This document shows positions 1-64,000 of a DNA stretch of 64,000 bases, piece by piece; the first letter of the stretch is position 1, and each line of letters starts with the position of its first letter. The stretch spans positions 48,005,776 to 48,069,775 of the forward strand of contig NC_083418.1 of assembly GCF_020745735.1 (NCBI RefSeq). The letters run 5' to 3'. The notes below the pieces were generated by a model. That model was not told the DNA's origin. It did not search any database and saw only the letters and a list, made by a program, of their open reading frames with translations. Made by a program: the position numbers and the translations under genes. This DNA is from Hemiscyllium ocellatum (taxonomy: Eukaryota).

Positions 1-269
1 CTACAAGGAGTGAGCAGGTTTACTCTACAAATAACATAACACACAATTGGCAACTATAAATATATATACAGGAAACTCAATTTGAAACAATTACAGGGTT
101 TTATTTTCACTTGATTGCCATCCATTGATAGAACTTTAATGGTTCTAGACTGGAGCATTCACTGACAAAATGTTGGATTGCTATGAAATTAAGTCTTGCA
201 TTTTCCAAGCACTGCAAGGCTATGTGTTACTGGGGCTGAAAGCAGGAGTAACTCAGCTTCTGTGACAGT

Positions 270-886
270 GGGACCAGGGGCTGCATCTTCCTGGCAGTAG
301 CCAGTTATACGGTTGCTGCCAGAATATTAGCTTATTAATGAAGGTGACCCAGCTCCAAGAGCGGATATCCCAATCAGAGGGCTGGTGATTCAGCAGTGGT
401 CTCTCCTGGGCCTGTTCTTGGTGGGAGAATGCATGGCACCATCAAAGCAATGTAAGTAAGTTCTGGCCCAATTACCTACATGACAGCCTCTGGTGAGATT
501 GAGTGGGTTGGGATGTTACTGAGGCTATACTGCACCATTGGGGGAGGTCACGATAGCTGGGGCAGGGGGGTAGGGTCCTACATGGACCAAAGAGTACACA
601 AAAAATTCCCTCACCTAGAGTCCACCAGGAGGCTATCAGTGTTTATCTGACAATCTTCCCACACAGTGGAGATACCTTTCATCGCTGATGCAAAAGTACA
701 ACAGGGTAAGTTTCTAAATTGGCCTCTTAAATGGTTCACATGGGCTCCAGGCAGGAGGCTGTCTGCCACCTTTCCTACCAATAAATGTAATGGCATGGCA
801 TTGGGAAGATACGATGCCTTTCCTCGCCATTTTACCAACCTTTCTAGTATTAACCCCTCTTCAAAGACCCTGTAAAATTCAGACCA
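270..886. mobile_element. Degenerate GC-richer MITE-like repeat (right part)
   Basis: GC-richer than flanks and ends in gtaaaattcagacc, resembling a GGGCTGAATTTT/AAAATTCAGCCC-type terminal inverted repeat. Left terminus not found. Confidence 0.35.
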
Positions 887-1912
887 TAGAATTTTTTTTA
901 AAATCTGAAGATATATAGCTACAATCATTTCAGAAAGAGCAGTCAAAGTCTCTCTCATTACTCAACCATTCTAATTAAGCTATACTGTACATTTTGTTAA
1001 GAATTTGATGCATTTCAATTTATCTGACGTGAGTTAACATAGCAAAATAAATTCATTCATTCTGTTATTATAGAATCCATACAACTAGAATATATTTTGA
1101 AATACTTGAATGCAATGGAAAACTCCTACTTTATCTTAGTTTAATAATGTGGCAGGTGAACATTACTTTTGACTGTGAAGTGATGCACAAATAACTTTGA
1201 TCAAAGAGTAGGAGGCTGGAAACAGTAACACAACTTCTCAGAGCATCGGAAAACTTGATAGCATATTGTGCAAAACCTCAGGGTCATGTAACACAACTAT
1301 CACATTATGGTGGAGTAATATGATGATGAGATGGCCAGGTGACACATGATGTGTATGTTACAAATACTGAACTGTTAGGGATCTAAACCCTGAGATGAAA
1401 CCCCAGGCTACTTCTAATAATGGTACAGGTACAAAAACATAAATGTTGCTTATGGAACTATTACTGAGTTGTTTCGTGGGCAAAATTCACATACATTGCT
1501 ATAAATAATCAGTTGTTAGATCAGTAAGATGATGCATATTAAGCATTTGTATAATTAAGCAAGTTATGCTATCCTTCATGACTGTTATTTCATAAATAGA
1601 TGCAGTGAAATGAACGTTAAGTTACAATTCACATTGTAAAACATCTTGCTTTTTTTCTGCCAGGCAGGTTTTTAAATGTTGTACACATCCTGATTACCAT
1701 TACAAAATGACTTCCATGATATTTTGTGAAATGTTCCCATATTAGTTCGATAAAGTTAAATAATTATTTGCTGTTGTGATGTTGGTGTTTTGGAATAAGG
1801 TTTTTAATTGCAAACAAAACAGAAATTGCTGGAAAATTTTAGCAGGTCTGGCAGCATCTGTAGAGAGAAATCAGAGTTAACATTTTGGGTCCAGTGACCC
1901 TTCTTCAGAACA

Positions 1913-2116
1913 TGATTTGGAGATGCCGGTGTTGGACTGGGGTGTACAAAGTTAAAAAATCACACAACACCAGGTTACAGTCCAACAGGTTTAATTGGAA
2001 GCACACTAGCTTTTGGAGCGATGCTCCTATCACCTGATGAAGGAGCGTCGCTCCGAAAGCTAGTGTGCTTCCAATTAAACCTGTTGGACTATAACCTGGT
2101 GTTGTGTGATTTTTAA
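1913..2116. mobile_element. Younger palindromic Penelope-like element inserted into the outer element
   Basis: Flanked by 14-bp direct repeat ccttcttcagaaca (1899-1912, 2117-2130). Near-perfect ~80-bp inverted arms, 1951-2032 and 2035-2117. Confidence 0.85.
2031..2065 (+). ncRNA. Minimal type-I hammerhead ribozyme (intact core)
   Basis: CAC-CUGAUGA-A-GGAGC-GUC-GCUCC-GAAA-GC-UA-GUG. Stem I CAC/GUG, stem II GGAGC/GCUCC, palindromic stem III AGCU, predicted cleavage after A2062. Confidence 0.75.
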
Positions 2117-2406
2117 CCTTCTTCAGAACAGGCATGCTATCAATGAAGAAGGGTCACTGGACCTGAAACATTAACACTGATTTCTCTCCACAGATGTCCC
2201 CAGACCTGCTGAGATTTCCTAGCAATTTCTGTTTGTATTTCAGATCTCCAGTATCTGCAGGTCTTTCAGTTTTCAATCACAAGATTTCTACTGGACAAGA
2301 CAATTTCAAATCTTAAATATGTCTTTTCATTTGATTGATATTGGCAGTAGCCAATCTGTTTGTTCCCTATGTAAGGCATGCTTATCAATACAATGGTACT
2401 ACAACT

Positions 2407-2612
2407 CTTTGACCAGATTTGATGAAGGGCTTTTGCCTGAAACGTCGATTCTCCTGCTCCTCGGATACTGTTTGACCTGTTGTGCTTTGCTAGCACCACA
2501 CTCTCAACTTTGACCAGATTTGATAAAGCTTGCTGTTGGAAAAAGCACAGCAGGTCAGGCAGGATCTGAGAACCAAGACAGTCAACATTTCAGGCATAAC
2601 CCTTCTTCAGAC
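2407..2612. mobile_element. Two oppositely oriented copies of a third hammerhead-bearing Penelope-like repeat
   Basis: Plus copy tTGATGA-A-GGGC-TTTT-GCCT-GAAA-CG-TC (2419-2446) is flanked by a 17-bp direct repeat ctttgaccagatttgat (2407-2423, 2508-2524). Minus copy 2534-2612 reads CTGAAGA-A-GGGTTATGCCT-GAAA-TG-TT. Confidence 0.7.
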
Positions 2613-2835
2613 AATAAAAAATAAGATACCAACACTCCATCCTAGATACCTGCTAAGATGCAGGAGGAGCAAGTTGCCCCGAAAGTGGCCAGATGTGCAA
2701 ATTAATTCACATTGTTGTACATTGAACAATGATAGTGTAACAGCCATATCCCTTTGTTATCTGAACTATAGATTCACTTATTCTGTATATGTGCTCAATC
2801 AATCTCTCCAAAGGGGGACAAGCAGGTATTAGTCA

Positions 2836-2997
2836 GAAACAAAAACTGAAATTGCCGCCAAAACTCAGTGGGTCTGGCAGCATCTGTGGAGAGACAGCAT
2901 TTGGTTTGGGTGACCCTTCTTCAGAATACCCCGTGGAGTTTCTCCAGCAAATTTTGTTTTTGTTTCAGATTTCCAGTAGCTGCAGTTCTTTGTTTTA
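2836..2997. mobile_element. Penelope-like palindromic repeat, same family as 1811-2262
   Basis: ggtctggcagcatctgtggagaga...tgacccttcttcagaa followed by a partial inverted arm. Confidence 0.65.
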
Positions 2998-3319
2998 TTT
3001 CTGGTATTAGTCAGATGAAGTTTGATCCAAACAGTTAGATTATTTTGCTTAGAGAGCTTGAGAATACAAAGCAATTGATATAAATGAATTTACTTCTTAT
3101 AAACAGGACAAGTAAGCAGCATTCTTCAGATGATATGACATAATGAAGAACATGCCAGTCTTCCTCAGATAAGTGGACTGTTGTACTCAATTTAAACAAT
3201 GACTTCGAACTGCTCACAGTACTTGCAGTCTTCGAGAAAGCCCCCACAGCTTTCTCTTTAAAACTCATCTGCCAGTGTCTCTACTTTGGTCGATAAAATC
3301 AAAAAATGCTGTCAATACA

Positions 3320-3420
3320 TGGTCATAGACCTGAAACATTGATTCTGTTTCTCTCTCCACAGATGGTGCCTGACCTGTTGAGCATTTCAGATTAACAGCA
3401 CCGGCAGTATTCTGCTCTTC
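3320..3420 (+). mobile_element. Penelope-like repeat arm (degraded)
   Basis: ggtcatagacctgaaacattgattctgtttctctctccacagatg matches the arm at 2151-2240. Confidence 0.6.
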
Positions 3421-3734
3421 CAGTCTCTGTACCTTGGTGTTTCATCTCTCACTGTTCAGAAATAAAAATGAATAAAGGAGCTTCAAAATAATAGGCAAAT
3501 GCTGGTTAATGAATCCAGTGACAGGTTTATGAATCCCTTATTGTTTCGTCTCTGCAAGGGGTGGGGAGCTGGGGTGGGAAATTTCAATGGCACATGAAGC
3601 AGCATTCTTCTGGGTTGATTCTTTTCAATGCAGGGATATATACATTTTGCTTTGAAAATGCAACATTAAAAATAAGTTCTTAGTCGAGATCCCTCTGTAA
3701 ATAAAGGTCAAAATCATGTCCAAAATAGGACAGA

Positions 3735-3880
3735 ATATTGGGATAACATTTCAGGTATGACCCCAATAAAAGACCAGACCTGAAATGTTAACCTGTCTTC
3801 CCCGAATGCTGTTATTCAACCTACTGCACCCTTCTGCTCCGATTTCACATTTCCAACATTTGCATTGTTTTTCTTTCTAT
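3735..3880. mobile_element. Old Penelope-like palindromic repeat
   Basis: Inverted pair aacatttcaggt / acctgaaatgtt with a degraded downstream arm. Confidence 0.45.
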
Positions 3881-5369
3881 TCTGTCTCCAGTTTCATTCT
3901 AATGATCAATTTACTGACAATGACATTCCCTAATTATACTGAATGCACCGATGTCATTAGAATGTAGGAATCCCAGTTCTATAGAATTGACAGGTCAACT
4001 ACACACACCGTTCTAATTGTGCATTATACGATTCAGCATTAAAGATTCGCAGACATCTCTTTTTAGAGGTCAAACAGGAAAAATGTGGGTATTTGGAAAG
4101 CTGCAAAGGACATTCAGTACTCATAGGGATAACATGCAGTTCTCTAAAGAATTTCAAGTCCCAGGACAACAGCAGCTTCTAAAATGCTACATCTGTTTTT
4201 GAAATTCCGTACCTCAATCCTATTTAAATGTGTAATGTGTCGTTTTTTCATTCCAATCCACCACAGCAAAGATTGAATTTACACTTTCATATTTTACATG
4301 GTCTAAGCAATGATTGGTATACCAGGGTTATCACCAAGCCCTCTTCTATCCCAGAGTTAAAACTTCATATTCTGAACAATTCTCTGAGCCACAATAGGTT
4401 GGAAAAGTTAAGAAAAATCATAAATATGAGAAATCTAATTTTTTTAAAATGATAAATTCACAGCAGCTCAGTCAGAATCTGAAAGAGGATGAAGAGTTCT
4501 TATTTTATGTTGACCTCCTGAGTAGGATCGCGCGTGAAATAATATTGGATCATTTTTCACTTCAGGTATTAACCAACCTGCTGCATATTTCAAACATATT
4601 CATATTTTAAATCTGAATGTATAGATTCAGCTCTGTTGGAACATAACACTTGAAATGGGGAATTGAACTGATTGGTGGGGGGAGCTTTTGATTAGAGGAG
4701 AAGGAAACTGATTAAATTTGGAATTTGTTATGAATATGTATTTTGACTGTAGGTGAACAGAACTCGCTCAGTTTCCACTCCCTAGTCTATGCGCTGTTGT
4801 TGGTTTATTCTTTCAACTGCAAATTCCTCTGTGAGTACCACTCATAAAATGAACAGGGCTTTGTGGTGAATTGATTATTCACTTTACAGGAACCTGACTA
4901 GATTCAGGAGATATTAGTGATGGTAGATTGAGAAACATAAACAAGAGCCTTTCACCTCCCATAAGTAACTTTCAAATTACCAGTGCAGAGTATATTAAAG
5001 AAATATTAAAGTTCTTAAAGCATGACATGCTTATGCACAGCTGTGAAAATAATCTGGTGGAAAACTATAATTTAATTTCTTAAAAAGTTGAGCTGTGAGG
5101 TGTTTTCTTTAGTAATAATGCCCCTCATTTTCACCTGGCCAATAAAGTTGTTTCCTGTAATCAAATTAAACTGAAAAGTATTTATATAAGAATTAATTTA
5201 AAATAAACCCATAGACAGATACGAAAAAGATTGTTTTTCTTAAAAAAAAAGAAATGTCACTCAAAGTAAATTTTCTGAAGACTTAAACATATTATTTTTC
5301 CCAGGCTGAGATAGTTTCTGTATCATTTTCAGGTAGCCTCTATTTAATCTAAATGAAAATTCTAAGGAA

Positions 5370-5740
5370 GCACTATCACTGCTGAGTCAAAAGGTTGGGG
5401 GTCAATTCCCTGCAGACCCAAACACCTAATCAACACACCATCGAGGGGGGATGCTGCACTGTTAGAAGTTCTGTCCTTCGGATAAGTGAATAATATGAAG
5501 GTCAAGGCATTAAAGGACCTGTGACACAAAGGAAAGCAGAAGCATTCTTCAACTCCCTTGCATATATCATTCTGCCAACACCAGCAAAAAAAAGACTACT
5601 TGGTCATTCAGTCATTCGCCATGTAAGACTTTGTTATTTGTAGATTAGCTGCTGCATTTCCTCCATAACAACAGTTTCCTTCAAAGTAATCTATCGATTG
5701 TAAGGTACCTATGATATTCTGAGTATTCTTCCTTAACACT
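5370..5740 (+). mobile_element. Ancient SacSINE1/DeuSINE-like SINE
   Basis: tRNA-like head (ctgagtcaaaaggttgggggtcaattccc) and Deu-domain-like gctgcactgttagaagttctgtccttcggataag. Confidence 0.55.
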
Positions 5741-8700
5741 TCAATTCGTAAAGAGTATCGTATTATCAGAGATATTGCACTTGGCATGAGCCATTAATTA
5801 AAGACCTAGTGTGATGTAGATAGATGCAAAAGGTTCTAACAGTTTACTTATTTGAAGATGGTTATGGAGCTCTCATTTGCTCTGACCATCATTCTCCTGG
5901 AAAGAACAATAGGGTGACTGACCATTCATCTTATTGTAGTTCCCCACTTCATAGTTTCTACAGTATATTTGCTCCATTTGTTTACATAACAGGATTCACT
6001 GTTCTTCTAGATAACGATTGTATGAGTTACACGTTTCTGAGAAATAAATTGCAGTGATTTATACATTAAATCTGCATGACTATTAAGCTTATATAACATT
6101 ACTTTTGATCAGTGTTAGCCTTTCATTGAGTCAGTCACTCTCTACAGCTCATCTACTCTTTAATAGTTACTCCGTTGGCTCATTTGGTAAGATACTTTAT
6201 CCTGAAAAATCCCCTCTTCAGTCTATGCTAAATTAGAAATCACTGTTTCACTACAACCCTTCTTTTGACTTCAGTGTCATTTAGAAAGTTCTCCATAGTT
6301 CCCACTTGTGACTGCTCAGTACTGACTCCTGCGGAATACTATAGACTTCAGGTGATGACTGCACTAATTTCAGCATAATGTCCATTAATTAACTTGTGCT
6401 ATAAATGACTAATAAAACTCAAGTGAGGCAGTAGATGGCAGCCAGTGCCAGATTAAATAACTCATTTAAAAGTGGGGCAACCAAAGATGTAAAAGAAATG
6501 CTTGAAGATAGTTTTAAAGCCTGTCAGAAACCAAATTCATATGGCTGTTAGGCCAAGTACTGATCTCCAGTTCATACATCTTCCAATCAAATCTCAGCTT
6601 TGACAACTATTGGAATTTGATTTTGTTCCATGGGTGAGTTTTAATGGGGAATAGATCAAAGTACACAAGGAAACACCTCATACTGATTGTGTCATCAGAA
6701 TGCAAATATATCTCATGCCATCCTTTCATATTTGTGTAAAGTACAAAAACAGGAGAAATTTACAATTGATGTCGACTCATCTTTGAAGATAAATAAATTG
6801 GTACTTCAAAGTTACCAAGCCTTTAAAAAGAAAACTTGAGAGTTATTTACAGCACAAAAACAAACAGACAGGCTTGGTTGCCTTGTCCTAGCAATGAAAA
6901 TGTCTCTCTGTAGCACCATCATAACTAAACTATGCATGAATATACCACACCCTGACTTTGCCAAGAAAATCCCAGGGTGATTCTGTCTAGATCCAGCTCA
7001 AGCTATTTGTCAATTAACTGACACACCACAAATGAGGGTGTTATCATTTGTGATCTGACATTCTGACTAAGGTACCTGGAAAATTAGTAATGATTTTTGC
7101 CCTGATAATTTCCTTCAATCTCTGTTATTATAAATGGAAAGGAAACAAGCAAATAGAATTATTTTCAGATTGTTCCAGCAAGGAGTCAGCACAGATAATA
7201 TGCTTCAAGCTGTCTCCTATATTTCGTCTAAATTATTAAGGTTCCACCTGGTGAAGGGGCTTGAAGAGGGTCTGTTAATTCTCAATGCCCCACATGAAGT
7301 GAATAAATAAGGTGTGAGATTGTTATGACAAATAGGAATTGCTAGTAACATTATTAGGATGTATTGATTGAAATATGTTACTGTAAGTGTGCCTGAGCTG
7401 AATTAAAATTCACAAATACTGTCATTAGCCTTTCAATCTTCTCTTTGCATGAGTTAATTTATCACCCTTATTCCAGGCTGATCCACCCAATCAGTTCCCA
7501 AACAATATTTTTAATGGTCATTGCTTAAAAACACATGCAAAAAATATTGATGAATCAAAAGAAAGTTTCTACTTTCTAATTTTTAAAGAGGCATAAAGAT
7601 GGGAGCTTCTTACTTTAATTGAATTTATCTTGCTTTATTTAAATGATCCATGGGGGGTCTTCTAATGTCAATTTACCAGTTTGATGTCTTACCAGCGTTT
7701 CATGATTCTTTTTTACCTCCTGTTATCATTCACATTTCTTTTGTTTTGTTTGCTTTGTCTCAGCAGCATATCCTCATATTTATACAAAGGTTACTCATCA
7801 ACAAGAATGCTTCCTAGGCAAAATAGTTAGCCCTTGTACTCATTAAAGCAGGTTACAAACAAATGGATGCTTGATCAAGATGTGTTTCTATATGTTACAT
7901 GTATCGAAGTAGACATGGAAAAAATATTGAAGCTGATGACAAGTAGTTGAAAATGCTGCAAGAACTATGGTCTATCTATGAAGTCTGGAAAGGTTATTTC
8001 ATCACACAGCCTGCAAACATGGTAATTTTTTAATGAAATGCATTTAAACTTGGGTGATTCTGTCACTGGGTTTCAGCAGCCGAGGACTACTCTCTCCTTA
8101 CAGCTCGGATGTGATGGAATGTTTTGACTTGCGAATTGTCCCTGCAGATAGCGTTACATTCAACAACTACTTGTGTATAATTAGTTAGCATTATGGTCTT
8201 ACTGCTGTCTGCCTTTACAGTTCAGTAACAGCGCCAAGTGTCTCTCCATATCAAAACGGATATCCTATTTCTTCCAAGTTTAAGTTGTGGTTTTCTGCCC
8301 TGTCTTGTAAGCCATAGACCTTTCTTGATAGTAATGGTAGCATTTAATTTCTCTTGTACTGTGACAGCACTCTATGATGCTGCTTGCCACTGATCTCACA
8401 CATGATCCTTTTACCAAACTTATTTATTTCAAATTGAACGTACAGAAGATGTTTTAATCCTTTTGAATAGAGAGCATCCTTTGTCTTACTTTGCATTTAG
8501 GAGTAACAGGCAGGAATCCTGCAAGGGCACTGGAGAGTTTGTACTCGACTTGGTGATACTGGGTCGGATTTAGGCCCAGAATGTCTCTTTGAACTGAATG
8601 ACATAAATGATTACTAGTACATCAAAGCCATGACAATTTTTAAAAATCTTTATTTCTGAAGTATTCAAGAAATATTACCCAACATGCACATTTGGAGAAG

Positions 8701-10455
8701 CATGCCTGTTGGTAAAATACAAGTAAATGGGTGACAGAGCTGGCACAAAGAACTGCACCAGTGAGACTGGAACAAAAAGCACCGCTTGTAAAGCCAAGAT
8801 ATTTAAATAAGAATACTGCACCGCTGAAAAGTCTATTCAAAACCGCTAACAATTAAACTTTCTTCCAAACAAGATGTAGAGTACACTCTCCAACATAAAG
8901 CTCCATCCCTCCTTTAATTAAAGCAGAAATCAGAAAAAAAGACCTAAACTGCAACAAAAGCTCGTATGTATTTGTGACAGTAAATTATGAAAGCAATAGG
9001 TTCCAGAAGCCTTCGACTCACTTCTATATGGTTATGGTGTTGGGAAGCAACTAGCCAATGAGGTATTTCAACAAACGGCCCCTTTGGCCTCTACTTTCCA
9101 TTAATCTATGACATCAGATACAGTACTTGAAGTAAAATCTCATATCTATTTTTAAGCAACATTATTATAAGTTGTTTGTAGGAATACAATAGTTGGAAGC
9201 AATCCACATAGCCAGATTCTGATACATAAAATCCACTACATCTCCATATCCCACACTCTTAATGCAGCATGTCTATTCTCGAATATACTACTCTCTCCCT
9301 TTCACGTTTCAGTCTGGTCTTGGTTATGCTGGTTTCTGTTGTACTGTGTGGCAACCCAATGGCATAATAAAGTGTAACTGAAGCAGTGTGCTCCTGGTAT
9401 TTACATTAGTGAAACCAGCTCCCTTAACCAGACAGCACATGTACAGATCCACCATCCACCGTGGTCTAATTTGCTGCTAGTTTCTGAACCACTCACATTC
9501 ATACTGGGAGAGAATTGAGCAACTGTGTCCCTGTAAGGTAATACCACTTGTAGAAATGTGCTGAAAGAGGTAAAATTCCTTCTAACAACTCTGGTCATGA
9601 AAAGGCTATCACAAGTACCAATTGCAATCTGCCAACTGTTTTCCAAAAAAGACTCATGAGAAATTTCATCCTAAGTCTCTTAATTGCCTTGATTGTAGCC
9701 AATAACTGGTTATCAAACAATCGAAAACCCCAGTGAATTTTTAACATCTCATTGATTTAGGTTTCTGTGTCAAGGTGAGGGATGGTAATGATGGAAAATG
9801 GAAATTTGTCAATTTCTTACTTCTAACCTCTAGAACTCCCAGTGTATGATTTAGATTTGAATCGAACTCTCAATGCCCCTGCTCGTTATTGTTTCTTAAC
9901 CCTCGTACTCAAGCAAGATTGCAAATACACATTGGCAGTCCAAACCAGTTCCCAGAGGAAAGAAGGCACTGCAATATCCACTAAACCACCCAATGTCTCT
10001 TTGCAAAAGGCCTTAATGGAATAATATTCAAACAAATAAAATAATTTTATCCAGAAACATTACTAAAGTAGTGTCAAATTCCCAGCATGGTTCATGCAGC
10101 TTTTTGACATTTAAAACTCTCAGCACCACTTATACCAATTGTAATGTTAAGCAGATGCTGTTCTCTTTCCCGATAGTGTAAAAAGTCTGTACTTTGAGCA
10201 AACATTAATTTTCTTCACAAATACAATTTAATTTCTGACAAAATTCTAAATGCATGGAAGTAGTTACACTGAGTTAATTTGAATGTTAATTGTTTTCAAA
10301 TTCAGGCAATGTAGCGCAATGAAATGAAAATAGGATAAGCTTTTATCACCACACAGTGACTGATTAATACATACATACAGTAAAAGCTTATAATCCTACT
10401 TGGGCCATTCATTATACAACAATTAGTCATGTCACAGGAATTGAGAGGCTCTTAC

Positions 10456-10493
10456 CTCCCGGCTCTATTAGTAGCTGCTGAGAAATCACATTC
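10456..10493 (-). CDS. Candidate 38-nt internal micro-exon of an unidentified minus-strand gene (coding or 5'UTR)
   Basis: Minus strand: ccaatctccctgcag|GAATGTGATTTCTCAGCAGCTACTAATAGAGCCGGGAG|gtaaga. Good acceptor and donor, non-repetitive context, two open frames. Confidence 0.4.
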
Positions 10494-10679
10494 CTGCAGG
10501 GAGATTGGAACTGCAGGCTATCTTAGGGGAGGGAATGTCCTGATGTATATCAATTTAACAAATCTTATTTTATTAAGCAAAGAAATATTTGTGGCTCCCA
10601 GTAGAAATGCAACTGCTGATAAATTTTGCACTCTTTCTCTCAGGCATCCTTCTATTTAAAGGATTTGCCAGTAAAATTG

Positions 10680-11025
10680 GCATAATCTGACATTTTAACA
10701 GATAAATAGGTATCTGCTGTTAACATGGAGCTGAGAGTCCTGTCTCCCTGGGGCAACATTCAGCTTCAAATTGGTTGAGAGTTGGTTACAACCAGGAAAT
10801 GTTGTTTTAGTGTAGACAGTGATTATGACTCGTTTGCAGCTTGTGTCATAACATTGCAAAATTGATACAGTATTCCGTCCCATTTACACCATTTTTGATG
10901 CCATTGGGTATAATACTATCAGCACCAGCAGTTCTTCACCTAGGTGGATATTCATCGTAGCTAAGAATAGACAATCCGTTTTGACTAGATATTTGGCCAC
11001 AGAGGCCATCACAGTCAAGATTAAT
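10680..11025 (-). mobile_element. Old LINE fragment
   Basis: Degenerate LINE-like coding sequence; family not resolved. Confidence 0.3.
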
Positions 11026-11029
11026 TGTG

Positions 11030-11260
11030 TTCTCACCTGACATGCATGATCATGCACTTTCCAACAGGAGTGATCTAATTATAATTAGGAGTAAGGATCC
11101 CAGTTTATTTCCTTTTCTTTCTTCCTGGCCCAACACTGAAGCTCATTTCAGGGTTTATACTCTACTCTGGACATCATCATTGAGAGTAAGGATCAAACTT
11201 GAGACCTCATCAGTCTGATTCGTTTTGCCCTGAGGAACTAAGACATCAGGGCAGTCAGTA
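11030..11260 (-). mobile_element. Ancient tRNA-head SINE relic (LF-SINE-like)
   Basis: Weak similarity to other degraded copies near 4750-4870, 6900-7090 and 40200-40400. Confidence 0.3.
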
Positions 11261-11314
11261 TAAAAAGTATTTAATGGAGCAACATGGAAGTAACAGGAAG
11301 TAATTTTCCATAGT

Positions 11315-11510
11315 ATAACATAGCACTCTTACAGTTCAGAAACTGACCATTTGGTTTATAGGTCCAACATAGGCCTCCTTCCCTGCCCCCATCCCCTCTG
11401 ACTTCATCTAATCCTATCAACATATGCTTCTACTCCTTATGCTTTTATGGACTTCATTACTTTCCCCTTAAATGCACCTAGGCTTTTTGCCTCAATAAAC
11501 ATTTGGGATT
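11315..11510 (-). mobile_element. Old CR1 3' end fragment
   Basis: Degenerate CR1 3'UTR in reverse (acagttcagaaactgaccatttgg...cccttaaatgcacctaggct). Confidence 0.45.
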
Positions 11511-12764
11511 CTCTTTATCATTTTTGCTTCTTTAACAGCATCTCAAATGTCCATTCGGCAGCAATTGTCAGGACTTCCACTTAAGCCAAGAGTTTAATTT
11601 TCTTTGCCAGGATCCTAGAGGCTGAGGAGGCACAACATAACTGTGCTGTTTTAGCAATATGCTCTTCCTTGCATAAAAATCAAATAATTTCACACTGAAT
11701 CCCCGCCACCTGTTTTGCATTGTAAATTGTAAAACATTTTTCTGGCAGTCTACCAGCCAGGCTTTAGACTATTTACTTGGTAGCTTCATTCACCCAGTGG
11801 AAAGACTGTCCACACACTGTCAATCATACTTTATTAGTCAACTGTAACACTCCAATGCCATGCTGACACATTTTATGTGGATGAGCTCTTTTCAGAGATA
11901 GAAAAATGAATGTATCCAACAATAAGAAGCAAGCACCATGTCAAATTTTCATGGAAACCATATCGACGGACATTATTTCAACTGCATGACTGAAGTTAAG
12001 CAGCAGTTCCCATAACAAGAAGTCGTTTTCAACTCAAAAGAGGGTGTTTTGTTGCCACTTTCTATTTCTGTTCAATACTGATACATCAATATCAATTATT
12101 CTTTACAATATCTGTTAAGACAACATTTTGCAATTTTTTTTGCTCATAAACAATGTGATCAGCAAATGACTAAAAAGTTCAAGGCAATACAAAATAATCC
12201 ATAAGCAAAAGCAAATCACACCAGAGTGGTGCAGTGGGTAGTGGGAGAGGGGGTAGAGTTGTTGTCACAATAGTTGTTAAGATGATTGTGCATTTGTGAG
12301 GTTTGTGTTATTGATTAGGTTTCCCATGGATGTGTGCAATCAAGTTTGCACTGTTATCTTCAATGATACAGTGGAAAAAGAAATGTAAATACCCAGATGG
12401 TTTTATCAGTGCTGTGTTCATTACTTATATTCAAGAATGTAGTGTCTGTATGATACAGGTCTAGCAGTGTTGCAAGTATTATCTACACAGTTCTAACAGT
12501 GTTTTTTTGTCTTATCTCCATGCCAGTAGGTCTATCAGCAGTATATGCCTTAATTACACACATACAGGTTTGGCATTGTGATATGCCCTACGTATATTCA
12601 TATAGATCTAGCAATACTATAATTATATCCAATTAGATTCGGCAATACAACCTGAATTTTGAATATCCATATAAATCCAGCAGCACACACAAGTTAATGG
12701 TATGTGTTCACTGTTCAAAGTGTTAAATACATTATCATCTGCATCCATTTTTGCTTTAAGTGTC

Positions 12765-13670
12765 AACCTGGTCCATGGATAGCAATTTCTCCATTGAACC
12801 AGAAAATTATGGACTTCAGCCCAACTCCATGATTTGAGTATCTAATTTAGGCTGACAGCTCAGGACAGTACTGAAGCAATGTTAAACCATCAAAAGTGCC
12901 AACATGAGATATGAAACTGTGATTCCTTTTACTTATTCACCCAGAAGTATAAAATCCTGTTCTGGAGTACTAGACCGATTACAGTTCAGGGTGCCACACT
13001 ATAAGAAGGATGTGAATGCATTGGAGAGAATGCAGAAGATGTTTATGAGATAGTTCTAGAGATGAGACACTAACAGCTATGAGGAGAAGTAGGAGCAGCT
13101 GGGACTGCTTTCCTTGAAGATGGAAAGGTCAAGATGAAATTTGATAGAGGTTTTGAACATCATGAGGGTGAACCGGAAGAAATTATTCCCCTTTATAAAT
13201 GATTAAGAACCCAAGAGCACAGTTTTAAGGTGTTTTACAACAGAAGCAAAAGTGAACTGAGAAAGCACTTTTTTCCGACACTGAGTAGTTAGATTTGGAA
13301 TGCACTGCCTGGAATCTGTTAGAGACAGGTTCAGTTGAGGCATTCAAGATGATGCTTATTTAAATATAAACAATGTGCAGGATTTTGAGGAAAAGGCAGG
13401 TGAATGGCACTGAGTTAAAATGCTCAGAGAGCCAATGCAGACATGAAAGGTCAAATTACTTTCTTCTGGTAATTGATTCTGTGGTTCTGTGAAGTAACCA
13501 GCACTACCATTAACACTCATTTAGCTCACTTCATATTTTCTGAGGTCCCATGGATAAATTAGCTGCCATGTCTGCCTATGTAACAACAATAACAAATTGG
13601 ACTCCGAATGTAATTCATCAGCAACAAAGCATTTTAGGACACTGATGATACAAAAGGTACTTATATTAAA
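12765..13670 (+). mobile_element. SacSINE1/DeuSINE-like SINE interrupted by a CR1
   Basis: Head and Deu domain at 12765-12960 (taatttaggctgacagctcaggacagtactgaag); tail resumes at ~13495-13670. Confidence 0.55.
12960..13492 (+). mobile_element. CR1 LINE 3' fragment
   Basis: ORF2 C-terminal remnants (LEY...PHYKKDVNALERMQK; WNALP) and 3' tail gattctgtggttctgtg. Confidence 0.8.
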
Positions 13671-13671
13671 A

Positions 13672-13857
13672 ATAAAATCAAAGTACTGCAGCTACTGGAG
13701 ATCGGAAATAAAAACAGAAAATGCTGGAAAAACTCAGGTCTGCAGAGAAACACAGAGTTAATGTTTTGAGTCCAATATGACACTTCTTCAGAATTGAGTT
13801 AACTCTGTTTCTCTCTGGCAGACTTGTTGAGTTTCTCCAAAAACTCTGTTTTCTTAC
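13672..13857. mobile_element. Penelope-like palindromic repeat
   Basis: Inverted arms; minus-strand CTGAAGA-A-GTGTC-ATATTG-GACTC-AAAA-CA-TT. Confidence 0.65.
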
Positions 13858-14134
13858 ATTAAAAAAGTTACTTTTTCTATATACACAAGCAAATTTCTCA
13901 TGCGACAAGGCACAGTCTAGTTTTCAAGTGCAAGATTCAAAGATAGGGCCTAAGGTTGTCATAATTTAGAAGTTATAAACTATCATTCCATTTAAATAAT
14001 ATTTAGATTTGATGTTAATATTTACAATGTAAAAGCAAGAGTCAAGTCAGTTTAGGAAAGAGAGAAGTAAGGCAAGGATAAAGTTTCCATAGTCCCAGAG
14101 AATGTACGGTTGCTCTCTCTTGTTAGAGGTAAGA

Positions 14135-14968
14135 CCAGAAGACCATATCAGCAGAAATTAGGCCATTCAGACCACAGAGTATGTTCCACCATTCAATCAT
14201 GGCTGATAGGTCTTTCAAACCCATTTCCCACTTTCTCCCTATAAACTTTGATCCCCTTGGCAATCAAGAACTTATCGATCTCTGTCTTAAATATACTCAA
14301 TGATCTTGCCTCTGCGGCAATGAATTCCACAGATTCACCATTCTCTGGCTACAGAAGTTTCTCCTCATCTACATTCTAAAGGGACTTCCCTTTACTCTAA
14401 AGCTCTACATCCTCGGGTCCCCATCTCTCCTGCCAATGGAAACATCTTCCCAACATCCGCTCTGTCCAGGCCGGTCAGTATTCTGTAAAGTTCAATCATA
14501 TCACCCCGCATCCTTCTAAACTTCATCGAGTATAGTCCCAGAGTCCTCAAACATTCCTCATATGTTAAGCCTTTCATTCCTGGGATCATTCTCATGAACC
14601 TCCTCTGGAGCTACCCCACGGCCAATACATCCTTCCTGAGGTATGGGGCCCAGAATTGCTCACAATGCTCTAAATGTGGTCTTATAAAGCCTCAGAAGTA
14701 CATACATCCCTGCTTTTATATTCTAGTCCTCTCGAGATGAATGACAACATTGTATGTGCCTTCCTAATTATCAACTCAATCTGCAAGTCTACCTTAACAT
14801 GATCTTGGACTCAAACTCCCAAGTCCCATTGTACTCCAGATTTCTGAATTTTCTTCCCACTTAGAAAATAGTCCATGCCTCTATTATTCCTTCCAAACTG
14901 CATGAGCTCATACTTTCCCACACTGTACTTCATCTGCCACTTCTTAGCCCACTCTCCTAACCTGTCTA
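14135..14968 (-). mobile_element. CR1 LINE 3' fragment
   Basis: ORF 14392-14595 RMIPGMKGLTYEECLRTLGLYSMKFRRMRGDMIE is CR1 ORF2 C-terminus. It appears to split an older SINE (14080-14134 and 14970-15070). Confidence 0.88.
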
Positions 14969-15789
14969 ATAGATAACTGTTGGTAGTTTAACTGGAGGGT
15001 CACCATGCCTCAGGAGAGGGGTGACTTTTAGAAGGTAAGACCTCCATGGTAAATTCAGCTGATGCAGGTTTCATGCAAACAGAGAAGGAGAACATTTTGG
15101 AAAATAAAATTTCTCGACTGAGGTACAGAAATGTGGTATTAGAACATTGGCAGTGGCAGGAGAAAACAACTATACTGTGACAAGTTTTTGTACCCAAGTT
15201 GCCATTCCAAAAATGGACATCGAGTTCTATAACAGAAAAAGCTGACACAGAGTGTAATGAGGATACAACAATGGAAAGTAAAGTGTTATAAACAGGAGTC
15301 ATACTCAAGTGTGAGATTTTGAGTGTACTTTTCAGCGTGGGCACCTGTGACTTTGTACAAAGGGAATCTAGTTTTGTTGTTATCTCTTTTAAATAAAGTG
15401 AGGTCTGGTTTAAAATAAGTGGATAATTAATTCAATACATTGGACATAATTCATCTTCCACTTTAAAGTTATTTCTGTTCTTATCTTTGTATTTTTCCAT
15501 TGATGGTTTAGCAATATTTCCACTGAAAAGTGTCATTGCAAACTCAAGTAGGTAGTTTCAATTCTAAATCTCAATATAGTTTTATAAACAATTGATGGAG
15601 AGCATAGATGTTAGTTTTTTTGTTTACTCTAGATAAAACTAAGGTAGTGCATATTATTTATGCATTTACAGTATGATAATATTTGCAATACAACTTCAGC
15701 GGTGTTATAGGATTTGCTCACGTTCCAGTTTCCTTGTAAGGGATGTTATCGATTCAAGTCCAATAGATTTGTTATTAGCCAAATCCAAA

Positions 15790-16122
15790 GAAAGAACCTG
15801 CATTTACATAGCAATTTTATTACCGTAGGCAATCATAAAGCATTTTACTATCAATCAACTATAATCTGAACTGCAGATACTGTTGTAACACAGAAAAGCA
15901 AAGAACCAACCTGAGCATTGAGAGCTCCCACAAAAACAATAACAACTAAGCAGGTAATCAATGTTAGTGATTGAGGAAAAAATATGCACAAGGAAACCAA
16001 AGAGAATTCTCCTGTTCTTGTGGGAACCTTCAGTTTACCATCTCATCTGAAAGACAGCAACTCCAATAGTGGAGCCCACCTTCAAAACTACATTGAAGTG
16101 TCAGCATAGAATTTGAGCTGAA
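15790..16122 (-). mobile_element. SacSINE1/DeuSINE-like SINE
   Basis: Reverse Deu-domain motif catctcatctgaaagacagcaactccaatagtggagc and tail aagaacctgcatttacatagc. Confidence 0.6.
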
Positions 16123-16124
16123 CT

Positions 16125-16690
16125 GGAGGGTTTTCAGTTTTGTGCTGGAACGCTGATGTCAGGGTTAAAGAGGTTAAATGTTGCACGGTGTGGGATTTTC
16201 CTCAAATTAGCCAATTAATGGCTAGAGATCAGACTTGCTATTCACATAAAGACAGTGGCTAGGCTCTCAAAAGTAGACAGCCAATAGGAGACAATCCAGT
16301 TCCATTGGAAGGAGAAATCTGTTTTCCAGATAAGACATATAGTACTCTCATGATGGAGTCCCCATTTGTCCAACTTTTTAAAACTTATAAATAAAAGGTG
16401 CCCTCAGTCGGCCACCACTATGGACAGGGAAGCCAGTATGGGGAAAACCTGCCTGGAGTGTCACCATCTTCTTTCAGCCCCATTCTCCCACTGGGAGGGT
16501 CCCTCCAGAAGAGGGAACTAGTCCCTGATACCTTTTGGCCTCTGACAGTGGGCCTGAGGTGGCTATTAAAGTCCAATAATTATTACCACTAATATTGCAA
16601 ACAGCTAGCCCAGCTCTCTGCCATCTGCTTCTCAGAAAATAGTCTGGGCCATGACAGTGCCAACAAACCGGAAAACTTCCATTACATGGA
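16125..16690. mobile_element. Degenerate GC-richer MITE-like repeat
   Basis: Similar composition and motifs to 270-886 and 63714-63930. Confidence 0.3.
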
Positions 16691-16844
16691 TTTTCACAGT
16701 TGTCGCTGTCTCTGCACTCGACCCAAGCTGGAGTTGAAACTCCTTTCCAACATCTCTGGAATGGGATGTGAGAATGTTCCTACAGAGTTAAAGACAACAC
16801 AATTCTGCATGTAAAAACAGAAAACACTGGAGATACATGTTTCA

Positions 16845-17070
16845 CCAACCTGTAAGTTCCCCTCCAAGCCACTCACCACCCAGACTTGGAAATATATTGC
16901 CATTCCTTCAGTGTCATCAGGTCAAATTTGTAGAACTCCCAACTGAATGGCATTGTGAGTCCACCTATACCAAATGGACTGCAGTGGTTCAAGAAGGGAG
17001 CTCATCACCACCTTCTCAAGGATGACTAGGGATGCACAAATGCTGACCAGCCAGCAATAACTGTATCATA
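16845..17070 (+). mobile_element. 3' end of CR1/L2-group LINE (same family as 50283-52760)
   Basis: cctccaagccactcaccacccagacttggaaatatattgcc is the reverse complement of ~50455-50500. Confidence 0.75.
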
Positions 17071-17071
17071 G

Positions 17072-17249
17072 AAGTAAAAACAGCTCAGTAAGTTTGGCAG
17101 CATCTGCAGAGAGAGAAACAGTGCTAATATTTTGAGTTCTGAAGAGTCATATTGGACTCAAAACATTAATGCTGTTTCTCTTTCCACAGATGACATTCTG
17201 AGTATTGCCAGCATTTTCAGTTGCTGTGTTTGACTTCCCATCTACAGTA
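17072..17249. mobile_element. Penelope-like palindromic repeat
   Basis: Inverted arms around gttCTGAAGAgtcatattggactcAAAAcatt. Confidence 0.65.
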
Positions 17250-17536
17250 GATTAGATTACCTACAGTGTGGAAACAGGCACTTCAGCCCAACCAGTTCAC
17301 ACTGACCGTCCAGAGAGTAACCCACCCCCCCCTCTGATTAATGCACCTTACACTATGGGCAATTTAGCATGGCCAATTCACCTGACCTGCACACCTTTGG
17401 ACTATGGGAGGAAACCCACGCAGACACAGGGAGAATGTGCAAACTCCACACAGTCAGACACCCAAGGCTAGAATCGAACCTGGGACCCTGGTGCTGTGAG
17501 GCAGCAGTGCTAACCACTGAGCCACCATGCCACCCT
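17250..17536 (-). mobile_element. HE1-type V-SINE
   Basis: Reverse of 56931-57243: tRNA-derived head with A/B boxes, V-domain (gtgtggagtttgcacattctccc), CR1-derived tail. Confidence 0.9.
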
Positions 17537-19329
17537 GCAAAGTATGTTGCTTTTACTCAATTCTGCATGTTTGATAATATCATTAAATGTCTTCGTGGCT
17601 CCAAAATATCGAGCTCTGCTTTTTATGAAATTTCGAGGGTTGTATTGGTACATACAACATATAATTAGCATGTCAAATGAAAAGACACATTTTGGATATG
17701 CAAATTACAATTCAAAATGTGATATTGCTGTAGAAATTAGAAACTGTAGGTCCTAACTTTACAACAGTAGAAAAATACAACTGGCTTTAGAATATCATAT
17801 TGATGACTAGTATTCATTATTTCTAATTTACACGCATCAGTTTAACAAGTCCATGTAACTGGAGCCCCATAAGTCATATCTTTATGAAAATCTAGATACA
17901 GTGACCAATAGGTTAAATCTAATCATGGTTGAAATATAATTTCACCTAAAAAAGACTTCAATTTATTAAATACAATTTATTTTCTTACATCACATTTTTT
18001 CTTACTTTTCCAAACTAGAATCTTGTTTAAATTATTTAATAAACACCATATACGGTCATTCAAATACTGAGTGGGTTTGACTTTATTTTAATATAAATTT
18101 ATTTTAATGCTTTTAGAAGGGAATCTTTATTTTCTGGGGTGTGCAAGGGGTTGGGGCAAAGGGAGGAGTTGTTAAAGCAACTGAAATAACATAAACTTGT
18201 GAAAATCTTGAATGAAGATGATAATTAACATTGGATCTTCAAATGCAATTCAATGTTATTGTATTACAAAAATGTAAATATTGCATTTAGCTCCTTTCAC
18301 CTTTCTTGCTCTTTCTGTTCACTGATTTTAGCAAACAGCTAATTCCTACTTTTATACTCAACACATCAAATTATCCTTTTACTCTTGCACTGATCAAAAC
18401 AGGAAAGTAAAAGCTTTGCTCAAGCATTGTCTTCACAGCTGAATGAGACAAACATTATCAAATCCTGCCAAATGAACAAAGCTCACGGGTTTAAAGAAAT
18501 TGTGTGGTTTGGCAAACTAACAGTTAAAAAATTAATTCAGCATCATTTTACAATCTAGGGATTTATCAGTTAAAAACTCAAACTGAAGTACCTTAACCTT
18601 GCTCCAAGCTGAATTAATGATGTCACTCTAGGGTGATTAATTATTTTTAAATAGTTCCTGCCTTTCACACAGCGTTTGACGAGCATGATGTTAAATATTC
18701 TATCACACCTGCTTTGTATCTCAAAGTGGCTGCCATCAATAACCCACAGTAGTCTCCTTGATTATTGTTAAGCATTTTAAGAAATTTTGCATTCAGAGGG
18801 TGCCAACCATTGCAAAAAGAACTTCCATCTTCCCTGGGTAATAGCAAAGCTGAAAGAGTTACACACAGTGGAAACTGCAAATACTGCACTGGCATTACTC
18901 TCCATTACAGAACTGCTTTCCTCTCCCTCCTTTTGTTTAGAATCAAATTGTCAAAAGCTTTTTCAAACATATTGTAAAGTCTTCATACTTATCATGACAG
19001 TATTAGCGTAGTTACTAAATTTTTCCTTCATTCCAACAATGCTGCCACTCATGATGTTGTATTCTGGCCGCAGCAGGATCGCATTTGACTTTAGTGTGTT
19101 CTTTCCTTACTAATTGATTTTGACACATATAAACCAACTAAATAAGGAGTAGCTATGAACCTGCAGAATGATTTTGTCTGACTTTATGACATTTCATTCG
19201 TGCATGCACTATTAACTCTTTCCCTGTCAACTGAGCTGGAAAGATTCCAAAAGTTGATTTGTTAAAAAAAAGATTTTCCGTCATACCTCATTTATACATA
19301 ATTATATATAACTTGATGAAGCCACTGTG

Positions 19330-19886
19330 GTCTTTTTCAACCAAACTCCGAATCTGACAAATAGACTTTTTGACTTGCTGATCATTCTTACTAGATACTC
19401 AGAACTGTTCATTGCTATTTCAAAAAAGAAAACAGTTCCTTCCTTATCTCCAGCAAGTTGGAGCTCCAGGGCAGTATTCTCCATAGAGGGTCCAACATCC
19501 AGTGCTGGATGACAAAAACTTCCTCCAATGAAATATTGGAAAACTGAGCAATCTTCTTCGAGCCTTATCACACGCTCCATTCTCTAGCTGCTGACTCAAT
19601 CCTTCTCCTTTACAACAATCTAGGCCAGACTATTGACAATATTGGTGTTGCATTTGACACAGGGTTAAGCTTCTAACCACATATCTTTCTCATCATAAGA
19701 TTGTTCCTCCACTTCTGTAGTATTGTTTGAATCTACTCCACTATTTGAATGAGCTCCTAGCTGATTTCCTAATTTTTTATAAATTAATGTTCAACAAAAA
19801 CTTCACTCCAAAATTCCCGTTTGTCTATCAACTCTGAGCTAGCTATCTAATTTTTGCTCCCACTTGAGCGACACTTCAATTTTAAC
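19330..19886 (+). mobile_element. L2-like LINE fragment (upstream part; resumes at ~26000-26565)
   Basis: Remnants of IQCWM..NFLQxNIGKTE and NIGVAFD typical of the L2 ORF2 C-terminal half. Confidence 0.6.
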
Positions 19887-20518
19887 TGTGATAGACCAGA
19901 CCAAACCCACCCAAAATATATGAAGGAGATAGCCTAGACCCTAACATTTTCTTATTTTAAAGGCAAGTGCCAGACATTGTGTTCCAGATGCAATTAAATT
20001 GGTCAAATCATCAGGCTTAAAGCAAAACACACTTTATTCATACTTCATTCATAGCTGAGATACAATAAAAAAAGGAATGAACTTGACTCTATTAGAAAAC
20101 AGAATAATAGATTATTTAACTACTAAACAATAACTCTTCCGATGTAGTAACATCCTATAAACACACCCTTTGCAAAGACAAATTCAGTAAAGTAGATTGT
20201 CTGTGTAATTCCAGCAGAAGGGAGAGAACCTCAGCCTTTAGTTGTAATAGAGAAAGGAATAAGAGCTTCACATCCAGCTTCAAGAAACTCCAGCACAATA
20301 GCTACTGAAAGTTAAAACTAAAAGGAAAAATCCTGGTTCTGTGGGAGCTTGACACCACCCATTCAGGGTGCTTCCAATGTTCCAACTTTAAAAAAAAACC
20401 TACGGCCTTGCAAGCTCCTTACTTTTTGACTTTGCAGCAGACTGCTCATCACCTCTGTCTCAACATTTTTTCATAACAAAAGAACAAGTACACCTGTTAA
20501 AGCCATAGTGTCATCATA
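19887..20518 (-). repeat. 3' LTR
   Basis: Direct repeat of 25231-25896 (shared aagcaaaacacactttattcatac, gattatttaactactaaa, aagccatagt). Minus-strand AATAAA at ~20033. Confidence 0.9.
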
Positions 20519-20619
20519 CCTGAAAAAAATGAACCATCAACATACAAAGACAGTTTCATTTTGAAAAATTTACACTCTTAGTATAATATGATATGTATAA
20601 TTACATTGACTCTAAGCCA

Positions 20620-22690
20620 ACTTATTATTTGTGCCAACTTCAGAGGGTTAAGTCTTTAAGGATGTTGTTTAAGTGGAATGGCATTTCCTCTATCTACATC
20701 ATATGTAATTAGTTGAGTACTTCCCAACTTATTCAGATATATCTTCCCATGTGACTATAATTAGTCTTTCAGATTGTTTTGATTTTTCTCTAGAAGATAA
20801 CTCAATAATTTACCCTAATTTTTTGAGAACTTCCTCATTGTCCAATTTAATTTAAGAAATGTCCAATACAGAATCATCTGAACTTGGTTCTTCATTCTAT
20901 GTAGTAACCAATAACATATTCTCCTTTTGCTTTCCTTCCCTATCAAAATACCTTTTGAGCATATTCACAATACAGAGTTTGTGAGATTTCTTTCTATCTG
21001 GTGTTCTTATCAAATAATTCAACTCACTGAATTTCCTTTTGATTTTATAAAACCCACTAAACATTGCCTTTGAAGGCTCAACTACCACTGGGTATAATAC
21101 TATCTCCACTATTAATGTTAGGAAATTTTGGTTTCTTGTCTGTTTCCTGTTTTCATCACATGCTGTGCTACTGTTAAATGCTATCTAGCCACCTATCACC
21201 CACTTTATTTAACTTTTCCCTACAATTTGCCACATAGTCTAAATATGTGATCTCTGAATTCTGACTCACTAATTTCTCCTTAATTAATTTCATTAGTCCT
21301 CTCACCTCAAGCTCAAAACTTAGTTCAAGTAGACAAATTTAGTTGATTCATTAGGTGCATCCTTAATTGCAACAAGTACAAATGGGATTCCTTTATACCA
21401 ATCCTCCGGATAGTCTTGACTACAAGCCCTCAGCATAAGCCCTTTAAAAGTTTGATGCCACCATTCTAATGCTCCCAGCAATTTTGGATGGTATGCAGTG
21501 GATTTGAATGATTTTACTCCTAAGCTATCCATAACTTCCTTGAAATATTTTGATATACGGTTTGACCCTGGATCTGATTGTATTTCTGTGGATAGTTTGT
21601 ATCTAGTAAAAAAAAAATTGAACATTTCTGCATCCTTTTAGACATGATACTATGTTATGTAATTACCTCTGGACACCTTGTAGACACATCCATTATGGTC
21701 AACAAATACTGATTCCTACTTTTTGTTTTGAGTTGGGATCCTACACAATCCATTAAGATTCTTGTAAATGGTTCCTCAAATATGGAGATGGAGATGGGAA
21801 TTAAGGGTGCTGTTTTATCACCGCTTGAGAATATCCAATTACCTCACACATATGACATGTCTGGCAAAGGTCAAATGTATCCTTATGCAGTCCAAGCCAA
21901 TAAAAATGGTTTTGTATTTTGGTTTGAATTTTCCTTACTGCCAAATGACCTCTGGCTGGTAATTCATGTACTACCCACAAGATCTCATTTCTATTACTCA
22001 CCAGTAGTATAACTTGAAGTTCTGCCCATATCTCATCTGCCTGAATGTATGATGATCTCCATTTCCTCATCAAGACTCCATTCTAGAATACGTTCAGATT
22101 CATTTTCTGTGTATGCTTATGATACAGCTGCTTTAGTTTTTCATCTTTCTGCTGTAATTCAACTAATTTGTCTAAATTTAAAATATTTACTTTGTCCTCC
22201 ACCTGTTCTTGTTTTTTTTCCTCAACCAGTTGATCAAACATAGGTTCTGATAATTGAGCTTCAACATCCTTATCTTTAGTCTTGGATTTCTCCTCCTGCT
22301 TCCACCTATGGCTTTGAGACCTTGTTACCACACAGGCAGGAAAATCCCAGGATATCCTTCCTGTAACACCTCAGTTTATTGATTTTTCACTGGCTTTTCA
22401 ACCACAGTAGGCATCACACCCACCTGTGATCCAGCATTTTTCGAAGGATAAACCAAAAGTTTTTCTATTACTCCTACCTTCACTACTCCAGTTTCACTTT
22501 TCACCAGACTCACTTTATATAATGGAACACTGCCCTTTCATGTTGAGTCCCACATATTACCACCTTTTCTGGTAATACTCCTTCTGAATTTTACATCTCC
22601 TCATCTTTCAAAGATAGACTTGCGCCCGTATCTTTTAAAATTTTAATTTCTTTACCTGCTCCTCCTGGCATATGTGAGTAAACATTGCCC
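20620..22690 (-). pseudogene. Gypsy pol remnant: protease, integrase (HHCC, core, GPY/F), then pre-RT linker
   Basis: ILKDTGAS (~22630); HELPARGHLAVRK...HFYW...CQTCHMC (21801-22073); IQSDPGSN...STAYHP (21320-21625); FSGFYKI...LCIVNMLKRY (20897-21109); YDVDRGNAIPLKQHP*RLNP (~20645-20705). Many stops and frameshifts. Confidence 0.88.
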
Positions 22691-22829
22691 ATGTAAGTAA
22701 ATTCTTTCAAGGGATCTGGCACTTTCTTCTTAATCAACCCCTTTTGCAGCTTTAAAACTTCCATTGTGCTTTTCTTTACCACTTCTAACACAATTCACTG
22801 TCTTATATTGCTTATCCACATCCGTCTTC

Positions 22830-25090
22830 ACAATACTTTTTCTAAGCCATCAACACTGCAACCTCACATGTCCTATTTCTTATGGTGAAAGTACCTGAGC
22901 TTTTTCTACTTCTCTTTCCCCTCATGGGTTTCTTTTTTACCCTGTGGTAAACTATCTTTACTATCTTCAATAAGATTTCCTTTTCACTTACCACCTGAAT
23001 ATTTCTCTTTTCCCCGATTTCTATCCCTCACAAATTAGAATTAATATCAGAAGCCAAACTTTGATTATGAACCAATTCTTAATCATAGGCCATTTCCACT
23101 GCTAGACTGGCACTCTTAACTCTCTAATCTTCTACAAAGGGTTCTCACGACTTCAGGAAATAAATTTTTGAACTCCTCCAAAATAATCGGCTCACTAAGA
23201 GCATCATACATTTGATCTGTTTTCAATGCCTTTCTCCACCTACCAAAATTACTTTGTTTGATCCTTCAAACTCTGTATACATTTGAGCAAGTTCCCTCCT
23301 TGCATTCCTGAAATGTTGTCTCATCAAACGCCCCAGATACCTACTTTGATAGTGTTGCAAATGCTTCACTAGCTCTACCTACCTGGATCAAAAATTTCAT
23401 TTGTTTAGCCAATTTATCAAATGAACTGATTAGAGATAGTCAATATGTCTTTGTATGTGGGAAATCATGTCTCATGAACTTGATTGAGTTTTTTGAAGAA
23501 GTAACAAAGAGGATTGATGAGGGCAGAGTGGTGGACGTGATCTATATGGACTTCAGTAAGGTTTTCGATAAGGTTCCCAAAGGGAGATTGGTTTGCAAGG
23601 TTAGATCTCATGAAATATAAGGAGAACTAGCCATTTGGACACAGAACTGGCTCAAAGGTAGAAGACACAGAGTGTGGTGATGAAGGATTGTTTTTCAGAC
23701 TGGAGGCCTAGGACCAGCATAGTGCCACAAGGATTGGTGCTGGATCCACTACTTTTTGTAATTTATATAAATGATTTGGATGTGAACATAGGAGGTATAG
23801 TTAGTAAGTTTGTAGATGACACCAAAATTGGAGGAGTAGTGGACAGCGAAGAAGGTTACCTCGGATTACAACAGGATCTTGATCAGATAAGCCAATGGGC
23901 TGAGGAATGACAGATGGAGTTTAATTTAGATAAATGCAAGGTGCTGTATTTTGGGATAGCAATCTTAGTAGGACTTGTGCACTTAATGGTAAGGTCCGAG
24001 GGAGTGTTGCTGGACGAAGAGAACTTGGAATGCAGGTTCATGACTCCTTGAAAGTGGAGTCACAGGTAGATAGGATAGTGAAGAAGGCATTTGGTATGCT
24101 TTCCTTTATTGGTCAGATATTGAGGAGTTGGGAGGTCACGTTGCGGCTGTACAGGACATCGTTTTGGCAACTTTTTGAATATTGCATGCAATTCTGTTCA
24201 CCTTCCTATAGGATTCAGAAAAAATTTACAAGGATGTTGCCAGCTTTAGAGGATTTGAGTTATAGGGAGAGACTGAACAGGCGGGGGAACCTCATAAAGG
24301 TTTATGAAATCATGAGGGGCATGGATAGGATAAATAGACAAGTTTGTTTCGCTGGGGTAAGGGAGTCCAGAACTAGAGGTTTAGGGCGAAAGGGGGAAAA
24401 TACAAAAAAGACATAAGAGCCAACTTCTTCACTCAGAAGGTGGTACATGTATGGAATGAGCTGCCAGAGGAAGTGGTGGAGGCTAGTACAATTGCAACAT
24501 TTAAAAGGTATCCCAATGGAGATATGAATAGGAAGGGTTTGGAGGGATATGGGCCAGGTACTGACAGGTGGGACTAGATTGGTTTGGGTTATCTGGTCGG
24601 CATGGACGAGTTAGACCAAAGGCTCTGTTTCCATGCTGTACATCTCTATGACTCCATGACTCTGAATAAAAAAGACTTCGACATCCTTCTCGTTTGACAA
24701 TGCTTGGACATACTTAAACAGATTCCCACTTGGCCTTTGGTAACGATGGGAGTACACTCCATCATGGTCCTCATCACTACTCCTACTTTTCAACTCTACC
24801 TCTGTTTCAAGTTGACTTTAAGTTTTCAGTTCCCACCTCTTTCTTCTGCTGGGGCCTTCCTTTCCTTTCCTTTTTTCTTTGCAATTGAATTTTAGCCATT
24901 TCCAAAGAGTGCAATGTTGTAAATGTTGAGCTATTTTGCAATTACCTCCCTTTTTTGTATGGACAAAGGCAACTCCAACTCCAGCTTGACTACCAAACCA
25001 AAAGCATTATCTTGCTCACCTTCTGTAAAACTCCCAAAGTGACTTCTTCCACCCCCAGGAAACTCTTAGTGACTGAAAGAGCCATTATTA
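22830..25090 (-). pseudogene. Gypsy gag remnant with SCAN-like capsid segment and decayed CCHC knuckle, split by a CR1
   Basis: EKDVEVFFI|SFDKLAKQMK rejoins across the CR1; YDALSEPIILEEFKNLFPEVVRT (~23140-23210); eroded zinc knuckle at ~22850-22900. Confidence 0.75.
23426..24663 (+). mobile_element. HER1/CR1 LINE (5'-truncated) inserted in Gypsy gag
   Basis: RT motifs YMDFSKVFDKVP, VPQGLVL, KFVDDTK; tail ctctatgactccatgactct. Confidence 0.95.
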
Positions 25091-25210
25091 CACAAGACAC
25101 ATCCTACTTAAGCCAACCAAATTCAACACCCAAAATGGGTACACCAACATTTAGCACTCACTGCCTTTGAGTCAAATAATCCTAAACCTAACGTGGAATT
25201 AAAAGTTTTG

Positions 25211-25228
25211 ATCCCAACAAGAGCCCCA
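25211..25228 (-). promoter_or_regulatory. Primer-binding site, tRNA-Pro-like
   Basis: Minus strand TGGGGCTCTTGTTGGGAT, just inside the 5' LTR, resembles the tRNA-Pro PBS TGGGGGCTCGTCCGGGAT. Confidence 0.7.
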
Positions 25229-25230
25229 GT

Positions 25231-25896
25231 TATTATGGATCAGACCAAAATGCCTTAAAATATATGAAAATAAACTACACCCTAACGTTTTCTTCTTTTA
25301 AAGTTTCAGCAAGTGCCAGGCATTGCTTTTCAGATGCAATTTGATTGGTCAAACTATCAGTCTTGAAGCAAAACACACTTTATTCATACACTATAGTTAA
25401 AATACAACAAAAGAAAGAAATTGGCATACCTTGACTCTATTGGAAAACGTAACAGAATAACAGATTATTTAACTACTAAATAGCAACTTTTCCATTATAG
25501 TAACATCCCACAAACACACATTTAGCAAAGGCAAATTCAGTAAAAGAGCTTGTCTACACGCAATTCTAGCAGCAGGAAGAGAAGCCTAGCTTTTAGCTGT
25601 AACAGAGAGAGGAATAAGAGCTCCACATCAGCTTCAAGACTCCAGCAACTGCTTCTAAAAGCTAAAACTGAAAAAAATCTGGGTTGTGTGGAAGCGTGCC
25701 TCCACCCATTCTGCAGTCCTCACTTCCACCTATTCAGACAGCTTCTATTATTCCAACTTTGAAACAAAACCCCAAGGCCTTTCAAGCTGTTGACTTTATT
25801 GGTTTGTAGCAGACTGCTCAGCACCTCTGTCTCTAACTTCCTTCTTAAGAAAAGGACAAGGCAAAATACATCTCTTCAAGCCATAGTATCATTACA
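25231..25896 (-). repeat. 5' LTR
   Basis: Direct repeat of 19887-20518, adjacent to the PBS. Confidence 0.9.
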
Positions 25897-38089: not shown

Positions 38090-39520
38090 TTCCATGTCTA
38101 AGTGAGTGGGCGAAATATAGTAGAAGGAATTCACAACGTGAAGGAAATGTGAGGTCATTCATTTTGGATTTGAAGACAAATTGAAATATTTTTAGAATGA
38201 TGAAATGATTATAGACTTTGGAGGAGAGCAGAGGTTTTGGGTAATGGATACAGAAATCACGAAAAGCTATTGCATGGATACAAAAGTAATCAGAAAATGA
38301 ATAAACAATTAGCCTTTATCTCAGTGCAGGAAAGGTGAAATACAACATGCAGGAAGTGATGCTTTAGACATATAGAACTTTCATCAGACTCTATGTGGAG
38401 TACGATCTTCAGTTTTCTGCACCAGAGGGTACACTGCAGAGTCTTAGAGTCATGGAGTCATAGAGGTGTACACGAAGGAAACAGACCCTTCACTCCAACT
38501 CATTCATGCAACCAGATATCCGAAATTAATCTTGTCCCATTTGCCAGCACTAGGCCCATATCCCTCTAAACCCTATCTATTCATATACACATCCAGCTGC
38601 CTTTTAAATGTTGTAATTATACCAGCCTCCACCACTTCCTCTGACAGCTCATTCCGGACACGCAACAACTTCTGTGTGAAAAAGTTTCCCCTTAAATCCT
38701 TTTAAATCTTTTCCAATTCACCCTAAACCTAAGCCCTCTAGTTCTGGAATCCCACATCCCAGGGAAAAGACCTTGTCTATTTACCCTATCCATGCCCCTC
38801 ATGATTTTATAAACTTCTATAAAGTCACCCCTCAGCCTCCGACGCTCCAGGGAAAACAGCCCCAGCCTATTCAACCTCTCCCAATAGCTCAAATCCTCCA
38901 ACACTGGCAAGATTATTATAAGTTTTTTCTGAACCCTTTCAAGTTTCGCAACATCCTTCCGATCAGAGAGAGACCAGAATTGCACACAATATTCCAAAAG
39001 TAGCCCAACCAATGTCCTGTAAAACTATATCATGACTGCCCAATTCCTATACTCAATGCTCCGACCAATAAAGGAAAGCATATCAAAAGCCTCCTTCACT
39101 ATCCTATCTACCTGTGACTCCACTTTCAAGGAAGTATGAACCTGCACTCCAAGGTCTCTTTGTTCAGCAACACTCCGTAGGACCTTACCATTAATTCCTT
39201 GCCCTACTTTGCCTCTCCCAAATACACCATCTCACCCTTATCTAAATCAAACTCCCACATTGGCCCACCTGATCAAGACCCATTGTTCTCCAAAGTAACC
39301 TTCTTCACTGTCTACTACACCTTTAATTGTGGTGTCATCTGCAAATTTACTAACTGTACCTCCTATAATCACATCCAAATCACCAGAATGATGCCAAAAT
39401 GTAAAGGGTTGAATTTTGAGGACAGGGTGTGTTACATTTAGCTGTATTCCCTTGCATTTAGAATGCTGAGAATAATGAGATGAGACACTGAAATGTTAAG
39501 GGAATTCATAGATTACATAG
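38090..39520 (+). mobile_element. Old CR1 fragment interrupted by a younger CR1
   Basis: KCEVIHFG-like motif at 38146; sequence resumes tcaccagaatgatgcc at 39380. Confidence 0.6.
38440..39379 (-). mobile_element. HER1/CR1 3' fragment
   Basis: ORF 38692-39012 LLEYCVQFWS...LERRRLRGDFIEVYKIM; tail gagtcatggagtcatagag. Confidence 0.93.
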
Positions 39521-40418
39521 GTTACATGGTACAAGAACAGGCCACTCTACCCACATATTTTGTGTCAGTGATAATTCTCCACTCATGCCTCCTCCCATCT
39601 CAATTTAAAATACCATCATAAATTTGTAATTCCCTCAGTTAAAGTCCGGAACTGAGTCAATCAAGAGCCTCCACCCTCCCCAAATATTGAATAATCCTTC
39701 CACAAAGCTGTTTACTGTCTCTGTCTCTCCCGTATACCTAAGCAGCATTCTGATTTTTTTCATATTCGTAAGTCAAAATATCAGATTTTTAAAAAAAATT
39801 CTGGTAAATATTCTGTGATATTCTTTGGGGGCCATGTCATTAATGATGGACATGCCACTATCACAATAAGAAAACTGAACAGTAGGTATTCATAGTTATT
39901 TGTTCAAAGGATTGGAATCCAGCAGTTGTACCATTACACTTTATGCTATAAAAATCATGAGGTGAATAAACATGTTGGAAAAAAAATCTAACATTGTGCA
40001 CATAGAGACAGATATAACTACAATCAAATATTTTTGGTAACTAGTATCAAAATTAAGGATGGAGACTAATTGGGCCAACTGCTCTGCTTTTGCCTTGTAT
40101 GTTTTATGTAAATTATAATTATGTCTCACAAAATGTTGCCAAACATAAATCTGAATTCTGTTTCAAAAAGATGAAAGAACAACTTAGTAAATGAAAACTG
40201 TATGACGCCATAGAAGCCTGGCTGTCTACTGGTTCAAATATAGCTTCTTGCTAGGTTAGCTGATGTGAGCTGGATAAATGGCGTGGCTATTGCAGTAGAC
40301 CTCATTGTTCTGATCGACAGGAAGAATTTTTAAAAATGCCTGATGTGGCGCTATCAGAATCAGAACCACTTCTGAGCCACAATGATGCCAGGTGGTCTAA
40401 AGTATCTGCATGATTACT

Positions 40419-40985
40419 TAGAATCATAGAGTCATAGAGATGTACAGGACAGAACTCATCCATGCCGACCAGATAGCCCAATCTAATCTAGTCCCACTTG
40501 CCAGCACGCAGCCCATATCCCTCCAAACCCTTTCTATTCATATACCTATCCAGATACCTTTTAAATGTTGCAATTGTACTAGCCTCCACCACTTCCTCTG
40601 GCAGCTCCTTCCATACACACACCACCCTCTGTGTCTCTTTTATACCTTTCCCCTCTCAACCTAAATCTACGCCCTCTAGTTCTGGACTCTCCCACACCAG
40701 GGAAAAGACTTTGTCTAATTGTCTTATCCATGGCCTTCATGATTTTAGAAACATCTATAATGTCACCCTTCAGCCTCTGATCCTCCAGCCCCAGCCTATT
40801 CAACCTCTCTCTATAGCTCAAATCCTCCAATCCTGGCAACATCCTTGTAAATCTTTTTTAAACCATTTCAAGTTTCACAACATCCTTCCGAGAGGATATT
40901 CCAAGAGAATATTGCACACAATATTCCAAAAGTGGCCTAACCAACGTCCTGTACAGCTGTAACATGACCAACTCCTATACTCAAT
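40419..40985 (-). mobile_element. HER1/CR1 3' fragment
   Basis: MLPGLEDLSYRERLNRLGL; (catagagt)n tail. Confidence 0.92.
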
Positions 40986-41231
40986 TCATTGCATGTATTT
41001 TACTTTGAGAACACTTTGGATGCAGTTGAAATTTGCAGAATGCAAACTCATAGGAATAGCTTCCACACATTGCTCTTTGATCAGTTGGTTTTTCAGGAAA
41101 TTGTACAACCCACCCAGTAAATGTGGAAGGCATGAAATTCATAGGGTTTTAAAAACTACAAGTACCTGAGATTGTAAAAATTAATGCCACATAATATAAC
41201 TGCAATTCCATACATCTGGTCCTGGCTGCAA

Positions 41232-41455
41232 GAAATGAAAAGAGAAAACATTGCAAATACTCAGATAGTCAGGTAGCATCTGTAGCGAAAGAAACAGTTA
41301 TTATTTAAGCTAACGCACTTCTGAACTGATGCAGGACCATCAACCTAAAAGGCTAACACTGTTTTCCTCCCCATACATGATACTAAACCAGTTAAATATT
41401 TACAGTATCATCTGTTTTAATTGAAATTTTCCAGCATCTATAGTATCTTGTCCTT
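41232..41455. mobile_element. Old Penelope-like palindromic repeat
   Basis: Inverted arms around degraded core aaCTGATGCAggaccatcaacctAAAA. Confidence 0.55.
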
Positions 41456-42514
41456 ATACTGGAATACAAAGTATTGGCTCCTTGCAATTTGTGATTGACT
41501 GCAATTTTGTACCTAGATATTATATCTGAATCAGCTAAAACAGCTGGGTATTAATGACCAACCGATAATGTTAACAACTAAGCAACTGAATAAGCACAGG
41601 TTCTTCACATGAAACCGCTTTAAAGTAATTTAAGCCAGTTGTGTTCTCAATTGTAACCATCCTTTTAAAAACTATTTTATACAGAATTTTAAAAATATAT
41701 CATATTGTGGTTAAGGTGTCTCCAAGACTGGACAGGTGGTCCTGTTGCTGAATTTAGTTCAATTTCCTACAGAATTCTTTGAGTTCTAGATAGGTTTGGA
41801 TTTAACTGTGATACCCCGTCCAGTCATAAATTGTGTTCTGCAACATCAGTTTGGTGTGGTAAAACAATCAGTATCAATAGCATCATACAGCACCTCATAA
41901 TGATTTCATGTCTTAGAGAGAGGAGAAAATTGAAGAGGAATAAAAGCCATGCACATCAATATCTTCCAAACAACAGTTGACTCTTAAAGGGCAGATAAAG
42001 TCTCATTATGTAGTGTAGTGCTGCATGTTAATATTTAGATCATAGAAATTCCATCATCACACAGGAAACAAAAGTTAATAAAGTTATTTAAAGTCTTCAA
42101 TCCTCTCTCTCCCAGTGAAGGACATTAGTGTAGGGCACTGTCACATGCGGCAGTTGTTTATTATGTTGGCAATACACAAGACATTTGGATTTTACAGAGA
42201 GCCATTGTATTTTCAGCAGACACCAGTTTATTCCAGGGCAGCTTGCAGCTGGCTTGGAGAATAAAGAATTGTAGCAACAGTTATGTATGAGCAGCAGACA
42301 CAGGAGTTGACTATTATAAAAGCAGGAACTATTTTGGAATTTCAGAACTTTCCTTAACAAACCAAAGAACTTTTACTCTCATTGTATCCATTTAAAATGA
42401 ACAAAGTTAAATTTCTTCTAAGATTTTGAAAAGTTTTGTCAATACATTTTGCATATTCAAAGTGTTCCATAACACATTTTGAAGTGTTGCATCAATGCCA
42501 ATTTATGGTTATTT

Positions 42515-43227
42515 AGGACAAAAGAAATAGGATCAGGAGTAGGCTGATTGGCCTTTCAATTCAATTCTGCCATTCAATGGCATCATAGATGATCTGATAC
42601 TCCTCACTTCCATTTTCTTGCCCTTTCTCCAAACCCCTTTATTCCTTTCCTGAATTCATCTATATCAGCCTTAAATATACACAAGAACTCTGCCCCCACA
42701 GATCTCTGTGGCGAATAGTTCCAAAGACTCTCAATCCTCTGAGAGAAGAAATTCTTCCTCATCACAGTCTTAAACTGGTGCCCCTTAATTCTGAGACTAT
42801 GCCCTCTCCTGTTGGACTCTCTCATGAGGGGAAACATCCTCTCAGCATTTACTCTGTCAAGCCCCTGTCTTCTATATGTCTCAATGAGATTACCTCATTC
42901 TTCTAAATGCCAATGAGGAGAGTCTCAATCTGTTTAATTTTTGCTCATAGGGCAATCCTTCCATAATAAGGATCATTCTCATGGACCTTCACTGAGCTGC
43001 CTCGAATGAAATGACATCTCTTCTTTGATAAGGGGGCAAAACTGTACCAACAGTACTTCAAATGTGGTCTTGCCAGTATCTTGTAGAGTTACAATAAGAC
43101 TTCCTAAATCTCATATTTCAACCCCTTTGAAATAAAGGCCAAAATTCCACTAGTCTTCCTGATTACCTGCTACATCTGCATGCTAGCTTTTCATGTTTCA
43201 TGCACAAGTTCTCCCAAGTCCCTTTGT
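42515..43227 (-). mobile_element. CR1 3' fragment
   Basis: MFPLMRESNRRGHSLRIKG...KNFFSQR; tail agaaataggatcaggagtagg. Confidence 0.88.
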
Positions 43228-43754
43228 GTGGAAGAAGATCCTGTTCTAATCAAGCCGTGGCAAAACCTTGCAGCTTTAGACAATTGTGTTTATTCTAACT
43301 ATTATATAGTAGAACCATACTAACTGCATTCTCAGCCTGGTATTCAATCTTAATTCAACCTAATGGTTATGGCAGTGAATAGCAGGAGATAATCAAAGTC
43401 CAGGAGGCCATTCAGCCAGGGGCTTTCATGCATGTTCTCTGCAAGAGCGAAAAACAGGTTCCACTCATCCCCTTTATCATGTAGTTTGCATTTTTTATCT
43501 GCTTATCTAATTCACTATTAAATGTCATTGTTAAATCTGCTTCCACACTCCTCCCCAATCCAAACCAGAACCTGTCCATTCATGTATAAAGATACATTTT
43601 CTCATATTGTCTTTGATCCTTTGCGAATCAGTTTAAATCTCTGCCCTTTGGTTCTTGACCCGACTGCCAAAGGAAGCAATTTCTCCTTAAATACAATTTC
43701 TAGAATTTTTATAATGTTGAAAACATTGAACATATAGTCTCCACCTACTCTTCT

Positions 43755-45285
43755 CCTTGAGGAAGTAATATGCATAACCGATAAAGGGGAATCATTGGAT
43801 GAATGGTATCTAGATTTTTAGAGGTCTTTGATAAGGTGCTACATCAATATTATTGCATATATTAAAAGCTTAGCATGTAAGACGTAACATATCGGCATGT
43901 GAGAATATTGGCAGCTAACAACAACAAATAAGCCACAAATTGGTCAATTCTGGTTGGCAAGATGCAACCAGTGGTGTGCCACAGTGGTCAGTGCCTCAAA
44001 TTTTTACAATCTTTGTAATTACCTTAGATTAAAAGATGAATTGATCCTTGTTAAATTTGCTGATACAAGGATAAGTAGGGAAGTGAGTTGTGAGGAGGAC
44101 AAAAGAAATCCATAAAAATATTTGAATAGGTTAAGTGAGTTGGCTAAATGGAGTATAAAGTGGGAAAATGTCAATTTTGACAGGAAGAATTAAAATGAAG
44201 CACATTACCTAAATGGTGAGAAATTACAGAGTTCTGAGAAACAGAGAAATTTGAGTGTCTCAGTGCATTAATTAGAAAGATTATTATACAGGTGCAGCAA
44301 ATAATTTAGCAGAAATTTATCATTTATAAACCTAATACTCCCAACACCAAATGGCTGGTGATGCTTGAGCAGATAGGGCCAATGACAACAGTTGGCCGCA
44401 ACACGGTTCAATATTCATCTGTGCATCATCACATTCTATGCGCAGTGATATCAGTGCCAATGCACGTGCAGACTGCCACACCTTTACACATCCCTTCCCA
44501 GCTGTTCGCACTGATTCAGTCTGAGGAGGGATGAGGGGAAAAAGTCACTGTTCAGCAGGAAGGGAAGCCACAGTGTGATTATAGCAGCAGTACCATATGC
44601 ATGATATGCATGATATGAATGATAGCCACTCCACTGCTGGTTAGTGATATTCCTGTGCATGCATGCTCAATGGTCCAAATGATGGTAGCATTCACAATAA
44701 ACATAGTTTATCATTTATCGTGAGGAGAGTTGCATACATAGATTGGGAGATTGTGCATTAGTTATACAAGTGAGTATACTGTGCACAAAATTGGTCTCTT
44801 ATTCAAGGAAAGATGTAAATAGGTTGGAAGCTATCTAGATAAGGATTACCAGATTAATACCTAGAATCATGGATGGACTTATGAGAAATAATTAGCGAGG
44901 CTGAAGAGTAAGAGGCAATTTGATTGAAACATAAAATCCTGAGATATAATGGGTGTGGAAAAAATTGTTTCATTTTGTGGAAGAATAGAGAACTCGAGGT
45001 CACTGTTTAAATAAAAATACTGGATAACCTATTTATGATGGAGATGAGGAAAAATGTTTTCCTCATGTAGGGGTAAGAGTCTTTGGAAATTTCTTCCTCA
45101 AAACGCAGTAGAAGAATAGTCTTTGACTATGTTTAAGGCAAAGGTAGATAATTTCTTCATAAACAAGGAGATGAAAAGTTGTCAGGGGTGAGTGGAAACA
45201 TAATTAGATCCAGCCATGAACTTATTGAATGGTGGAGTTGGTTTAACAGATTGAGTGGCTTATTCCTGCTCCTAATTTGTTTGCA
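43755..45285 (+). mobile_element. CR1 RT-to-3' fragment with an internal insertion at ~44310-44695
   Basis: YLDF..FDKV, SGVPQ, KFADT motifs; 3' end ggcttattcctgctcctaatt. Confidence 0.8.
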
Positions 45286-45474
45286 CATATCTATGTCCAC
45301 GTGTTTAGGAAATCCACATTATCCTCATCAATCCTTCCCAATACCTCATCAAAAAGCTCAAGCAAGTTGGTTAAAACTAATTTGGCTTTAACAACTCCAT
45401 GCTGGTTTTCATTAATTAATTCACATTTATCCTGAATTATTGATTTAGATTCAACCCATTCAAAATTGATTAAA

Positions 45475-45793
45475 AGAATCCCTACAGTACAGCCAGAGGC
45501 GATTCGGCCCATCAGGTCTACACCAAACCTCCAAAGAGCATCTCACCTGATCCCTGTAACTCTGCATTTCCCATAGCTAATCCGTGTAGCCTGCGCATCC
45601 CTGGGCAATACGGGACAATTTAGCATAAACAATCCACTCAACTAGCATATCTTTGGACTATGAGAGGATTACAGGGCACCCACACAAGGGAGAACATGCA
45701 AACTCCACACCGACAGTTGCCCAAGGCTGGAATCAAACTCGGGTCACTTGTATTGTCAGGCAGCAGTGCTGAACACTGAGATTCTGTACCACC
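45475..45793 (-). mobile_element. HE1-type V-SINE (older copy)
   Basis: gggagaacatgcaaactccacac V-domain; head ggcagcagtgctgaacactgag in reverse. Confidence 0.85.
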
Positions 45794-47269
45794 AGTTCAT
45801 TTCAGAGACTTAAATTTGGGCCAATTGTTTCTAAATCATTCCCACTACTTAGGTTAAACAGACTGTAGTTATTGAGTTTATTCTTGCATGCATTTTTGAA
45901 CAAGGATTAACATTTTTAATTCATCATTCCTCTGGCATTCTCCTATACCTACGAGAGTTTGGACAAACACAACCAGTATCTCTGCAATGTGCTCCCCTAC
46001 TTCATTCAGCATCTTCAGATGCATCCATATTTTTGGTGATTTTTCAATTCAAGTATAGCTAGCTTTTCTAATAATTTAATTTTACCGACTTTTAGCTTAT
46101 CTTGTATATCAAAAACCTCCTTTTATCATAGGGGCTTTGGCAATGTTTTTTGCCTTGTTAAGATGAGGCACATAGCATTATATTAGTACCTCAGCCATGT
46201 CCTCTGCCTGCATATATTTTGTTTTATCCCTAATTAAACCTACCTCTTCTTTTGATAATCTTTTACTATTAAACAGTTATAGACAACTTTTAGACCCATT
46301 AAATGTTAATTATTAGCATCTTCCAATACTCTAATTCCCTCTATTCTTTCCTTCTTCAACCTCTCCGAACTTTCTAGTCAACTTGGTTCTCATGTGTTGT
46401 CAACCTATGACATTTGCCATACACTCCTTTTTGCAGCTTCATCTTACTTCGAGTTGCTTTTATCATCAAACAAGTGCTGGCTTTAATTGCCTATCCTTTT
46501 GTCCTTGAGTGAATGTATCTTGACAAATGCTCAAAACACATGGGATAAGGGCCCAGAATTTGGATTGTAAAACCACCAAAATGGGGGTAGGGCCATGCCA
46601 ATGTTGGAGAATTGGAGCTTGGAGAGGAAGGCCAAAGGCTTGAGGGGCTGTTGAGACAATGAGGCTGTAAACTGCGGAGAGGGGCTACGAAGGGGAAGCA
46701 GTGGCTGTAAAGGTAAGGGAGGACCTGCAAAGGGGAGACAGAAATTTAGAACATTTTACCAAAAGAATACCCAGCTAACTAATGAGGAAAAGTGAGGTAA
46801 TAAATTCTTTGCAAAAATGGAATCTCTTGCTTAAGGCTGAATTGTTCAGGTGCCACTACTTGGAGGATAAATGCAGTAAATGCATTGTATGAGTCCCGTA
46901 ACTTAATATTAAACTTAATTTATAGGTATGTATTTGTATCATCATTTCTCAAAGTGTCTCACATACTGTGAATTGCTTGAGATGCAGTGACTATTTGGGG
47001 GACAAATACACAACTGTTTATTTGTGATTAATCTATGGAAACTGTGCTTTATAGGATATTCTTTTGTGTATGGAAGTATGTGTCAGTTATTTTCTAAAAA
47101 AAATTGTAGCAAACTAATACTTGTCGACTTGTGCCAATTTAAAAACTGTGGTATCCAGGAAGTTAATGCTTTTCTCGCCTGTTGTGACTTGAGGTTTAAT
47201 GAATCTTTGGACTATTGAGAATGTCCTAAATATGCTTTCTCCATATGTTAACAAATACAGAAGGAACCG

Positions 47270-47405
47270 TCATTGAAAAAGAAAGGTCATTTTGGGATCT
47301 AAAACATTTTGCTCTCCATTGTAGTTGCCAGATTAGTTGACTTAATCTGCTCCCTCTTGTTTTACTTCTGGTCTCCAGCATCTGCAGTATTTTATTTTGG
47401 TTTTA
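47270..47405 (+). mobile_element. Old Penelope-like repeat arm
   Basis: gaaaggtcattttgggatctaaaacatt...ctccagcatctgcagtattt. Confidence 0.45.
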
Positions 47406-50400
47406 GTGACAAGAGTGGTGGGAATGGCTGCACATGACTGCCTCACCAAATGGAGGAATTATAAAGAATGATAAAAGAGCTCCTGGAAACAAAAATGTAA
47501 TTTACAAAAATCAAAACATAAACCAAGGGAAAATCTCAAGTGGTGTACTTAAAAAAAAATGCAGTTTGACCCCTGCTCTCAACTGTGCAGTCCATGACTC
47601 TTACACATGTTGCCTGCTAATTTTTAATTCCAATTTTTCTAAAACAGACTCATTCTCAACCCACTGAAATTGGCTCACCACCAATTAAGTATTTCTAATC
47701 TAGATTGCTCCTTGTCCTTTACCATAGCTAATTAAAAAAAACATTCTGACATTATAATCACTGTTCTCTAAATATTCCCCTACGAGCATTTAATACATTT
47801 GACCTACCTCACTCCACAGTACTAGATTCAGCGAAACCCTTTTTCTGATTGGTTCTGAAATTTATAATGAAAAAATTCTTCCCAACACACTTCAGAAATT
47901 CTTCTGCTTTATGGTGCTGCACAAAATTGCCCCAAGATTATCTAAGTTTATATTAGGATAATTAAAGTTCTCAAAATCACTTACTTAACTATAACTTGTG
48001 TACAGATTTGTTGTTCTATAACTCTCCCAATATTGGTGACTGAAGGAACACACCCAAAAATGTAATGGTATGTATTATTTGTGAACTGTTCCTAAATATG
48101 TTCTGCCCTTATCGACACTACAACATCCTATCTCTACAAAGCAATAATTTCTTTCTTGATCAATATTGCCACTCCTCCTACTTTCTTTCTTATTTTTCCT
48201 GAACACTTTGTATCCAGTGATATTTAGCTTCCAGTCCTGCCCCACTTTGAGTAGGTCACTGCCATCACCAGCTCATCATGTTCCCAAGCAGTTATTTGTG
48301 CCTGCAGCTCACTGATCTTATTTATCATCCTCCAAACATTGATATACATATACTGCAAACCTGCATTTCCTCTTCATCTGACCCCACATGATAATTTTAT
48401 TATTCCTTCGCCAAATACTATCCACCTCTCTCAATGTTTTCTGCGCTTTGACTCTTCTTAATGCTACATCTCATTTACCTCTAAAGATGGTTTAAACCCT
48501 CCACATCAGCATGAAGACTTTGCTCCAGTCCTGGTGAGGTGTAAGTCTCACCTGTCCCAGAACTAGTTCTAATGTCCCAAGAAACTAAAGCTTCCCTCGG
48601 CACTATCTTTTTAGCCTGTGCATTCATCTGCTTTGTCGCCTAATCTCTATGATGTGCTCATGAGTGCATGACACTGGGAAAAATCCAAAGATAACTATCA
48701 TTTGGTCTCCATCTCTCTTTCCACAGAAATAGTTAGTAATAATATGAACCATGACCTTTGACTGCTCACCATCTCCCTGCAAAGTGTACTCCTGTTCACC
48801 AAGGAGGCAACATCCCATGATGAATTCACACCTGCAGCTACAAAAAAACATCCTCTGCATTTCCCGAAAAATAAAATGCCCTATCACTATTGGTTTCCTA
48901 ATGTTCCTCCATCCCCGCTAGCTAAACTCCTCAGATGAACAATCATCCTCACCAGTAAATATCAACTTAAGATTGTGATGCCTTGAAGGAACTCCTGCAC
49001 TAGCCACATGGTCCTCCTTCACTGGCTGGTGGCTACCCATTCACTCTCTGCCTTCACAACTTTAAACATTGGGATGCTCACTCCTACAAATATACTATCA
49101 ACAAAATTCTCAAACATCACATATGCACCACAGTTGCTGCTTGAGCTCCAAAAGTCAGAGTTCAAGTCGTTCCAGCTTATGCTTTCTGCACATACATTTA
49201 TTCAGGATGTGACTGGTAGACTCTAGTTCTCAGATGCCATAGAGTCGCACATTCCAACATACTCGTTACATTGTAACCCTCAATGCACAATGTAAAATGT
49301 TAAATCCTAGGCTCTTAACTGGCAGTCTTATTAATGATAAGGGAGAAAATATTGGTTCCCGTCACTGGCTGTTGCCCCACAGGTAGGTTGTTTATTATTG
49401 CATATAATCATAATTTTCTTCTAATTGCAGTCACAAGGACCATGAACGTTCATAAGGTGATTAGCTAGAAGCCTCCCAGCAAAGAAAAAATGTATTCATT
49501 CTCTCTCTGTCTGTCATAGTCCATGGGTATGTAGCCAAAGGACCTGTCCAATTTCCAACTAGACAGTCCCATTCATTTTTTCAATCACAAGACATTTGAA
49601 ATTATGACACATGCTCATGTGACATTTTAAAATACCAGTAATACTCAATGTTTTTAAATTTGTTGAGTTTTTTGAACAAACCAATCACAATTGTTAATCG
49701 AGGAATTAAAAAGCACAGTCTCCATTAAGTTCCAGTCACATCTTGGTAAGGAAATGATGAGAGTTATTTTGCTGCAATATACAGCCACCAGTAACTTCCT
49801 CGAAGCTCTTCATACACATTTTCTTACTTCTGAATCAGTCCTGTACAACTGAGGCTGAAATGAAATGATTACTTGTAGCAAAGGCTTTTTAATCCCCTCT
49901 CCTTCACTTTATTTCAATTAAGCCTTTTCTTCTGTTTTGATCACCATGCATGGAGTTACATTAATTTGCATTATTAAACTGACAAAGAAAGACAAAACAA
50001 TTTCGTAGCAATTAATTCCTTCATTAATCTATGCAATGTTCAAAAAAAATCTCTATTCTTCCATTATGTAAGTACTTGGTGTAAAATTATGAAACAGACA
50101 AAGATTTAAATCTTTTAGCACCTTTCACAACCTTAGGACATCACAAAATGCTTTCCAGCCAATGAAGAATATTTGCTGTGTAGTCACTATTTTAATGTAG
50201 GAAACAGAAACTTGTTTGGACATAGCAAGCTTCCACAACCTGCAAAGTGCAAATGACCATATAATCTGTTTTTTTTAAACTCACTCATGTAATGTAGGCA
50301 TTGCTGGCTGAGCCAGCCATTATTGCCCGTCTCTAGTTGTCCTTGGGAAGGTGGCGCTGCAGCCCATGGACTGCTGCAGCCCATGTGCTGGAGGTAGACT

Positions 50401-50934
50401 CACAATCCATTATGGAGCGAATTCCAGGAGTTTGATCTAGCCAAAGTGAAGGAACAGCAATATATTTCCAAGTCAGGCTGGTGAATGACTTGGAGAGGAA
50501 CTTGCAGATGGTGGTGTTCCCATGTATCTGCTGCCCGTACCCTTCCAGATGGAAGTGGTCACGGGTTTGGAAGGTGCTATCTGAGGACGTCTGGTGAATT
50601 TCTGCATGAATCTTGTCGATAGTACATACTGTTGCTACTGAGAGGTGCTGAAAGGGAGTGGGTGTTTGTGATGCCAGCCAAGTGGGCTGCTTTGTCCTGG
50701 ATGATATTAAACTTCTTGAGTGTCACTGGAGCTCCTCCCCTCCAGGGAAGTGGAGTGTATTCCATCACACTCCTGACTTGCACCTTGTCGATGATTGACA
50801 GGCTGTGGGGTACCAGGGGGTGAGTTATTTGCTGCAGTAGTCCTACTCTCAGACTTGCTTTTGTAGCCACCATATTTATGTTGTGTGTCCACTTCAGTTT
50901 CTGATTAATTAGAGCCTCCAGGATATTGATTGGG

Positions 50935-50972
50935 GTGGGTGGTGGTGGTGGTGGTGGTGATGGTGGGGGGGG
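50935..50972. repeat. (GGT)n microsatellite plus G-run inside the LINE
   Basis: ggtggtggtggtggtggtgatggtggggggggg. Confidence 0.9.
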
Positions 50973-51202
50973 GAAGGGGGTGCGGTGTTCAGTGATGATA
51001 ACACCATTGAATATCAAGAGGTGGTTGTTAGATTGTCTGTTATTGGAGATGGTCACTGCCTGGCATTTGTGTGACATGAGTGTTACTGCCTCTTTTCAGT
51101 CCAAGCCTGGATATTGTCCAGAACTTGTTGCATTTGAACATGGACTGTTTCAGAATCTGAGGAGTCACCAGTGGTGCTGAACATTTGTAATAATCTCCAC
51201 TT

Positions 51203-52130
51203 AGAGTCATAGAGTCATAACGATGTACAGCCTGGAAACATACCCTTCGATCCAACTCATCCATGCCGACCTGATAACCCACCCCAATCTAGTCCCACCT
51301 GCCAGCACCTAGCCCATATCCCCCCAAACCCATCCTATTCATAAACCCATCTAGTTCCCATTGAAATGTTGCAATTGTACCAGCGTCCACTACTTCCTCT
51401 GGCAGCCCATTCCATACACATACCACTCTCTGTGTGAAAAAGTTGTCCCTTAGGTCTCTTTTATATCTGTCCCTTCTCACCCTAAACCTATGCCCTCTAG
51501 TTCTGGACTCTCCCACCCCAGGGAAAAAAAAATTGTCTATTTATCCTATCCATGCCCCTCATGACTTTATAAACCTCTATAAGGTCACCCCTCAGCCTTC
51601 GATGCTCCAGGGAAAAGAGCCCCAACCTATTCAACCTTTCCCTATAGCTTATATCCTCCAAACCTGGCAACATTCTTCTAAATCTTTTTTGAACCTGTTC
51701 AGGTTTCACAATGCCCTTCCGATAGGAAGGAGACCAAAACTGCACGCAATATTCCAAAAGTGGCCTAAGCGATGTCCTATACAACTGCGACATGACCTCC
51801 CAACTCCTGCATTCAATACTCTGACCAATAAAGGAAAGCATACCAAAAGCCTTCTTCACTATCCTATCTACCTGCGATCCCACTTTCAAGGAGCTATTTA
51901 CCTGCACTCCAAGGTCTCTTTGTTCAGCAACATTCCCTAGGACCTTACCATTAAGTGTATAAATCTTGCTCAGATATGCTTTCCCAAAATGCAGCACCTC
52001 GCATTTATCTAAATTAAACTCCACCTGCCACTCCCTGTTGTAATCTGAGGTACCCTTCTTTGCTGTCCACTACACCGTCTGCAATTTTGGTGTAATCTGC
52101 AAACTTGCTAATTATACCTCTTATGCTCAT
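51203..52130 (-). mobile_element. HER1/CR1 3' fragment
   Basis: ORF 51497-52024 MEFNLDKCEVLHFG...PLLEYCVQFWSP...RRLRGDLIEVYK. Confidence 0.95.
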
Positions 52131-53810
52131 TTCTGACCTTATGATGGAAGGAAGGTAATTGATGAAGTAGCTGAAGATGGCTGGGATTAGGACACCACTC
52201 TAAGGTACTCCTGAGAGGTCCTGGAACTCAGATGAGTGACCTCCACAACCACAACCATCTTTTACATGTCTAGTATAAATCCAACCAGCGGACAGATTTC
52301 TCCCAATTCTCATTGACTCTAGTTTTGCTACAGATCCTTGATGCTACGGTCAGTCAAATGTAGCCTTGATGTAAGGGCTGTCACTCTCGCCTCACCTCTG
52401 GAATTCAGTTCTTCAGTCAGGTTTAAACTAAGGCTGAATGAAGTCAGGGGCTGAGTGCCCCTGGGCATCACTGAGCAGGTTGTGGCTGTGTAGATGCTGC
52501 TGATAACACTGTTGATGATACTTTTTATCACTTTACTGACGATCGTGAATAAACTAAAGAGGCAATGCTTGGCTGTGTTTGATTGTCCTGCTTTTGTCTT
52601 TACAGTATGTACCTGGGTGTTTTTCCACATTGTCAAGTAGATACCAGTGTTGTAGCTTTACTGGAAGAGCTTGGCTTGGGGAGCAGCAAGTTTTGGAGAC
52701 AAATTCTTCAGTACTTTGCTGGAGTATTGTCTGGGCCCATAGCCTTTGCAGTCTCCAGTATAATTTTGTGATATTGATGGAGGCATAAATACTGAGCAGT
52801 AGACTGGGGTTAACTCACTATTCTTCTTTGAGAGGCCACAAGATATATTACGTTCACCTGAGAAAACATATGGGGCTTTTGTTTAAATGCCTCACCTGAA
52901 AAACTACACCTCCAACAATGGAGCACTCCCCTGGAATTTTGCACATAAATCTTTCAAGTGGGATTTAAACTCACAATCTTTGTCCTGAAGTCAACTGTAC
53001 TTCCAACTGAACTTTAAAAATAGAAAACATGCTAGTATTCAGTCTCAAGCTATATATAGTGCAAGCCAATAATTTTCCTTTTCTGCAGGGATCCTTAGAG
53101 GGTTATATTCAGAAACAATTCACCATCTTAACCCTTCTATTCTCCCATTTGGTCCCTTGGCTGATCAGTGATGATTTCACCAGAGGTGTAGCATGCTCCA
53201 TTTATAGCAATGAGAAAACTGACCATGAGCAAATTCAGACTGAAGTGGAAGAATGCCAGTGGGGACAGCAGGACAATAATAGGTAAGAATTGAAAGTATC
53301 GACTGTGGAGGCAAGCAGGCGCATACTGCCTATATCAAGTAATCACCTCTTGGGTCTCCCCCAGAAACATCCAGGCAATCTGAGAAGGCTTTCCATCCTC
53401 ACTCCTATCCTGCTTCCCCAACCTCAGTTTGCACTGAAGAAAAGGTAGCAAGATTTATTCCAAGTCCTACCTTCTGTCGATAAACAGGGATATAAGCTAG
53501 AATTTAAAAAATCAGCGGAGAAGGTTTTATTTGCCTTACGGCAAGAGAATATGTTAATATGAGGATATACAAAAAGACAAGGGTGTGGTGATGTTGGAGA
53601 GAGGGTGTATGTGAGAAATTGAACAAATTAAATTTCAATAAAATGCAAGTTTTTTTTTAGAAAAGGGACCCCTTAAATTTTTTGAATTGTGAAATATAAG
53701 TCTCTTTGGGTGAGCCCACCTGGTACAACTGAAATATTTGTTTTTCTAACAAGCCAGCACCTTTCCTTTAGCTGAAAATTACAGAAGACAAAGTATTGTT
53801 ATAATAGCAG

Positions 53811-53846
53811 TGACCTTTGCTGTCCTTGGAGTCTGCCGTGACCTTT
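53811..53846 (-). promoter_or_regulatory. Candidate nuclear-receptor element (DR4 plus a third half-site)
   Basis: TGACCT-ttgc-TGTCCT (53811-53826) and TGACCT (53839-53844). Confidence 0.35.
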
Positions 53847-54881
53847 CATCTCTGTTATCCCCAGTGGTCTCCACTAACAGCTCTCATGCTCCATCCTGCT
53901 AAGCTGAATTCCAATTCCTCATAAAGCCCTTTCCTCTCAAAACAAAGCCAATTTCTACACCAAGGTGGGAGAGAAACACAAGTGCATTGTTCTCCGCAGA
54001 TGGGAAGTGGGAGTTACCACAGCAACTGGCCTAATCCCCTCTTTTTACCACCTTTTAGCCAGCCAATCAAGTACGTCACCTTTAAATTATGTGCTTGAAT
54101 ACCGGTGGCCTATCTGGATGCTTTAATTAGCTGTGATTTTTTTTGTGTGTAACACATACAACATGATGGGCTAATCGAAATTTGCAAAATAATGACGTAC
54201 CTCCACAAAATATTCCTCCTCCCGAGGCCCAGTCTAAGGAGAGAAAAAAACAATAATGAGACCATTATTAAGAGAGGGCATTAAAATGCTGGTCTACCAT
54301 TAAACACAGAACTTAATTGTTCTGGCCTTGTCCACACAATCAACAACCTATTGTTTAACAGTTGAAAAAATAAACGATTGGAGAATGGGTACCATAATGA
54401 TCAGTCTGTGCTGCCATACACGCACCATCCAGAACTGTCAACAGGGGCTATTACAGAATCTCTTGACAGACAGTCACTTTTTGTCAGAAAAGGTAATTTA
54501 AACAGCAATGTCTGGGAGCTGCTAAAACAAGCCTTTGTTTGTTGTTTTATTATTGTTCAGAAACAGCTAATAGAGAAGAGGACAGAAGAAAAACGGGAGA
54601 AAAGGAGACATAGAGAGAGGGAGGGGGTAAGACATTTTTGCATTGTGGTGTTATCAATAGGATATGCTGCAAATTCCCACCATTGATGACACTCTTTAAT
54701 AGAGAGAATTGGAGTCAGAGAGAACTGAAGCATCTGAGACCCAGATTTTCGTGGCTTTTGTGATCTGTCATTGGATCTCCTCACAAACTAAATGCATGGG
54801 CTGAATCCCCTCGCAGTTAGCAATGGGAATTAAATTTCCATCAGGTCTTGATTGAAGATAGTAAAAAATATGTTTAAAAGG

Positions 54882-54886
54882 AGAGA

Positions 54887-54917
<31 letters not shown>
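54882..54917. repeat. (GA)n microsatellite
   Basis: Directly visible. Confidence 0.95.
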
Positions 54918-56164
54918 CCATGTGCTGATGTCACCGATCTCTGTTTATGGACCGTGCCCTAAGATCAATAATTACATAAAAAATATCAAGGCAGAAGCAG
55001 GACGGAATACAGTGATAAAGTGAGAGAAAGAAGGAGGAAGAGGCAGATTGTATTAAATGGACCTCCCTTGTTGTCAAGAGTTCACAACATGCTCCATTTA
55101 TCTTCATCTAGTCAAACAAAATTAATTAAGAATCTGACTGTTACGTACTTTCTCTTTTTATTACATCAAATAATGTCAGATATCTTGAGGGGCATGAGAG
55201 AAATCGAAAATCTCTTGCTGCCGAGATTTATTCAGAGCCTACCTGAGAAACAGATAACCTGTCTTAATTATTTTTACATCATATCTAAAGATATGACAGC
55301 TATGACAAGGTTTGAATTTTTGCATTTAGTAAAAAGTACATCCTCAAATTAATTACTATTCTCTTCTATATTTAGTTGTAAATTATTAGAAATACCTGTG
55401 GTAAAGGATATTTTACATATTTGCTTAATTCACTTATTGTGTATTTGGGAAAAATGATTTGATAACAGGGACTTTTTTCTGTCAGACTGTTCAAATCATT
55501 AATCCTATTTTCTTGATTCCAATTTGAATTGGTCTTTGTAAAAACCTCAAGGAAACATTTCCTATTTTGCCATCCAGTTGACCTTGCTCCACAGTTCTAA
55601 ACTGCATAACTTTCCTTATTGATCAAATGCTTGTTTAAAGTTACTTCCACTTTGTTGAAATGGTTGATGCAATATATTGGAATATTTCAACATGCAAGTG
55701 AAACAAGCTAACAAAAGGTAGACTGTCCCATTACTGAATTTACATTATCTTGTTGGATACTTTGCCCTTTAATACACAGTTGCATAAAAACCTTTTGGAA
55801 AAGTTTCCTTTTTTGCAATATTTACTCTGTGCAATAAAAAACCCAAAACATCCCAAAATTCTCAAATTGATTAAGGATGGAAAGGTTTCCAGTCAGACTA
55901 TGGGCAGAATTCAGTTTTTTTTCTGGGATCCCACACTGGTTTTATTAGCTTTCATGGATTTCTAGCAGGGGATTTTGGATGGATCTCTTGTTGGCCTCTT
56001 CTACATAGAGTGGGCAAGCCCAGAAGAGTTCTCAGACTTTTCCTGAAAATTTTGTACCCTTATTTGGCAACAGTGGAGTTCAGGCCAGTTGATAGTTGGT
56101 GAGAATCCTCTGCAGATTTAAAGGGGTCTCAAAATTTGACTAAGGAAATCATCTTACAAGCAAT

Positions 56165-56372
56165 TAGTTATGGTCACTGTTGGTATGTAGGAAAAATGAC
56201 ATTGAAGTTCCACACAGAAAGATCTCACAAACTGCACTAAGGTAATGGCTACATAATCTGCTTCAATGATGGGTTGTTTGAGCGATAAATGTTGACTCGG
56301 GTAAACCCTCTTGCTCTTTTTTGAAATTGTATCACAGGATCTTTTATGTTCACCCAGTAAAGCATAGGCACC
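56165..56372 (-). mobile_element. SacSINE1-like fragment
   Basis: gtcactgttggtatgtaggaaa...ggatcttttatgttcaccc matches the other copies. Confidence 0.5.
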
Positions 56373-56930
56373 AGCTAGTAGACCAAGGGTCACTAAAGGA
56401 AAGCTTGAGAAACATTCAAACCCTTACAGATGATTGCATGACTTATCTGGTGTTATCTGGCAGTTTCTGTTACATCCCCCATAAATTTTCAACTGGTTTC
56501 TGTGGAAAATGGACAGTGGGATTATAGAAGGCCTGGGAATGAAAATACTTTGGCTACATCTGAAGCAGGGATCAATTTTAACTTCCATCGCCACCCATTG
56601 CTCAAATGAATTAGGACTGACGTCCCTGAGTCAATATGTCAAGAGGATTCTTCTGAATGAGATATTATTTGTGCAGTCACTGGGACCAGTGGTATAAGGA
56701 AGAGCAACCTGCAAAAGGTGGATTTTTATTTTACATACTTTAAGAAGCAAATGTAATAAAAATAGTTGGGCGTAATACAAAATTAGCTCAAAGTAGGAAT
56801 TCCTCCCCAGACCTAGGGACTGGATGGACTGTCCTCAAGTAATGAGTTGGAAATTCACCAGAGTCCTTAGGATTTTGATATTATTCTCTGGGGATCCCAG
56901 AAAGTGTGGAAATATTATCAACGTCCTCAA

Positions 56931-57243
56931 GACGGTGGCACAGTGGTTAGCACTGCTGCCTCACAGCGCCTGTAGACCCGGGTTCAATTCCCGACTCAGG
57001 CGACTGACTGTGTGGAGTTTGCACGTTCTCCCCGTGTCTGCGTGGGTTTCCTCCGGGTGCTCCGGTTTCCTCCCACAGTCCAAAGATGTGCGGGTCAGGT
57101 GAATTGGCCAAGCTAAATTGCCCGTAGTGTTAGGTAAGGGATAAATGTAGGGGTATGGGTGGGTTGCGCTTCGGCGGGTCGGTGTGGACTTGTTGGGCCG
57201 AAGGGCCTGTTTCCACACTGTAAGTCTAAGTCTAAGTCTAAGA
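56931..57243 (+). mobile_element. Young full-length HE1-type V-SINE
   Basis: A box TGGCACAGTGG, B box GGTTCAATTCC, V-domain, CR1-like 3' end, (taagtc)n tail, CpGs retained. Confidence 0.95.
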
Positions 57244-57439
57244 TCATATCAATATTCATGAAAGGTCTTCAGGAGTAGATCAGGTTTTTCATGGTTTTCT
57301 CAGTAACATTTAAAAAGGGTCCCTGTGATGGAGCAATGTTTTCTGAAGACTCACAGCATTGTGTTGATATTAGAAAGTGGTGTCAGATATTGTTAATGCT
57401 CTCAGGGGTCCTTTGGGAATGAACTAATAGTTGGTTGGG

Positions 57440-58308
57440 AAGGTATTGGTAACTATAAATATATGGTCCAAGACCCAAATTAATTAGTCAGAAAGTCACA
57501 GAGATATATAGCACAGAAACAGACCCTTCGGTCCAACACGTCCATGCTGACCAGCTATCCTAAATTAATCTAGTCCCATTTGCCAGCACTTGCTCCATAT
57601 CCCTCTACACCATTCCAATTCATGTACCCATGCCTATTAAATGTTATAATTGTACCAACCTCCACCACTTCCTCTCTCAGCTCATTCCATATACGCACCA
57701 CCCACTGCATGAAAAGGTTAACCCTTAGGTCCCTTTGAAATCTTTCCCCTCTCATCCTAAACTTATGCCCTCTAGTTCTGGACTCCCCCAAACCAGGGAA
57801 AAGTCTATTCACCCTATCCATGCCCCTCATGATTTTATAAACCTCGGTAAGGTCACTCCTCAGCCTCCGACACTTCAGAGAAAACAGCCCCAGCCTATTC
57901 AGCCTCTCTCTATAGCTCAAACTCTCCAACTCTGACAACATTCTTGTAAAACTTTTCTGAACCCTTTCAAGTTTCACAACAGCCTTCCTGGAGGAGGGAG
58001 ATACTCTGAAGACAGGAGCTCAAACCCTACCAGTGAGTTATATTCAATAATTAAAATCAATTTGGAATTCTAAGCTCATTCCCAGAAACATTAACCATGA
58101 AACTGTCATCATTTGTGGTTCATCAATGTTCTTAGGATCAGGAAATGAAGGAAATTTCCCATTCTTATCTGATCTGGCCAACATGTGACTCCATACCCAT
58201 AGCAAAGAGACTAATTAACTCTTAACTGCTCCAAAGGGGAATTAGGGACTAACAACAAATTTAGAAATGCCACTGATGGCCACATCCATGAAGAAATGAG
58301 AATAAAAG
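57440..58308 (+). mobile_element. tRNA-head/LINE-tail SINE split by a CR1
   Basis: Head at ~57440-57490; resumes atactctgaagacaggagctcaaaccctacc at 58002; tail ccacatccatgaagaaatgagaataaaa. Confidence 0.5.
57493..58000 (-). mobile_element. HER1/CR1 3' fragment
   Basis: ORF 57570-57977 KLERVQKSFTRML...RRLRSDLTEVYKIM. Confidence 0.93.
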
Positions 58309-58641
58309 GTGCAAAGCAATTTCTTAGCAGTGAGGCAATCTTAAAGGAGTTATCAACCGAGGGGCACGATCTGGTTAGCTCAGTTGGTTTAACAGCTAGT
58401 CTGTGGCACAGATTATTGCCAACAGGGTCTGCCTTGTCACCCAACCTCAAAAAAATGAAATGGTACTTTGCTGTGGTTCAATAAACACTCGTTAATAACC
58501 TGCCTGTAGGCAATAAATTGAAGAAGAAACAAGCTTTGCAAAATATTGTTTTAAGTACTTGAACCACTGATTATTTATTAATCAGTGATCTTTATTAAAC
58601 ATATACATACTCTTTTCAATTTTTGATAAACATTGCAGCTA

Positions 58642-58780
58642 ATATAAAAGCAAATTACTGCGGATGCTAGAACCTGAAACCAAAAGAGAAATTGCTGGAA
58701 AATCTCAGCAAGTCTGGCAGCATCTGTAAGGAGAGAAAAGAGCTGACATTTTGAGTCTAACTGATCCTTTGTCAAAACTA
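58642..58780 (-). mobile_element. Penelope-like repeat arm with U3-A8 hammerhead variant
   Basis: Minus strand AGTT-TTGACAA-A-GGATC-AGTTA-GACTC-AAAA-TG-TC-AGCT. Confidence 0.7.
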
Positions 58781-61700
58781 AAATAGCTGATATAGCCTAT
58801 TACACAATTTCGGCAATAAGTATCTTCAGACAGTGACTGCAGTTCATGACAAATCTGAAACTCTTGCTTGTGTTGCAGTCTCAAGGCATCCTCCCACCCA
58901 ATTTTATTCATCATGCATGTTCAGAGCAGAAAGCAATAAAAGTAAGAAATAACCCCATTCTTTAATTACAGTTTAAGTAGCTAGAACCCACATCAACAGC
59001 CAAATAAACGATGCGAAAAAAAAGAAATCTCAGTTTAATCTCAATCTGATCACCCAGTCTTTCTCACTCCAATCACAGCCTTGTGTGTGAGATCTTTCTG
59101 CCGGCATTTCTCATTTAATTAAAGTAGACGTTGACAGAAGGACATGGATTAGGCCTGTAATGATGCATTTACTTAGATTAAACGGAGTCTCCTTTTGGAG
59201 TAATAGCTCAAACAAAGAACAAAAGGAAATTGTTATGAAACAGCCTTTTATCCTAGGCAAAGGTCACATTGTAAGGTTTTTAATTTTGTCAGCCGCTGTT
59301 AATCTGGTCTACGCTGATGGAACACGAGAAGCGCATTTCAAAGCCAGTTATCATAATACAGCCATTAAACCTGCAAATTAAAATGTCTGATTTTACACAG
59401 GTTGCTTGGATTCAAAACCTCTAATTAGCATGTGGTGCGGAGTTTTTTTGTGTGAGGAGAGAGGGGCTGAGGGAAATGCTAATGACTTGCTGCCAGGTGA
59501 CCATTACGCTCTGTGTGTTAAAAAGGGAAACCTCTGAACCAAGCTGAACACTTTAAAAGATGTCACTTTTTCCACTCATTTCACCCTGTTATTCTTCCTC
59601 CCTAACAGCACTAACTACTATTAAAAGTCTCCTAAAAAAAAGCAAAGATTGTGGAGGGAAGGAGGCATCAGCCAGAATCAAGAAAAGGCTGAAAGATCAT
59701 GTTCATAGGGAAGGATGGAAAGACAAGTTCACTGGTTCGTACATTAAATAGAAGCAGGGAAAAGAACAGGCCAGGAGTGAACATGGGCAGCATACGCCAG
59801 CATAATCTGGATGGAGAACGGAACTGGGGTGAGGAGGAGGAATAACAAGGACACATGGTGTGTGGAGCAACTTGTGCTCAGGAAAAGAGGAGAGTTAGGA
59901 GTTAAGGGAAGATGAAATAAGGTGGTGCTTAGAGGTGAAACAGCAGAATGAGAAAGATCAAGAGAAGGGTAAACAAAGTTGCATTGAGGGGACAGAAAGA
60001 GGTGAGAGGAAAAGAGGACTGAGCAGAATCACAATGAAAGGACACAGAGAGCCGAAATTGGCACCGTAAATCTGGCAAGGTATTTATGATAGCCTTTTAC
60101 TTTATAGCTGCCATCTTTATTTCCAGTACTTGTGGGAAATTAACTGCACATGTGTACAATTCAATATGAACACCATTCCATAGACATCTGATGCCTTGAG
60201 AAATGGATGGCACAGTGTAGGTAATGAATCATATGGAACAGGTTTGTTTTCTGGCCTATGCTGAGCTGATCAATCTCAAGAGAGTTCTGCAAGTGCATAG
60301 TTGGCTTTGGCACACCTTTCCTAAGGCAAAAAAGGTCAACCAAGGTTCCTACTTCAACCATCATACACTATCATGAAATGCATAAATGTGGAGATCAGCT
60401 GACAACTAGTTTATCTGTGATAACTCCAGCAGTTGAATAATCTGCTACTAAGTGTTTGAGCACATTTAAAAAAATGTATCCAGGTATGAAAAACTCTTAT
60501 AACTAGTCAGCATCCATGAAATTATATCCCAGCAATAGCCAGAACCACAATTAGAGGAATTAAGAATGTAGAAGTAATTAAATATGTATAAAACAGCACC
60601 CGGATCTTTTGCATTGTATACTGGTAATTTCCCACGCTGTTGCAGACAGTAATTAAGGTGCTAAACTCTTTTTTTCAAGAGTAGAAGTGTTATATCATGT
60701 AATGCATAAGGTGTGTAATTCTTCTGAGCTGCAACGGAGACTTTTTAAGAATAGAGTTTAATTATTGTCAGGCAAATAGAGGCACATGTTATTCAGCTTT
60801 TAATTGGTGTTTGTCCATGCAGATTATCATGTGCTCATCAATCTCAGATTGCATATGAGAAGTACACATTAGAAGCACCTAGCTCTTTAAGATTATTTTG
60901 TGTGTATAACGATGCATGATGTATGACGTTTGGAGTGTAAGGTCAGCATTTTTCCACTGTTGCCACTTTCATATAAGTGTCATATGGTGTTGCTCGCAAT
61001 AGGGCAGGGGTGACATTTTGTGTCATTGCAAATGTAATATTTTAATAAAATACAGGTCTTGACGTCTCAAGGAAACACAGACTGATTGTTAATAAGCAAA
61101 AACATGATCAGATCAGAAAATGTTTAACTGTTGCTTGGTAGGAATATTTGTTAACTATAAAAGGCCTGTTCCTTTTTTGGCTCAGGTCAAGATTTCCCCA
61201 CCTTCAGTACGGGTTGTTCTTTTTTTCTCTCTTCTTACAGTTTGTACTTGTAACAGAGTGTGTGACACTTGGTCCACACTGCAGCATTGATTTTATGTTA
61301 CAAGTGGAACTCCTGTGGTATTGGTCACAATAAACTGGATTGATATTCTGTTTGGAATGACATACTCTGTGGTGCCTTGTCCCTTTAAGAGTGAGGCTTA
61401 TAGTTATTATTTTGGCTCCCTATCCTTCTGACTGATGTTACAAATCCTCCTTGAGTGCAGTCAATGAACTATAGTGAGGCCTCCTGAAATTCACTCTTTT
61501 ATCACACAAACACTTCCTCACCAAACAACAAGCCAGCTGAGATCAGGAGCTCACCTGGTAAAAAGTGATGGCTGCTACTCAACATCTCATTATCACTGAA
61601 CTGCTAACAAGATTGGATTTGGGTATTTTCGAGTGAAAAATGAGTCTATGTTTGCTGGTGTAACAGTTAGGAGTTGAATCTATGAAGCCCACTTGAAATT

Positions 61701-61920
61701 GACATATACTAAATCGACACAGGCTCAGAAAAGTAACATGACAGCTTCAAGCAATTCTGTTCTGTGTCAATATATACACAGGGGACATGAAGTAGCCCAC
61801 AACCCCCTTCACTGTGCTCCCTCCAACCTCCAATCATTTGCCCCTCACACAGCCACCATTCTATTTCATCTTATATCTCTACTAATAAATGTAAATAAAA
61901 GAAATTGGCCAGTGCTCTAT

Positions 61921-61977
61921 GGTAAAGGTTAATTACACATTGGTAAAGGTTAATTACACAACGGTAAAGGTTAATTA
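61921..61977. repeat. 21-bp tandem repeat, 2.7 copies
   Basis: ggtaaaggttaattacacatt / ggtaaaggttaattacacaac / ggtaaaggttaatta. Confidence 0.95.
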
Positions 61978-63713
61978 TGGTGCTTTTATTTTATGAGTGT
62001 GAAACACCCGTAACTGACAGGTGATGAAATCATGCACAATGTCTTTCTGACTGATCTAACCCCAGCAATCAGCTTCTAATGATGTCAGTTTGAGTTTGCT
62101 GTGTGTCACTTTGTGACTCGCTGCTGTTTGAAACATGGCACCATGCTGGTTTGAAACGAACAAGCTATTACTCGGCCCTGGATACAATGCAGCTAAGACA
62201 TTGCTATGTGTGCATGGCACATCATTTTTGTGTTACATTGCGGTGAATCGTATACTATGGAAGTAACCCCCTGAACTAGAAAACATCTTGAGTAACTAAT
62301 CACATTTATCATTAATGAATTTCCAAACCAATGATGGCTTGGACTGCAAGCTTTGTAGGAGCTTTACTGCACAGTAAATTATTTCGCAGTTTAAAAAGGA
62401 ATGCAATGTCTGAGGGTGCAAACAATGTAATCAATAACTGCATCTTCTCTTAAAATATTTGGAGTTAGTTTTGACTTTGGGCTGCCCATTATACATTATC
62501 AATACAGATACACAACTACCTGATCTAAATTCATACATTGTATTTACATCATTACTCAAAGTCAAAATTACACCATTGGAATTTAAACTAAAGAATAAAA
62601 CTGTGTTATACAAGTATTTCCTGTTAGCCCATGTTGACAGCTGTTGGAGCTAAATATTCAGAAAACTGTTTCTGGCTCTTCCCAAAGGTGGACCCAGTTG
62701 AAAATTAGCCAGTAAAGCCATTATATTCATCAGATCACTTTAACTAAAGAGACAGCAGATGGGGGAAAAAACTTATTTCAGAAACCAAATTGCTAGTTAT
62801 GTATATTTCAGAATTGGTGCAGTTACAGCATATTGTTACTTTGTATTATTTTGCTTCTGTAGTGTTAATGCAGATAAACCCTTTTCAACTATTCTACTTC
62901 ATGTGAATATTGTAGAAACCACAGAAACAATGTAACTGGAGCCATATAGATAGGGGGTTAGGAAAGTTCTTGCTAAAACTGAAGTATCATTAAAAGAAAA
63001 GCCTAACATTTTCTCCGACCCATTCAATCAGCTTCTGACAGTATAAAAGATGAAAGTACAGTAAATCTGCTCATATGGTGGTGGACATTGTCTCCATATT
63101 TCTATCCATTTCCCTCAGAGAATTCCCTTCTTTTCCTTCAAATTCTGTTAATTCCCAAGCATTTATCTTTCTATTATTCTATTGGCATTTCAGACCAAAC
63201 TTAAGGGATGAATTTATTCTGTTACATTTATAACAAAGCTTTCAGAAGCAATTCCTCTTTGCAAAATATGCGTTAATATTTCAATGGGTTAGTGTATGCA
63301 TCAAATTTGAAGATTAACGGAACCTGCCACTAATGGAGTAATATGATCATTGGAAGTAATATTAAGATCAATTTGCCCAGAAAGATCCTTGGATTGTACA
63401 TCTGGGAAAGCACCTTGACATGAACCTGATAGCTTTCCTTTGTCCACACCCCAGTTTTGGAACATTTTCATCATCACCTCATGGCAGATGCAGCCGTTGG
63501 CTGAACTCACCTTCTTGGAAAATTGCGAGCAACAACCTGACAGCATCATATCAGTCCAAGATTCATCGACCAAGCAGACTGTTTTACTTTGCAATCAGTA
63601 CCAGACCTGCATGGAAAGTGAATTCCTAGTCCTAAAATGATGTAAAACATCTGCTTATATCAGCATTGATCTTGACGTTATGTTCCTAATTAAGTGCTAA
63701 AAGGAATCTTACA

Positions 63714-63930
63714 CAGGGCAGAAGCTCATAAGGGTGAGATGTGGGGCAGAATCAGATGAAAATCCCAAAGATGCCATTTAGACTTTGGGGGCAACTCATG
63801 CCATCTTTTATGATTTCCACAAGCTGCATTGGGAGTTTCTCACTAGGCTATAGTGAGGTGCCAGTTAAGGGGAATTAGTGCTTGCCAAGCACCTTTTGAT
63901 GCCACATTTTGCATCATTAATAGTCAGCTT
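63714..63930. mobile_element. Degenerate MITE-like repeat (left part)
   Basis: Starts agggcagaag and is GC-richer; reverse-complement-like to the end of 270-886. Confidence 0.3.
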
Positions 63931-64000
63931 CTTACCTTACCATACCTATCATACAAGGTAGACATCAAGAAAACCTGACAAGAGAAGCAGAACATTTAAC

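What the first reader, a model, noticed from the sequence alone, without database searches (positions are those of the whole stretch)
2031..2065. Intact minimal type-I hammerhead ribozyme inside a ~200-bp palindromic mobile element
Seen: CAC-CUGAUGA-A-GGAGC-GUC-GCUCC-GAAA-GC-UA-GUG has all hammerhead core residues, paired stems I and II, and a stem III reduced to the palindrome AGCU. Known: minimal hammerheads with palindromic stem III occur in the terminal repeats of Penelope-like retroelements and cleave as dimers, and an extra nucleotide after A9 is tolerated in natural hammerheads. Inference: this is a non-autonomous, ribozyme-carrying Penelope-derived element. Its mirror copy on the minus strand has a damaged core (GUGAUA...AAAA).
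Basis: partly seen in the sequence, partly recalled or inferred. Interest (0 to 1): 0.8.

Follow-up and report, generated by a model that had tools for sequence, protein, structure and literature searches.

The report
Penelope retrotransposon fold-back scar with hammerhead
The hammerhead ribozyme motif is real and inherited from a very abundant Penelope-type retrotransposon family, but the "palindromic element" around it is the ordinary, already described scar that these retrotransposons leave when they insert, so this is a clean example of a known thing rather than a new one.

Summary
The motif at 2031-2065 is exactly as described. It meets every sequence criterion of the minimal hammerhead of Penelope-like elements (PLEs): both core boxes, an extra base after A9, a G10.1-C11.1 pair, the palindrome AGCU in place of helix III, H17 = A and a 3-bp helix I. 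A descriptor with these rules found nothing in 300 simulated windows.

The motif is part of a repeat family seen in more than 100,000 contigs per DNA run, in four organisms.

The 200-bp palindrome is most likely not a mobile unit. It is one insertion (1913-2116) flanked by a perfect 13-14-bp target duplication. It consists of two inverted, 5'-truncated copies of the family's 3' module, and only one arm carries a 38-nt tail. This is the published PLE insertion signature, which a 2024 in vitro study explains.

The supposed damaged mirror ribozyme is not one. That arm stops before the CUGAUGA box, and only its G12-to-A change is real decay.

The insert sits inside the hammerhead of an older PLE fold-back, and two more such scars lie in the window.

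In a transcript of the whole element, the ribozyme fold costs about 41 kcal/mol more than the 80-bp hairpin, so this copy is probably inert. Cleavage was not tested. The scan noted the same kind of insertion many times elsewhere in this genome.

The parts
1899..1912 (.). Left copy of the target-site duplication CCTTCTTCAGAACA. It is also the antisense of helix I plus the CUGAAGA box of the older host element.
   Evidence: Identical 14-mer at 2117-2130. Family contigs diverge into unrelated flanks at 1911/1912 (table 7).
1913..1950 (-). 38-nt 'tail' present on the antisense arm only (the distal 3' end of the family unit).
   Evidence: alignment: the minus copy continues 38 nt past the point where the plus copy ends. 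Family contigs continue past 2117 with the same letters (TTTGTACA/TTTGTCCACCC..., table 7). This matches the 30-40-bp one-sided PLE tail (PMC8557442, PMC11167929).
1951..2028 (-). Body of the antisense arm. It is a 5'-truncated copy that starts at the base before helix II. It has helix II, AAAAGCTA and the body, but no CUGAUGA box.
   Evidence: 3 substitutions and 1 indel against the sense arm over the shared 76 nt. Two substitutions are CpG transitions, one of which is the G12-to-A change.
2029..2117 (+). Sense arm. It is a 5'-truncated copy that starts 5 nt upstream of C3 and ends at the proximal (tail-less) 3' end. Base 2117 is ambiguous between the element and the TSD.
   Evidence: depth cliff at 2028|2029. 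X15 contigs begin to match at 2029. 2,349 X1 contigs (1,755 in X3) diverge after 2117.
2031..2065 (+). Complete minimal type-I hammerhead motif: helix I 2031-2033/2063-2065, core 2034-2040, extra A 2041, helix II 2042-2046/2050-2054, GAA 2055-2057, AGCU 2058-2061, and the predicted cut after A2062.
   Evidence: Criteria from PMC4209133.
2117..2130 (.). Right copy of the target-site duplication.
1816..1912 (-). Antisense arm of the older host PLE fold-back. It starts 4 nt upstream of its own CUGAAGA box.
   Evidence: Family termini at 1816.
2131..2268 (+). Sense arm of the older host fold-back, with a decayed hammerhead (ATGAAGA ... GAAACATT) and a one-sided tail of about 34 nt at 2235-2268.
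   Evidence: Depth returns to single-copy level after about 2275.
1800..1815 (.). Degenerate TSD of the older element. It matches 2269-2284 at 11 of 16 positions, and four of the five differences are transitions.
   Evidence: Read. Weak evidence.

Best explanation
Positions 1913-2116 are the product of one integration event of a short, non-coding, hammerhead-bearing 3' module of a Penelope-like retrotransposon. The PLE enzyme made staggered cuts 13-14 bp apart in the target, which was the hammerhead region of an older PLE fold-back. Both target strands primed reverse transcription on template RNA. One cDNA started at the distal internal start site and so carries the 38-nt tail; it forms the arm 1913-2028. 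The other started at the proximal site and has no tail; it forms the arm 2029-2117. Both cDNAs ended early and were joined head to head at 2028|2029, which gives a 204-bp fold-back. The sense arm happened to extend 5 nt past the hammerhead's 5' box, so it carries a complete copy of the family's minimal hammerhead. The other arm stopped before that box. The hammerhead is a functional part of the master PLE RNA, where it acts as a dimer and probably with protein help. In this copy it is a passenger. It is a single unit and, in any transcript spanning the whole element, it is locked in an 80-bp hairpin, so it is most likely inert. Shown here: the motif, TSD, arm asymmetry, family membership, junction position and energetics. 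Inferred: dual-strand priming, two start sites, blunt joining and inactivity.
For: The motif is exact and not due to chance. It meets the four emergent min-HHR features of PMC4209133. A perfect 14-bp direct repeat flanks the insert. The arms have their 3' ends outward, and one arm is 38 nt longer. This matches 'inverted 5'-truncated copy' plus 'a 30-40-bp tail often at one end only' (PMC8557442). [quoted passage not shown] The family is huge and shared by 4 organisms in 9 studies, with more than 100,000 contigs laid per DNA run. Depth rises towards the 3' end, as expected with 5' truncation. Family consensus through the ribozyme equals this copy except in loop II. There is a depth cliff at 2028|2029. 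Three further fold-backs in the same window share the geometry of TSD or near-TSD, inverted arms and a one-sided tail of about 30-38 nt: 1816-2268, 2838-3002 (perfect 13-bp TSD) and 13681-13853. Three PLE families in the window have otherwise unalignable bodies but share the min-HHR architecture with different helix I and II sequences: GGAGC/GCUCC, GGGUC/GACCC and GGGC/GCCU. The HHR-competent fold costs +40.8 kcal/mol relative to the hairpin.
Against: No PLE RT/GIY-YIG ORF lies in the window, and I could not link this family to an autonomous partner myself. Cleavage was not tested. Two short contigs from other organisms span the palindrome centre at about 86-93% identity (table 8, records 16 and 23), so similar fold-backs exist elsewhere and a propagating palindromic subfamily is not fully excluded. 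The mechanism is transferred from a lizard Poseidon element studied in vitro, not shown for this family. The depth figures are k-mer depths of contigs and only a rough guide to copy number.
Confidence: 0.85

Rival explanations
1. The palindrome itself is a non-autonomous mobile element. It would be a fold-back unit that is transcribed and re-inserted as a whole by a PLE enzyme. Both of its ends carry the RT start region, so a transcript in either direction ends in a valid 3' module.
For: Contigs from organisms B and D bridge 1972-2076 at 86-93% identity (records 23 and 16). Either strand of a fold-back ends in the family's 3' module.
Against: Family depth drops roughly 1000-fold at the junction. 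Other fold-backs of this family have other junctions: antisense arm ending at 2003, and a sense arm starting 8 nt upstream of C3 (table 5c). The arm asymmetry and single TSD are those of one PLE event. An RNA with an 80-bp perfect hairpin is a poor RT template.
Confidence: 0.07
2. It is an active retrozyme-like unit. The hammerhead would cleave transcripts of this locus and release a small RNA that circularises and is copied.
For: The core is intact. Animal non-LTR retrozymes derive from PLE pLTRs (PMC7229834; bioRxiv 10.64898/2026.07.22.740005). Family sequences occur in probable transcriptome assemblies.
Against: There is a single hammerhead, no tandem repeat and no second cut site. Helix III is only the palindrome AGCU and needs a partner. 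The fold is disfavoured by 41 kcal/mol. The RNA-run contigs embed the repeat in longer transcripts, and the runs are only guessed to be RNA. The raw-read run laid 0 reads.
Confidence: 0.04
3. It is a DNA-transposon MITE (terminal inverted repeats) in which a hammerhead-like string arose by chance.
For: The long inverted repeat gives MITE- or miRNA-hairpin-like hits in Rfam at sub-threshold scores.
Against: The TSD is 13-14 bp. The arms are unequal, with a one-sided tail. Most family copies are single-armed. The descriptor found nothing in 300 simulated windows. The same motif architecture recurs in unrelated PLE families here.
Confidence: 0.01

Closest known systems
Minimal hammerheads (min-HHR) of metazoan Penelope-like elements (Cervera & De la Pena 2014, PMC4209133)
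   Same: Type-I topology, CUGANGA and GAAA boxes, an unpaired base between A9 and 10.1, G10.1-C11.1, a palindromic 15.2-16.2 with no real helix III (so a dimer is required), a short helix I, massive dispersed copy number mostly in truncated copies, and pairs on opposite strands 100-700 bp apart.
   Different: Helix II is 5 bp (7-8 bp in Schistosoma, 6 bp in Drosophila). This is a cartilaginous-fish-like genome family not described in that paper. Activity is untested.
PLE insertion signature: inverted 5'-truncated copy plus a one-sided 30-40-bp tail (Craig et al. 2021, PMC8557442; Frangieh et al. 2024, PMC11167929)
   Same: 3' ends face outward, 5'-truncated heads meet in the middle, the tail of 38 nt sits on one arm only, a TSD is present, and the insertion lies in another PLE copy.
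   Different: Here both arms are tiny (116 and 88 nt) and no ORF is present, so the result looks like a MITE. The distances from the hammerhead cut site to the two 3' ends are about 55 and 93 nt. In PAc, as I computed from the paper's numbers, the proximal RT start site lies about 85-92 nt from the cut site.
Animal non-LTR retrozymes (Cervera & De la Pena 2020, PMC7229834; Li et al. 2026 preprint)
   Same: Non-coding, PLE-derived, and carrying a type-I hammerhead.
   Different: Retrozymes are direct tandem repeats with a ribozyme in each unit and give circular RNAs. This locus is a single inverted pair with one complete ribozyme.

Membership tests
PLE minimal hammerhead (min-HHR) | Catalytic boxes C3-U4-G5-A6-N7-G8-A9 and G12-A13-A14, with H17 not G | tested here: met
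   2034-2040 CTGATGA, 2055-2057 GAA, A2062.
PLE minimal hammerhead (min-HHR) | Unpaired nucleotide between A9 and 10.1, and a G10.1-C11.1 pair | tested here: met
   A2041; G2042-C2054. Criteria from PMC4209133.
PLE minimal hammerhead (min-HHR) | A15.1-U16.1 with a palindromic 15.2-16.2 and no stable helix III | tested here: met
   AGCT at 2058-2061.
PLE minimal hammerhead (min-HHR) | Helices kept by compensatory changes across consensus families | tested here: met
   Three PLE families in the window have different helix II sequences (GGAGC/GCUCC, GGGUC/GACCC, GGGC/GCCU). Helix I differs between two of them (CAC/GUG and GUU/AAC). Their bodies are otherwise unalignable. This was read by eye and no formal covariation statistic was computed.
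PLE minimal hammerhead (min-HHR) | Mg2+-dependent self-cleavage 3' of H17, as a dimer | not testable with these tools
   The only raw-read RNA run laid 0 reads.
Penelope-like element insertion | Target-site duplication, 5' truncation, adjacent inverted 5'-truncated copy | tested here: met
   14-bp TSD; arms 1913-2028 (-) and 2029-2117 (+) with heads at the centre.
Penelope-like element insertion | 30-40-bp tail at one end only | tested here: met
   38 nt at 1913-1950, absent from the other arm, and confirmed as family sequence by contigs continuing past 2117.
Penelope-like element insertion | Family linked to an RT + GIY-YIG ORF | not tested
   No such ORF lies in the window. Only unchecked scan notes report GIY-YIG ORFs next to hammerheads elsewhere in this genome.
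Non-LTR retrozyme | Direct tandem repeats with one hammerhead per unit, giving unit-length (circular) RNA | tested here: not met
   A single inverted pair with one complete hammerhead and no direct repeat.
MITE (DNA transposon derivative) | Equal terminal inverted repeats, a short fixed-length TSD, and a family of palindromic copies | tested here: not met
   Unequal arms, a 13-14-bp TSD, and mostly single-armed family copies.

The most novel reading that the evidence does not exclude
The short hammerhead 'stubs' may not be random 5' truncations. They may be run-off copies of a discrete short RNA whose 5' end lies 3-6 nt upstream of C3, at the outer edge of helix I. In this window 5-6 of 10 arms, from two unrelated PLE families, begin there: inner sense arm -5; outer and 2838-2927 antisense arms -4; 13795 arm -4 to -6; probably the 2610 and 25990 copies. 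After that point in the outer family, contigs agree only 0.38-0.44, close to the 0.35-0.37 seen at true element ends. If this is real, the ribozyme's 5' edge marks a transcription start or processing site. RT initiation at the 5'-proximal start site of every PLE mRNA would then explain why stubs vastly outnumber full elements.
Probability: 0.2. Interest if true: 0.45.

Novelty: new member of a known kind. Interest (0 to 1): 0.2.

Why it matters
The locus is a compact, easy-to-read natural record of the Penelope integration mechanism that was reconstituted in vitro only in 2024. It shows priming on both strands, two start sites and one-sided tails, and the same geometry occurs four times in one window, once nested inside another. 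It also shows how an inert insertion scar can look like a purpose-built palindromic ribozyme element. It does not reveal a new kind of ribozyme or mobile element.

Tried and rejected
- Rfam found no hammerhead family at gathering thresholds or at E <= 10 on 1800-2300. The only hits were spurious miRNA-hairpin matches caused by the palindrome.
- I searched the window for further copies of the inner family and found none beyond the two arms.
- Two scans of metagenome contigs, for the ribozyme string and for the most abundant arm segment, gave 0 hits, so no independent family alignment could be built.
- The raw-read single-cell RNA run X22 laid 0 reads, so it is no test of expression or of cleaved ends.
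- Pfam on the nine ORFs of at least 130 aa found no RT or GIY-YIG.
- Rejected: the 'damaged mirror hammerhead'. The antisense arm is truncated before the core.
- Rejected: the MITE reading and the retrozyme reading. See the rival explanations.
- I asked whether the fold-back junction is dictated by the ribozyme, for example two template RNAs held together as a hammerhead dimer. Other fold-backs here have a sense arm starting about 55 nt downstream of the ribozyme (2928-3002) or beside the cut site (13798), so junctions are not fixed.
- Within-family conservation of the core says nothing about selection. The whole family is homogeneous: only 2 of 89 sense-arm positions vary at 10% or more.

Full report
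**Observation**

It lies at the centre of an inverted repeat, with arms 1949-2028 and 2041-2120 that are 94% complementary. As RNA the region folds into an almost perfect 80-bp hairpin (-137 kcal/mol, z = -24).

Rfam finds no hammerhead here, at gathering scores or at E <= 10. This is expected. Hammerheads without helix III escape the standard models, and Cervera and De la Pena needed a special descriptor for them (PMC4209133).

I wrote a descriptor in that spirit. It asks for:
- a core box, then 0-1 extra base;
- helix II of at least 4 bp, then GAAA;
- a palindromic 15.2/16.2, U16.1 and H17;
- helix I of at least 3 bp.

It finds this one site in the window and nothing in 300 Markov-simulated windows. 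A relaxed version expects 0.02 hits per window. The motif is therefore real and not a chance match.

**Anatomy**

A perfect 14-bp direct repeat, CCTTCTTCAGAACA, lies at 1899-1912 and 2117-2130. The insert between the two copies is 204 bp.

Aligning the two arms in the same sense shows three things:
- Both arms have their 3' ends outward and their 5' ends at the centre.
- The minus-strand arm runs 38 nt further at its 3' end (1913-1950) than the plus-strand arm, which stops at 2116/2117.
- Over the shared 76 nt the arms differ by three substitutions and one indel. Two of the substitutions are CpG transitions in the minus-strand arm, and one of these turns G12 into A.

The 12 unpaired central bases (2029-2040, ATCACCTGATGA) are the sense arm's own leader plus the CUGAUGA box. 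The antisense arm ends at 2028, directly before that box. That arm never had a 5' catalytic box.

**Family evidence**

The 204-bp stretch is held by runs of four organisms in nine studies. Contigs were laid at 85% likeness or better from two DNA-type runs and one probable RNA run. This gave:
- More than 100,000 matching contigs per DNA run and 10,485 in the probable RNA run.
- Depth rising towards the 3' end: 4.5 million at 2036-2059, 8.7 million at 2060-2083 and 18 million at 2084-2107. This is the pattern of 5'-truncated retrocopies.
- A family string through the ribozyme that equals this copy except in loop II. The only variant at 10% or more within 2034-2062 is T2048G.
- Contigs that continue past 2117 with the same letters as the extra 38 nt of the other arm, so the tail is family sequence.
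- Contigs that run into unrelated flanks at 1911/1912 and after 2117, which mark the element's ends.

Depth falls sharply between the sense arm and 2026-2028, where it is about 2,500-2,900. From the bin means I estimate about 2.4 million at 2029-2035. In other copies the bases upstream of the ribozyme are different (for example ...CCACATCAC or CCAACCAT before CTGATGA).

Typical family members are therefore not palindromic at this point. The junction 2028|2029 is specific to this locus, or rare. Other fold-backs of the same family with other junctions are visible in table 5c. Two short contigs from other organisms span the centre at 86-93% identity (records 16 and 23), so I cannot fully exclude related palindromic copies.

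**Context**

The insert sits inside an older fold-back of a different family. Its features are:
- Arms 1817-1907 and 2144-2234, 86% complementary.
- Element limits of about 1816-2268.
- A one-sided tail of about 34 nt at 2235-2268.
- A degenerate 16-bp TSD.

That family has its own minimal hammerhead: CTGAAGA, an extra A, GGGTC-ACTG-GACC(C/T), then GAAAC(G)TT|AAC, decayed in both arms. The younger element inserted exactly into the helix I and core box of the older antisense arm.

The window holds further insertions of the same kind:
- A fold-back at 2838-3002 with a perfect 13-bp TSD, GGTATTAGTCAGA.
- A fold-back at about 13681-13853, whose short arm starts 3 nt from the predicted cut site.
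- A single-armed 84-bp stub at 2424-2507 with a perfect 17-bp TSD.
- Older copies at about 2525-2625, 3306-3444, 25898-25998, 41232-41439, 47279-47387 and 58655-58790.

In all four fold-backs only one arm carries a tail of about 30-38 nt.

Three of these families have bodies that do not align with one another. They nevertheless share the same ribozyme architecture, with different helix II sequences; helix I and the helix III palindrome (AGCU against ACGU) also differ between families. This argues for selection on the ribozyme in the master elements.

**Comparison with the literature**

The motif meets the four features that Cervera and De la Pena list as emergent properties of PLE min-HHRs:
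- consensus families with compensatory changes;
- a base between positions 9 and 10.1;
- a G10.1-C11.1 pair;
- a palindromic 15.2-16.2.

They also report dispersed single motifs in truncated PLEs, pairs on opposite strands 100-700 bp apart, and low in vitro activity that needs dimers.

Craig et al. describe PLE insertions as 5'-truncated. An inverted 5'-truncated copy often lies adjacent, and a 30-40-bp tail is often present at one end only.

Frangieh et al. report the following for the anole PLE protein:
- It cleaves and extends both target strands.
- It starts reverse transcription at two internal sites, and the interval between them is the tail.
- Hammerhead cleavage is not required for insertion.
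- The hammerhead cleaves only with protein present.

The locus here fits this picture point by point.

**Mechanism**

Shown here: the motif, the TSD, the arm orientation and asymmetry, the junction and family membership.

Inferred:
- Staggered cuts 13-14 bp apart.
- Priming on both strands.
- One cDNA from the distal start site (with tail) and one from the proximal start site (no tail).
- Early termination and head-to-head joining at 2028|2029.

The ribozyme is a passenger. In a transcript of the whole element, the hammerhead-competent fold costs 40.8 kcal/mol more than the hairpin. There is also only one complete unit, with nothing nearby to form helix III. I therefore expect no self-cleavage from this copy. 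This is untested.

**Expression**

Family sequences occur in small, probably transcriptomic assemblies of four organisms, embedded in longer contigs (table 8). This is what a very abundant repeat would give and says nothing about ribozyme activity. The only raw-read RNA run laid no reads.

**What remains open**

No PLE ORF is in the window. Links between hammerheads and GIY-YIG ORFs in this genome exist only as unchecked notes.

One pattern I could not explain concerns where the arms begin. Five or six of the ten arms examined, from two families, begin 3-6 nt upstream of C3. Contigs of the outer family mostly lose agreement at that same point (agreement 0.38-0.44, against 0.35-0.37 at true termini). 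This may mean the template is a discrete short RNA starting at the ribozyme's edge. Longer copies do exist (58655-58790, 41327-41439), so the point is not settled.

**Verdict**

The Penelope attribution is supported. The 'palindromic mobile element' is best read as a known insertion scar.

The scan has already recorded many such fold-backs elsewhere in this genome. An earlier follow-up (s1-175270) reached the same conclusion on other DNA.

This is a new member of a known kind, of low interest apart from being a clear illustration.

Noticed in passing
window 1816-2268 (excluding 1913-2130): An older fold-back of a different PLE family hosts the finding. The younger element inserted exactly into the helix I and CUGAAGA box of its antisense arm. 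It has a one-sided tail of about 34 nt at 2235-2268 and a degenerate 16-bp TSD (1800-1815 / 2269-2284).
   Followed up: yes
window 2407-2524: A single-armed 84-bp PLE stub (2424-2507, sense on +) with a perfect 17-bp TSD, CTTTGACCAGATTTGAT. It starts inside the ribozyme core (GAAGGGC...). The TSD's last four bases (TGAT) nearly recreate the core box, which suggests microhomology at the 5' junction. It lies beside or within the 3' end of another old stub whose ribozyme is at about 2580-2612 on the minus strand.
   Followed up: partly
window 2825-3015: A third fold-back PLE insertion (2838-3002) with a perfect 13-bp TSD, GGTATTAGTCAGA. The antisense arm starts 4 nt upstream of its CUGAAGA box. 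The sense arm is truncated about 55 nt downstream of the ribozyme and carries the tail.
   Followed up: partly
window 13681-13853: A fourth fold-back. The long arm has a ribozyme and tail. The short arm begins at GTTAAC, 3 nt before the predicted cut site. This resembles scan notes of arms ending at the cleavage position.
   Followed up: partly
window 1816-3444: At least six separate PLE insertion events lie within 1.6 kb, against about six in the other 62 kb. This suggests PLE-into-PLE targeting, in line with the reported affinity of PLE endonucleases for their own sequence.
   Followed up: no
window 58741-58779 (minus strand): An old stub whose core box reads TTGACAA. This is U3 and A8 in place of C3 and G8, the covariation reported for Schistosoma PLE hammerheads in PMC4209133. 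Its G12 has decayed to A.
   Followed up: partly
arms starting at 2029, 1912, 2927, 13795, about 2613 and about 25990: Arm 5' ends recur 3-6 nt upstream of C3 in two unrelated families. Outer-family contigs mostly lose agreement at the same point. This is unexplained.
   Followed up: partly
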